Positions 1 through 64,000 are shown, counted from the stretch's first letter. The stretch: DNA of 64,000 nt from Iphione sp. A-MEVVRFRX5 (GCA_976226885.1 OZ320316.1:89404001-89468000); one strand, 5' to 3'. Numbers and translations: made by a program. The notes: generated by a model from the sequence alone, not told the origin.

Positions 1-3000
1 TTCTAAGAGAAATTAAATTGACTTGTATTCACATAACGACTCCAACGTCGCGACATTCGAGAAGGTAACATTACCGAGGAGTTTCCCCGAATATTCACTT
101 TGCTCCCTTGAGACGGCCTTCCTCCGCCTTGACGAAAAAGGAAGTCGGTCATTATTTCGTTTTAAACTCCCTGACATCGTCGTCTTCAGGAAAACACTTT
201 GAGACAATCACTAAAAGTGTAAATGGCAACAATTAATGTCGGGTTTCCTAATAACGACTTTCGTTACGACGACATATTTTGAATACTGGCAACTTTTAAA
301 ACCAGGGGGTATACTAACACCAGAGACTTTTTATTTCCATATATATTGAATTAATGACAAATTTTCGGTGCAGTCAGTCATCATAACGAGTCATGATTAT
401 ACATGTACATCAAAGAAAAATATAAGGCACCTTTTTCTGACCGGTGTTGTTACATAATACAGGTTACATCCTCTTCCCTGTTCCCCGCCCCCTCCTTCAG
501 GAATCACTCCGATTTTACCCATTTGCGAGTTCAATGCAAATGGCTGACATCTGCACTGATCAAAGGAAACGGAGTATGAGTTTCAATGCCTGTAATACAT
601 AAGGTAGTATTATGAGATAACCAGAGATATGCTTTTAGCGAGTGTCCGAAAAACATTATTCTTCGACCAGCTCATATTCCTATGGCGTTGAAACAAATAG
701 ACACGCACATATTAGCACACTGTGCTCACCATACATTACGTTTTTCTAAAGCGCAGAGAAATTTTCAGCAGTGGGGTGATGTTTATAATTTAATCTTGTG
801 AAACCGCAGTGTAATAAGTACCCTGTAGAAGTCAGTACTACATTCGCGCATCAACACCTGCCCATTCTGTTATCATCAAGGTGGATGAGAGATGGCCACT
901 TGAGGGATTATCTGGTATAATGCCTCCCACAGTGTACAGGTAGTCCATAAGAGAGTGAGTCTGTGCAAATACCAGGACATTAGCCATCAACGGCCGCGAG
1001 TCATTTTCACTCACATTTACATGTGGGTATGGGAAAATATCTGTACATACTATTCAACAATTAACCGTATGCAATGGTGTAAAGATTAAAGTAACGATAT
1101 AACAATACAGACCAAGTAACCGTGTTTACAATTCAGTTACATCTCTCATTTATAAATAAACTCCAAATGGTAAGCATTATATTTGCAGTGGCCGGATTTT
1201 GAGTTGGGCCCATATAGACAGATATATATTTTTGGCAAGAAGTAACACCCAATGTACTGTTTACGTGTAAGTAGTCTTGAAATCTACTGTTACAATGAAA
1301 TATTGTGATTGAATAAAAACGACCAGATTACTACAAACCACATGAGTTGAGTCGAAGTGATATCCGACTATTCGTAGTTATTCCCCTAGAATACTCACTC
1401 CAGGCTCTAAAACCATTTATAGAATGTAATATCACAATCATTCCAGAAACAAACAACTCCAAAATATCACAAAGATTCCGGAAGCCCTTTATAAATGAAA
1501 AAATATCTCATTCAAACTAATACAATGATGTTTGAGAGACATGTCTGTAAACGAGGCGATGGTGACGATAGGCCTTTTTCCGAGCAGTATATGTTGCATG
1601 ATCTAGGACTGATGTTTTGGATTCTTTTTTTTCTTTATTTATCCTGGCAACCAACTCGAGCCAGCCACAAGAGACAATACAAGATTGTACTCACATAAGT
1701 GCTAACTATTTACAGAAGGATATGTACACTTCATACACATGGATATTTACACTATGTACAATGTTTTCTAGAGTACTTCCTTTTACGTGCATGTCATTCG
1801 GTACAACAATAAAATATTACTACATTTGTCAGGCAATGTAAGTTTCACAATTTGAGACCTATGAGATTAACGTTTACGTTATGTGAGTCAATGATTAAGA
1901 GACCTTCCAATTCAATGGATACCGTGTGTGATTTTCAGTCTGGTAGAAGAGGAAACAAATGACCTGTAAGGATAAGGGGGTGACTATGCTTGAAACTGAC
2001 CCATCATGAAAAACTTAAAATGAACTGTTATTACATTGGATTGAAAATGTGTACCTCGTAAATCATTGTATCGACTTGATTATTTGGTTTCACTTTGGCA
2101 GTCGACTGCATAAGCCGTTGTGGCCATTGGGACCATGTAAAATTGAAAGATGTAACATCGGTCGATAAAGACTGGTCTTTAAGATGCAAAGTCCAAACCT
2201 AAGTGAGAGATAATGGCTACTTCAGAGAGCTAGAGAATGACATATTACACTATGTCCCTCCCAATGCTATGGTTCGCTTCGGTGACTGAAACCGTTTTCC
2301 TGAGTCCATAATTGCACCTGTCTGCCTAATAGGACACGAATTTTAAGCAGCGAAAAAAAAAGCGCATGGAAGTTTTTTATTTTCACTGCAAAGTACGTCC
2401 TCAATTTCAAGTCAAAAGGTTATCAAAGACTTACAAAGGCGCATGTTCTTGACCCGAAAATTCCTGCGAAAACCAAGATAACCTGGTAAACCGTTTCAGT
2501 CGTGAGAGCTAAGATCTGACGGATCAAAGCCGACCTGGACCTCATTTTCCCACCATCCAAGAGGACCGTCTTGGCACACACACACATCGCTATAGGAGAC
2601 CGTCCTTGCGGATAGCGTGCAAGGACCCTTCCCTGTAGAAGCCTCGGCAAGTGTTGTCACGACTGATAGATGATATTTCTTTGTAGAAAGTGCCTCTCTG
2701 ACATGTATTCTCCGTGTTATTCTAGATATCACAAACTTCAAGGAGAAGGCGTGGCGACTAAATATGTAGCGACATACCTATGCCCTGTTCAGGATGGTTT
2801 TACAAAGTGAACAGAAACACAGATGCCTGTTGACAGCACGGTGCATGTATATGTAAAATAGACACAAGCGGCTATCGACTTGGTGTGTTGTGTGAACTCG
2901 GCGAGCTTAAAGTTCACCTCGGATCATATTACGTTTATCGAAGTTCCTGCATGTTGAAGAACCAGGTATACCAAGTGGCGCAATACGAACGTACGGAACG

Positions 3001-3139
3001 AACCACGAAGACCTATTTGCTAGCCGTTTTCAGTCATGTACACATTTTTTGAAACATCGGAAATACTCAGGTAATAGAAATACCTGTACAAATTTGATTT
3101 AGCATCAACCTATCACCTCGACAGCAACCAAGGGCCACC

Positions 3140-3742
3140 ATGTTTGACAGCAATACTTTATCAGTTTTTAAGGTTTGCTTTGTATCACTCATCGGTGTAA
3201 ACTGTCAGTCGGGGGTCTCGGCAGAGAACCCCCAGCTTCACCCTCGGACATTGGGGAGTGGCGAGGAATCCAGTCGGGGCAACATTTTACTATGGGAGGA
3301 CTCGTTGTTCAGTTTGCCGGACAACCGCACAAAGTCCTTGTGCTCATTAAACCCAGTGGACGACAGCACGTACACAACCATCCTGACCCTGCTCTCCGGG
3401 AACGCCAAGCTGCTCGAGTACCGCCTGAGAGTTGTGAATCACACCGTCAACCCGCTTCTCGTTGACGCAACGTGGACGTACCGCCTTGACCAGTGGGCCC
3501 GGGTGTCGCACAACCACGGCCAGACGATCCTCTCCTTGGCCTTTAACTACGGCGTCCTCTCCCTCATGACACTCTCGTTCGGGGTTGCCAGTGTGGACGT
3601 CGACCTAGTCGAGCAGCCGAGGGGGTGTTTGGACGGCCTCGAAGAGCACAAGAAAGCGGAGTTGCTCCTCGATCTTCTGCTCAGGGACTTCAGGCCCGGA
3701 GGGAGGATGGTCATTCACGAGGGCGCCGTCGTCTGTCACCAG
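3140..3742 (+). CDS. Exon 1 of an uncharacterised ~995-aa secreted-N-terminus, multi-pass membrane protein (join 3140..3742,4165..6549)
   Basis: ATG in a strong Kozak-like context (gggccaccATG). The N-terminus is hydrophobic and signal-peptide-like (MFDSNTLSVFKVCFVSLIGVNCQSGVSA). The ORF reaches a phase-0 donor CAG|GTGGGC at 3743 that matches the phase-0 acceptor at 4164. Confidence 0.8.
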
Positions 3743-4164
3743 GTGGGCGATTTCCGTTGGTGCTATTAATTCAGAAAGCAGCCAAAATTATTTTAAATTG
3801 TATACATGTATATGTGTACAGTGAATCTCGTAGAGGAACAATTGATGCTATGTATGAGACTACTTGATACTCCAGGCAGAAATCACTAACAATTCTTCAT
3901 ATGTAACGATAATGTACATGTGCAATGTAAAAAAAGAATAAGCACATAATATCATAAGCGGTTGAGTGACCCGATGATTAACCCCCAAAACATTTAGATA
4001 GAACATGATAACGGAATATGGAACTCAGACCTTAACTATGATCAAGGAGGCTTAAAGGTGTAAATATTGATGTTATGGGCAGTGAGGCACAGAAAGTAAG
4101 ATAATAAGGAACATGCAATCAAGTAACCGCCTGATGATCAATGTGATGACTATCTCTTTTTCAG

Positions 4165-6549
4165 GTGATCAAAAACTCTAACGGATATGCCAAATTCACC
4201 GATCGCTGCTGCAAAATGGACACAGAAGCAGACAAGGTTCACTGTATAACTGACTACCCAAACGTATGGCTGCACCTTCTCGAACGCCTGATGGCCTGCG
4301 TAAGCCTGGTGGTTGTACTCTTTGGCCCTCTGGCTAGTCCAAAATTTTTCTCTGGGGCTGGGCTGGAGGTGGTACGTTATGTGGTCAAACTGAAGGAACC
4401 ATTATATAAGACAATGTGTTTAGTGCCACCAGATAAAGGCTCTGAGTTGGGTATTACGTATGAACATGTGATAGACTTACAAAATGAAAAAGGTTTCAAT
4501 TATTGCAAGAGCATGGCCAGGAAGATGCCTTGCAACAAAGTCATACCGATTAAGATATCTGAGTATCAAATATATGTCAGCTATGAAAAGCTACTACCAG
4601 AGAATAGTGTGCCTGTAGGTTTCTGGGCGTGTCTAATCCGCGCCATATTTATGTGCAAGATGCAAAGTGTTGACGCCTTTCAGGATTGTTGTGATGCTAA
4701 TTTGTGTGGTTGTTTCAAAGAGTCCAAACCGATGCCGTGGATATCAATATGCCGTGTGTTCGGAAGAATCCTAATGGTATTGTTTTTACCTTTTCCTTTT
4801 TATATTCGCCTAATCATGTACTTCATGTTTGAAGAGCCTGAGGTGTTGGCAAGGCAGCAGGCGGCAGCCAATACGGGTCTCCCAATATGCTTTGAGTATC
4901 GCCTCCTCCAGTACCTGACCCCAACACATCCACTCTTCATTGCAGCTTACTGTATATACTACACCGCTGGCTTCACACTGGCCTACTTCAGCACAACTGA
5001 GGGTAAGAGCAGATTTCAACAGGTTATCATAGACTCATTCCGCGATCTCAACGACCTCTCCTGGCTGAAAGCAATAGGGATGATTGTAAAGAATTTCCTT
5101 TGGCCCTTCAAGAAGCTTGGTATATTTGGTTTGATTTTCGGAGTCCTCTACTGGCCTTTGGTGATGCCAATATCGTTGCTTGCTGCGACTTTCAACTGTT
5201 TACCACTGGTATTTCTAACGTACCGCATGCTATTCCACGCCCTCCGCATTTCGACACGCGAAAAGGTGGCTCTAGAGCAGGTGCTTCCGGGTCAACTGCA
5301 AGATGATGCGACCGGCATTCAAATGTTTGAGACTGATAACCTGTTGACTTTTGTCAGTTCCCCTGGGAAGTTATCTAGTGCTACAAAGTACCTGAAGCGG
5401 TGTGAAGTGTGCAAAACTGTGTGTGATTTGATACTTGCAGTCATAAGCATACTAACTTTCTATGCCATAATGTTGATGGTGACTGAATGCGCCAGCTGCG
5501 TGCTACACATCTGTGTTTTCACCATGATGGGTATAATTGTTAATGCTGGTAAAGTTTTGAAATATGGTGCCCTTATCTTCATGGTTATCCTGTACAGTTA
5601 TGACTGCTATAATAACGTGTACCTCCAGTACCTAAAGCTGAACAAGGCCCTGTTTTCAGAGATTAAAAGCAGGATTAAGGACATAAGCGAGGTTACAATG
5701 TTACCATCGTACCTACAGGAGAACCGCGGCTTCAAATCACAAGAAAACAGTGATCAAGCGGACCATGAAAGTGCTGACGATTTATCCGAGGATAAAGAAA
5801 AACACTGGGTTATAAACGATCTCATTTTGTTTATCGATAACAACGATGTTCCCAGAATTCCGAAGAGACTTTTTGAACAGGTTTGTGATATCGAAGTTCC
5901 CGGTAGCCCAGGGCCCGTCTATAGAAGCCTTATAATGGCCACGGGCAAATTTCTGTTAATCATATTGTTTCTTATATTTGTTTTCATAGTCGTTTTATCA
6001 TTTGGTGATGTTTACAAAATCTCATCTACAAATCAGATGCTTGCAACAATGGCAGGTGGCTTCATGCCTTTCATATTCAGCAACCTGTTGAAGCCTGCCC
6101 AGCCGGCCATTGAGCTGGGGTCCGTTAGCTTTAAGAGTAAGCTAGAGGAAATAGTCATTAATTTTTGGCAGATGTGGCCGATGAGTGAGTTCACGTTCGA
6201 AATAGGGGAGGAGCCTGAGGAACTGGATGAAGAGGGTAGCGGTGACGACCGCAGTCAGAAGAGCAAGGATGCCAAGTCTGACAAAAAAGCAGGAAATGGT
6301 CTGACGAAGAAAATGAGCATGGCTGAAATTCTGGAAAAAGCGGATACCACATGTACCGAAGAAATTATGACTAGGCTCCTAGAAAGTAAGACCTACCGTC
6401 AGGCCAATGGCCAATACATTGATATCATAATGAAAGTAGATGGCGATACGCATTGGTCTGATGACTGCAGCAAGGGAAGTGGTAGAAATAGCCTCGATAA
6501 ACAGGGTTATGAGACAATGGAATTAATCCACACCAACTTCATTGTATAA
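4165..6549 (+). CDS. Exon 2 of the uncharacterised multi-pass membrane protein (794 codons, about 9-11 hydrophobic segments, acidic/charged C-terminal tail)
   Basis: Acceptor tctctttttcag|GTG at 4164/4165. The junction reads ...AVVCHQ|VIKNSNGYAKFTDRCC. Long uninterrupted ORF with hydrophobic stretches such as FLLIILFLIFVFIVVLSFG and LILAVISILTFYAIMLMV. AATAAA follows the stop at about 6550. Confidence 0.88.
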   Translation: MIKNSNGYAKFTDRCCKMDTEADKVHCITDYPNVWLHLLERLMACVSLVVVLFGPLASPKFFSGAGLEVVRYVVKLKEPLYKTMCLVPPDKGSELGITYEHVIDLQNEKGFNYCKSMARKMPCNKVIPIKISEYQIYVSYEKLLPENSVPVGFWACLIRAIFMCKMQSVDAFQDCCDANLCGCFKESKPMPWISICRVFGRILMVLFLPFPFYIRLIMYFMFEEPEVLARQQAAANTGLPICFEYRLLQYLTPTHPLFIAAYCIYYTAGFTLAYFSTTEGKSRFQQVIIDSFRDLNDLSWLKAIGMIVKNFLWPFKKLGIFGLIFGVLYWPLVMPISLLAATFNCLPLVFLTYRMLFHALRISTREKVALEQVLPGQLQDDATGIQMFETDNLLTFVSSPGKLSSATKYLKRCEVCKTVCDLILAVISILTFYAIMLMVTECASCVLHICVFTMMGIIVNAGKVLKYGALIFMVILYSYDCYNNVYLQYLKLNKALFSEIKSRIKDISEVTMLPSYLQENRGFKSQENSDQADHESADDLSEDKEKHWVINDLILFIDNNDVPRIPKRLFEQVCDIEVPGSPGPVYRSLIMATGKFLLIILFLIFVFIVVLSFGDVYKISSTNQMLATMAGGFMPFIFSNLLKPAQPAIELGSVSFKSKLEEIVINFWQMWPMSEFTFEIGEEPEELDEEGSGDDRSQKSKDAKSDKKAGNGLTKKMSMAEILEKADTTCTEEIMTRLLESKTYRQANGQYIDIIMKVDGDTHWSDDCSKGSGRNSLDKQGYETMELIHTNFIV

Positions 6550-6884
6550 AATAAACATAATAAATTGCTCAACGAGTCGCATCTGAGTTCAATGAGAACA
6601 CTCTTGAAACCAATAAAGCATCCAATCTAGAAACATGCTAACAGTGAACACAAACCACGAACTATTACATGTACTTCCAACTTACCACAACTGAATGGCA
6701 TTAGGCTTAGAACTCTAGCTTACAAACAGCTTTCTTCGGAAGGGAAATCCCTGTCTGAAAAATGTTTTACATTGTTTTACATTATCTTTCAAATGTATAC
6801 ATTTCCATTATCTTATCAAAGTTCTAAATAGACTAAGTAGGACATACATGTGAACCAGTAAGGAATAAATTGTACCAAACCAAC

Positions 6885-7109
6885 CTCTTCAGCAGCTTCT
6901 TCTTGATTCAATGCTAGCACTCGTGCCAGGTCCAGAGAGAGTGTTCTGATTCGGCGAGGTTCTCTGTCATCTTTAAAGTCAGATTCGAGCGACTTCCTTC
7001 GAGATCCACTGCACTGGCTTCTATCACTGTCATTAGTACGGAGTGGTGAGTTGCTGGTGCTCTTTGTTACATCAAGGGTCCGCACAGTTACCACCTTCCC
7101 GCTCTCCAA
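6885..7109 (-). CDS. Candidate internal exon (75 codons, phase 0-0) of an unidentified minus-strand gene
   Basis: Minus-strand acceptor ttttcatag|TTG at 7110 and donor GAG|GTTGGT at 6884. Open frame LESGKVVTVRTLDVTK...RIRTLSLDLARVLALNQEEAAEE. No family recognised and partner exons not established. Confidence 0.4.
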
Positions 7110-7469
7110 CTATGAAAATTGCACACAGAAGCAGAACATTTGTTTAAATATACCGATTATGGGATTATCTGGTGAAGTTGTCAAGCTAGGTTGTGTCAAT
7201 GCGCATGCGTGCACCGGATGGGAAGAGCTTGAAGTGAAGCTCCTAGACGATTATCATCTAAACAGTCATAAATGGACATTTGATTCATATTTTATGATCA
7301 AAATGTCTATGAATATCATCTGACCCTGATTGAGCACCAACAAGGACCTGGTTGAAAGTGTACAAGAAGTAATAAGCATTTCAAGATTCAAAATTGGACA
7401 CAACGTCATCTCTCTTTGATCAGCCTAGCAACACCTTAGTTACCTCAGACGAGATAGACTGAGAGAGAC

Positions 7470-8276
7470 ATGTCAGCAATCTTCAGAGGAAGAAATAAGG
7501 AGACTAAAGCAGAAAAGTCTACAGAAAAAGGCAAGAAGACACGAAAGAGAGCAGCCAAAGAGCAAGAAGAAGTTATGGAGAAGGAACCAACTACAGAACA
7601 AGCTTCTACTAGTAATGCTGATGAGAAAGGTGCTGATGAGGATTCTGGTAGCGATCTAACCACAATCATCAAGAATGCTGTCCAAGATGCAGTGACCTCT
7701 TCAATGATGGGCTTCCAAACCAAGAATGAAGAATTCATGGAAACAGTCACGACCGAAGTGAATGAAGTCAAAGAAGAAGTGAACGAAATTCACGAAAGAA
7801 TTGATAGCATCGAATCAGAAGTACAGAGACAGAGAAGAATAACTACTATTCTCAATGCCACGGTGAAGTCGAAGACTATCCGCTTGATAGGCTTTAACGA
7901 GACCCAAGAAGATGACCAAGTAAGAGTAATGAACATGTGTAGACATATAGAAGTTGACCCTCCAGTATTACAGAGTGATATTGATCAACTGTATCGTGTA
8001 GGCAGAAAGGATGAGAATTCAAGAAAGCCAAGACCACTGATTGTTACCTTTACCAAGCAATCGGTGAAAAATAATGTCTACATCAAACGAGCTAAACTAT
8101 CACGATATCAAGCACAAGTGTATATGAATGAAGACCTGCCAGAAGAGGTACAGCGAAAATTCTTCGAGGCAAGGAAGAAAGTGAAGGACAAGACTCTACA
8201 TAGTGCTTGGACTTACAACGGAGTAATTTACGTGAAGAAGTCAGTGAATGCTACTCGGATGATCTATGACGAGTAA
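7470..8276 (+). CDS. LINE ORF1 protein (268 aa): charged N-terminus, coiled coil, L1/Tnp22-type RRM and C-terminal domain
   Basis: Heptad-rich segment EVNEVKEEVNEIHERIDSIESEV, then IRLIGFNE...IDQLYRVGRK...PRPLIVTF...YMNEDLP...AWTYNGVIYV, the usual pattern of these ORF1 proteins. Confidence 0.85.
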   Translation: MSAIFRGRNKETKAEKSTEKGKKTRKRAAKEQEEVMEKEPTTEQASTSNADEKGADEDSGSDLTTIIKNAVQDAVTSSMMGFQTKNEEFMETVTTEVNEVKEEVNEIHERIDSIESEVQRQRRITTILNATVKSKTIRLIGFNETQEDDQVRVMNMCRHIEVDPPVLQSDIDQLYRVGRKDENSRKPRPLIVTFTKQSVKNNVYIKRAKLSRYQAQVYMNEDLPEEVQRKFFEARKKVKDKTLHSAWTYNGVIYVKKSVNATRMIYDE

Positions 8277-8450
8277 AATAAGGTAAATCAAACACAATGT
8301 CTAACAATGTCTAACAAAAATCCTAACAAAGACCTAACAAAATGAGCATCGATTCAAGTTTCTATGGTAATACTACTCTACAATGATACAATGTCACACA
8401 GCAAGTTAACCACAAAACAAGCAACAATGTTTATTTTAAAAAAAAACAGC

Positions 8451-8488
8451 TGACGTAACGGCCAATGGCGAGTGACGTCACGACGTAA
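8451..8488. promoter_or_regulatory. CRE/ATF and CCAAT motif cluster in the LINE inter-ORF spacer
   Basis: TGACGTAA 8451-8458, CCAAT 8462-8466, palindrome GTGACGTCAC 8472-8481 and CGACGTAA 8481-8488, in a local CpG-rich patch within AT-rich sequence. Function is inferred only. Confidence 0.45.
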
Positions 8489-8941
8489 GATGCAAGTACG
8501 ATGCCTACGAGCGAGTCGCGGAGATGTTTTACATCAAGTACTTAGTCGTAGTTAATATAGTCGTACTATATTAGTATAATATTCAATCAAATTATACTGA
8601 TGAACAGTTATATTAATTTTCTTAGGCAATTGCTTATGCAATAGATTAAATAATTGGGACTCGTACTATTGACGATAACAACACTGGCAACGGATAACCG
8701 GCACCACGCTCACGCAAGGATACATCGAACAAGAAATGCTCGGAACAAGTTAGTCTTATTATATTATGACCATTATCAAATATAATAATCTCGTTATAAT
8801 ATTATAATTACTCTTATATGTCCTAGTTACTTACCAGAATTGTATTTGCTGTATTGATGATCGTTTGGATCCCCCCATACCGTATAGCTCATAGTTGAGC
8901 TTTTTTCATTGTTACAAATTATATACACTAATAATTCATAT

Positions 8942-11821
8942 ATGTACATAGATTATACGGATGTAAAGTCTATAACCAAGAAAGGCTTCAGTATTGTACA
9001 TTTAAATGCAAGAAGTGTTAGAAACAAATTCTATGAAATTGAAAGCGAACTGAATAATATAGATCACATAGAAGTAATTGCAGTTACAGAAACATGGTTA
9101 GATAGAACTATCTCAAGTAATGAAATACCAATATCCTCTCATACATGGTTCAGAAATGACAGGAAATTTGGTTCCTGTAAGCATGGTGGAGTTGCACTAC
9201 TAATAAAGAATGATCTTGTAAATTATTCACAAGTAATTGATTCATGCACTTTTTCTACAAGAGATATTGAATCAATTTGCATTCAAATTGTGAAACCTTC
9301 AAATAAGATAAAAAATATCTTGACAATTTATAGGCCACCTAGTGGGTCGGTCAAAGAATTTCTAACAATGTTGAACAAATGCTTATCTACGTTCTCAAAC
9401 AATTCAGAAATAGTAATATTAGGTGATATGAATATTGATATGAGTAAGGTGAGAACAGTAGAATATCATGCAATGAAACATTTCCTACATGCTAACAATT
9501 TGTATTATTTAAAAACAAAACCTACAAGAGTAACGAATACTTCAATGTCTACTATAGATCTTATTTTTACAAATATTTCGAACAAAATATTTGAACATGG
9601 AAGAATATTGAATAATATGAGTGATCATTATTGGGTTTTTGTAACAATAAAAATGAGTAAAAATAAAAAAATGGAACGTAGAATTGTACATAGAAGAAGC
9701 TTCAAAAATGTTGATACAGACAAATGGGTAACCTCAATATCTCAGAATTTTGAAGAAATAGCTCATGAAATTGATCCCAGTATTATCTATGGAAAGTTAA
9801 TTAATATCCTAACAAAAGTGAGTGATGAAATGGCTCCAGTAAAAGCATATAGTATTTCGTATGATAAATCTACGTGGATAGATAAAGAAGTAATACAACA
9901 GATTAATCTGAAACACAGATTGTATAACAAAGCAAAGAAAACAAAGAATATTGATGATTGGAGTATTGCAAAGAGACAACGGAATCTATGTAAAACATTA
10001 CTAATAACAAAGAAAAAGGAATTTATCCAACAAAAGATTTCTGAAAATTTCACAAATCCCTGGATTGTCTATAACAAACTAAGAGGTAAAGGTCAAAATT
10101 GTAATATCATTAACAAATTGATTGGATCTAACAAAGGAGTATTAGAAACGACTCAGGAAATGTCAAATGAGTTAAATAAATTTTTTGCTGAAATAGGGAA
10201 AAAAATTGATGAAAATATTCCTATGCCAACAATAGATACTTTGATGGAAAAGAAGGACTTACAAGGAGGGAAGTTCAACTTCAGACAAACAACAGAAGAA
10301 ATAGTTAAGGCAATTATATGTCTACTACCTGCCAACAAAGGTACGAATATTGATGTCTTACCAATGTTCTTACTAAAGAAATATCCAACAGAGTTTGCAA
10401 GAATATTTACAATATTAATAAATAGGATTATTGTAATGAATGAAATACCAACACCAATGAAGGTAGCTACAATAACTCCTTTACACAAAGGAGAGAGTGC
10501 TGAGTTAATGGACAATTATCGACCGATATCAGTTCTTAACATATTTCATAAAGTAACAGAAAAAGTGTTAAGAAATCAGTTATACAGATATATTGAATCA
10601 AACAAAATATTGTATGACAAACAAGGTGGTTATAGAAACAATAGATCAACAACAGATATTGTTTATAATGTAATTGATGAAATCAAACAACATATTGCTA
10701 ACAAAGAAACATGCATAGTATGCTTTTTGGATCTAAAAAAAGCTTTTGATACCGTGGATCATACCAAATTATTACAGAAATTGCAAAACTATAATATATC
10801 TGATGACAGTTTACAGCTACTAGCAAGTTATCTTAACAATAGACAACAACGTACAAAAGTAAACAACGTTTTATCAGGGTACATGCCAGTAAGCAAAGGA
10901 GTCCCACAAGGATCGGTCATGGGACCGATATTGTTTAACTTGTATATTAATGATTTGCCCAAATATTGTAACAATATGGGTGATATATACATGTTTGCGG
11001 ATGACACAATTGTAATAACAAAGGATTTAATTCCAGCAAAAGCTATAGAAAAAATGAATTCACTACTAAAAAGAATTGTAGAGTGGCTTATATTCAACAG
11101 ATTGCAATTGAATGTAAAAAAAACTCAATACATGATCTTCTCGAACAAGAGTAAGAATGAAATTGATCAATTGTCTGATATATACATTAATAATGTTGTA
11201 CTAACAAGAGTACATGTATATAGATATCTTGGTATTTGGGTTGATGACAAACTTAAATTCAAATATCATGTAACAGAGGTGACAAAGAAAATAAGAAATA
11301 ATGGACAATGTCTAACAAGGATATCCAAATATTTTAAAATGGAACAAAGAATATTTCTATACAAAACTATAATAGTTCCATTATCTGATTATATGGATAT
11401 AATATGGGCAAACAGTAAAATTAATATCAACAAAGTCCAGATAAGTCATAACAAGCTATTGAAGAGATTACTAAATCTGGAGAGATTGACTCCAACAAAA
11501 GAATTATTTTTTGCAAATAAATTACTCACTATCCAACAAAGATTACAACAACATATACTTATAAGAGGTTATTTAGCTGTCAGAAAACGACTACCTGAAT
11601 TTGAACAGGTAAATTACCATCAAAGAGAATTGAATCTGAATTTAAGAGTAAATGAACGAATATTATTAGAACAAACTTTAACTAAATCTGCATTGGAAAG
11701 TACAATGACTAGAAATATTGTCTCAAAAAAATGGAATACTTTTACTCCACCTCCTGATAGTGGATTAGAATTGAAGGAATTTAAAAGGGAGATAGCAAGA
11801 ATAATTTATGACAATGGATGA
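8942..11821 (+). CDS. LINE ORF2: AP-like endonuclease plus reverse transcriptase (959 aa from the first ATG), no stops or frameshifts
   Basis: APE motifs HLNARS, VTETWL, GGVA, YRPP, GDMN, PTR, SDH. RT motifs YRPIS, DLKKAFDTVDH, GVPQGSVMGPILF, FADD, YLG. Confidence 0.95.
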   Translation: MYIDYTDVKSITKKGFSIVHLNARSVRNKFYEIESELNNIDHIEVIAVTETWLDRTISSNEIPISSHTWFRNDRKFGSCKHGGVALLIKNDLVNYSQVIDSCTFSTRDIESICIQIVKPSNKIKNILTIYRPPSGSVKEFLTMLNKCLSTFSNNSEIVILGDMNIDMSKVRTVEYHAMKHFLHANNLYYLKTKPTRVTNTSMSTIDLIFTNISNKIFEHGRILNNMSDHYWVFVTIKMSKNKKMERRIVHRRSFKNVDTDKWVTSISQNFEEIAHEIDPSIIYGKLINILTKVSDEMAPVKAYSISYDKSTWIDKEVIQQINLKHRLYNKAKKTKNIDDWSIAKRQRNLCKTLLITKKKEFIQQKISENFTNPWIVYNKLRGKGQNCNIINKLIGSNKGVLETTQEMSNELNKFFAEIGKKIDENIPMPTIDTLMEKKDLQGGKFNFRQTTEEIVKAIICLLPANKGTNIDVLPMFLLKKYPTEFARIFTILINRIIVMNEIPTPMKVATITPLHKGESAELMDNYRPISVLNIFHKVTEKVLRNQLYRYIESNKILYDKQGGYRNNRSTTDIVYNVIDEIKQHIANKETCIVCFLDLKKAFDTVDHTKLLQKLQNYNISDDSLQLLASYLNNRQQRTKVNNVLSGYMPVSKGVPQGSVMGPILFNLYINDLPKYCNNMGDIYMFADDTIVITKDLIPAKAIEKMNSLLKRIVEWLIFNRLQLNVKKTQYMIFSNKSKNEIDQLSDIYINNVVLTRVHVYRYLGIWVDDKLKFKYHVTEVTKKIRNNGQCLTRISKYFKMEQRIFLYKTIIVPLSDYMDIIWANSKININKVQISHNKLLKRLLNLERLTPTKELFFANKLLTIQQRLQQHILIRGYLAVRKRLPEFEQVNYHQRELNLNLRVNERILLEQTLTKSALESTMTRNIVSKKWNTFTPPPDSGLELKEFKREIARIIYDNG

Positions 11822-12429
11822 TTGAAAAATACTTACAAATAACTTACAAATACCTAATAACATAGCATAGAAATTTGATCTTATACAAAGATTGTTCACG
11901 AAATACATCTTATAATGTATACAGGTACATATGAAAATCGAATGTATTCGATATGTATTTGTTGAATGTTCAATAAAAAAAAAAAAAAAAAATGCATTAC
12001 AAGCAGTTATAATAGTTGTGAGAGTGTGCTGCAACATTGTATCGCCTTTTTATACTGGTCGTACTGGTCGTAAATAGGGCTCACGTCTGATGAAAACATG
12101 TACATCCATTCTTTTGTACGTAACTACAGTGAGGCGATCCTCAACGTGCCCTCCGCTACATTAAGCATCATTGTCTCTGTTTCACGTAATCGATCGTCGG
12201 TCTTTCATGATATACCGGCTGGTAGATAGTGTACTTAATTACTAACAGCGAATGTTTTTTTTTCGGCGTTTCATTTTATGTATTTCTAACCTATCACTGT
12301 AATATATCCCCTGTCCTTTCAATAAATGTCGCGCCACGTAGAAAGCCACAGAGTCCTTTGTCATCTTATAATTATGGTGGAAAAGGCTAAGTTGAAAACA
12401 TTAAATTCACACAGTGATCAAGGTTCATA

Positions 12430-13800
12430 TCAACCCTTTAACAGTGGTCGATGCCATTTGGCACTCCCGTGTCGGGACGATCGATGCCAAGCGGAATTCC
12501 CACGATAAGATGAAGGATGCCATATGGCATTATTGTAGGGGTGTCTACAGAAAAATGTGAATGCCTAGGTTAAAAATTGACCGATCTTAATGATATTTGG
12601 AGAGAACTTAGGATAGATAAGTCCCTATAACTTCCATTATTTACTTTTTCAATACATTTTATGCTTCAATGTCTATAATGTTTTTTGTCATGACGTCTGT
12701 ACATCACAGGTGCGTGCTGTCTGCGGATAGGGAATATCTGTTGTCATTTTCACAAAATCAATACCCAATCGATATTTTGGATATTGATTTTTCTTTGGAT
12801 GACTCTGATTGGGAGGAAAACCTCCCATTAAACATTATACAACTTCTGGATGGTGGTAAGGACAATTCTGATGATGAATCAATTGAGATGGCAAGTTTGG
12901 ATGAAGAACCACTCATTGCACTTCAGAGACATCAGGAAGTACAGCGAAGCAAATGGATATCAATGATAAAATGGACGATGGAGATCAAATTTGGGTGGAA
13001 ACTGCAACAGGACAGCTGAAAACACCTCCAACTCCTGAATTCGACATATCACTGGCATTGACAAGGATGAAGTGGATTTGGAGAAAGCCAAGACTCCTTT
13101 TGACTTCATATCCCTTCTCCTATTCACTGATTATTTTTGGCGCACTTGTCTCAAGCACAAACAGATATGCTGCTGATAAGACAGAAGAAAAGCCAGAAGA
13201 CCATAAGTTACCCTAGAAAATTGTCAATATGAATGAAATTTCAATTTTCTGGGCTTGGCAATGCTCACGGGCATCCTAGGAAAACTTGAGATCAAGGAAT
13301 ATTGGGCAGCAGCTGGGAAGGACCTGACATCAACATTTGCCATGTACATGCCTGGGGACCGGTTCACAACAATTCTGAGGTAAAGCAAAATAATTTTTTT
13401 TTGTAATTTTTTTCCTCTAATATATGAATGTGATATGTTGCTTAATGTGAATTACTGACTGTTATTTACCATAGGTTTTGTACAAATATTGATTTCTGAT
13501 GTATTTTCCACCAGATATCTCCACTTCACCAAGGATGATGCACCTAATGGAGACAACAATGGCCTCACGGGGCCAATGCACAAGGTTGCTGTTTTGTATG
13601 ATTTTTTCAACGAGATGACCATGAGAGTCAACAACCCCCAGAAAAATGTCACTGTGGTCGAAATGATGATAAAGCACAAAGGTTGTGTATGATTCCATCA
13701 ATATATGCCTGCTAAATCTGTAAAATGGGGACTGAAGTGTTGGGGGCTGGCCAAGTCTACCACTGGATATACATGTATATTGCAGTCTGTACCGACGAGA
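12430..13800 (+). mobile_element. 5' remnant of a piggyBac-family DNA transposon
   Basis: TCAA (degenerate TTAA) followed by CCCTTTAACAGTGGTCGATGCCATTTGGCA at 12430-12463 resembles a piggyBac left terminus, and transposase fragments follow. No right TIR or C-terminal half was found. Confidence 0.7.
12953..13795 (+). pseudogene. piggyBac transposase pseudogene (frameshifts, stop codon, first catalytic Asp altered), interrupted by a 135-bp intron at 13380-13514
   Basis: Fragments LVSSTNRYA; LGLAMLTGI..IKEYW; MPGDRFTTILR|YLHF; VTVVEMMIKHKGCV*FHQYMPAKSVKWGLKCWGLAKSTTGY, matching the piggyBac pattern xDExMxxFKGR..QYxPxKPxKWG. Confidence 0.85.
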
Positions 13801-14642
13801 AGAGTCATATCCAAAATAGTTCCATTTTTTTTTTATAAATATCCTTCACGGTGATGCTTGGTTACTCGCATTGCATAATAGTAAAGTTGAGGTGTCACAT
13901 ACAACGCCTCTTCGAATTAATACACAAGTTCTATGTGTAATTTGAGAGCAGAAAATGTCTGCAAACAAGTATCCTTACATGCACATGTATTGTTACACAT
14001 CAGTAGGATTGAAACTTCAAGCTTTCAGTATAATAAAAGTATTTAGTTGTTCCCACGTCGCCCTTACTGAACTGAGCCTGTTTTCTGTAGAAACAGTGAG
14101 TTAAGTATTTTTTCTGGATATAAGATGCTGAAAAACTAACTTTTGGTTATGAAATGCATTAGGATAGAAGATATTGAAATATGTCAGAAAGTGTCGCCAT
14201 ACGTTGAAACCTCACTAATCTGTTCTTCCAAGGAACCATCCAGATTTGGCGTGTATAGTGAGGTGGCTGTATTATTAAGGGAAATTATGACGGGTTTAGT
14301 AGATCTAGCTTCTGGTTCTCATGGGTCCCTGTAGTTCCCTTAAAATGCATTCAGATATGAGGAAAATCACTATATAAATTGTACATATCGTTTTTATTAA
14401 TTTGAATGAGGATGTCTTTTGACCTAAAGTGTGCCATCCGTTATGCAATCTACTTCTACAGATATTTATATACAACATACATTTCGGCAATATGCCCTGT
14501 TGGCAACCTTAAATAATCACAAATATTAAAAAGTAAAAATTCATTATTATATCTGTTTACAGCTACTGTCCACAGATACTATATTACATATTCCACAGTG
14601 TTAAAAACGCCCTGATAAGGGCGAAACCTTGGAATAAAAATA

Positions 14643-14686
14643 CATTATTATTATCATCATCATCATCATCATTATTATTATTATTA
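14643..14686. repeat. Compound (TAT)n/(CAT)n microsatellite after AATAAA, probably the 3' tail of a short retroelement fragment
   Basis: cattattattatcatcatcatcatcatcattattattattatta, preceded by AATAAA at 14633-14638 and a GCCC-TGATAA-GGGC hairpin at 14609-14622. Confidence 0.7.
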
Positions 14687-17600
14687 CAACTAAAGCGTAT
14701 TGATGCTTATTTATGTATAAATATAGTTCTGTGTAATAGGTGTTTTTGTGCTGAGTGAATAGTGTTATCAAGGATATGTTTTTTTATTGTCCAAGTAAGC
14801 TATCACTAATAATACGTAAGGTGTTATATAACAATTTAGCATGTTGGATAAGACTTAGGCTTAGTCTTGCAATGTATCACCCTCACTATAGGGAACGCCG
14901 ATGGATACACCGTCTAAAACGGTTTACCCTCGTGGCCTGAATCTTCTGGACTAACCTGCCACACCCCCCTCCCCCCCAAACTCACTGTCGTCGTCATTCA
15001 TCTATCACACTCACTTTACAGTATATGTCACTCCAATCTGCTGTCTGAACTGACTTCCACCGATCAATTTTCGTTTCCCACAGAGCAAGGTCAGTTTTCC
15101 CTGAATTTTCTAATAAAAAAAAAAAGATGATTTCACTGACCAAATTTGAAATTCCCTGACCTGACCTGCGGCAACCCTGCAAAGCCTTTTGCTATGACCT
15201 AAGGGGCTGGACATTGTTCAGTCTTCACCTGTCTCTGGGTGCTGTAGCCACTGAAACCTTTGTTCGTTTCCTATTTAGAGACACATTGTCACTGTTCAGA
15301 GAGTCTCTGTGGGTAGGAAATGTTTCAGTTGTGCTAGTAATCAAAGACAAGTGAAGTTGAACAATGCCCAACACTCCAAGTGATAGGTTAATTGAAGCAG
15401 TATGTCAACAAATACGATAAGAGGCAATATAGAGTATGGGAGCTGACAACGGTAGGAGACACCCTCCCTTCTATGATCACACATCTCTATTTGACGAGCA
15501 ACAATTTACTACCAATACACACACAAACAGTTTTAAAAGACTAAAAACCACGATAACATCTATAGTCGATTGAACTAATCATATCTAAAGATTTAACTAA
15601 TCATATCTAAGGAAGCATCTACAGCATCAGTTTCATTGCAAACCCCTAGGTGGCGTATCTGTTGTTATGGCTTTCCACTATTTTGTATTTGGTCTAAATG
15701 TTATATTGCAGGAATATGTACATATATATATATATATATATATAAATCTATCTATAAATACATGTGTTTTCGGTCAAGAGATAAACATTTATAAAGTAAC
15801 AGCATTTCGATCATACATCAATAGAAAAGGTCTGACATGGGCATCTCTATGCCACTAAGTTCCTATGACGCACACTGCTGAGGAGATCGCTGGATGTACG
15901 CACGTGTGCACTACTTACAGGCTGTAGGACATACTGAATATTTACCAATCTCATACTATTTTGCAGGACACTGTATGTATCTTATGTCTGTTTCACTCTA
16001 TGATGCGTACAAGGATCTACAGCATGTTCCGTCTCTCAGGTGCAATGGTCATGTATCAGATGGTGCAATGGCGGTTCTCTGGTTCATCTATATTGGGTAA
16101 GGATGGTCAACATGTGGTGTAATCATCATTTGGTCAACTCCTTAGATTTGTCCCGAAGACGCATTTTTCCTTCATCAATGTGCTGCTTCTCAGACAAGGA
16201 TGGAAAACTGAGAGACATATCAGGGTTACCCGATGACAGACAATGGACATAAAGACAGAACACTATCGATGACTAATTTGTGGGCACCTTTGCACGTATC
16301 CTGGAAGCTAGGTATGAAATAATGCATTTACACAATAAAATATCTTGTTCCTGCAGTCACTAACTTTCATATGGTATGCATTTAATGAAGATCCAAGCAG
16401 TAGAAGTGATGGCTCCAGGACTGTAAAGTACTGTATAGACTTATCACTGGAACAATTGCATTGTAAAAAAAATCCACACCAATCTATACTGCTCCTATCC
16501 TTTTTTTAACATGTTACCGGAAATACAGATATTTTGGTGGGAGGGCCTTATTTCACAACTAACATTTGCCGGGAGCTTCACTTGCCTATGACTGTAGGAG
16601 CTGCTGGAATATTCTCTAGCTATTGAGCCATGTTGAATTGTGAAAAGCAATCCTTAGCAGGCAAATGTACAATGGTTTCAGTGAGCCAGCAATAATAAAC
16701 AAGCGAAAATGTACAATATCCAAGTCTCCCATCGATAAGTCAAATGTCTTTTGATCAAGCTTTTTTATTTCTTAGCACATAGCGCTCGGGTCTTGATTTT
16801 CTTTTCAAAGAAGTCTATGGCTATAAATAAAGCAGAAAATATATACTCAGTCTATCACAGGACTGTTGTATCATCTGAATAATGAAATTTCCGGCTCTAT
16901 AGTGACATATACCGTCAGCCCCGCCCAAACGGACGGGAGCTCTTTCACTATAAATCATCCGAAAGACTAGGGAGTTTCCTTATTCGTACTATGAAATAGA
17001 GGAAGAATTCACTTTTGTTCCTGGTTAAGATCTGTGAATATGTGGGGAATCTGTTTTGTGTGTGTTTTCTGTTTGTTTTGGGGTTGACTGGGTCAATTGT
17101 AAGACATCAAAAATCTAACCACATCATTTAGATAGTCACAAACTACATTCATTTACATGTACAGTGTATTACATGGATGTATTCTCCCAATGTAAACCAC
17201 CAGTGTAGTGTAATATGTACCTCATAATGAATTTCGTTACATAGATAAAATTGACAAGAATGAAGGGAACTGAATAGTGAAGAACAGCTGTATATATTTA
17301 TGTACCATATGCATGAAGGTTAATATAAAGCAAATCATAAACTGCCGTAAGACAACATATAACGACTTCTCAGAAGTACCTTCTAAATTGGAGAGAATCT
17401 AGTAGGAAAATGGAAAAGTTTATCAAAATCTGGATTTATTTAGGTAGATCCCTTAATGCAACCATCAATCACAAGCATTCGGGGAAGTATGTCCCCTTCA
17501 TCAGGTGGAAGTGTAAAATTGAAGTATAATATATATCTGTTAACAAAGTAGACGTGTTCCTGCATTTCACTTCACTGTCTGACTGTGGGAAACTCCGTCA

Positions 17601-17992
17601 TCAGATGTAAAGCATTTAACCATGAACATTAATAGCTTTTTGGCGTTGTACTTAATTAAAGAATGTCATATAGAATCACATGGCTCTGTTTGTTATTGGC
17701 CATTCCAAAGCATTTTTTGAGGAAAGAGTTCTTACAATGTGACCTCAGACCACAACATCTACACACAAAACGAACTGCATGATGAAAAGGTTTCCTTTTA
17801 CGAGGATTTGCTAACAGAAATATACCTATACCTCGAAAGCAAGATACTTTTTGAACGACTACATATACAGTTTAGCATAGTATTTCATTCCAACAGACTA
17901 ATGTGGAATGTCGCTGATACAAATGCGGGAGGGTCTGAGGAAAATCTGCCCGGATTACGGGATGTCCGGATTAGCTAAAGTCTGATAGGAAA

Positions 17993-18240
17993 GTGGCAGT
18001 AGAGGCTCAATAGTGACAGGAGGGGTTCTGCAGTGGCAGAACGGGTTCAGTAACAGAGGGAGAGGCTCAGTAACAGAGGGAGAGGCTGGCAGGGGAGGCT
18101 CCGTATCGGCAGGATAGGCTCAGTAGAGGCAACGGATGCTCAGTAGCAGCAGTGGGGGGCTGGGTAGCGGCAGGAGGGGCTCAGAGGCAGTAGGAAAGGC
18201 TTGTGAGCAGCAAGAGGGGCTCGATAGCAGGAGAGGCATG
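17993..18240. repeat. Degenerate purine-rich minisatellite with a ~20-21-bp unit
   Basis: Recurrent (a/g)gaggggaggctcagtaacag / ggctcagtagcagcag units, including an exact tandem cagtaacagagggagaggct. Confidence 0.6.
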
Positions 18241-19479
18241 TGAACGGTATGATAGGGGTCATCAAAGAGGAAGGTATGACAGTGTCCTCACACCTATCCT
18301 GTTATTGTCCAGTATAAACTCCATAAAGCACGGTTTGAGGTCGCAAAATAAGTGTCCCTAAGCGAGTATCCAGAATATACGAGCATCGAGAAGAGCCAGA
18401 TTCCTCTAAACACTTAAAAATGCCATAATATTTCGTTCTGCAATGAATCCGTCCGGAATCTGTGATGTCCACAAAAGCAAGTCGGCCAGAATCTGAGATT
18501 CTACTGTACTAAGCCGCACACGTTTGCGTCCGGGGATTGGGGTCAGTGTTCGTGCCATTTAGTTTCCACCTCCAAACACTGATTCTATCCTCTGCACGTT
18601 ACCCAGCCTTCGGTGCGGGGTAAGCTGCAGCAGTTGCACGAAAACATACAAGCCCAACGTTCCAGGGCTAGCCAAATTCTGGGAGGCCTATACATGTATT
18701 CAGCCCGCGAGGCATCTGAATATGTAAAACGGTGGATGGCATTGATTTCTTCTACATTCCTGACCGTCCCAGCCATGTACCTGTCCGAGAAAGTGAAGTA
18801 CAGCCATACTGATATAGCAGGCACGGGAGAGAAATCCTATTCCGACGACAGACGACATTTTTACAAACCCCAAGTGACTAGTAAAAAATTAGATAAAATC
18901 TCAAGGGGTCAGACGAAGGTGTTCATCCAGGGAAAACGGCTTGTGACGGAAATGAATGGAGAAACATATTGGGAATGACACTGACAACCGTCTGTTCCTC
19001 GTGGGTGCAAACATGAAGTCGAGAGCGAGTGCGTTTGTGTGTGAGAGAGTCACCACCCTCCATCATGGCATGATGGATCACGGAGCTGCCTAATGTACTT
19101 ACATCTAGCCTTATCTCTGCTGATGACAGATATCAAACGGACCTGTACTACTGGACATCTGACCACATCAATACATCTACATTATGTCTACACAATCAGT
19201 CATGTGGGCTCATTTGTACAACATGAACCCTTAGGCGCTATCCCCATGTGTGCAAGTTATCCGGACCCACCACTGGTAGACTACCTGGGTAGACTGGACG
19301 AGGCAATTAAAATAGAACTATCTCCATGTGCATGGACTACCCAGACCTGACACTGGGCACGTGCGGGATGGTCAGGTCTGCCCAGACCACATAACATTGT
19401 GTGTGCTGCACAAAGGCATTTAACATATGTTAAAGGTTCAAAAACATATATATATTTATAGTTCTTTAAACTTTGCATA

Positions 19480-19620
19480 TTATTTGCATAAAAAGCCACC
19501 AAATTTCCATCCATATGCCTCACTTTCAACAAAAAGTCACAAAAATTCCACAGATATGCCTCACTTTCAAAAAAGGCCACACAATTTCTACCGGTATGTC
19601 TCACTTTCAACAAAAAGGTT
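19480..19620. repeat. Tandem repeat with a ~41-bp unit (about 3 units), related to 62280-62370
   Basis: atatgcctcactttcaa recurs at 19513, 19554 and 19594. Confidence 0.75.
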
Positions 19621-19975
19621 CTATTCTATATTTTATGCAAATATTATGCAAATTAATAATGAATTTTCAAGAACTACATATGTTTTAAGCATTTAAGATA
19701 TGCTTTCAATGACTAGTAGGGCTGTGTTCAGAGGTATCCATAGACCAAAAACGCCTAAGGCTCTGTGAACATATATTCCATACTGGTAGGCAGAACTACC
19801 AAGCCATCCACAATGTATTTTTTCGACCTGTTCACAGAGAGCTGTTCATGTTGCTCTCCTCCCTGCATTTTAGAAGCCCTTCTGTATTGGTTTCACCCAA
19901 AAAAATCGAAAATTTTCTTGAAAACCAAACAAAACATGCAAATGAAAAACAAACTTCAGCACTCTTGGCCCGATC

Positions 19976-19991
19976 AGAGAGAGAGCGAGAG

Positions 19992-20046
<55 letters not shown>
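19976..20046. repeat. (AG)n microsatellite
   Basis: Near-perfect AG dinucleotide run with two C interruptions. Confidence 0.95.
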
Positions 20047-20048
<2 letters not shown>

Positions 20049-20523
20049 AAAGTCGATATTAAAACCAACCCTATTCCAACGTTATCAAAAACTTTAACAC
20101 CCTTGAAACAATCATGATATAGGGACGGTGGCGTTGACAACTCGCCACTCGGACACACAAATTGAAAAAGAACATGTAGCTATGTTTTGTGCGTACGGTC
20201 TTCATGTAGGTTCCTCGGAGGGCGCTGCGATCGCCACTATGGCGACAGGCTAAATATCGGCTCCGCCTTTGGGGTGGGGGTTAATGGAAATAAATCGTTT
20301 CAATTACCATATAATGGGTTAGTAAAATAAATCAAGCCTTCGAGACCGTGCAGACAGATACCAACCGAAGATACAAGCGCAAATTGAGGAGGAAATACAC
20401 GAACAACTCGCACGATGCAGCCAACGCTGAGAACGACGCACTGCGCAGCTGCGTGGACTGACCTCCTTCCGCCCACCTCACCTACCTGTCAAGTGTCGTC
20501 TGCATCTTTCTATACTCATCAAA

Positions 20524-21882
20524 ATGGCAGACCACAGCTATACATCAGAGGAAGTCTCGATGGAATATCAAAATGCAAGTCTGAAAAGACCTCGTCCATC
20601 TGAAGACACCGTAGAAGATTTAAAATCCGCAGGAGTTCCCGTAAAAATCAAGCCTCCTGTGACAGCTGACAAAGGAACCAACTCCAAGATGGCGAACACA
20701 CCAACCACGCCAGAGACGCTGGTTGACAACAATCGTCTTCTACGTGAAATACAGGCAGTAAGTGACAAAATAACTGCTATTGATATCCGTAATGACAAGG
20801 CAGAAGCTCGTATGACTCAGACAGAAGGACAGGTACAAGGTTTACAGACGAAAACAGCGACGCTATCAACAGACATGGCTGTCACCACCAGTAAGCTCGA
20901 ACTACTTATGCGTAAAGTTGAAATGCATCATGAGCATCAATTAATTGTTGAAAAATATTCTCGTCGCTATAATCTTTGCATGGACGGTCTCCCTGAATCT
21001 GTGAACGAGTCCAACACAACATTGAAGTCCTTAGTAGAGTCCATATTTGTCAAAGCGCTGGGCATCACTGGCATCACCCTTGATGTAATTCATCGGCTGG
21101 GGACGGACACCGCTCCGCAACGTTCCGTTATAATGAAATTTGCAACGATGAAGGAACGAAACCAGGTCTGGCTGGCACGCACCAAACTGAAGAATTTTAC
21201 TACGTATCGGTTATGGCTGAGGGAAGACCTACCAGAGGAGCTCAGGCTTCGCAGAGATGTCGTCAGACGCAGCTTCCAGGCGGGCAAGAAAACCGAAACT
21301 TACAATCAAATACAACTCAAGGGTGACATTCTGATTCTAGACGGTCAAACCTATGATTACCATTCCCTGTCATGTCTCCCACCCTCATTAACCCCCGATG
21401 CTCTGTGTTATAAACAAAGTGAGGAAGCGTATATTTTCAGTGGGGAACGATCTCCTCTCTGTAACGATTTTCCTCTCACGTTTATATATGCCCATGAATC
21501 TTACTACTCTGTGACACACTTTGTGGTTATTCATTATGCTAGAGCTAAAAAGCATTATAGGTTTGAACGGTTAGCATTATTAAATCATGACATTCGTCAC
21601 GTGCAGACTCTGTTACACCAGCTTCGTCAACCTGATAATGAGGACTTACACGAGCGCAGGGCCCTGAAGATAGCTCTCTAGATCAAATTTCAAGTCTCCA
21701 CCCTTGCTGCTGATGTCCTACGCCAAACAGGGTCCAGAAAGATCGCATGGGCCTCACGCAACATGCACTGGGGTTCTGCGCTCCCACTACACCACAAGGA
21801 TGCACTGCTTCCCTCCAAATGGACTGGTAAAAATTATCTAGGAGCCCTCTTAATGGAATTTCGGGCCCAGTTATCTGGTTAA
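20524..21882 (+). pseudogene. L1/Tx1 ORF1 (452 codons, one in-frame TAG at 21679-21681): coiled coil, RRM/CTD and C-terminal NADAR (YbiA-like) domain
   Basis: RRYNLCMDGLPE...IHRLG...RSVIMKF...WLREDLPEE marks an L1-type ORF1. Reading through the TAG gives IKFQ...VLRQTG...HWG...WTGKNYLGALLMEFRAQL, and the domain begins at YIFSGERSPLCNDF (21421). Confidence 0.85.
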
Positions 21883-21989
21883 ACCCCCCCCCTAATGGCG
21901 GTTAGTCTGTTAGCTGAACAGACAACTCACCGCCTTCTCAGAGTTTTCTATCTTTGTGTGGGGTCCAACCCACTCTCCATTTTCAATTT

Positions 21990-24900
21990 ATGTCACAACA
22001 GGTTAAGTTTACAACCTTTAACGTACGTGGTCTAGGGAACAATGTAAAAAGGAAAGCAATTCTTACTAGGTTATTACAACAAAAGATAGATGTTATCTTT
22101 CTCCAAGACACACATACTTCCTATCAGTCATTCAAGTGTTGGGAGAAACAATGGCCAGGCAAATGGTTCCCTGCACATTTCTCTACTCAGGCAGGCGGGG
22201 TCAGCATACTCATACACCCCAATTTCAACTGCAAGGTATTAAGCTGCCATGCAGAACCGCTTGGCAAATATGTTCTTCTGAAAATCGAGGTACATAATGA
22301 AGTGTACAATTGTATGTCTGTATATGCTCCAACGACAAGGTTCCCTGAAAGCCAAATTGCCTTGTATGATCACATCTCACAGATTGTCAGTAATTCTCAG
22401 CAAGAACAGTGGATCATAGCAGGAGATCTTAATATGGTCCTTGATGAACTACTAGATAAGAGATCCACCCACTCCTCTCGTGTTAACAAAAAGGTACAAC
22501 AGGCTCTTCAGGATATGATATCTCGATGTGACTTAGTTGATATCTGGAGACAGATGCACAAAACAACCAAGAGGTATACGTGGCACAATAAGGTGGCAGC
22601 TTCTCGCATTGACTATTTGCTCGTAACAAGCCATTTATGTAATAGTGTTATGACATCATCTATTACCCCTGGTATTTGCTCTGATCACAGTTTTGTGAAT
22701 ATGTCACTAGCTATTCAGGGTCAGGCCAGAGGTCCAGGGCATTGGAAATTCAATAACACACTGCTACATAACTCCGAATATATCAGTGTAATTACAGAGT
22801 CTGTCCCTCAATGGGTTGAACAAAGTGACTCCTCCTCTGCATTAGCCACTTGGGAATATGTGAAATTTAAGATTCAGGAAACAACAATCTCATTTTCAAA
22901 AAATCTTAAAAAAGAACGAAATGCTGCTGAAAAGGTATTAATTTCCAAAATAGAACAATTACAAAAACTTTCAGATAGTCACTCGATCAGGGATCAAAAA
23001 AGGGAAGAAGAACTTGAAAACCTTCAGAAGCAATTTGATGACATTGCAACTACAAAAGCAACAGGGGCAATTTTTAGATCGAAATGTAAGTGGATGGCAT
23101 ACGGGGAGAAACCTACAAAATTTTTCCTGAATCTTGAGAAAAGCAGAAAAAAGGCAAACACTATTACCACTCTTGAAAGTGAGTCAGGAGAAATTTTATA
23201 TGACAACCATGCGATTCTACAACGTATTCACAACCATTACAGTAACCTATATCAGGGAGATGATTTTACACAAACTGATCCTTTTCGTGATGATGAATAT
23301 AATTTTACCCTACCCCAAGTACCTGATGCATTACATGATATCCTAGAAAACCCTTTCACAAGTACAGAACTAGATTCCGCTCTTTCACAGATGCACAACA
23401 ATAAAGCCCCAGGTTCAGACGGCCTTTCCACAGAGTTCTACAAACAATTTTGGCATGTACTTAGGCCAATTTTTTATAAAGCCTTCCTTAATTTTCATAC
23501 ATTTCAAGAGACCTCGCCTTCCTTCAACCAGGCTATTATATCCCTCCTCCCAAAACCAGGAAAGAACCCTCAAGATATAATCAATTGGAGACCGATTTCA
23601 CTACTCAATCTAGACTACAAAATAGTAGCAATGGCTATTGCAAACAGACTCAGACTCTGCATTAAAGATTTAATATCCCCACTACAGACAGGCTATATAA
23701 AAAATCGCTCCATTCAAGATAACCACAGGCTTATTTCTGACATTCAATAGCACCTTACTCAATCCAAAACTCCTGGGGCCATCATTGCCATAGACTTTCG
23801 CAAGGCATTTGACTCTGTAAGCTGGGATGCCCTTCTAGCCACACTACATAAATTTGGTTTCAAAAGGAATTTCTGTCACCTTATACATCTACTATATCAT
23901 GGAGCTGAATCCTGCATTTGTAATGCAGGCTTCACAACACCTTTCTTTAAGATGACCAAAGGGGTAAGACAAGGATGCCCACTTTCCCCCATGCTCTTCA
24001 TCCTAGTAACAGAGATATTGGGTAAAATGATTCATACACACCCACATTTCCAGGGAATTAATATACGGGACACTAAGTTCTGTTACTCTCAGTATGCGGA
24101 TGATATGACCATATTCGCAGCCTCCCCCAAGGATGTAAATATCATCTTTGACATTCTTTCAAAATTTAAACTAGTTTCAGGTATACAGGTTAATTATACA
24201 AAGACACAAGGTTTAACCTTTGGGGATTTTGATGTCTCAAAGGTACAGAAATCCATTAACTGGAAAGAGTCTATTAAAATTTTAGGCATATATTACTCCA
24301 ACAACCCAAGCCCAAATTTTGACTACTGGCACAATTTCAAGCCCAGGCTGAAACTCTGTCAAGGTATTGCCAATCCATGGAAAAACCAAAGTATTTCTTT
24401 AAAAGGGAAAATTGTTATACACAATACTTTAATACTCCCACTCCTTCAATTTGCATTATATAATTTACCACTACCACCTAAGATCATTCCAGAGTATCAT
24501 TCACTTGTTGTTGATTTCCTATGGAATGGTAAAAGAGCAAAGATTGCAAAAAATGTTCTTTACCTTCCTACAAGTAAAGGTGGTCTTAATTTGGCATCTA
24601 TCGTGCATCGATATTATGCCAACCGAATAAAGCTTGTAGGCCGAATGGCAGAGTACAGCAATGACATTGTATGGGGTGAACTTGCAAAAAAAGCACTAAA
24701 AACACAAAACCTCAATGCTTTTTTCAAAGGTAAATCTAGATGTACCCTTTCAAGAATAACTAACCCATTTTATAAAGAAATTTGTAAGATATGGATCAAG
24801 TATTATATGCAAATACCATCTACAAAGCTTGGCCTATATGCAGACCCATTATGGGTTAATGATTACCTAGACCAAGCATATCTAAGTAGACTTAGACAAA

Positions 24901-25772
24901 AACTATCTAAGGCAGGTTGTTTATATATTGGCCATCTTTTTAAAACAAATGGTGATATTGTATCCAGGAATGAACTCATTGACACTTTTCAAACTGAACT
25001 TACAGAAGCTGAATACAAGCTCCTCATTATAAGTGTTCCCAATTACTATAAGGTCAAATTTCAAGATCAATATATAAACAAGGATACACTATCATCCATT
25101 ATATTAGAAGATTCAGAAAAAGCTTACCCCCTCTCTGTTCTCTCGTCTAAACAGATATACATGCTTGTCTTAACACTAGAGGGGGAAGAAACACCATGTA
25201 AGCACAGATTAGAAAATCAAATGACTGGACTAATAACAGATGACTTCACGTGGCAAGGTATTTTTTGTAATGCGTTCAACTGTTGTATTTCAACCAAGTT
25301 TCAAAGTTTCATGTACAAAATTATTTACATGATAATACCATGTAATGTATACCTCAAAAGAATCAAAATAACAACGTCTAGTGAATGCAATTACTGTTCT
25401 GGAGTAGATGACATAATTCATTTCTTTTTTACTTGTCCTGGAACAGAACAATTTTGGTGTACTTTATTTCAATGGTGGGAAACTGTGTTTGATATCAGAA
25501 TACATCGTCTTGCAACAAAGGAACTTCTCCTCGGTACACAAAGTAAAATTCCCTACAAAGAATTCCTAAATTATGTGCTTATTGTAGCTAAATTCTTCAT
25601 CTATAAGAGAAAACTATTCCACGAAGGAAATCTTCAATTTAAAGTATTCCTCTCAGAACTTTTATATCTGATCGAATTGAGATGCCAAGCACACCTCTAT
25701 CTGGGTTCACACAAAAGGTATAAAAAATGGAGAGATATCTGTGAAATGTTACAATTGATACAAAACATCTGA
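21990..25772 (+). pseudogene. L1/Tx1 ORF2 (1260 codons, one in-frame TAG at 23748-23750): APE, RT and C-terminal CCHC zinc motif
   Basis: TFNVRGL, FLQDTH, GDLN, SRIDY, SDHS (APE); WRPISLL, IDFRKAFDSV, GVRQGCPLSP, QYADD, ILG (RT); CNYC...HFFFTC. The two ORF-track pieces (21954..23750 and 23952..25772) are in the same frame across the single stop. Confidence 0.93.
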
Positions 25773-26953
25773 ATCTGGTACATATCTGTTCTTGTTCGTT
25801 CTTTCTGTTATTGTTCTGTCTTCCATTATATTTCAAAACAAAAGCGTCGACAACTCAAACTGTATTTTCACTCAGAAATAAATGGTGAGACACCAATATT
25901 TAAAAAAAAAAAAATGTAGGTTCCTCATATAAAACCCATTATTTCAATCAAATGTATTACTTTCCATGTACAATAAGTAGCGATATACAAACTAATAAGT
26001 TGGAGAAAGGATCTGTGTCCTAAAAACATTGACATCAACAAAGCTGCCAGAACCCCGAAGTATACAACTTCCTTACTAGTAATACTACATCTAAACGTTA
26101 CGTTCCCGACCTATCCGAGGTGGAAATGCTTAGATTCATCCATCGTGTAAACTATACGATGCCGTAAAAGAAAACAAGGATTGCTTTAGTGTCTAATAAA
26201 ACAACATTTCAGAAAGATTTACCTTGTAATCTCTTTCATCAGATAGGTCTGACATGACGTACTACCGATCATTCGCTCCAAAGTGGTTGCAATATCGCAC
26301 CCTGCCCTCTAGCGTTATCTCCTCCACTAGAGATGTGAATGTGCGCCGTGGCGCCATCTGTATTCTCGGAGTGATTCAAGCCTAGCCCCATCTAGAGCCC
26401 TCGATGTTTGATAATAATGACCAAACACGAAAGCATGAGAGGGTCTATCAGTCGCGTACTGGGCTCTTAGGCTCTGGGGGTATACATGTATTATGAAATT
26501 CAAATTCAGAAATTTTACACGACCATATTCTAAACAAATAATAGTTCAACTCAGAAGTTATGGACATATATCTGAATACCGGTACCGTGTAACTAGATAA
26601 AGACCCAGATCCAGGTATTAGAGACAACTTGAGTTGTCATTCCCAGGGTAGGACGGATAATGCCTTAAGGCATCCCCACAAGGCATTATCTAAAATATCA
26701 TGTTAACCATCATTCTCACCAGAAAAGGGTATGATATTTTGTATTGCATTCCAAGCATATTGTGTAGAAACATAGAGCGGAATATGTTTCTGTCCTGCAA
26801 AACTGATAAAAATTAGATTAATAATAATAGTCATATTTTGACAGATCCACTCCGCCTTCTGTGAATATTCTTCTGTTATAATAGCTCTGCCTTCAGAAGA
26901 AATCAACCTGCCGATCTTATAGGTTTAAGACAGATAGACACACCCAGGGAGCC

Positions 26954-29050
26954 ATGTTGCATGCCAGGCTAAGGTGGGCAAGATGGGGCGAGAAGCCTTC
27001 ATCGTATTTTTGTAGAATGGAAAAAGTTCAAGCAATGTCTAGAACATGTCCCTGTCTCCAAAAACGTCTCGGATGTATTTCGCTCATAAATGTTGGAACG
27101 AAGATATTTTCTATTATTTGGTATCTCAAATCAAAAAATATTTTCGAGTTATTTTAGCCATCGACTTTCAAAAGGCATTCGACTCAGTTAATTGGCACTT
27201 TTTACTATTTACCTTACATAAATTCGACTTCTCTATTTCTCCGCGTTAGGTAAATTACTGTATATACTAATTCCACAGCCTGTATTCCCAAAAATGGCTA
27301 CCGTACACTTGTAAATATTTCAATGTTACTAATTGAGTATGTCACTGATGCCCCTTATCGCCATTATTATATGTTAGGGCTACTGAAATACTCAGCTGTT
27401 GGATAAGGGTTTATGCAACTATGAAAGGTATTAATGTGCTTGACAAGACATTCAAGCTATCATAATATGGTGCTGACTTAACTCTTTTCGCTGCTGATTC
27501 AACCGACTTCCAAGCATATTTCAACCTGCCTTACTTAGTTTAGTAAAATATCTGGGGTTAGACCAATTCCCTCTAAATTCAATGGCCTCTTTTGGGGTAA
27601 TTTTGACAACAATAACTGTCCTACTGAGTTCAATTGATAAACCAGCATTAATGTCTTATGTATCTAATATGACGCAACATTACAAAGCAATAATTATGAG
27701 CTCAATGTACAACCAAGTTTGGACAAATATAAGATTGTATATGTGAAATGGAGCAGGCGTAGCCTCTCCGTTAAAGACAAAGTGGTTGTCCTGAATACAA
27801 TGGTGGCCCCAATTATGCTCTGTGTTTGTAATAATACTTCCATAAATATTTCACGAATTTGACAAGCTCATTGGAACATTTCTGGGGCCAGGACGTCCTG
27901 CACTCTCTTGAACTATGAGGACTGAAACTGGTTTCACTGCTACATCGATATCATTGTATTAAAACTACATGCATTAGCTAACGACAAGGATATTTATTAG
28001 CTTCCATTAGCACAGGTTGCACTTTATATACCACTGATATTCAAGCAAAATGTAAATCACAATTAACCTGGCCTCGTGCCCCATACTATGATAATATGTG
28101 TGATATCTGGAATACATATTATGTACATCCCCCCTCCAAACTTCAAACTGTATGTTCAGATCCCTTATGGAAAAATGATTATATCCATGCACCTTATCTA
28201 GATGTACTAGAGTCTACCTGGAAACCACGGGGCATATTTTATGTTGGCCAAGTTGTGGACAACAGAGGTATGGAAAGCTTCAGCTTTTGAAAAACTACAT
28301 GGTTTTGATTTTGACAAATGTTTTACAACCTTGGTACTCTAATACTTATGACTTGGCAGAGTTACCCTTAAATTACGATCACATTGTGATGGAAGGCCTG
28401 GATGATGTAATTGATATTGATATAACTACATGTTCAGCCAATACAATATGTTAGAGTATCCTCAACAGCGCTCCAACTTTTAAATACAAATGAATCTTCC
28501 AAATTTCATTGATGATATTGTAGGCAGAGGGCGAAATTGCAGAGGAGAGTGTAGCCGAGGGAGGAGGATACGTGCAATACTGCAGAGGGCAGGGTTAGAT
28601 AGTGGAGGGCCAGTCATTTCCTATTTAAGTGCACCTGTTTTATGATTTTGTGTCAGTTGTGTTCGAGCCATTTAGCAATATACAACCTCTTCCCAGATAC
28701 ATGTCATCTTTATCATGGTGGAAGCCAACAATATCTTTACGTGGCAATTTATATATATTATGGCCTTTCAATGTACACCCTGTACAAAATTACAAAGCTT
28801 CCAAATCATCAATCGTGTTATATCCTGCAACAAGCACTTGGCACCCTGCCATATATTAAGTCAGGATACATGTTCTTGGTGTTCACAAGAGGACAGTCTA
28901 CCCCACTACTTTTTCACGTGTAATATCACTGTACGCCCATTCTCAGTTAAGTGTGGCAAATGGTGTCTTCACGATTCAAATGATAGTGACTTTATGTGTG
29001 GTAGCTGAATACATGAAATAAAGCCTCTGGTGGATTGTGGAGATGTTTTG
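26954..29050 (+). pseudogene. Heavily decayed, 5'-truncated L1/Tx1-type ORF2
   Basis: Fragments RWARWGEKPSSYFCRMEK, AIDFQKAFDSVNWHFLL, DPLWKND and KLQSFQ...CSWCSQEDSLPHYFFTC appear in the same order as in the intact copy at 21990-25772, with many stops and frameshifts. Confidence 0.8.
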
Positions 29051-29755
29051 CATTATTTTGGTATATAATTTTATATGTCGGAAATCTACTTGCATACTCC
29101 AAATTGAGCATCAAATATGTGATATACCCATAAGTACCCCTGTCCACAGTTGATCTATTAAATGTAATAATGGCTGCTTAACCCTTTAATTTTTCGTTTT
29201 GGTATTTGTTTTGATGCTGTGGTAATCATTGCAACTTGCAATTTGTGTAGCAAGACTGAACTGATCTGAAGATAGAGGGGTTTTGGCAATATAAGCAAAA
29301 TTCAAAGTTCCACAGATTTTGTGTCATTTACGTCATTTGCACCATTTTGTCAGAAAGAAGATTATATTATACATGTGAGTGATGGAAAAAATACAGCATG
29401 AAGCAGTTAACTATGAAATATGTACATGGCAATGTTTATCTGGTCTGTATAGAATGTGGATGAAGGAATTTATTTGATGAGAATGAACCTTTTTTTTGCG
29501 ATTTTTTAAGGGTGTCATTTACGTCATGTGCTTTACATAGAGATATATAGAGATATTTGTATGGAGGTACGATCACTGGTTTATGGCTTATGTACACATA
29601 AGAAAATGTCATATATCTGTCTCTGTGTGTATTTCTGATTGGAAATAAAGAATAATTTGGCCTATGGCGTCATTTACGTCATGTGTCATTTACGTCATGT
29701 GATACCTATGTTTGTACATAAATACATGAATTTCGAGTGGGAATGGTTCAGTTGA

Positions 29756-29880
29756 TATATAAAACACTAGATGGCGCTAGTACTGTACCCCAGCGGTAGA
29801 AATCAGTACTAAAGCGTCTCCAACGCTCCAAGTGGATGCTGGCGACCTCAAATTATCCCGCTCTGAGAGATATTGTAAGT
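29756..29880 (+). promoter_or_regulatory. Putative transposase promoter and non-coding first exon (TATA box, CTCF-like motif, donor GTAAGT)
   Basis: TATATAAAA 29756-29764, CACTAGATGGCGCT 29765-29778 and donor GTAAGT 29875-29880, which can pair with acceptor ttgtttgtttag|G at 30082. Confidence 0.55.
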
Positions 29881-30086
29881 ATTACCATTTTTAATGGATG
29901 ATATTTTATAATATCCTGTAAAAAAGTAAATAAAGTAGTATGGATCTTTGTAGTATATATGTAAAATGAATTATATCACTATTTAAAAACTATGGGCATA
30001 CATTGTCATACGTGTCTTTAAAGGTCATATAGATGACGTAAATGACTAAGAAATGATGTAAATGACAGATTTGTTTGTTTAGGAGA

Positions 30087-30193
30087 ATGTCCAAAAAAAG
30101 TGGTGCTCAAGTTGCCCATGACTACCGGGAACGGAAGAAAAGCAGCGAAAATGGTACCTTGTGGAAGGAGGAGCAGTCTGCTCGAGTGATGAA
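30087..30193 (+). CDS. Predicted first coding exon of the transposase (MSKKSGAQVAHDYRERKKSSENGTLWKEEQSARVMK)
   Basis: ATG lies 4 nt after the acceptor at 30082. The peptide is basic, and the phase-2 donor AA|GTGTGT at 30194 matches the phase-2 acceptor at 33468, giving ...ARVMK-YYVPASK... Confidence 0.65.
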
Positions 30194-30674
30194 GTGTGTA
30201 TATTAAATTTATAGATTGTCTCCATCAAGTCGAAATTAATACCTCTTTTACTCTTGAAATCTGTAGTTCTAATTTAGAATTACATCCTAACAAATATCTA
30301 TGAAATTCCATCAATTCTCAATGCATGCAAATAACTGTATTTAAATTCTCGAACAAATCTCTAACAAACCAATTCTGTATGAAATGTTTATTATATTTAA
30401 GCTGAAATTGGTCTGAGACCTGTCTCTAACTAATTCTTGCATACCAGTAACCTATGTCTAACAGAATTTGCAAGGCAATTTTGTTAGAGATATAATGATA
30501 AGTGTATATCTCTAACGGAAAAAAATGGAGGTGTTCATCAGAATTGCACCTCTCCAAGAGGATGAACTGCAAAAAAATTAGTTCACTGTACACATGTTTG
30601 CAAAAACTAATAAAAACTGAAGTACAGTGAAATGCAAAATGAAATTATAAGAGATACACGTGAAGGAAGTTAAA

Positions 30675-31585
30675 CTAGTCCAAATTGAGTCCCTCACGTC
30701 CCTGAACACAGGCCACCCTGAGCAATCCCAACAGGTACTGCTCCTTAGACTTGACACCTGCCACTTTGGGGTATCTGTCCTGCAGTACCTGGATGTCTTC
30801 TGCACTTAGTGGGTGTCTTGCTGAGGGCTCTACAGGCTGGAAGACATAAGTAGTGGCTATCGCGGGGGCTGAGGCTGTATCTGGGTCTGATGCTGGTACA
30901 GTCTCACCCTGCACCTGTGCCTGTCCAAACTGTCTCTGTGGCGCGATTATCATTTGCTGCATCTGCAGTTCCAACTCTTGAACTTTTGCAGCTAACTCTG
31001 ACCGACTCAGTTCCTTTAAAGCACTGTACTGCTGCTCCCGTGCCTTCTGTTCCTGCATCACTGCATCTCGCCTGTCTTGTACTTCTTTAGTAACAGCAGT
31101 AGGCAAGGCTTGTAACTCGCCCACCCTGGAGTGCAATTTCCTGATCTCCCCCTGAAGGTCTTTAATTGCTGCCTCCTGTCTCTTTGCTTCTTCCGTGCGC
31201 ACACGCACCTCTGCCTTGAGCAGATCACGTACACCCTTCACATCGTCGAGGGTTGAGCGGATGCGCCTCATTTCATGCTGCATGTGGTACAGCGCCCGCT
31301 CCTTGTGATCGAGTGATTCCTGCTGTTCAGTGACTTGCCGCTCAAGCCGGTGAATTGTATCCTCTTTCTCGGTGACTTGGGGCTTTGCCTTTGAGGTGGA
31401 TGGCTTGGATGTATCTGCCGGTGTGGATGGTTTGGTTGCAGAACCTGGGTGTGAAGTGGACGGCTTGGTTGGCTTTGGGATTTTACTCCCCTTTCCCTTT
31501 CCCTTGCCTTTGCCTTTGCCTTTGCCTTTGCCTTTCCCTGAGGTGGAGGTGCTCTCTGTGGCATCAGTGTCAGATTTGTCAGAGT
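30675..31585 (-). CDS. Exon 3 of the nested antisense accessory gene (408 aa in total; join complement 32474..32279, 31886..31767, 31585..30675): (GK)n tract, Ser/Thr/Pro linker, long coiled coil
   Basis: Acceptor tttttttttcattctcag|AC (phase 1). The frame is open for 911 nt to the TAG and includes the ORF-track 30675..31283 protein. An alternative terminal splice to an acceptor near 30558 is possible. Confidence 0.8.
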
Positions 31586-31766
31586 CTGAGAATGAAAAAA
31601 AAACAGGTATCCAGTTAATTTAACATTATGAAAGTATTTTGTTGAAATATTCTTGAAATTACTCAAGTAGAATCTCTAACATCTCTATAAAGCATCCTTA
31701 ACATCTTTAACATCTCGAACATCTCTAATAATTCATATTGCATTGTACATTAATTTGTTGACCAAC

Positions 31767-31886
31767 CTGCATGCTCTAACATCTCAAATCTGGACAACTC
31801 ATCCCGATAGCGCTGCATCTTTGCTGCATACACCTCCTCTGTATCTCTCTCCAGACGGTAGGGGAGCTTGGGGCGTACACCTGCTT
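31767..31886 (-). CDS. Exon 2 of the accessory gene (120 nt, phase 1-1)
   Basis: Acceptor cattacag|AAGCAG and donor GCAG|GTTGGT. Reads (E)AGVRPKLPYRLERDTEEVYAAKMQRYRDELSRFEMLEHA without stops. Confidence 0.75.
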
Positions 31887-31922
31887 CTGTAATGTTTGAA
31901 GATGCACGATGCATTGCAAACG

Positions 31923-32235
31923 TTTCTCTAACAAAATAATTCGTCTGAGATACTAACAGAGTTCAAGCCGTCGCTAACATTTCTCTAACAAAATAATTTG
32001 TCTGAGATACATGGCACTAACAGAGTTCAAGCCGTCGCTAACATTTCTCTAACAAAATAATTCGTCTGAGATACTAACAGAGTTCAAGCCGTCGCTAACA
32101 TTTCTCTAACAAAATAATTCGTCTGAGTTACATGGCACTAACAGAGTTCAAGCCGTCGCTAACATTTCTCTAACAAAATAATTCGTCTGAGTTACATGGC
32201 ACTAACAGAGTTCAAGCCGTCGCTAACATTTCTCT
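31923..32235. repeat. Tandem array of five 57/64-bp units in accessory-gene intron 1
   Basis: tttctctaac recurs at 31923, 31980, 32044, 32101, 32165 and partially at 32229. Units differ by a 7-bp indel (catggca). Confidence 0.95.
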
Positions 32236-32278
32236 TACTGAAATATGTGTGCACATGTATGAAATAAATGGTACTAAC

Positions 32279-32474
32279 CCCTTTGTTTCCTCCTCCGGCT
32301 TTCTTGCATTTGCACTCTCGCTCTTTTTCTGTATGCCTCTTCATCCTCTTCTGTCTGTTTCTCACGCCACTTGCGGCATGATTCTCGGTGGGCTATCCTT
32401 TCTTCCTCTTCGTGCAAAGCCTGAGATAACTCTGAGTCGATGCTCATCGGACTTGCTTCTCTTCCTTCTGCCAT
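32279..32474 (-). CDS. Exon 1 of the accessory gene (basic, bZIP-basic-region-like N-terminus)
   Basis: ATG at 32474. Reads MAEGREASPMSIDSELSQALHEEEERIAHRESCRKWREKQTEEDEEAYRKRARVQMQESRRRKQR, then a phase-1 donor G|GTTAGT at 32278. Confidence 0.78.
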
Positions 32475-32581
32475 ACTGAGTCGGTCTGTTCACCTTGATG
32501 TCTGAACGCAGAGTGTGTGATGCCTAGGGGATGCACCATGGGCCCCTCTGGAAGCGCGACAACCTGCGCGTCGGTTAAGGG

Positions 32582-32614
32582 CCAATCAAGCGTTGCTATG
32601 CAACGCTTGATTGG
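32582..32614. promoter_or_regulatory. Perfect 15-bp-arm inverted repeat carrying two CCAAT boxes, upstream of the accessory gene
   Basis: CCAATCAAGCGTTGC-TAT-GCAACGCTTGATTGG, about 110-140 bp upstream of the minus-strand ATG. Confidence 0.6.
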
Positions 32615-32720
32615 GTGCGCGCCCGTGGTTTTGACTAATACCACATCAGACGGGTAATTCCCCGCTGTCTGGCAGTGCCCCTCTCCCACATTCCTCGCAT
32701 ATTTCATCAGCACTTGATAT

Positions 32721-33137
32721 ATCTAAAGGTTTGATCATCGCTAACATTTCTCTAACGGAAAATTCTGTTAGAGAACCGTTAGCGATGATCAAACCTTTAG
32801 ATCGCTAACATTTCTCTAACAGAATTTTCTGTTAGAGAACCGTTAGCGATGATTGAAACTTTACATCGCTAACAATTCTCTAACAGAATTTTCCGTTAGA
32901 GTAATGTTAGTGATGATCAAACCTTTAGATCGCTAACATTTCTCTAACAGAATTTTCTGTTAGAGAACCGTTAGCGATGATTGAAACTTTAGATCGCTAA
33001 CATCTCTCTAACAGAATAATTCTGTTAGAGAGATGTTAGCGATCTAAAGGTTTGATCTGTAACAGAATAATTCTGTTAGAGAAATGTTAGCGATCTAAAG
33101 TTTCAATCATCGCTAACGGTTCTCTAACAGAAAATTC
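32721..33137. repeat. Array of palindromic 64-bp units (hairpin/cruciform array) that inverts polarity at its right end
   Basis: ATCGCTAAC unit starts at 32737, 32801, 32865, 32929 and 32993. Each unit is an imperfect palindrome. The first has perfect 25-bp arms (32721-32745 and 32778-32802). Confidence 0.95.
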
Positions 33138-33468
33138 ACAGTGCTAGTGGGGGAATCACCATGGCCCCCCAAGTATCCCACATCAGCCGTGCGTCAGTGA
33201 AGGGCCAATTTTAAGTGTTGCTACGCGACGCTTGTCTGTTGTGCGCTTTTATGTGGTGTGATCATGACTACACTGTTCTTCAGGCCTACTGGGCGGTCTC
33301 CAATGCAATGTTTATTAATTTTAACAATCTTTAATAGAATTCTCATCATCTCGCACCGACTATACAGATTTTTTCCATATCATTTACAGTCTCAAAACCA
33401 CACTTGTGAGAGATTTGTTAGAGATGCCATCTATGCTACCATATCAATTCATTGCATTTTCCTACCAG

Positions 33469-35890
33469 GTACTATGTTCCTGCATCAAAGGTGACAAGCA
33501 ACCGGGAACTCTTCTTCCGACGGGAGCGAAATAGACAAGCACAGGAAAGGAGGCGTGCCAAACTGAGGGCCGAGAAGATGGCTCGTGAAGCTGAGCTTGA
33601 AGCAGCAGCCCCGTCCATCTCCACACCTGAAAGGAGGTCTGAATCTTCAAGTCAACCGACGCCTGGCCCTTCAAGTGCAACTCCTGGCCCTTCAAGTGCA
33701 ACTCCTGGCCCTTCAAGTGCAACTCCTGGCCCTTCAAGTGCTTCAACACCTAGCAATTCCAGTCAAGAAACTTCCAGCCAGTCATCAACAACTCTGCCAG
33801 GCCTCACAGTGCGGTTCCCATTCCAAGCGAGTGGACGTCAGAAGAGCAGGAGAAGGATTAGCAGAGCTGTATCAAAAGCCAATCGAAAGATAGCCAAGCT
33901 GGAGACTGAGAAGACCAAAGAGAAAAGAAAGGTCTGGAGACTCCAGAAACAAATGCAGCGAATGAAGGCAAAGATGAAGAAAATACAGGCTGAGCAGAGA
34001 AAGAAAAGAGCCAAGACCCCAAGAGAACTGGCCATGCATGATTTGCTTAATGTGGGGCTCGATCCAATCACGCATCGTAGGCTCCTAAGCAAACTGACTG
34101 CACATCATGCATTGATGTCACAGATAAAGCAGGGAGCGGAGAAGAGGAAAACAAAGCAGAAGAGATCCATCGAGAGGGTGATCTCAGGGCACATCACACG
34201 CAAATACCGTGTCCTTCGATATGTTGGTCTACACACCGGTCTCAACAGGAACCATCTGGCTCGGAAGCACTCAAGGCCCAAGAGAAGGTTGCCTGCCCTG
34301 AAGAAGGACCTTCGGAAGGCGGTCATAACATTTCTCGAGAGAGATGATGTTTCCAGGGTGCTGCCAGGCAAAAAGGACTGTACAATCGATGGATCTCAGA
34401 AGATTCAGACACGGGTACTTTGTGACTACCTGCATAACCTCTGGCTGAAGTTCAAGAGCGAGTCTCCAGAGCAGCCAGTGTCCCTGTCTGTATTCTGTCG
34501 GATGCGCCCCAAATACATCAAACTGTCACACTTTTCAAGCCGAGTGAGCTGTCTGTGCATTTATCACCAGAATGTGGTGTTGAAATTAAAGGCTATGGGG
34601 GTCACTGCCTCACCAGATATCCTCATCAAAGAGAAGAGTGATGCCAAGATAACTGCTGCATGCTCCTTCAGGGAAAAGGTGGCCTACTATACTTGGGAAA
34701 AATCAGGTGAAGACAAGAGCCATGTGAAGTGTGTTCAGAAGGAGGTCCCAAGGCAACAATTTGAAGAGCAGCTCATGACAAACCTGAAGCATTTCCGAGG
34801 GCATGTAGAGAGGATCAATGCTCAGTATCAAGCATTGAGGGCACTGAAGTCTACCCTTCAACCAGAGGAAGTGATGGTGTTAATGGACTTCGCCGAGAAC
34901 TACACGTGTAAGCAGGTTGAAGAGGTGCAGTCCGCCTATTGGTGTCAGGTACAGGTCACCCTTCATCCAGTAATTGTGTACTTCAGGGAAGGTGACGAGG
35001 TGAAACATCAGAGCTACGTGTACATCAGTGATGTATCATCCCATGGTCCTCCAACAGTGACAGCCATCATCACTGCTATCAACGAAGAGTTGGACGCAAT
35101 GCCCACCCCAGTGTCAACAGTGCACTATGTTACAGACGGACCAAGTTCCCAGTACAGGAATAAGGTGGCCTTGTACCTGGTAGCCAACCACAGGCTCTTG
35201 TTTCTTAGGTCTGCCTCATGGTCATACCATGAGGTGGGCCATGGGAAAGGTGCCTGTGATGGAGTGGGAGGCACAATCAAGCGGCTGGCAGACGAAGCTG
35301 TTCGGCAAGGCAAGACAGTGATCACTGGTGCTTCCCAGTTCTACGACTGGTTATTGTCTTCATCTCTCAAGATCAGAGGCAAGTTTATCACACAGGATCA
35401 AGTGAACCGAGCTTCAGACTTCCTTGAGAAAGCAGAACTCAAGCAAGTGAAAGGGACTATGTCCATCCATGCAGTGAAAGGTTTGCAGTCTGGCAACATT
35501 GCAATCAGAGCAACAAGCTGCTTCTGTGCAAGGTGCAAGACAGTCAATGATGTCTGTGACGGATGGCAGGTAGTACGCCTCAACAAATTCAAGGAGGAGG
35601 TGTGTTTCGATACACACACCTACGTGGCAGCATCAGTGGATGGTAATGCTTACTTTGGACGCATCGAAGCACAGAGAAATTCTGAGGTCAAGGTTAGCTT
35701 CCTTCTGACAGCAGAGGGTGTCGATGACGTCCTCAGATGGCCGAAGCCAAAAGATCAGCTGTGGCTGACTCATGATGACATCCTCTGCAACGTGCCAGCT
35801 CCTATCCCGACTGGGAACAGAGGATACACCTTCCCACAGAAGGTTTTCAAGAAAGTCGCTGTACTGATGGCAGACTCTGTTAATGAGTAA
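33469..35890 (+). CDS. Main exon of the Sola2-like DDD transposase (842 aa including the predicted first exon), uninterrupted
   Basis: Acceptor ttttcctaccag|G. Motifs DFAENY (D at 34886), VQSAYW..QVTLHP, TDGPSSQYRN (D at 35135), HGKGACDGVGGTIKR (D at 35258) and CFCARC. The Sola2 label is from my recollection of these motifs. Confidence 0.88.
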
Positions 35891-37899
35891 TTTCAGTTCT
35901 TTATATTTCAAACAGATCGGTTCTAGTTGACTCTGTTAGAGATTTGTTGGTGATTTGTAGAAAATGATATCTAGAGATCAACATCATTCAATACTTTCTT
36001 TCAGTCTCAAGTCTCTAACAAGTCTCTAACAGAGTGAACTCTGTTAGAGATCTGTTTTCTACTGAATATAAAGAATTATATTTTTGTTATTTGATCAAAT
36101 TACCTGTGACGAATATGCATCTTCATTAAATAAATGGCTAAATTTCTTGGAATGTACTCCTAGTCATGCGTTAATCTTTCACTTCTCTAACAAACCATAG
36201 CTGATTGAGGTGCTAATGTAGCTTTTGTATCTCAAACAAATCACTAACATTTAAGAAACAGAAAATGATAGAGATTCTAGATTAGGTCATTTACGTCATG
36301 TATTGTGATGTACATCAACTAGAGATATGAGAGATACTCATCCAATATGTACAGGAAGATATTACATACTGAAAGAAAATGTATCTTTATTACTGGCAAT
36401 TTTTTATTTGAGAAAAAATTAACAAAATACATATGTCATTTACGTCATCTGACATATGTCATTTACGTCATGTGAGAGAAAATTGCAAATATTGCACAGA
36501 ATGATGACTTATTTTGTAAGAAAGCACAAAACATATGATTAGTTTGATTAATTCCATACAAGCTGCATGCTTCAACATTTTTCTCCAAAGCTTGCTTGAC
36601 AGTGGAAGTGTGTCATTTACGTCATTTCAGCCATATTCTGTACAATGACTCAGGGCAGTTCTTACACTTCTGTCCTTCATTAAACAACTTTGATATCTTG
36701 AATACATACCATTTCTGCTTCTTGGCTTCATTCTTATTGAAGCTCTAGTCCTAGCTTCACAGTTTTTATAATTAATGGCATGATGTATAACATTTAAAAT
36801 GTCCACATTTTGGCTTGGTTGAAAAAACATGTAAGACAAGAATGCCTGTGGGACATTTCAGAGAAGCATATAAAAACTAAATTATACATACTTTACAATG
36901 TAGAATAAATACTGTTCCAGGCTGTTCTTTCAAAATAACATATCCTATCTTATGTTAAAGGAAACTTACACCTTACTGTGCTATTATAGCAGATGACGTA
37001 AATGACACTAGTGCTTTTTAGTGTTTTTTTCCTTAAATACACATTTAGATATTTTTTCAACCATTATATCCTGGATCCTAATTTTTGAAAATTTTAATAG
37101 GACAAATCGTAGACTTCTGAGAAATAATACTGATTTTAATTTAGACACTAATTTATTTTTTGCTAAAACCAATTTGGAATTGCCACACTTAACTGAGAAT
37201 GGGCCTGTAATCTTTTGGAAAGCTTTTTTACTTGGTGGTTTAGTTGTTTCCAAGTAGATATTTAGAGTCCATCTGTATAATGTTATAATGTTTTAATATT
37301 GTTAATATACCATATAGGACAGTTCTTAATCACCTTCTTATCCACAACAAATATTAACGTAAACCATTTCATGACAGGGACATAAATTGGTATCTATGGT
37401 TACCAGAGACAACTATCATACACTATCAAATTGTATTATACTGTCAATCTTCATGAAAAGACGATGGCTCGTGTATGGAATCTAATATATAACATATCTA
37501 TGTTGCTGTCATTCCCCCCCACTCCTTGTATATACCATGCCCTCTCATCGATATTCCTAACATATATAATTTTACTCTAAACCTATTACATATACCATAT
37601 TATCTTTGCATTGCTCAGCTATTCCTTTCTATTCTATTCTTTCTATTTTTCTTGTTATATATTTATCTTTCATGCCATTGTTAAAACACCAAAAAGCATA
37701 TATTTGCCACAAAACTGTATGTTACCTCAGAAATAAAATTGGCAGATGCCTTTTTAAAATCACAACAGAGCTATATTTGTGAGAACCTTAAAATGGTACC
37801 CACACCTTTACTTCATAGACCTTGAACGACCTTGAAGATAGGGAACTAGTCTAGAAGTTTATCCTTCCTCTTTGCATCGTGATGATACTTTGCTCAAAA

Positions 37900-39100
37900 T
37901 TTCTTTGTTAAATAAAAAATATCCATTGAAATAGCATCTACAGATGTCCAGAAGGTTTGGTAAGTTATTTTATTCATAACTTTACTGGAAACTTTTTATC
38001 TTTATTATAATTCATTGCTAAAATTCTGAGTCGACCAGATGACTGCCATTTTCTTTCCTCCTGCTTCGAATTTTTAACAATGGAGATTCTCAGCCAACGT
38101 AAATTAATATGATTTTTCATGAGAAAGAGAAGTACATTGTCGCTTCAGACCAATGCACTCCTTTGGTTATAGGAAAGGATAGGGACTGCACCCCAGCCAT
38201 GTTAGAACAATTTTCAGCAAACTAACCATGTATCTCGGTGGTAGTCGTAAATGACCATTCTAGGATATACTGAACTATCCTCGTATACAATTTTGTTGAA
38301 AAAAGGTACTCTGCGTGAGGCATTGTCATGACATTAATACTCAATCTCAAATTGAAATAAGTATAATCACCAATAGTGAGGGGGCAATAGAGGATGCCGG
38401 AATATTTGAGTAATACAGACGTTGCCAAACTCAGACAGCAGTCATATCTATGCCTATAAACACCGAAATAGAAATATGAAGTGGCTTGTAGCAAGTGCTT
38501 CCACATGCGCATACCCGGTACACTCCTAGTTTGGCAAATATTGGTTCTGTATATTTTGAATATAAAGTCTGTTATATCTTAATAATAATTCTGTTAAATT
38601 TTAAGAAATATGCTTCATTCCCAGTTAGCATTTATGTAAAGATGCATCTGACAAATTAGTTCAAATGAGTGTTAAATCGACCACAAGGTTCGAATGACTT
38701 GGACTAAAACATAATGTAATAATTTCTAAATCATCAAAAAAAATACGTGGTTGCCTGTTCTTATCCTTTAACAATGCTTAAGGTGTGCTTATCATGACAT
38801 ATACGGCCGAATTCAAACGCCCTTGGTTTTGTATTGCAAAGTGGCCCTGCACACTCATCTCTTAAATCATGTAGCCTAGGGCACCCCTGTTTAATATGGC
38901 ATATTCCTTCAGGCTCTGCTCATAGCCCAGTAAACCAATGTATTGATGTCATAAACCAGCTCAGTGTGTCTCTACTTCGAAAAGTACATGGACTTAACTG
39001 CTACCATACATGTATGGACATGGTTGTTAGCCCATAGGAAGCTTTTGTATATCAGACCATATCACACACATTAATATTGGTCAGAATGAGATTTTTAGAG
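37900..39100 (-). pseudogene. Very decayed L1-type reverse-transcriptase fragment
   Basis: Minus-strand remnants in the expected order: DIQK(A), IKQGCP (38878-38889), LGMKHIS*NL (KYLG-like) and FIFLFRCL (38457-38477), with many stops. Confidence 0.45.
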
Positions 39101-39393
39101 CAACCTATGGAAGGACCACAGGTTAGACTGTTTTTATTGCTTTAAACAGATGCTGCTCTCTAATTAACCAGAGGGGTGTCTCCCGTGTATAAAAAAAACT
39201 CGTTTACTGGCTATTCAAGAGTTTTAGACTTGATTTGTTACACTTACTGCATTCTGTTCCTTACCTTGTTTACACTGTGGGATGAATTAGTAGAAACGAA
39301 GGAGAATGAGAGACTCCGTAACTGATTTTCTTTTAAGAATAATGAATCAATCATTTTCACCCAGTTTTATGCCTAGCGCCTACTTTGTGACTT

Positions 39394-39490
39394 AAATGTG
39401 CCCATGCCAAATTCACAGGTACTGTCTGGTTTAGTCCTTTACTCAAATGCGCCCATGCCAAATTCACAGGTACTGGCTGGTTTAGACCTT
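39394..39490. repeat. Two-copy 51-bp tandem duplication
   Basis: aaatg(t/c)gcccatgccaaattcacaggtactg(t/g)ctggtttag at 39394 and 39445. Confidence 0.85.
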
Positions 39491-42400
39491 TAGCTTAATT
39501 GCACAACATAGGACGTACAACACACTGTCGACATAAAACATCAAACCCTTTACAAGGGCTTGTGGTAAATAGAGTTCGAGTCGCGTCATCCTATCTTGCA
39601 ACCTACTCTTTGCATGTTACATATGAAGGCTCTGGTACGAATATACTCATCCTAGTGTCCTGCTTCGTGTGCGTGTGCTCTACATGTTGTCATGTTTCCG
39701 GAAAAAAACCCTAAGATCTCCAACTGAAATGTATGTCAACCCACCTCTATTGTAACCAGAAGCATTTAGATGCTAGACTGAGTATCCTGCCTTAGACTTT
39801 CTCTTTGATTTCATGCATAGTCAACTTGGAGGTGGAAGAAAGGAAAGGCAACCTGATAATAGGTTTACAACCATGGGGTTTAATTCTTGGGGAATATTAT
39901 GTAGACAGTTACTAAAAGCCAATCTCACTTACTGATACAGATGCTGAGGTAAGTGTTTTACCATTTCAGGTCATGCCTACAACGTTGGCCTGAAATTTCA
40001 ATAAATTGACAGGAAGCCCAGGAAATATGACCGCTGAAAAGCACATCTGAGTAGTTAAAGAAGTGTATGGAATGGATTTAAAACTGGTCAGTGGACCAAT
40101 AGTTAAAATGCCTCTAGACAGCAAACGCATGAATAGTGGCAGACTTTGTTTGTTAGCAGGGAGACATTTGCAATCACTTCTATTCAAGATAGTTATTTCT
40201 AGCTACGTGATTCATAATTCCTGTCCTTTGACAGATCTCAATCCAATACCCACGTAAACGATCTAGTTTGTGGTTAATGCCTCTCATGCTTTACAACTTT
40301 TACAGTGTAATCAATCAGGATTCTAATAAACCTGCTCTCTATTGAGTAGTGTGCATCCCATTTTCCTGACCAAGACATCTTAAGAGGACATGGCGAATCT
40401 ATTTTGCCATAACATTCTGGAAACAGGATCGACCGCTGCATAGAAATCAATCTGACAACCTGAAACGGCGATCCTTCGGTTTTCGAGTAATGACTGCATT
40501 CAATATGAATTAAACTGCCGGCGTTAATAAATACAATATGAACATTTTACCTCTAACAAAGTTTCCATCGAGGAAATTACTGCATAGAACAGATCTATTT
40601 TGTTAGCAGAGATATATATGTAATAGCTTACACACTTATGCAGAAATGTGTTGTGACAAATTTGTTGCGCGTAAAGGGTTGACACACATGATATTTTAAT
40701 GATTTGGTTTGCCAGTGGTACAGCCAAAGGATAATTCCAGTCTTGGTTGGAGTGCACCACCCTTGGGTGTCCCAAACTACAGACTACTTTCATCATCAAG
40801 ATGGTGGCTGTGGTCTTGGCACTGATCTCAGCCATGGGAGATTCCTTGGTCCACGTAGGAAAGTGGCCATCCACTATCATGATGTGCTTATTACCCTGCT
40901 CAGTCATGCGGAAGGGGCTGCACACATCCATGACGACGACCTCCAAAGGCCCTGCCGCCAACAGCAGTTGGACTGTGCCCAATGTCTCCTGCCTGGGTCC
41001 TGTTTCTGCTGGCATGATTCCAGGTGCTGATGTTATGACTCACTCTGAGCCGAAAAAAACTTGAATCTGATCACCCCCTCCATCATCTCTGGCCCTAGGT
41101 GGCCCCCAGGGGCCCAGCATGGGTCTCTTCTCATATCCTCCAGTGCTCGGGCTCCAGCACATGGGCTTGCATCCCAAGGATTATGTCATCTTGCTTCTTT
41201 TGTTGGCAGAGGAGGCCCTCCACTAGACCCAGTCTGGCCCACTGGCTCTTCAACCTCCTGGCTGCCAAAGACCAGTCCTCCTCCATGCTCAAGACGGTGA
41301 ATAAACGCTTGGATTGCCTCGACCCCTCCTGGAGCTTCTTCAGCTCTCCTTGCTACTCTCACCATCGCTACTCTTCCTGTGGCCTCTTCTTACTGCTCTG
41401 GTTTCCAGCCGCTTTGAGGGCATCTCTCCCATGACATTCCATTGCAATTCCTGTGCCTCCTCCCAGGCTGGTACACCACTTCTATGTCATAAGAGTGCAC
41501 CTCTTCCAGCCTTTCACCCCGCCTCCTTGAAGTTGCAGAGCCAATGAAGGGAGCTGTGATCAGTATGAATCACACATACCTACCTGCAAGATATGCACGG
41601 AACTTCTTTAGGGCTAATACAATGGACAGTCAGTTCATTTCTGGTGATGCAATAATTTTCCTCTGGGTGGGTAAGGCTGCGGCTGGCATATACCAGCACT
41701 CACTCCTGTTCCCCCTGTACTTGGGACAGAATGGCCCCCTATCCTGTCACAGAGGTGTCAGTATTCAGGATGAGTAGCCCCCCTGTCTTTGGGTATGGTA
41801 GAATGGGGGCTGTGCTCAACTGTTGCTTCAGTTCCTCCAATGCAGCTTGGCACTCCTCAGTCCATGTGCATCCTTGTCCTTTCTCCATCAGTGGGTAGAG
41901 AGGAGTCGCTACACGTGTGAAGCCCTGTAGTATGAACACAATCCCATGAAGCGACACAGCTCAGTCTGGCACTAGGAACTGGCCAATCATCCATGGTCTT
42001 CACCTAGTTGGGGTCGGGTCTTACCTCATCAGCAGACACTAGGTGGCCAGGGTAGGCCACATCATGTCACATTAACTGACACTTAGATGGCTTGATCTTC
42101 TTCCGTGCTGGTGGAGGCAGCTGAACACTTCGCAGAGTCTTGTCCACCTGGTCTATTTTGATGACATCACCCAAGTACACCAGGCAGCTGGTGCCAATAA
42201 AGCCCCACGGCTCAGCCTCCATGAACCTTTTAAACATCAAAGGGGCATTACAAAGCCCAAATGTCATTGCAGTGAACTGGTACATCCCCCAGGGGGTGCA
42301 CACCACCATCTTCTCCTTGTCCTCTGGGCACATGGCCACGTGCCAGTACCGCCTTTCAAGGTTTAGTACTGAGAAATACCTGGCACCCTCTAAGGCGTCA

Positions 42401-43810
42401 ATCATGTTGTCAATCATTGTCAATGGGTAAGTGTCCTGCTTCATGATGTGATTTAGGGCCTTGTAGTTGATGCAGAACCTTCAGCTTTGGTTTTTCTTCT
42501 TCATCATCACTACCAGGGATGCCCAGGGCTGGTGGATGGCTCCAGCAACTCCTGCTCCACGCATCTTCTGCACCTCCCACTGGATAGCTGCCCTATTGGC
42601 CGACAGTACCCAATCCATCCGAATGGGACCATGCCCCTTCACATCGATGCAGTGCTCTACCTCTTGTGTCCATCCCAGTGCATCCCCTCCATGCTGGAAA
42701 CAGCTGCTGCATTCTACCAGCAATCCACCTCACATGCCCTTAGTCCTCTACAGTAAATTTCTCTGGAAGCCCTTCTATCAGGCCTTGGATGACCTCTGGC
42801 TCCACACTTTTGTCAGTTCCCAGCACGCTGCAGACTTCTACTTCTTCGGAATAATCCACCTGCTGCACCATTCTAACCACAGCTTCCAGCACTCCCATGG
42901 TTGTTCATTCCCAAGAGTATAGTGAGGGAGGCTCCAGTGTCTTCTAATCAGCACCCCTGGATGGTGCTGCTTAACACACTGTTGCCTGCAGGTGAGCTTT
43001 CCCCTTCCAGAACAACTTTTTCTCCCAAGAAGACATGCCGCATCCAAAGGTGTTCAGCTAATCATTCTTCCTCCCACTATATGCTGCTAGTCTCTCCTGG
43101 TCCTGTCTCAGCTGATTGCCCTCCTTCTCGGGGATGGCCACTGCAGACTTTTCCTACTTCTTCTGAATCATCCACCTGCTGCACCATTCTAACCACACCT
43201 TCCAGAAGTCCCAGGGTTGGTCATGCCCAAGAGTAGAATGAAGGAGGCTCCAGTGTCTACTAACCAGCAACCCCTTGATGGTGCTGCTTAACATACTGTT
43301 AGCTGCAGTTGAGCTCTCCCCTTCCAGAACAACTTTTTCTCCGAAGGAGAGATGCTGTATCCAAAGGTGTTTGGCTAGTCATCCCCCCCGCTGTATGCTG
43401 CTACTCTCTCCTGGTCCTGTCTCAGCTGGCTGCCCTACTTCCGGGGGTGGCCACTGATCCGTTTCCTCATGCCACCACCACCAGGAGCTTGGAACACTCC
43501 TACTGGAAGTGCCCCGGGTCTCCACATTTGAAGCATTTCTTCTGAGATGTCTAATATGGCTCCTTGACCAACTGTCTTGTCCACCAGAAACTGGGCCAGA
43601 ATCTGCTTCAACTTCTGCCAAGAAATGGCCGCCTCGACAATTGAGGATTGAAGTGCTGGAACAGCTAACTTTGGAGTGGTGCTGGCTTCAAACTGAAGGA
43701 TCTTCTTGCCTTGCGTCTTGCTCTTCAGCTGCTGGAAGTATGCATTGTCCGCCTAGCACACACTAGCTCTGTCTGTGACATCCACTTAGCTTTGTCTATG
43801 AGAGAGGGGA

Positions 43811-43829
43811 GATTCCACAGCTGCCACCA
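43811..43829 (-). other. Primer-binding site, tRNA-Leu-like
   Basis: TGGTGGCAGCTGTGGAATC starts 2 nt inside the LTR end and resembles the complement of the tRNA-Leu 3' end (TGGTGGCAGCGGTGGGATT, recalled). Confidence 0.75.
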
Positions 43830-43831
43830 AT

Positions 43832-44020
43832 TGAGCCAAACTATGAGCTCAGACGTTTATTGCTGAACAATAAAGATCGAAATACATATAGCTCCACTTG
43901 GGGTGTCCTTATTATTGAGGACCTCTCCCCTAGCCCAGAGCCAGGTAGTTCACATGAGCTCAGGGCAGAGCCAGTACAGACTCTGCCTGCCTTCATGGAG
44001 CCAGTACAAGCTCAACCACA
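43832..44020 (-). repeat. 5' LTR of the gypsy element (about 189 bp, TG...CA)
   Basis: On the minus strand it begins TGTGGTTGAG (44020), ends GGCTCA (43832) next to the PBS, and contains AATAAA (tttatt at 43857-43862 on +). Confidence 0.7.
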
Positions 44021-44329
44021 GTATATAATTATGGAATGATTTCAGCAAATCTGCTCAGAGGTATATGTTTTGCAATAAAGTTAAACATTATGGAACATTA
44101 AGCTACCTGTCAGCATTGCCGGTGCCAAATATAGAGCAATGGTCGGTAGACCACTGGCCAATAGGAATACAAGTGCTAAATAAGGAGGGGTAGAATGAAC
44201 ACAGCTCAATAAAATAAGGGGAGTGGAATTTCTCATCAGTTTGAAGATGTAACTTGAAATTTCAGGCTATGGAGTTTACACACTGTCCAGTTACCTTGTC
44301 TACTCAATGACCCCTCTGTACCCAATGGA

Positions 44330-44492
44330 CCCGTCAATTTCAGACTACAGATTTTACACACTGTACGCATTTTGGGCCTGTGTAAGTCGCCACCCTCACA
44401 ATATGTAATCACAAACCCATCAATTTCGGACTACAGATATTATACACTGTAGCATTTTGAGGCTGTGGGAAGTTGCCACCCTCACAATATGT
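44330..44492. repeat. Two-copy ~85-bp diverged tandem duplication
   Basis: tcaatttc(a/g)gactacagat...gccaccctcacaatatgt at about 44335 and 44420. Confidence 0.8.
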
Positions 44493-47400
44493 CAGTTTAA
44501 TTTTTGTACTGATAACACGATATTTCTGTATCTCTCATGGGTACATGTTTTGCGAAGACTGTCTTTGTATTTGTATCTTCATTATTCATTTTATATGACA
44601 AATGAAATCTCTCGAAGATGGATGTCATTATAAAAGTATCGCTCAGAACAATGACAAAGGCAATTTTACGAGCAGACACAGATACTAAAATAGGAGTTGT
44701 CACCCCTGAGAATATCTAGGATGGAAATTGGACACAGCCTGATGTACCCTACCAAATATCCGTACTCTTGTGTCAAAATTATTCTCATCTTTCAGGGAGG
44801 ATCCTTATATTTCAGACAGAGTCATTTTTCATTGTACCTAGTCAGATGCATTGTCATAGCTACATTGATGAGGTCGAAGGAATTTCAGGCTATGTGTTCA
44901 TATGGCAGATACTAGCATCCTTTCTAAAACATCCATGGAAGTGGTAGAGTGGACGAAATGCATCTACACGAAGGTGACAAATTAAATAATCACACTATAT
45001 AGTCACTAAAATTAATGGAGGCTGCCACTTAAACCACTGTTATAACTGCAACCTGTACAAAAAGCACTCCATGCTATGGCTACCTTATCGATGACACTTT
45101 CATTAAATGGACGGGGGGGGGATAAAAGTCTGGCATGCATTCGTGGATTTCCTAACATGCTTTCACCCTACTATTCAATCTATACACGAGATCTCACAAC
45201 ATAAATCATATTTGTCGTTATCCGGATTTGTAAGGTCCAATACGAATGCGTACCTAGATGCACCTTTTGTAGCTGTTGCCAGCATGGAACAGTGGGTGTG
45301 GGGGGCTTTATGGAACAAATCTGTTTTTGTGTAACTGTAACATTTCGGTATTATCTAAAATATTGACAAAATCTACGAATTCTTGAAAGTGGTCAGTAAT
45401 CTTGTAATCTATAGTGAAGTAGTTGTTAACGTGTAAGTGTTGTAAGCATGTAGTAATTACAGCCTATAGAAATCAGTTGTAAGAGGGCCAGTAGTCAGCA
45501 CTACAGTTATTAGTCAGTTAAGTAATCAATGGTCTACTGGCTAAACATTCAGAGGTTTATAGTTCAGATATCCAGGAGAATAATGACAAAGCAAGGTAGG
45601 TACCCTCATCGACACGTTGCGCAAGTTAGAGACCTTGAAGCATAGTGGTAGAGTGTAGCGACATTACATAAAAGAATATAGAAGGATACAGAAGGAATGC
45701 AGAATACAAATGTACATGTATAAGGAACGACAGCACTTAATAGATGAAAATCAAAATTGATCAGTTTAAAGTGCAAAATGATTGTCTTTGGATAATTTTT
45801 ACTATGCTTATCAATATAGAATGGATATTTATCAGACATGTAAGGAAAAAAAGAATAAAATGTCATGTGTGTTTAAAGTCCAAAAGAAGGACGAGACAAT
45901 GTCAGACATGCCCACGCGTAAACAGAAAAGAAAAGGCATTGTTCTTTGCAGAAGTCACATTAGTAGACCTGAAAACAACGTTGTATTTTTTAAAAACACT
46001 TCGGAAAATGCAGGAATAATTGCAAGTAATAATCCGATCAGAATCATCATATTTTGGACGCTCAAAAGGGCAGTTCGGTCAAGTACAGCGAGATACAGCG
46101 GCCCACTCGTATTGTGGTAAACCTTTACAGAGGTGCATCATTATAGTTCTGTTTATACGACTTGCAAAAATAGCTACCTCACAACTTGAGGTTTTCAACG
46201 AGGCTGAATTTGCGATGAAGTCAAAGACACTAATCCATATATTTTTATTGATAATAGCACAGAACATATCAACTATCACGCGTAAATAATATGATCACAT
46301 TCTGTGGTGGATGTTCAAACTATTCGTTACATGGGAAAGTAATGCTAGCACTATTATTCCGAAAACGAGGGTGCAATTTTAAATTTTAATCTCCAGTCTT
46401 ATATAATTAGAAATGTACACCTATATCTGTAAAGAGCTTTAAAATGCCTTAATCATAATACAAATAGGACCTAACCAAGAATACAATTATAAACACTTAT
46501 TCAATATTGTGATGAGAGCGGTCGATCAAATTATTGGTCAATAGTTGATGTGTTAAGGCGTAAAATGCAATTAATAGTATATAAAGGCATTCTTTGCTAG
46601 TCAGTTTATCAAGCAGGAAAAAATTATTCAGTTACATGCGATACGCATATTATGCAGAAGTTAGATCATATTCTTGCTCCTTATCAATCATTATTAAGAG
46701 AAAATCTTCATCTGTATAAGATTGAGGAACAAGTCTCTCTCTGCATATGTGTGTATGTGTGTGTGCTTCCCTTTCTGCAGAATTCTGCCAATCATCCAAC
46801 ACCGTCTTTTCGACGGTACGTGGAACCCTCCGTCGAAATACATGTACACCGGGTATATATTTCCGAATGATCTGCTCTCATAAATTATTTAACTCTGAAA
46901 CATCACCACCTGCTAGGAAACACGGTGCTAGTCGGCCATCTCGAAGCTGTTCGAAATATCCAGACTCTTCCCTAAATTTAGATCCCGCCGATTAGCCCTA
47001 TTAACCGTCACTGCCACAGCTAAAGTATAAACCAAAAGGTCGACATTGTTGTAATTTCGATTATGTCGCATTTTTTTTTAGCACAAAATGCTGCTACATT
47101 TCCCAAGTGCTCCTTGTCATCATTTGATACGTTACCTTCTGTTTTTGTGTTTCATGATGATTGTCTTATCAATAGGGCTAAGCCATAAGCTATATATTTT
47201 GGTTTGTATTTTGGTGCTGATTTCGATACAAGCCAGTCTCACCACTGCCTATGATGTATTGTCAGGATAGATAGATACATACTGAACCCGTTTATCCCAG
47301 AGATGTGCCTAGACAACGTCGCTTTACTGTACTGTCCGCATAGCTACACTTGTAAACCACACCCAAGCTCCCCAGGTTTTGGACCAAGGTTATCCTCTAA

Positions 47401-49162
47401 CATGCATCATTTTTAATGTCTCAGCTCCGAACATTATTTCCCGGCAAACAATGTGACAAACCCGGTCGCATGTTTAAGTGTTAAATTCAACCTTGCAAAT
47501 TGGATGGTGTTGAGGACGGGCGGCGTGCAAGGCCCGAGCAGAGTGTCAGCCGAGTGCGAGATGTAGACCAAAGTGATTGGCGCTGCCACACGAATCAATA
47601 CGACGCTCAGCGTTCGCAGCGACTCTCAGCACCCGAGCGGGAACACCAGCGTCTCTACGGTGGCGGCGGTGGCGGCAGACACACGTGGGGAAAGGGAGGC
47701 AAAGAGAGAGCAAGAGGGCTCCAAACATCACCTTCGGGCGACAACACTACAAAACACATACTCATTTTCATGGTTGTGGTGCCATCGAAGGAGCCAAGAT
47801 CACCTTTGTGTGATAGTTTGGCCACACAACACGCTGGAAGAGAAATCACCTGTGGCCGACAGGAAGGAGCGTTATCGGGCCATGATAAGCTATCTGTATC
47901 AAGCGCGTCGCGGCAGCACTGTGGTTGCTGACACAGGGAGGGAAGGAGCAATTCACGGCCAACTCGTAGCAAGTCAGAGGAGCAGCACACCTATTCATCC
48001 ACATGAAAATGAACATATGAACACACACTCCGGTACCCTCATACACACGCCTTTGCTCTGATAGCACAAACATTCATGAAAAGGACTACCGGCTGTCTTG
48101 CGCTGATATCGTTCTTGAAACTGGAACGGTTGCCATATAATCAAACAGGGAATGCTTGTACAATTTATTACAGGCCAGTGCTGCTGAAGGCTCCTTGACC
48201 ACGTGTTACAAGCAGACCTTCGGTGTATTTGTCATTCCAGGAGCACTACATATCACCGGCAACTTGGCCAAGCTCGATGCCCACGTCTCCACGGGACGCC
48301 CTCCGAGTAGCGCATGCATGAAAAATCAAGAGAACCTTTCAGTTGAGAGGTTAAGTATTACTCGGGCAACAAGGACCACCACCTGGGAACGAATATCCAT
48401 CGCATGTATCCTTCAAAGCATTGCCTGCATGTGATGTAAGTACATGTATACCCTATCCCGTCAAGATGTACAACACGACCTCGATGAATTATTCTCTGTA
48501 TTTTCCTGGTATTTCTTATCAAGACGTGTAGGCAGTATTGGCTGTGGTTCCTGCTGTTTAGCTGTGCAAACAGTACGATCCCGAGCAATGATCGATCAGG
48601 TTCATTGTTTGACACCTCAGTAATGAATCGTTAATGGATGGTCAAAAACAACGCTCCGCCTTGAGCAGTTGCAAGATGCTTCACGTAGCCAAGGAGGAAA
48701 GGTGAATAAGCCTGACGCCCCATAAGATGAAGAGAGAGCACTCTGCCTTTGGAATCACTTTGCGACTTCTACTCATATTTTCCTGTTTGTAGCATAGATG
48801 AAAACGAGTATTATTGCGGGTTGCTTAATATTATGAAATTCATATGATGGGTACATGTCTGTAATTTGTTCTGTTTTCTTCCACCATCATTTACTGTCTC
48901 GTTACAGATACATAGTTGGAATCCCATTACAATGAGACAGGAGGGGTGCAAGAATGTCAGCCTTTCTGCCGATAGAAGGATGTTTCACGCTATGATGAGC
49001 ACATTCAAGCCATAAATGTCACATATCACCCCCTTGAGGTGATGCGAAAACACTGCTGCTGTCTCACACACAAATTCTTCGTCCATTTGTAAGCAACACC
49101 GGAACAGGATCCAAAGCGGTCACTACTATATTCAACTGTCAAAAGTGAAATATAACACCACA

Positions 49163-49540
49163 ATGCAGCGACCCCGTGTCGATGTTCTACAGCCCCCACC
49201 TAAGACCATAAAGTGTCCCTCAAAGGCCTGCTTTTGTATCATCTTGACAGTGTGGCAGGCCATCGCTGTCATCACCCTCATTGTGACTGGAGTCATCTTT
49301 CTAAAACCATTCGTCCGCATCGCACGCTATGATGAAGCCACTTGTAAAGTGGAGAGCGCATTCTACACCACGCAGTACCTATGCGACTGTCCTGGCACGG
49401 GCTGTAAATCACTGTACCCTTGTCTTCTTGTTCATGTCAGCGTCAACCTCAGTGATGGTCAGACATGGACGGTGGCCCTCTACAGCGATGATCGCCATCA
49501 GAATCGGGTTCATGAGGAGGCATATAATGGGCTGCAGCGG
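49163..49540 (+). CDS. KCNMB: Coding exon 1 of a calcium-activated K+ (BK) channel beta-subunit-like protein (CaKB family; about 292 aa in total)
   Basis: Short N-terminus, TM1 (CIILTVWQAIAVITLIVTGVIFLKPF), then ATCKV and CDCPGTGCKSLYPCLLVHV, resembling the beta-subunit CxFxCGxxC...YPCLQVxV motif. Phase-0 donor CGG|GTAGGT. The symbol is family-level only; orthology is not established. Confidence 0.82.
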
Positions 49541-50272
49541 GTAGGTAGCTGTTTGCATAATACACCTTAATGAAGCGATTTATCTCGGCATAAATCCTGG
49601 CAGCATTAAAATTTAACACCAGTATATCAGCGTTAGGCGTATGGTATTCACTGACAAAATGTTCTCAGTTTTAACCTGGTAATATCATGTATATATTTTA
49701 TACACCATGTACAGCAAACTGTCATAATTTCGTACGTAGCCTTTTCTACTTACTAGACTTTACGAATAAATTTCTCTTAGGTATGAAGAAGGATTTAGGA
49801 GATTTAAACTATTCAAGGCATAGCCGAGTATGTGTTTGTGAAAATACGCAAACACTAGGTCGAAGGACCTTCAGTAACTATACCTGAGCTGCTATCACTG
49901 TCCATTTCTGAAGTTACCGTTTAAGATTCGGGTTGACTTTGAAGCAAGGGATAAGAAGGCACTCTTGCCTAAAAGATGCAGGAATCAAGAACGTATCGCT
50001 ATACTAGCATACACCCAATAACATCGCCTTTCCAAAGGTATTTAACACACAGAAGCACGGCAGGGATGGTCAACTGTCATTCAAAGGCATAGACTCATAA
50101 TTACAGGCATTTGGCGTCTAACCGAACGTGGGAAGGAAATGCACAGACCCTCAAACCACTCAAGTAAGAAGTATCGATTAGGGTTGGGAAAGAACGACGT
50201 AGACATGTAGTTGTTGGTTATTCACAATACTATGTCCAGTAGATTACATAGGCCCAAACAACATAGCTGTAG

Positions 50273-51070
50273 TTAGCCCCCCCCCCTCAAATAGGTGTGT
50301 TTCTTGTTATGACCAGCCAAAACCTAGGTAGGGAGGGGCAAAGCTTTCAAAAATGTTTTTTTTACTTTATTCCTTTGGTTTTCAGCAATACCAAAGACAA
50401 TATAAAAAGGGCCTTGCATGGGTCAGTCTCATCATTACATACTTTGCACATAGAATACACGGATTAACACTTCTCACAATAGTAACAAATAGCATATAAG
50501 CCAATGGAAGAGCCATCACATTTAGTTATCATTGGGCCTGCCAGGTCATCTGTCTAAAATAGGTTACAAAAATCATTTGTACTCTTTGCAAATAATTTAC
50601 ATTGCTTTACTTAATTTTAAGATTTAAAGTCTATTTTATATTTCCCTGGAACAGTTCCCTCCTTCTCTGTCTCTTACCTAAATTGTGACTTTCATTAGAT
50701 GTGTGTTTTTACAGCTATAGCTATGTGTATTTTAGGGAACTATAGATCATACCACGACTAGCTGTTTCCTTATTCATGTACTATGTAGTATGTTCAGTAC
50801 CTGTGGCATGTTTTCATATATATGTGCCTTCATGTTGTTGGATTGGAAAGGTTCCCATTTTTCAAAGCCATGTATTCATGTTTTGGACAGTAGTATTGGT
50901 AAAGTAGGATTGAAATGACCTATGTTTCATGCACAAATCAAGATATTTCCTCACATTTTCTCATTTTTCCGCACATCTGTTCAGAAGCTTTGACCATTTT
51001 TCTGCCAAATTTGCACGGATGTCACCATTTTTCAGTGGAATGGGTAACCAGAAACACACCTATTTCTTTT
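50273..51070. mobile_element. Non-autonomous TIR element (MITE), copy A
   Basis: Left end AATAGGTGTGTTTCTTGTTA...CCTAGGTAGGGAGGGG, right end GGTAACCAGAAACACACCTATT. The interior is collinear with 55106-55745. Confidence 0.75.
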
Positions 51071-51130
51071 GTAGAATCATGCATGTATGTGTTAGCTTCT
51101 ATAGTATGTCCCTATTCCCTCATGCATTTG

Positions 51131-51492
51131 TTAGGCCCCCTCCTAAAAATAGGTGTGTTTCTGGTAATGACCAACCAAAAGCCTAGGTAGGGAGGGGGAT
51201 TTCGTTTTGTTTTTTTTTTATTTTTTTTCCACAGTGTTCCTCTGGTTTTCAATAATAATAAAGACAATATAAAGAAGTTTGACCAATTTGCATGAGTTTT
51301 ACATTTTTTTATGTATTTTCATGGATTTTGTTGTTTTTCTACAGAATTTACCAAAAGTATGCACCATGAAAACACATATCTAAGGAAATTCAGCCTCAGA
51401 ATCTCTTTGGGGCTAAAAATTTTTAGGTAGGGTGAGGTTTTACTAGGTAGGGGTGGGTTACCAGAAACACACCTATTATTTTTTTGGCCTTA
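51131..51492. mobile_element. MITE copy B (short), same TIR family
   Basis: TTAGGCC...AATAGGTGTGTTTCTGGTAA at the left and TTACCAGAAACACACCTATTATTTTTTTGGCCTTA at the right. Confidence 0.8.
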
Positions 51493-53309
51493 GATGAGGT
51501 TACTCACATCAAAGAAGGGTTTGGGACCTGCTTGCCACAACATTATCATTTGAAGTATCATAGCTATATATTCATATTACAAGGGTTTGACCTGTATGGA
51601 CCATGTTCCCCTACTATCAGTAGCATGTTATTAGCCATTAGGTTGAAAGCAGGAACATGCGTATGGAAAGAAATATGCTGATCTCTCCTTTGTTTGTATA
51701 GCTATCATCTTCAAATAAATCTTTTTCTGGAGTCCACAGTACTAAGCATTCCATGTAATTTGCAAAGATGTAGGTGTATTAGAGTTTTCATGTAAAATTC
51801 TAAGAATTACGCCCGTCAGTTTGGGGGTTACTATGCCATAGATGTAAGGTATATATGATGACAAAGTCAAGGCTAAGCTCGCAGCAGTTGGTCCCTCTCA
51901 ATGAGCAAGGAAGCAATAAGAAATTTGGCATCAGTGCTGTGGGCATGCGTGGTCTTTGATATTTATTTTAACTTGCATCATATTCATAGACAAAACCAGC
52001 CATGGCTTTAAATCGTGTTTCATGATGTCATGTTTTAATAAAAGGGTATAACCTCTCACTATTGCAGTAGTGTTTGGAACCAGAGGATTATGCCTACAAT
52101 GGCACGAAACCAGAACAGTAACTGCATTTGTATCAATTACACTTATTTTTGACCAGGAAGTTTAACGGATTAATAAGGGTTAGTGGAACAGTGAGGTGTC
52201 ACTGCTTTAATTGTAGTTTAGGGAGTATTTACTAAATAGCAGGATGCTAGTGAAGACAAATATGCTCCTTACTGAAACTAGGGATATCAGCTTTTAGAGA
52301 GATGGACTCCATTTAGAAGCACATTTATCCCGTATAATCTGTATAAGGACATGCAGACATAGTTGTGAACATGTTAGAGCTGAGTAACCAATAGGACGCC
52401 AAGCCCGATAAGACCGGACTTTCAGGGCTATTGAGAATTGCTCATTAGCCATTATCAAATCATATCTTCTGTTGGAGGGAGAGGCAATCAGAGGTCCAGT
52501 TTCACATCGCATTTGGCTGTAACCACTTGGCAACAAACCAAATAGGTCTTTCTGCTTCGTTGAGCGCACAAGAACATGCTTTGATCCCATAATATGAGAA
52601 CGGATCCAGACAAGCAACCAACTTTTGTCTTCTGTTCCATCTCGCCCTAGATTCTGCCTGAAATGAAGCGTGTCACAGGCAGCATGGAGACAGACTGACA
52701 AGATTGGTTGTATGTCAGCAGCTTTTTATGACTGTAACATGCATGTTTAACTTTTTACGGTCTCTGCAACAACAGCCTATATTCCTGACCTATACCTGAA
52801 CAATGTAACAATGTTGGATGTAGCCACAGATGTAGCCCGTCGTGTCAGACAAATCTGTTTGAAACAGCCACCTAGAAAAAGTGCCTTTTAAATGGTAGTA
52901 AATTGGCTATTGTGTGGGGTCCTGGTGCCTATGGCCTTGTTGGACTTGTGTATGGTTTTCCCTCTTGTCCGTACACAGCGTACCCGATCCAGGTCCAAAA
53001 AACGGCTGCTGCTCAAGTAGTGCCTCCCCAAACACTCCGCCTACACACAAACAAAATATGGATAATCAAATATGCGGCACACTCGACGGTCCTCCCTTCG
53101 TTCCCGCTGTTGAGGCGGCAAGCCTGGACCACAAATCCAAAGGTTTTGGATGGCGAGGTCGTCTTCCAGTTTCCGGACGAATTGAAAGGGGCTAGCATGG
53201 CGTCCTGTTGACGTCGCCTGAAGGAACGACTGCGGCATGTTTGGCGGCTCCTCAAAGCTGGCCAGCTTAAGTGGATTCTTGAGACAGCTTCAGAGAAAGG
53301 CTTAATTTG

Positions 53310-53323
53310 GTTACCATGGTAAC
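53310..53323. promoter_or_regulatory. Perfect RFX-type X-box palindrome
   Basis: GTTACCATGGTAAC in a CpG-rich intronic patch; matches the GTNRCC-N-RGYAAC consensus. Confidence 0.5.
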
Positions 53324-55105
53324 GAGAAGATAAAAGTACTAGGCGAACAGGTTGCCGTCCCGGGCGCTCGATATTGGATGCAGGGTTGAGACCTGGAGAC
53401 ATAATCTCCCGGTGAGAAATGTGAGCGAGCAGAAACAGGGTCTTATCGGGCGCCACGAGCGCTGCAAGCTGCCTCGGGCACAGCGCCTGCAGTCTTTCAC
53501 TTTCTAAAACAGCAGCTGTTCGGATTGACATTTGAAGCACCGACACCTGAAATTTTGTTTTACAAATGACACTTTGACGGCATTGGCCTATTAAAACATC
53601 CATACGGATCTTGGCGACATGACATAATTAATACCCAAATAAACAGTATTACATGACGGACCCGAACACATACATATCAGTTAATGGGAAAATGGATTTC
53701 GATAACATAGGACGAATAGTGCTCATTCGTTGTTTTATCACGTGCATACACAAGCAACATCTGTTCCAGGTTTCGTTCTTCGCTCGTAGCCCGAATTCCT
53801 AACCTTCTTGTTGGCCTTCCTTCTTACATGTAGTGACCAATACTAATCCGTCAGTTTAAGTTGCTCGAGAGACAGATGCCTTCGTTTCTCTCTAAGCAGG
53901 CGGTGGGTGCGTCGCCATCTTCCATATATAAAACATATTTGATGTTGACGGGAGCCCGCGTGCGCGCCGTCATACAGAGGCCAAACTCCCACCGAGTGAC
54001 TCATGGCTAAAAACGAGAGACATGTAGCTCGCGCCGCCAAGTGGTACCACATGAGAATCAAGCTACTGCGGTTTCTACAGTAGGACAAGAAAAAACATGG
54101 TCGCACGCTCAAAATGCAGACGCAACTTGCTTTCCTACAAGAACACTGGCCTCGAACGCATGCTGTGATTGCGGTCTTCGGCTGGCGATTCTTCTCGCAC
54201 AAATTGCCTCTTGAAATAGAATCGATCGCCATGACAGACCCTGTTGAAAATAGCGTCGGTCCAACGGAGCATAAGCTTGCAGTAAAAAAAGTGCTAGATA
54301 AGATGCCACCGTACGTGCAAGTGTCTGTGTAAGAGGGGGGGGGGAGATTAATGTGCATGTGAAACAGATAGGCCTGTTTCCTTTTAGTCCTTCCATCGCT
54401 CTTGTCCGTATGATGCTTATATTGCATTGCTCATTCAAGGATGTTTGAACGTTATAAATCACCAAACAGGAGGGAAAAACTGTTGGCACTAGCCAACGAC
54501 ACTTACCGGAACCAAGCGTGGTGTATCGCAACAAAATATTCTCAACATGAAAACCATCGTCCTCTGAGATGTTTTTTCTTATAATATAGAATACATGCTG
54601 AATTCCTGCAGAGGCTCACAGATCTATAGGTCTATATCTGTGCAGCAGTTTTTGCATTCGGAACAAATGGTTAGCTGAAACTTTCTTACCTGGACTGAGA
54701 TCAAGTTATATGTTTTTGGTCTTGTTGGAATTATTGTTTGGTTAAAACTATCTTTGTCTGAAAATGAACAAGTTGTTTTTACGGTGTGTTCCTAAAAAGA
54801 TGATTTCTCTTTCAGTCGCCCTAGGTAATGGCGGCACGAATCCAAAATAAAAATCCGTTTATCTCTACCTCCGTCGCTCTACTATATCCTACAGTGTATG
54901 ATGGGCAAGAGATACACTTTCAGATAAACAGACAGTGTATGCATATTCGTGACAAGCCAGGGAAAAGGAGTGCCACAGTGTAAACCCATAGGCACTAATC
55001 TTTGGGCATCATTTGGTGCAAAGATTCGTGACCAGCCAGGAATAAAGGGTACTCCCGCATAAAACAAGGGACTCTAATCTTTGGGCATCATTTGGTGCAA
55101 AGATT

Positions 55106-55745
55106 GGGCAAAAAAGTAGGAGTTTTTCTGGTTATTACCAGCCAAAAACCTAGGTAGGGAGGGGAGGAGTTTTTTACTTGCTTCTCCTAGCTTTAAACAA
55201 TGATAAATACAATCTGAAGAAGGCCTTGCATGGCTGAGTTTCATCACTACATGCCTTGTTCATAGCATACACAGACTGACACTTTTCTAAAAGAAATTTA
55301 CTCCTTTCTGCATTTGAGCCAGCACAATAGAAATAAAAATCATACCAGATAATAGAAGAGCCATCACATGTCACCTCTCTAAAATTGACTAAAAAGTTAC
55401 TTGTTCTCTGTGGAAATAATTTATAGTTCTTTATTAAATTTTAAGGTTTAAAGTCCTCTCCTTACCTGAATTGTGAATTTCCTTAGGTATGTGTTTTCAT
55501 GGCCATAATGGCATGTTTTTATGGGAAGTATGGATCATAACAAGTAATGTTTCCTTACATGTACACCATGCAGTGAGTATGATATAGCATGTATTTAGGT
55601 GCTTGCCAATGTGGTTTTAGATTGGAAAGGCTCCAATTGTTCATCGCTATATACACGTTTTGAACAACAGTATAGGAAAGCTAAGATTGAAATGGCCTTG
55701 TTATTCATGAAAAAAAACCCAGAAACAAGCCTATTTTTTGGGGGG
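55106..55745. mobile_element. MITE copy C (diverged), same family as 50273-51070
   Basis: Shares cctaggtagggagggg, ggccttgcatgg, gaagagccatcacat, gattggaaagg and gattgaaat in the same order, and ends CCAGAAACAAGCCTATTTTTTGGGG. Confidence 0.7.
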
Positions 55746-56689
55746 TGGGTTGTGTAAATACTCTTTCTAGATCCAGAGATATGTCAATTCAAGGTTGATA
55801 TAACCATTCATTCAAAACGGTATTATTTAATGCTTAATGTATTCTTTGACACTTTATAGTATAAAACATCTAGATGCTGTGAAATATGTGAATCAATCTT
55901 GATTTCTAACTATTACACAGAATCAGTTCTAGAGAAGATATTTTTGACCGAACATTATTCATATTTCTAGATTATATAAGCTTTTAAAACAATCCTTATT
56001 TTTTTCAATATGGTAACCTAATGTATATATTAATGTAAATTAGCTCATTTACATATCTGGTCACATAGCTCAAACCTTCTTTATAAAATATAAACATTTG
56101 CTAAAACTAATTTAAGAAACAGATTCTTCATGAAAAATTAGTAAACAGAGGTTTTTCCTCCATTTTGGGCCTTTAATATGGTTATTTGACATTCTGATTG
56201 AGATGCATTGGATACCCTTTTCTCATCGCTATTTCACTGCTACTTTACATTATCAAGTCTGAATGTCGTTTTAGAGTATGTTTTTAGAACAAATGGGAAA
56301 AACATCTTAAGATTACAGAATGACACATGATTAATTGGTGTTAGAAACTCTTATCGGATAAACCTCTGTTTATATTCAGGATTTTAAGACTGGCACAAGC
56401 TGATCAACGTACAGTACAGTTATATATATTGTCAAATCAACAATGCTTCCAAGAGAGGAAGTCAGTTTTTTCAATTGAATGAAAATTAATTGGAAAATTT
56501 GCAGCTACGATAGTGAGTATCGTGGATGTGGCAGCGTTTCTACCCATGGTGAGTTTTCCGTACTTCCATGGCCATCGTCATAGTGTAGGAATTTCCAGTG
56601 TTCGCTGGAGAATCCGGGAATTACCACAGGGAGAAGCAATAGGGGGCTGAGGACACTGGTGACATCAGTTAGAGCGAACTGTTCCAGTA

Positions 56690-56756
56690 GGAGTTCCCCA
56701 GGGTTCCATACTGAGGCCCCTTCTGTTTACTATAATGATCTATGGTCTCGCTGACA
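56690..56756 (+). pseudogene. Tiny CR1/L2-type RT fragment
   Basis: Translates as GVPQGSILRPLLFTIMIYGLAD, matching RT motif GVPQGSILGPLLFxIYINDL. Confidence 0.6.
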
Positions 56757-59700
56757 TTTGTACAGTCGGTATAGCTGTCCCTGCACTCATGGCGTGCTAA
56801 AGGTGGACTGTATAACAGAAGTACCTCGGTTGCATTTGCAGTTTGCAAAATTGCATGGTTAGAGTATGTAAAATAATCATTTCTTGAATAATATATGAAT
56901 GGCTGAGTAGGGGGAAAAGAAGGCCAGTAATAATATTAAATGGTGCAAATGCCTTTCATGTTTGCATTGGTTCTGTGTGTGTCTCTCACCCTTTCTATCT
57001 CTAGCTCTCTTCCCCCATTGGTAACTCAATCCCTCGTTCTCTCCCTCTCTCTGTTTATTTCCGAAGTCAAGGTTATTGGTGTATTACTACACGAAGCCAA
57101 AGGGCATTCGGTGCTTGTACTGGTTGTGTATGTGTGTGTCTATGTCTCTCTATTAGTTTTCAAAGGTCAGGATCTTTAGTGTATTACTACACTTATCTGA
57201 AGAGGTGGTGCAGTATCTCCCCTTTATCTTTCTGCATCCTTTATACTAAATGGTTTGAAGCACTTATAGTCCCCAGTTTTCAGAAATGGTTTAGAGTTAA
57301 TTACCAAATATGCATAGATATATTCTTTTGCCTAGTCACACACATCTTACAAAACACCACAAGATCATATTGGGCACAGACTATTTTCGGGAGGCTTCTT
57401 GAATAGATAGCGTAACCAGGTTTTTAGCGGATGATTTAATCCAACTAGGAGCTTTATTACTTGTCAGTTCAATACAGTTTAGACAACAAAGGGACAATTA
57501 AAAGTACACAACAAAAGTGTAACGTGAGGGAAAGTGTACATGGTCACAGAAACAAAGAACAGGACATTCTCTAAGATACCAGCAGATGATAATAGGAAGC
57601 AGAAAATTATATGGTGATTATGGGAAAGATCATATATAGTACGTGGACTTAAGGTGAATGAAGACTATGACCACCACACCCAGTTAGCAGCCTGCCGTAA
57701 CTTAAACAGCTGTGGTGACCTGCTCAGAACCTAGAAGTCGGACTTATCAGAGTAAGGGTCTCTGCTGACTTTAGCTACGGGACTTCGACTCCCCCCACCA
57801 CATGTCTAGGGCGGGCGATAGATTCACACTTCGTCGCGTTGTATCAGTAGCGTACAGGACAAATACTGCTGTGAAACAAATGACCACCGAAGTAAAGAAA
57901 CAAGAGCGTTTTTCAGTTAATCTCTGCCGCCTAGATTGGACGGCTTGCAGTGCAATCAATCAGTTTTGTAGGAAATATTTTATTCCTCTAAGGATCTTTT
58001 AGAAACACTTTATATCAGATCTTAAGCATTTAGGAAAATATGAACGATGTACAATTCTGTCAGGTTAAATGTATTATGACTTAAATTAACAGGAAGCCTA
58101 CGTCGTTATCATCTGAAACCTTGAAAATTGAAACCTCTAGATTCAAAGAAACCGCCCATTCTCCCAGACAAGATCTAGTTTGTTCAACAGGAAATGGATT
58201 CGTATTCGTAAACATATATATATATATATATGCACATATAAGCAGATTAATCAGGGAGGTAGATTGTCAAATTAAGGTTTCATTTTCCAGTTGAAATAAC
58301 AGTGGACAATAACTGTTTGTATTTAAGAGAAGATTTAATTAACTAAAACACTCGATTCCACCTACATGTATTTTCATCTAGTAATATCCTATAAGCATTA
58401 GTGATCACTTATTCGACCATATATTTAAGGGTACAGTAAGTTCTCACATTACAGGAACATTGCCGAGTCAGAAGGATACCTGCAGCGGCAAATGCAGAGG
58501 CACACATTATTTATTCAATATTAAGTGATTCTCTGACAATAAGAAATGCCCACCATGATCATATCAGTCTGGGAACAAGTTTATTCAATTCATGAAGGTC
58601 TCTCAATAGCCACTGATATGTCTGAAGCCTTTGTTTCCCTATTATTACCTCATTTAAAGTATACAAAATTAAATATATCTAAAAGATGAAGACATTACAA
58701 GACCCAGAACCAAGAATTGACTCAAGTTATGCAGAGTACTCGCGCTTGATTGGTTTGGTGGCAAACCGGGCATTTTAAACCAGCCACGCACTCGTTATGT
58801 ATCTATCACATATATATATATATATATAAATATTTCATTTGATACAATGTTATGATGAACCATCGGCCCCCCAATAACCAGACAAGAGGCCAGTATTATG
58901 GCAAAAGCGTTCAGAATCCAGCTGGATTGCACTTCAGGGGGTCTACAGCACTTAGCTAATTAAAGCTGGTATAATTGATGCCAAATTCCCTTTGAAATGG
59001 GGTTCCCAACTGTTATGGCAGTTTTCTTTCCTGTTAGTGATGTATTACAATAGCATAGTACATGGTACAATCGTCTTTGGAGCTTCTGCTGCTAGACAAC
59101 CTATTTGTCGACGTTTTGATCCATACTGAGAATATCACAGGATTGTGCGAGCAGGGCAGTCTGCGGTCTATGACAACGTACATTTTTCTACTCATGCCCG
59201 TAGCCAAGGGGGGTATCGGGGGTATCGTCCGATACCCCCATAGGGGCCTGCTGCTGATTGCGGTTTAGCGTAGAATGCGCCTAGTTCTTGTTTACAAACC
59301 ATAATAATAGATATTCATTCAGTGATTCACTCAAGAATAAAACACTTACTGACAACTTAGTTTCCAAGAAATCCTTGTCCAGGCATTGGTTGATTTGTAA
59401 GAGGGATTTAACGTCGAGAATTGCACGTGTATGAGTGTCTGGGGAAAGTCACTTGCGTAGTCCTATTAGTATGTCCTTGTCCAATCAAATGAAGGCAACA
59501 CGCCTGTCGTTACGGTGAGAACTGACGCAATTGTCGGAGTCCAGAATTGGCAGAATCGACCCGCTTAGCGGAAGCTCCCGTTAAGAGGCCGGTAAATACG
59601 GGTTTGGCCCATGTTTAGGAGAGTAAATTCACAGTGCTGGAATTATAACGTCGTGAAAATCTGTCGTGTTATTTGAAATTTATTGCAATGCTGAATATGG

Positions 59701-62279
59701 CAATTGTTTTTATTCTAGCTCTTTTCCTACAGGAAAGTAATCAATGGCAATAAGGCAGTATAGAGCAAAGAGGTCATCCATTGAACAGGACGTCCAGGAA
59801 ATTTCTATAGGTCCTTTCTAGCCCTAAGTCTGCAAGGAAATGGGAGACGAAACAGCCCACCTCCGGCTGTCACCGTCAGTGTTTGCGCACATACTATTGA
59901 CCGGTACCAATAGCTGCTAAACAGCCAACAACCCAATGATCCGAGGAGCTACCCAAACGTTATATGCTAGAGGCTACTTTTTTCCATATCCTACATGAAT
60001 TGGTTCTAAGATTCGGACCACTATTTTTGAGGTTTTATGGTCAAATAATTAATGCACTATGTTTATTTAGGACATTTACCTGAACTATCTATAGTTGTAC
60101 TTCGTGTTGCAATTGCAAATGCAGCTCTGTAGGAAAGAAACCCAAGATCATATTCATGGCGATATTTAACAAGAGTAAATTCACTGTAGTAAAAACCTCC
60201 CTTCTGTGGATAACCACGTTTTGGACCTCGTAGATTATTGACCATTTAAAAAAAAATGACACAAACACAGTACACTAGTTCTATTGGCAGTCATATCCAA
60301 AGCAAACCAAAGATATAAGTTATGATAATGTCTTATAAATGTGCTGTCCTATTCTTTTTCAGAACAATCTACTACATGTAACTAAATGACTGATATTTTT
60401 GCGTCACTCGATTTAGGACCGCTGAACTCAACTATCACTTTTGTTACCATCAGTGTTGTTGAGCTCAGCATCAGACACGCAACACTTATAGACCCTATTG
60501 TTATGCATCCTGCGCTACAACTTATGACCATATATATCAGCGTGCAGGCTCATCGAAACACATGAAATATATATGTGTTTCGAATCAAATTATTACAGTA
60601 AATACAGTTCCTACTTGCCAATATTGTAATATTTCAAGAGAAAATTGAATCGATTTCATGCTTTACAGTGATTTGAGCATACATTGAACTACAAAAATGT
60701 TACATAAGCTAATAATACGTTGTCATCAAAAGCAGCACACGAAATTCATGCATTTCCCTAATAAGGTTGCTATGTGCACGAAACTCTTCAATATATATCA
60801 ACTGGATGAACTTGCCCTAGGAGAATATTATGTTTCAAATGAACACCATCAGCGCACTTTATAGCGTTAAATGGTTAATGGGAACCACCAGTGACGACTG
60901 GGTTACATAACCCTTTATGAAAGGATTCCATGCCTTTTAGCCGGGCATATTCCGTTGTTATTCGAGGGATGTAGGGCCGCACGCTGAAACGCAGCCAATC
61001 GAAACCATTATTATAAATCTATCTTCCCCGTCAAACTGAAGTCTTTATTTTAAACTGTGATTTCTGGTCATGACATCCGTTTTAATAGGATGTGTTTTTC
61101 TCCAGTAGATGCAATCCAGTCAGACAAGTTTTATTTCGATTTTACGCCAACCGCCTAATTTGTATTGATTGACTATTTGTGGCGTGCTTACGCGATCCGT
61201 GATTGAAAGAGAGGTGTTGCTATCAATCACCATCAGTAGCAAAGGCAGGCTTATTTTATAGCCGGACAGGGGCATTCTCCCATCAGCAAACATGGCCACA
61301 CATCTCGAAGCAATCATCTTCATTGGCATGTAGCGATAGTGATGCAAACAGGCTAATTAACGAGAGTCTTAGGTCTTCGACGAACGAGGATCAGCAAGCT
61401 TTCAAATCAATTATCCTAGCCGAAGACAAGAACTCCGATGACTGATGATATGTCATTAGACGTAGATGGAGGTGGAATAGATCCCAATAAAACTTTCAAC
61501 CCTCCCTTTATTACAGTTTTCATGCCGGGCACTTAAAACTCTAATACACTATTCATCTACTACTATATTGGGTCCCAGCCGCTTCCCAGATCCACATATT
61601 TATACTGATTGTAGTTTGCCGAATATGTACGCATCGGCAGATCTGTTTGACAATTAACAGTTAACAACTTACCATTGTCCAATAAAATACGCTTCACCAA
61701 TTCAGCGACATCGATGATATGTCCCGTCTTCTCAGTTGCACATATGTAGTTCTATTGAAAAAGTAGTTCACTTTGAATTATAAAATCCTCATTAAGTGTG
61801 AATCACCTGTTGGCTGGCTTTCAACCATGTTCGTACGGGTGTGTGTCTGTATCCATGCTCCCACTGGGTTCGAAACTGGAAGGTGTCTTCTATCTGTTAA
61901 ATGCCATTCTATCGAACCCTGATGTATCGAACCTTGACCCCAACGTAATTATACAGTAGGCAAACCCTGGCCTTAACTGTTCTCCTCGTGTTAGTACACA
62001 GACATACACTTTGACACCTGGGTGCCAAGTTCATGTTTCATGTGTCCGGAAATTGTTTCTATGCCTCAAAACAGGGTTGTTTCCATGTGTACAGGCTCCA
62101 TGCTCCATGCTGCATATCTGGAGGCATCTGGGGACTGAAAACGGCCCTGGCTGATTAATTTCTCCATGTACACACAAATATGCACAGACCACTATGATAT
62201 AGTGATGACCTTCTCAGCAGGGTAGACATTGTCTCTCACATGATAGATGTGAATTTTTTTCTAAGTTGCATTTAATTTA

Positions 62280-62370
62280 CATAAAAACCACACAATTTCC
62301 ACCAATATGCTTTGACCTCCATCAAAAAAGCACAATTTCCACTATATGCTTCAACCTTCACAAAACATCA
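62280..62370. repeat. Tandem repeat with a ~40-bp unit (2 units), related to 19480-19620
   Basis: cacaatttccac..atatgct at 62291 and 62331. Confidence 0.6.
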
Positions 62371-62949
62371 TACATACATCCATACATACATACATTCATT
62401 ACAATAAACACATAACATGCATAAATACATTCTGATCAGGTTTTAACTGTTCCTGATCGTTTTTGACCCGTACACATGGAAATCACCTCTCTGTGTTTGT
62501 TTTTGCTAGTCCGATGTCTTTCTTATATATTTTATAGGAGTGGGACAGTAAAATTAATTCGAGATGGTCCTCCTGGTTAAATTGCCACAGGATGCATTGC
62601 TACTGCAATATTATTATACAGCAGCAACCCAGCCTACTGGCAGGCTCACTAAGAGTTCACCCCAGAATTAAGGGCAGGTCTAAATATTCCTAATTGACTG
62701 GGTTTCAAAAAATAATATTATGATTTCTTGCAGGAGGGCATTGGAGAATTTTTACCGTAGTTTATTGTCGTGTACCGTCTCTCTAGTGCCATACTTGAAA
62801 GGTCTATACACGTGTTTATTGAGCTATACTCCTAACCAAGGTGTCAGTCTTTTATTAAGACAATATATAGTAGCTCCATATGAAATAAACAACATATAAG
62901 GCCAAGCTAGAATTCTCAATTAATACATGTTTCTTATTTTTGTTCCCAG

Positions 62950-63450
62950 TGCTCGGTCAGGGCGTGCAAAAAAGAGCATATCACCAACAGAATGGACGTC
63001 GACCAATTCCAGAAGAAGTACGGCACACCGGGAACGTTTGAAAAGTGCTATTTAGATCCCACCGACCCGCAATGGGGCGCCGTCATCCACATTTTCAAAC
63101 CTGGCATGACTGTCTTCCACGCCATGTTCTGGCCAGCCTTAGCACTCGCCCTTGGATCTCTAACGTGTGGTATATTTTGCAATCGATGTCGCGCCTATGA
63201 AGTGCGCAAGGAAATGAAGGATAACTCCTCCTCTGCTTCAACGGCTGCTTTTTTAGTGGAAAAGTCGCCTCCGATGATAAGAGAGACCAAGATAAGGGAA
63301 AAGGGAAAGGTAAAGGTAAAGGCAAAAATGAAAATGAAGGAAAAAGGCAAAGAAGAGGAGAAAAGAGAGATCCTCGAAAAAGGCGGGATGCTCCAGGACG
63401 GCGCGAACGCGCTTTCTCCACCATTGAAGAAGAAGGGGAATTGGTTGTGA
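62950..63450 (+). CDS. KCNMB: Coding exon 2 of the KCNMB-like gene (rest of the extracellular loop, TM2, Lys/Glu-rich tail)
   Basis: Acceptor ttcttatttttgttcccag|TGC (phase 0). Reads CSVRACKKEHITNRMDVDQF...FEKCYLDP...TVFHAMFWPALALALGSLTCGIFC, resembling the beta-subunit CSYxPxC, F.CY and FHCxFWP motifs. Confidence 0.85.
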   Translation, partial: CSVRACKKEHITNRMDVDQFQKKYGTPGTFEKCYLDPTDPQWGAVIHIFKPGMTVFHAMFWPALALALGSLTCGIFCNRCRAYEVRKEMKDNSSSASTAAFLVEKSPPMIRETKIREKGKVKVKAKMKMKEKGKEEEKREILEKGGMLQDGANALSPPLKKKGNWL

Positions 63451-64000
63451 TGACAACGGTTGTTTGACAGGGTGTTTTATTTATACAGCTACGGTTTCGG
63501 TTGGAACACCGGCAACCTAAGCGCAGTGGAAGATACCTGCCTGCAGGAGGACGGCACGTCTGCCTTTAGAAGGCCCTGGCCAGGGCATCCCATGTAGCAC
63601 CATTCCTGACAGTGGTGACAGTTGGTAGACCTTCCGGCCACGAGTCGTCGGGTGCAAGGAGTTCTCTATGAGGTCTCGACATGACATTTTAAACCATTAT
63701 TAATTGTATCCCTGCTTATCTTAACTGCTTAGAATATTTGAATTGGTATTTTTCAAGAATTTTGAAAGAAAAGCAGGGAATTAAATTTTGCATTTGGTAC
63801 AAGGTAACCGTTTAGCATCGAAATTATTCGATCTAGCTCTAATGCAGGAAATATGGTAATGTGAAGCTGTTATCGCCGTTGAATTTATTGATTGTGTGGG
63901 TATCAAAAGAGCCCATTGTCTTATTCATTCCTATTGTTTGTAAGAGAGTCACACATTTTCGAGGATCGTAAGCATATGTAAAATAGAAAATCATTGAAAA

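Follow-up and report, generated by a model that had tools for sequence, protein, structure and literature searches.

Sola2 DNA transposons produce 4-bp target duplications, end in short terminal inverted repeats and encode a transposase (~800-900 aa) whose RNase H-like core contains an acidic triad. To our knowledge, few cut-and-paste superfamilies have received as little study as the Sola transposons, and we know of no activity assay, structure or cofactor for them. PIF/Harbinger and MuDR elements encode a transposase and a co-evolving second protein, which in Harbinger has a Myb/SANT DNA-binding domain; the two genes lie side by side, in an orientation that varies between families. The two products of En/Spm (CACTA) in maize are generated from one sense-strand precursor by alternative splicing. 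The Sola superfamily itself reportedly goes back to Bao, Jurka, Kapitonov and Jurka in 2009. Sola2 elements have been reported in bivalves (PMC10294476), and chimeric Sola2-Fanzor1 elements in Dictyostelium fasciculatum and Polysphondylium pallidum (Bao and Jurka 2013, PMC3627910). A preliminary description of the DNA studied here held that no accessory gene is known in Sola2, which is wrong as a general statement, since the Fanzor1-carrying elements are published (PMC3627910).

The window, a stretch of 64,000 nucleotides from Iphione sp., harbors a single DNA transposon of 8,272 bp at positions 28934-37205, of which the region first noticed (29756-35890) forms a part. Very probably, this is an autonomous, recently active two-gene transposon of the Sola2 group, with a split transposase gene and an antisense partner gene (ORF2) in the intron, rather than a random insertion. 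It has in common with Sola2 the 4-bp duplications, the short terminal inverted repeats, the transposase size and the RNase H-like core, with a candidate acidic triad. As in En/Spm, the long first intron of one gene houses the coding sequence of the second element protein, but the inner gene of the present transposon runs on the opposite strand and has its own predicted promoter and polyadenylation signal. A transposase plus a second element-encoded protein is shared with PIF/Harbinger and MuDR; however, the genes are nested here, and ORF2 has no recognisable domain, unlike the Myb/SANT partner of Harbinger. Sola2-Fanzor1 elements likewise combine a Sola2 transposase and a second protein-coding gene in one element with 4-bp duplications, but their second gene encodes a TnpB-like nuclease and is located next to the transposase gene, in the element's 3' part (PMC3627910), whereas ORF2 encodes a coiled-coil protein with no nuclease domain and lies antisense within the transposase intron. 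A Sola2 element with a second gene was thus already known from Fanzor1 (PMC3627910); what is new is that the nested gene accompanies distantly related transposases of the same genome, in at least two layouts.

Limits and copies of the element

The ends and subterminal regions contain the following features.

28930-28933, unstranded: left target site duplication TGTA, with the right copy at 37206-37209; perfect in 18 full copies
28934-28959, + strand: 5' terminal inverted repeat, 26 bp, GGCCCATTCTCAGTTAAGTGTGGCAA, with C rather than G as its first base here
37180-37205, - strand: 3' terminal inverted repeat, 26 bp, from copy comparison
29328-30061, unstranded: 5' subterminal TTACGTCAT cluster, five exact sites and one with one mismatch, overlapping the predicted transposase promoter and 5' intron
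36291-37001, unstranded: 3' subterminal TTACGTCAT cluster, five exact sites

All 10 exact TTACGTCAT sites within the 64-kb window fall in the two subterminal regions of the element. Copy comparison within the same genome revealed a family of at least 18 full copies, running repeat to repeat, of which ~10 are no more than 0.2% apart. The target duplications differ in sequence each time and are 4 bp long in 18 of the 18 full copies, in agreement with this feature of Sola2 (PMC3627910). Judged by the ~10 near-identical intact copies, the family looks presently active and would lend itself well to the first transposition assay of a Sola2 element.

Structure and predicted product of the transposase gene

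The transposase gene, as read on the plus strand, comprises the following parts.

29757-29874, + strand: TATA box (29757) and predicted non-coding first exon, donor ATT/GTAAGT; TATA box and donor conserved in all copies covering the region
29875-30082, + strand: predicted 5' intron, 208 bp; donor GTAAGT and acceptor TTTGTTTAG conserved, also in copies diverged by 7-12%
30083-30193, + strand: transposase coding exon 1, ATG at 30087; 35 codons and 2 nt; conserved basic N-terminus
30194-33468, + strand: transposase intron, 3,275 bp, phase 2, AA/GTGTGT ... TTTTCCTACCAG/G, with the whole second gene inside
33469-35890, + strand: transposase main exon, 806 codons and stop; candidate catalytic D codons at 34886-34888, 35135-35137 and 35258-35260
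36129-36134, + strand: transposase AATAAA, downstream of the stop

The long open frame (33452/33469-35890) has a stop directly upstream, no ATG ahead of residue 37 of the main exon, and an AG acceptor whose last base is 33468, which confirms the earlier view that it has no upstream ATG of its own and starts at a phase-2 acceptor. It lacks the conserved N-terminus of the family, and the missing 36 codons were found in exon 30083-30193. In a search of the entire 1.18-Gb genome with a profile of homologue N-termini, the peptide of this exon scored E = 4.8e-12, and it matches the N-termini of bivalve and echinoderm homologues. Joined in phase (...SARVMK/YYVPASK), the two exons form a stop-free frame of 842 codons, and the join falls exactly ahead of the conserved YYVP; the same ...K/YYVP is present in unsplit homologues. 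The profile match and the joined frame bear out the upstream basic exon with a phase-2 donor and the 842-aa product that had been proposed. Homology searches and fold predictions were run exon by exon, and the joined frames were checked for stops and substitutions by script. A tblastn search for a relic of the first 36 codons just 5' of the acceptor gave no match.

We infer that the transposase message is spliced across 30193/33469. Transcription would begin at a promoter within the 5' subterminal repeat region, and splicing over the 3,275-bp intron would join the short exon, with the conserved basic N-terminal 36 residues, to the main exon of 806 codons with the RNase H-like core, giving the 842-aa protein. 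The 5' non-coding exon and the 208-bp intron are predicted from the conserved GTAAGT and TTTAG signals only. In all alignable copies the transposase gene keeps its donors and acceptors, and every splice site of the element, ORF2 included, persists in copies diverged by up to 12%; all young copies retain the ATG, the frame and the donor of the upstream exon. No point was found in favor of a layout created by misassembly, faulty annotation or a fortuitous open frame, to which we assign next to no probability: 18 independent insertions, spread over ten contigs and each with its own target duplication, share one layout, and the genome-wide significance of the exon match speaks against it as well. 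The copy comparison has already refuted this reading.

A total of 36 transposase homologues, with identities of 33-40%, were found in Mytilus, Holothuria, Lytechinus, Mercenaria and others. Residues D473, D556 and D597 are invariant among 11 homologues and form a candidate catalytic triad; in the predicted core, D473 follows strand 1, D556 follows strand 4 and D597 lies on the next helix. The predicted fold (pLDDT 72.6) retrieved retroviral integrases, IstA transposase, RNase HI and PIWI as the top ~30 Foldseek matches, which are mutually consistent with weak scores (E of 1e-3 to 1e-2, probability up to 0.99), and the model points to an RNase H-like (DDE/D) catalytic fold. By eye, three motifs of the protein (LMDFAEN, SDxxxH and GHGKGxCDG) look like those printed for the Sola2_DFa-2 transposase (LMDFKEN, SDxxxH and YHGKSDVD); Pfam contains no model for Sola. 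The 4-bp duplications, the RNase H-like fold and the motif likeness together support the Sola2-type identity suggested in the preliminary description. A bZIP reading of the basic regions was rejected, as no bZIP family was found at E <= 1 in Pfam with the transposase main exon or ORF2 exon 1.

The antisense gene and its putative control region

The intron and the region 3' of the transposase stop contain the following features.

32279-32474, - strand: ORF2 exon 1, coding part, ATG at 32474; N-terminus acidic, then basic
31767-31886, - strand: ORF2 exon 2, 120 nt, with a phase-1 intron on either side
30675-31585, - strand: ORF2 exon 3, 302 codons (31585-30678) and stop (30677-30675); (GK)n tract, Ser/Thr/Pro-rich stretch, helix of ~150 residues and short C-terminal helical part
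30387-30392, - strand: putative ORF2 AATAAA signal, ~285 nt past the stop codon, as read from the sequence
31919-32235, unstranded: tandem array of 64-bp units, each with TCTCTAACA, within ORF2 intron 1; unit count differs among copies
32525-32625, unstranded: module 1, CCAAT-containing, directly upstream of the ORF2 start
32721-33137, unstranded: array with paired TCTCTAACA / TGTTAGAGA in self-complementary units of 64 bp; length differs among copies by 64, 128 or 249 bp
33145-33255, unstranded: module 2, beyond the palindromic array as seen from module 1, of which it is a direct repeat
35934-36192, unstranded: five TCTCTAACA sites 3' of the transposase stop, kept 5/5 and 4/5 in copies ~8-9% diverged

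The complete three-exon antisense gene that had been placed inside 30194-33468 was confirmed with corrected exon coordinates and a 408-aa frame, and the two repeat arrays and the duplicated module described for the intron are all present. The intron would hold a full opposite-strand transcription unit of promoter module, three exons and polyadenylation signal. Modules 1 and 2 are ~110 bp long, 74% identical and in the same orientation. Module 1 is likely the ORF2 core promoter, a function deduced from its position, and module 2, oriented as the minus-strand gene, looks like a second copy of the ORF2 promoter rather than a transposase promoter.

This bears on the idea that the upstream transposase exon is unused: transcription would start in the spacer (the module 2 region) and translation at the first Met of the main exon, yielding a truncated protein, and the exon match would be a relic. 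In the head-to-head families described below, the transposase promoter must indeed sit in the spacer beside the ORF2 promoter, and a second promoter-like module does lie 215-325 bp ahead of the acceptor here. Nevertheless, module 2 has the orientation of the minus-strand gene, and truncation would cost 72 residues, among them the basic region, which is conserved across phyla and has an invariant R17. Moreover, all young copies preserve the ATG, frame and donor, and a family with no more than 53% transposase identity retains an equivalent N-terminal exon at the corresponding position; a relic would not survive over such a distance. We thus consider an unused exon very improbable and retain the spliced 842-aa transposase as the preferred reading.

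The intact 408-aa ORF2 protein is one long helix for the most part; it would consist of a charged N-terminus, a disordered linker and a single long coiled-coil helix. Pfam revealed no domain in it, the protein atlas yielded only clusters without a name and of low recognition, and for relatives outside the present genome a word-indexed search found none and an exhaustive search only three weak coiled-coil matches. Derivation of its N-terminus from that of the transposase was ruled out (hhalign probability 0.4%). Our guess is that ORF2 most likely assists or regulates transposition as an oligomerising protein, perhaps via the TCTCTAACA repeats that flank both genes. These sites are mutated in the copy at C10:54.68 Mb, which is decayed overall.

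The spliced ORF2 frame is stop-free in 15 of the 18 other copies (16 of 19 with the present copy), several of them with a few gapped codons. Among copies with at least 10 substitutions, dN/dS is 0.33-0.62 for ORF2, only moderately below 1, and 0.18-0.34 for the transposase, and in one copy diverged by 7-14% the ORF2 exons are about half as diverged as the ORF2 introns. Judged by these substitution patterns, both genes show purifying selection.

Association of the two genes across families

Paralogues of ORF2 exon 3 (49-56% identity) and exon 1 (43-48%) adjoin transposase paralogues (45-53%) at dozens of loci in the same genome. Every locus listed by both searches, with 56 of the 6,473 transposase candidates scored, has an ORF2 paralogue beside the transposase, although solitary ORF2 copies may exist as well. 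The layouts of the other families were read from coordinates and open-frame lengths. Nesting recurs in one other family, and the order N-terminal exon (+), ORF2 (-), main ORF (+) of the present element is repeated at C1:69.77 Mb and at C1:107.17 Mb; in other families an ORF2 paralogue stands head-to-head with an unsplit transposase. The Mytilus and Holothuria homologues are single and unsplit, with no second gene within 7 kb, while here the gene is split after codon 36 with the second gene in the intron.

The main alternative to a partnership sees the block 30400-33456 as a passenger with no relation to the element: a host gene that was captured, or some other insertion, would have entered a pre-existing intron and be carried without benefit to the transposon. 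An intron without a nested gene probably exists, because in the C26:44.59 Mb family (transposase 47% identical) the N-terminal exon lies only ~0.2-0.5 kb from the main ORF, a gap too short for ORF2. An old sister lineage at C10:54.68 Mb has flanks that are 83-88% identical and, between the same two break points, a second gene that is only 32% identical and full of stops, so that the cassette and the rest of the element do not have one simple shared history. The absence of a known domain in the ORF2 protein also fits a passenger. Nevertheless, all 18 full copies retain the block, those diverged by 6-12% included, whereas the preliminary description would have taken copies without it as a sign of independent insertion. 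The mostly stop-free frames, the purifying selection and the pairing at every jointly listed locus also speak against a passenger, as does the finding that ORF2 paralogues of 50-56% identity accompany transposases of 45-53% in several multi-copy families, one layout of which is non-nested, a pattern that indicates long-term co-inheritance. A passenger thus appears improbable, and by these comparisons ORF2 is a conserved, long-standing partner of a transposase clade, with nesting as one of at least two layouts. The second gene is intact and under selection across copies and diverged families, as required of a two-gene transposon.

The conserved second gene suggests that two-component lineages exist in Sola2, as in Harbinger or MuDR. 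A speculative and rather doubtful extension is that a Sola2 clade depends on an undescribed coiled-coil partner, and that in the nested families the fully overlapping opposite-strand units might couple and limit expression as a self-regulating switch, through colliding polymerases or through double-stranded RNA formed over the 2.1-kb overlap. The nested, head-to-head and single-gene layouts in one genome offer a natural comparison of gene arrangement and transposon regulation, and the split gene is a clear case of intron gain within a transposase gene. It is also a warning to annotators: ORF-based surveys would call the transposase N-terminally truncated and overlook the partner gene. Non-autonomous deletion derivatives without the cassette are present, as expected for such copies, which indicates that the cassette is dispensable in cis.

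Limits, activity and class of the element

When positions 29400-36600 were searched against the organism's own genome (1.18 Gb, 89 contigs), many near-identical copies were matched. Flank comparison showed that the split transposase gene with its antisense gene (29756-35890) is enclosed by a larger repeat of 8,272 bp, with ends at 28934 and 37205. This element carries 26-bp terminal inverted repeats (GGCCCATTCTCAGTTAAGTGTGGCAA), and its window copy is flanked by TGTA on both sides; 4-bp duplications are perfect in 18/18 assembled full copies and differ in sequence at each. About ten copies are 0-0.2% apart from the window copy, a second group 1-2%, one copy 2.5% and older copies 6-12%. Together, the copy similarities, terminal repeats and duplications indicate that the element is a cut-and-paste transposon with very recent activity. 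At 28934, where the 5' terminal repeat begins, the window copy has C and other intact-ended copies have G, which may make the window copy a poorer excision substrate.

Pfam contained no match for the 806-codon transposase frame (33469-35890), and 36 homologues with 33-40% identity, mostly of 800-880 aa, include those of Mytilus, Holothuria, Lytechinus and Mercenaria. An AlphaFold model from 11 sequences (mean pLDDT 72.6) has a predicted strand-strand-strand-helix-strand-helix-strand-helix core, with best Foldseek matches in the PDB to retroviral integrases, IstA transposase, RNase HI and PIWI (E ~1e-3 to 1e-2, probability up to 0.99). Residues D473, D556 and D597 are invariant and, in the predicted model, occupy the catalytic triad site of this fold. 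Compared by eye, the local motifs LMDFAEN, ISDVSSH and GHGKGACDG resemble the published LMDFKEN, FSDxxxH and YHGKSDVD of the Sola2_DFa-2 transposase (PMC3627910 supplement 3); since 4-bp duplications are also named as a Sola2 feature (PMC3627910), assignment of the element to Sola2 appears reasonable on these two grounds together. The genome search with the transposase gave 6,473 first-look candidates, from which we conclude that the Sola2-like elements of this genome are both very numerous and diverse; the 56 of these that were scored yielded transposase paralogues of 45-61% identity.

The split transposase frame

Full-length homologues start with MxKSRAEIQxAYRxRxK...ERxRxK, followed by YYVP. 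The long frame in the window starts exactly at YYVP, right after the AG at 33467-33468 and with a stop just upstream, and the 36 residues absent from it are encoded at 30087-30193 (MSKKSGAQVAHDYRERKK...SARVMK). The peptide of this upstream exon has the invariant family residues M1, A7, Y13, R14 and R16, and the exon was matched at E = 4.8e-12 by a profile of homologue N-termini run on the whole genome. Its 3' end reads AA/GTGTGT, and the AA with the G after the acceptor forms AAG (Lys), so that, compared with unsplit homologues, the predicted junction ...VMK/YYVP neither gains nor loses a residue. After splicing, the frame comprises 842 codons with no stop. Practically every copy, even when 7-12% diverged, keeps the donor and acceptor unchanged, as well as the GTAAGT and TTTAG of a predicted 208-bp 5' intron. 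We infer from sequence that the transposase is spliced, and the element is likely to be a two-gene Sola2 transposon in which removal of the intron holding the partner gene would be required for full-length transposase. That the upstream exon is unused is very improbable, as it is conserved across a divergence to 53% identity.

Removal of the predicted 5' intron would create a 26-codon frame (29836-30121) that begins with an upstream ATG at 29836, spans the junction and runs over the transposase ATG (30087) in another reading frame; it may act as an upstream ORF and lower translation. In the transposase, a 21-bp repeat encoding PGPSSAT (33662-33741) varies in unit number among near-identical copies, and open transposase frames among copies are 822 or 829 aa long.

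The nested gene and its families

The gene within the transposase intron, ORF2, has three exons joined via phase-1 introns into a 408-codon frame:

32474-32279, minus strand, first coding part
31886-31767, minus strand, second coding part
31585-30678, minus strand, third coding part
30392-30387, minus strand, AATAAA

The position of this AATAAA implies that the entire predicted ORF2 unit (~32500 to 30370) fits within the transposase intron (30194-33468). All four splice signals are conserved across copies, and 15 of 18 other copies retain a frame without a stop codon. Against more diverged copies, dN/dS is 0.33-0.62 for ORF2 and 0.18-0.34 for the transposase, both values being raised by post-insertion decay; in the copy at C13:7.13 Mb, the ORF2 exons are 6-9% diverged versus 10-14% for introns and flanks. 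Pfam revealed no domain in the ORF2 protein and protein searches found no relatives beyond its own genome, searches and folds of both proteins having been done exon by exon. The exon-3 part is predicted to fold as a disordered stretch, a single ~150-residue helix and a short low-confidence helical tail. A GK-encoding hexamer repeat (31490-31539) varies in unit number among near-identical copies, and ORF2 open frames of 310-318 aa occur among copies.

Dozens of ORF2 paralogues were found in the own-genome search (49-56% identity in exon 3, 43-48% in exon 1), mostly with open frames, and their coordinates pair up with those of the transposase paralogues. Comparison of these loci argues that ORF2 is a family partner of the transposase, new here; the pairing across families makes it improbable that the nested gene is a passenger. 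A family near C1:69.77 Mb (transposase 53% identical) has the following order, judged from the coordinates of the matches:

69766548-69766655, plus strand, N-terminal-like exon
69766977-69767867, minus strand, ORF2 exon 3
69768474-69768647, minus strand, ORF2 exon 1
from 69769379, plus strand, main ORF, open for 784 aa from YYVP

The same order at C1:107.17 Mb and the nesting in the window element agree with it. A family at C11:77.22 Mb (transposase 45%) has the N-terminal motif and core in one 859-aa open frame (77219873 onward), with ORF2 upstream on the other strand (77217676-77219083), that is, head-to-head and not nested; further head-to-head families lie at C17:7.41 Mb, C10:70.90 Mb, C22:2.45 Mb and C19:67.48 Mb. 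Unsplit frames of 790-870 aa occur in many other families, and the unsplit Mytilus and Holothuria homologues have no ORF2 within 7 kb. By its coordinates, a family at C26:44590172-44592920 (47%) has only a few hundred bases separating the N-terminal exon from the main frame that follows it, and appears to have a short intron at the corresponding position, with no gene nested in it. These four layouts suggest that nesting is a derived arrangement shared by two or more deeply diverged families, and that the partner gene either predates nesting or has moved between lineages.

In En/Spm, one gene of the element holds a second coding region within its intron, on the sense strand. Sola2 elements that carry Fanzor1 as a second gene have already been published (PMC3627910); our literature search found no account of a transposase intron harbouring an antisense gene, nor of a coiled-coil partner in Sola2. 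Because the two predicted transcription units overlap fully over ~2.1 kb, the proposed gating of transposase output by antisense transcription would be compatible with the anatomy.

Possible cassette exchange and repeat arrays

In a decayed sister copy, L033 (C10:54678000-54687999, at 54.68 Mb), the parts that correspond to the window element up to ~30399 and from 33456 onward are 83-88% identical to it. Between these break points (~4204-6322 in L033) this copy carries a 2.1-kb cassette, of a type with few relatives, all old, in which ORF2 is just 32% identical and full of stops. One break point coincides with the ORF2 polyA region and the other with the ten bases that precede the transposase acceptor. 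In a deletion derivative that is more distant (C11:72.59 Mb), these points are ~600 bp apart. The presence in L033 of a decayed, almost unrelated version of the nested gene between shared break points is suggestive of either cassette exchange or highly uneven rates of change.

The 64-kb window holds 24 occurrences of the motif TCTCTAACA versus 0.67 expected, all within 30358-36192, at these sites:

64-bp array in the first intron of ORF2
palindromic array between the two genes
cluster 3' of the transposase stop

In copies 8-9% diverged, 5/5 and 4/5 of the cluster 3' of the stop are kept. Ten exact occurrences of TTACGTCAT are confined to two subterminal regions of the element, the 5' cluster overlapping the predicted transposase promoter, and both repeats are probably bound by proteins of the element. 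A ~110-bp module upstream of ORF2 has a second copy, in direct repeat, beyond the palindromic array. Among copies that are otherwise 0-0.2% apart, the arrays at 31919-32235 and 32721-33137 differ by entire units (64, 128 or 249 bp), which indicates that their turnover far outpaces point mutation.
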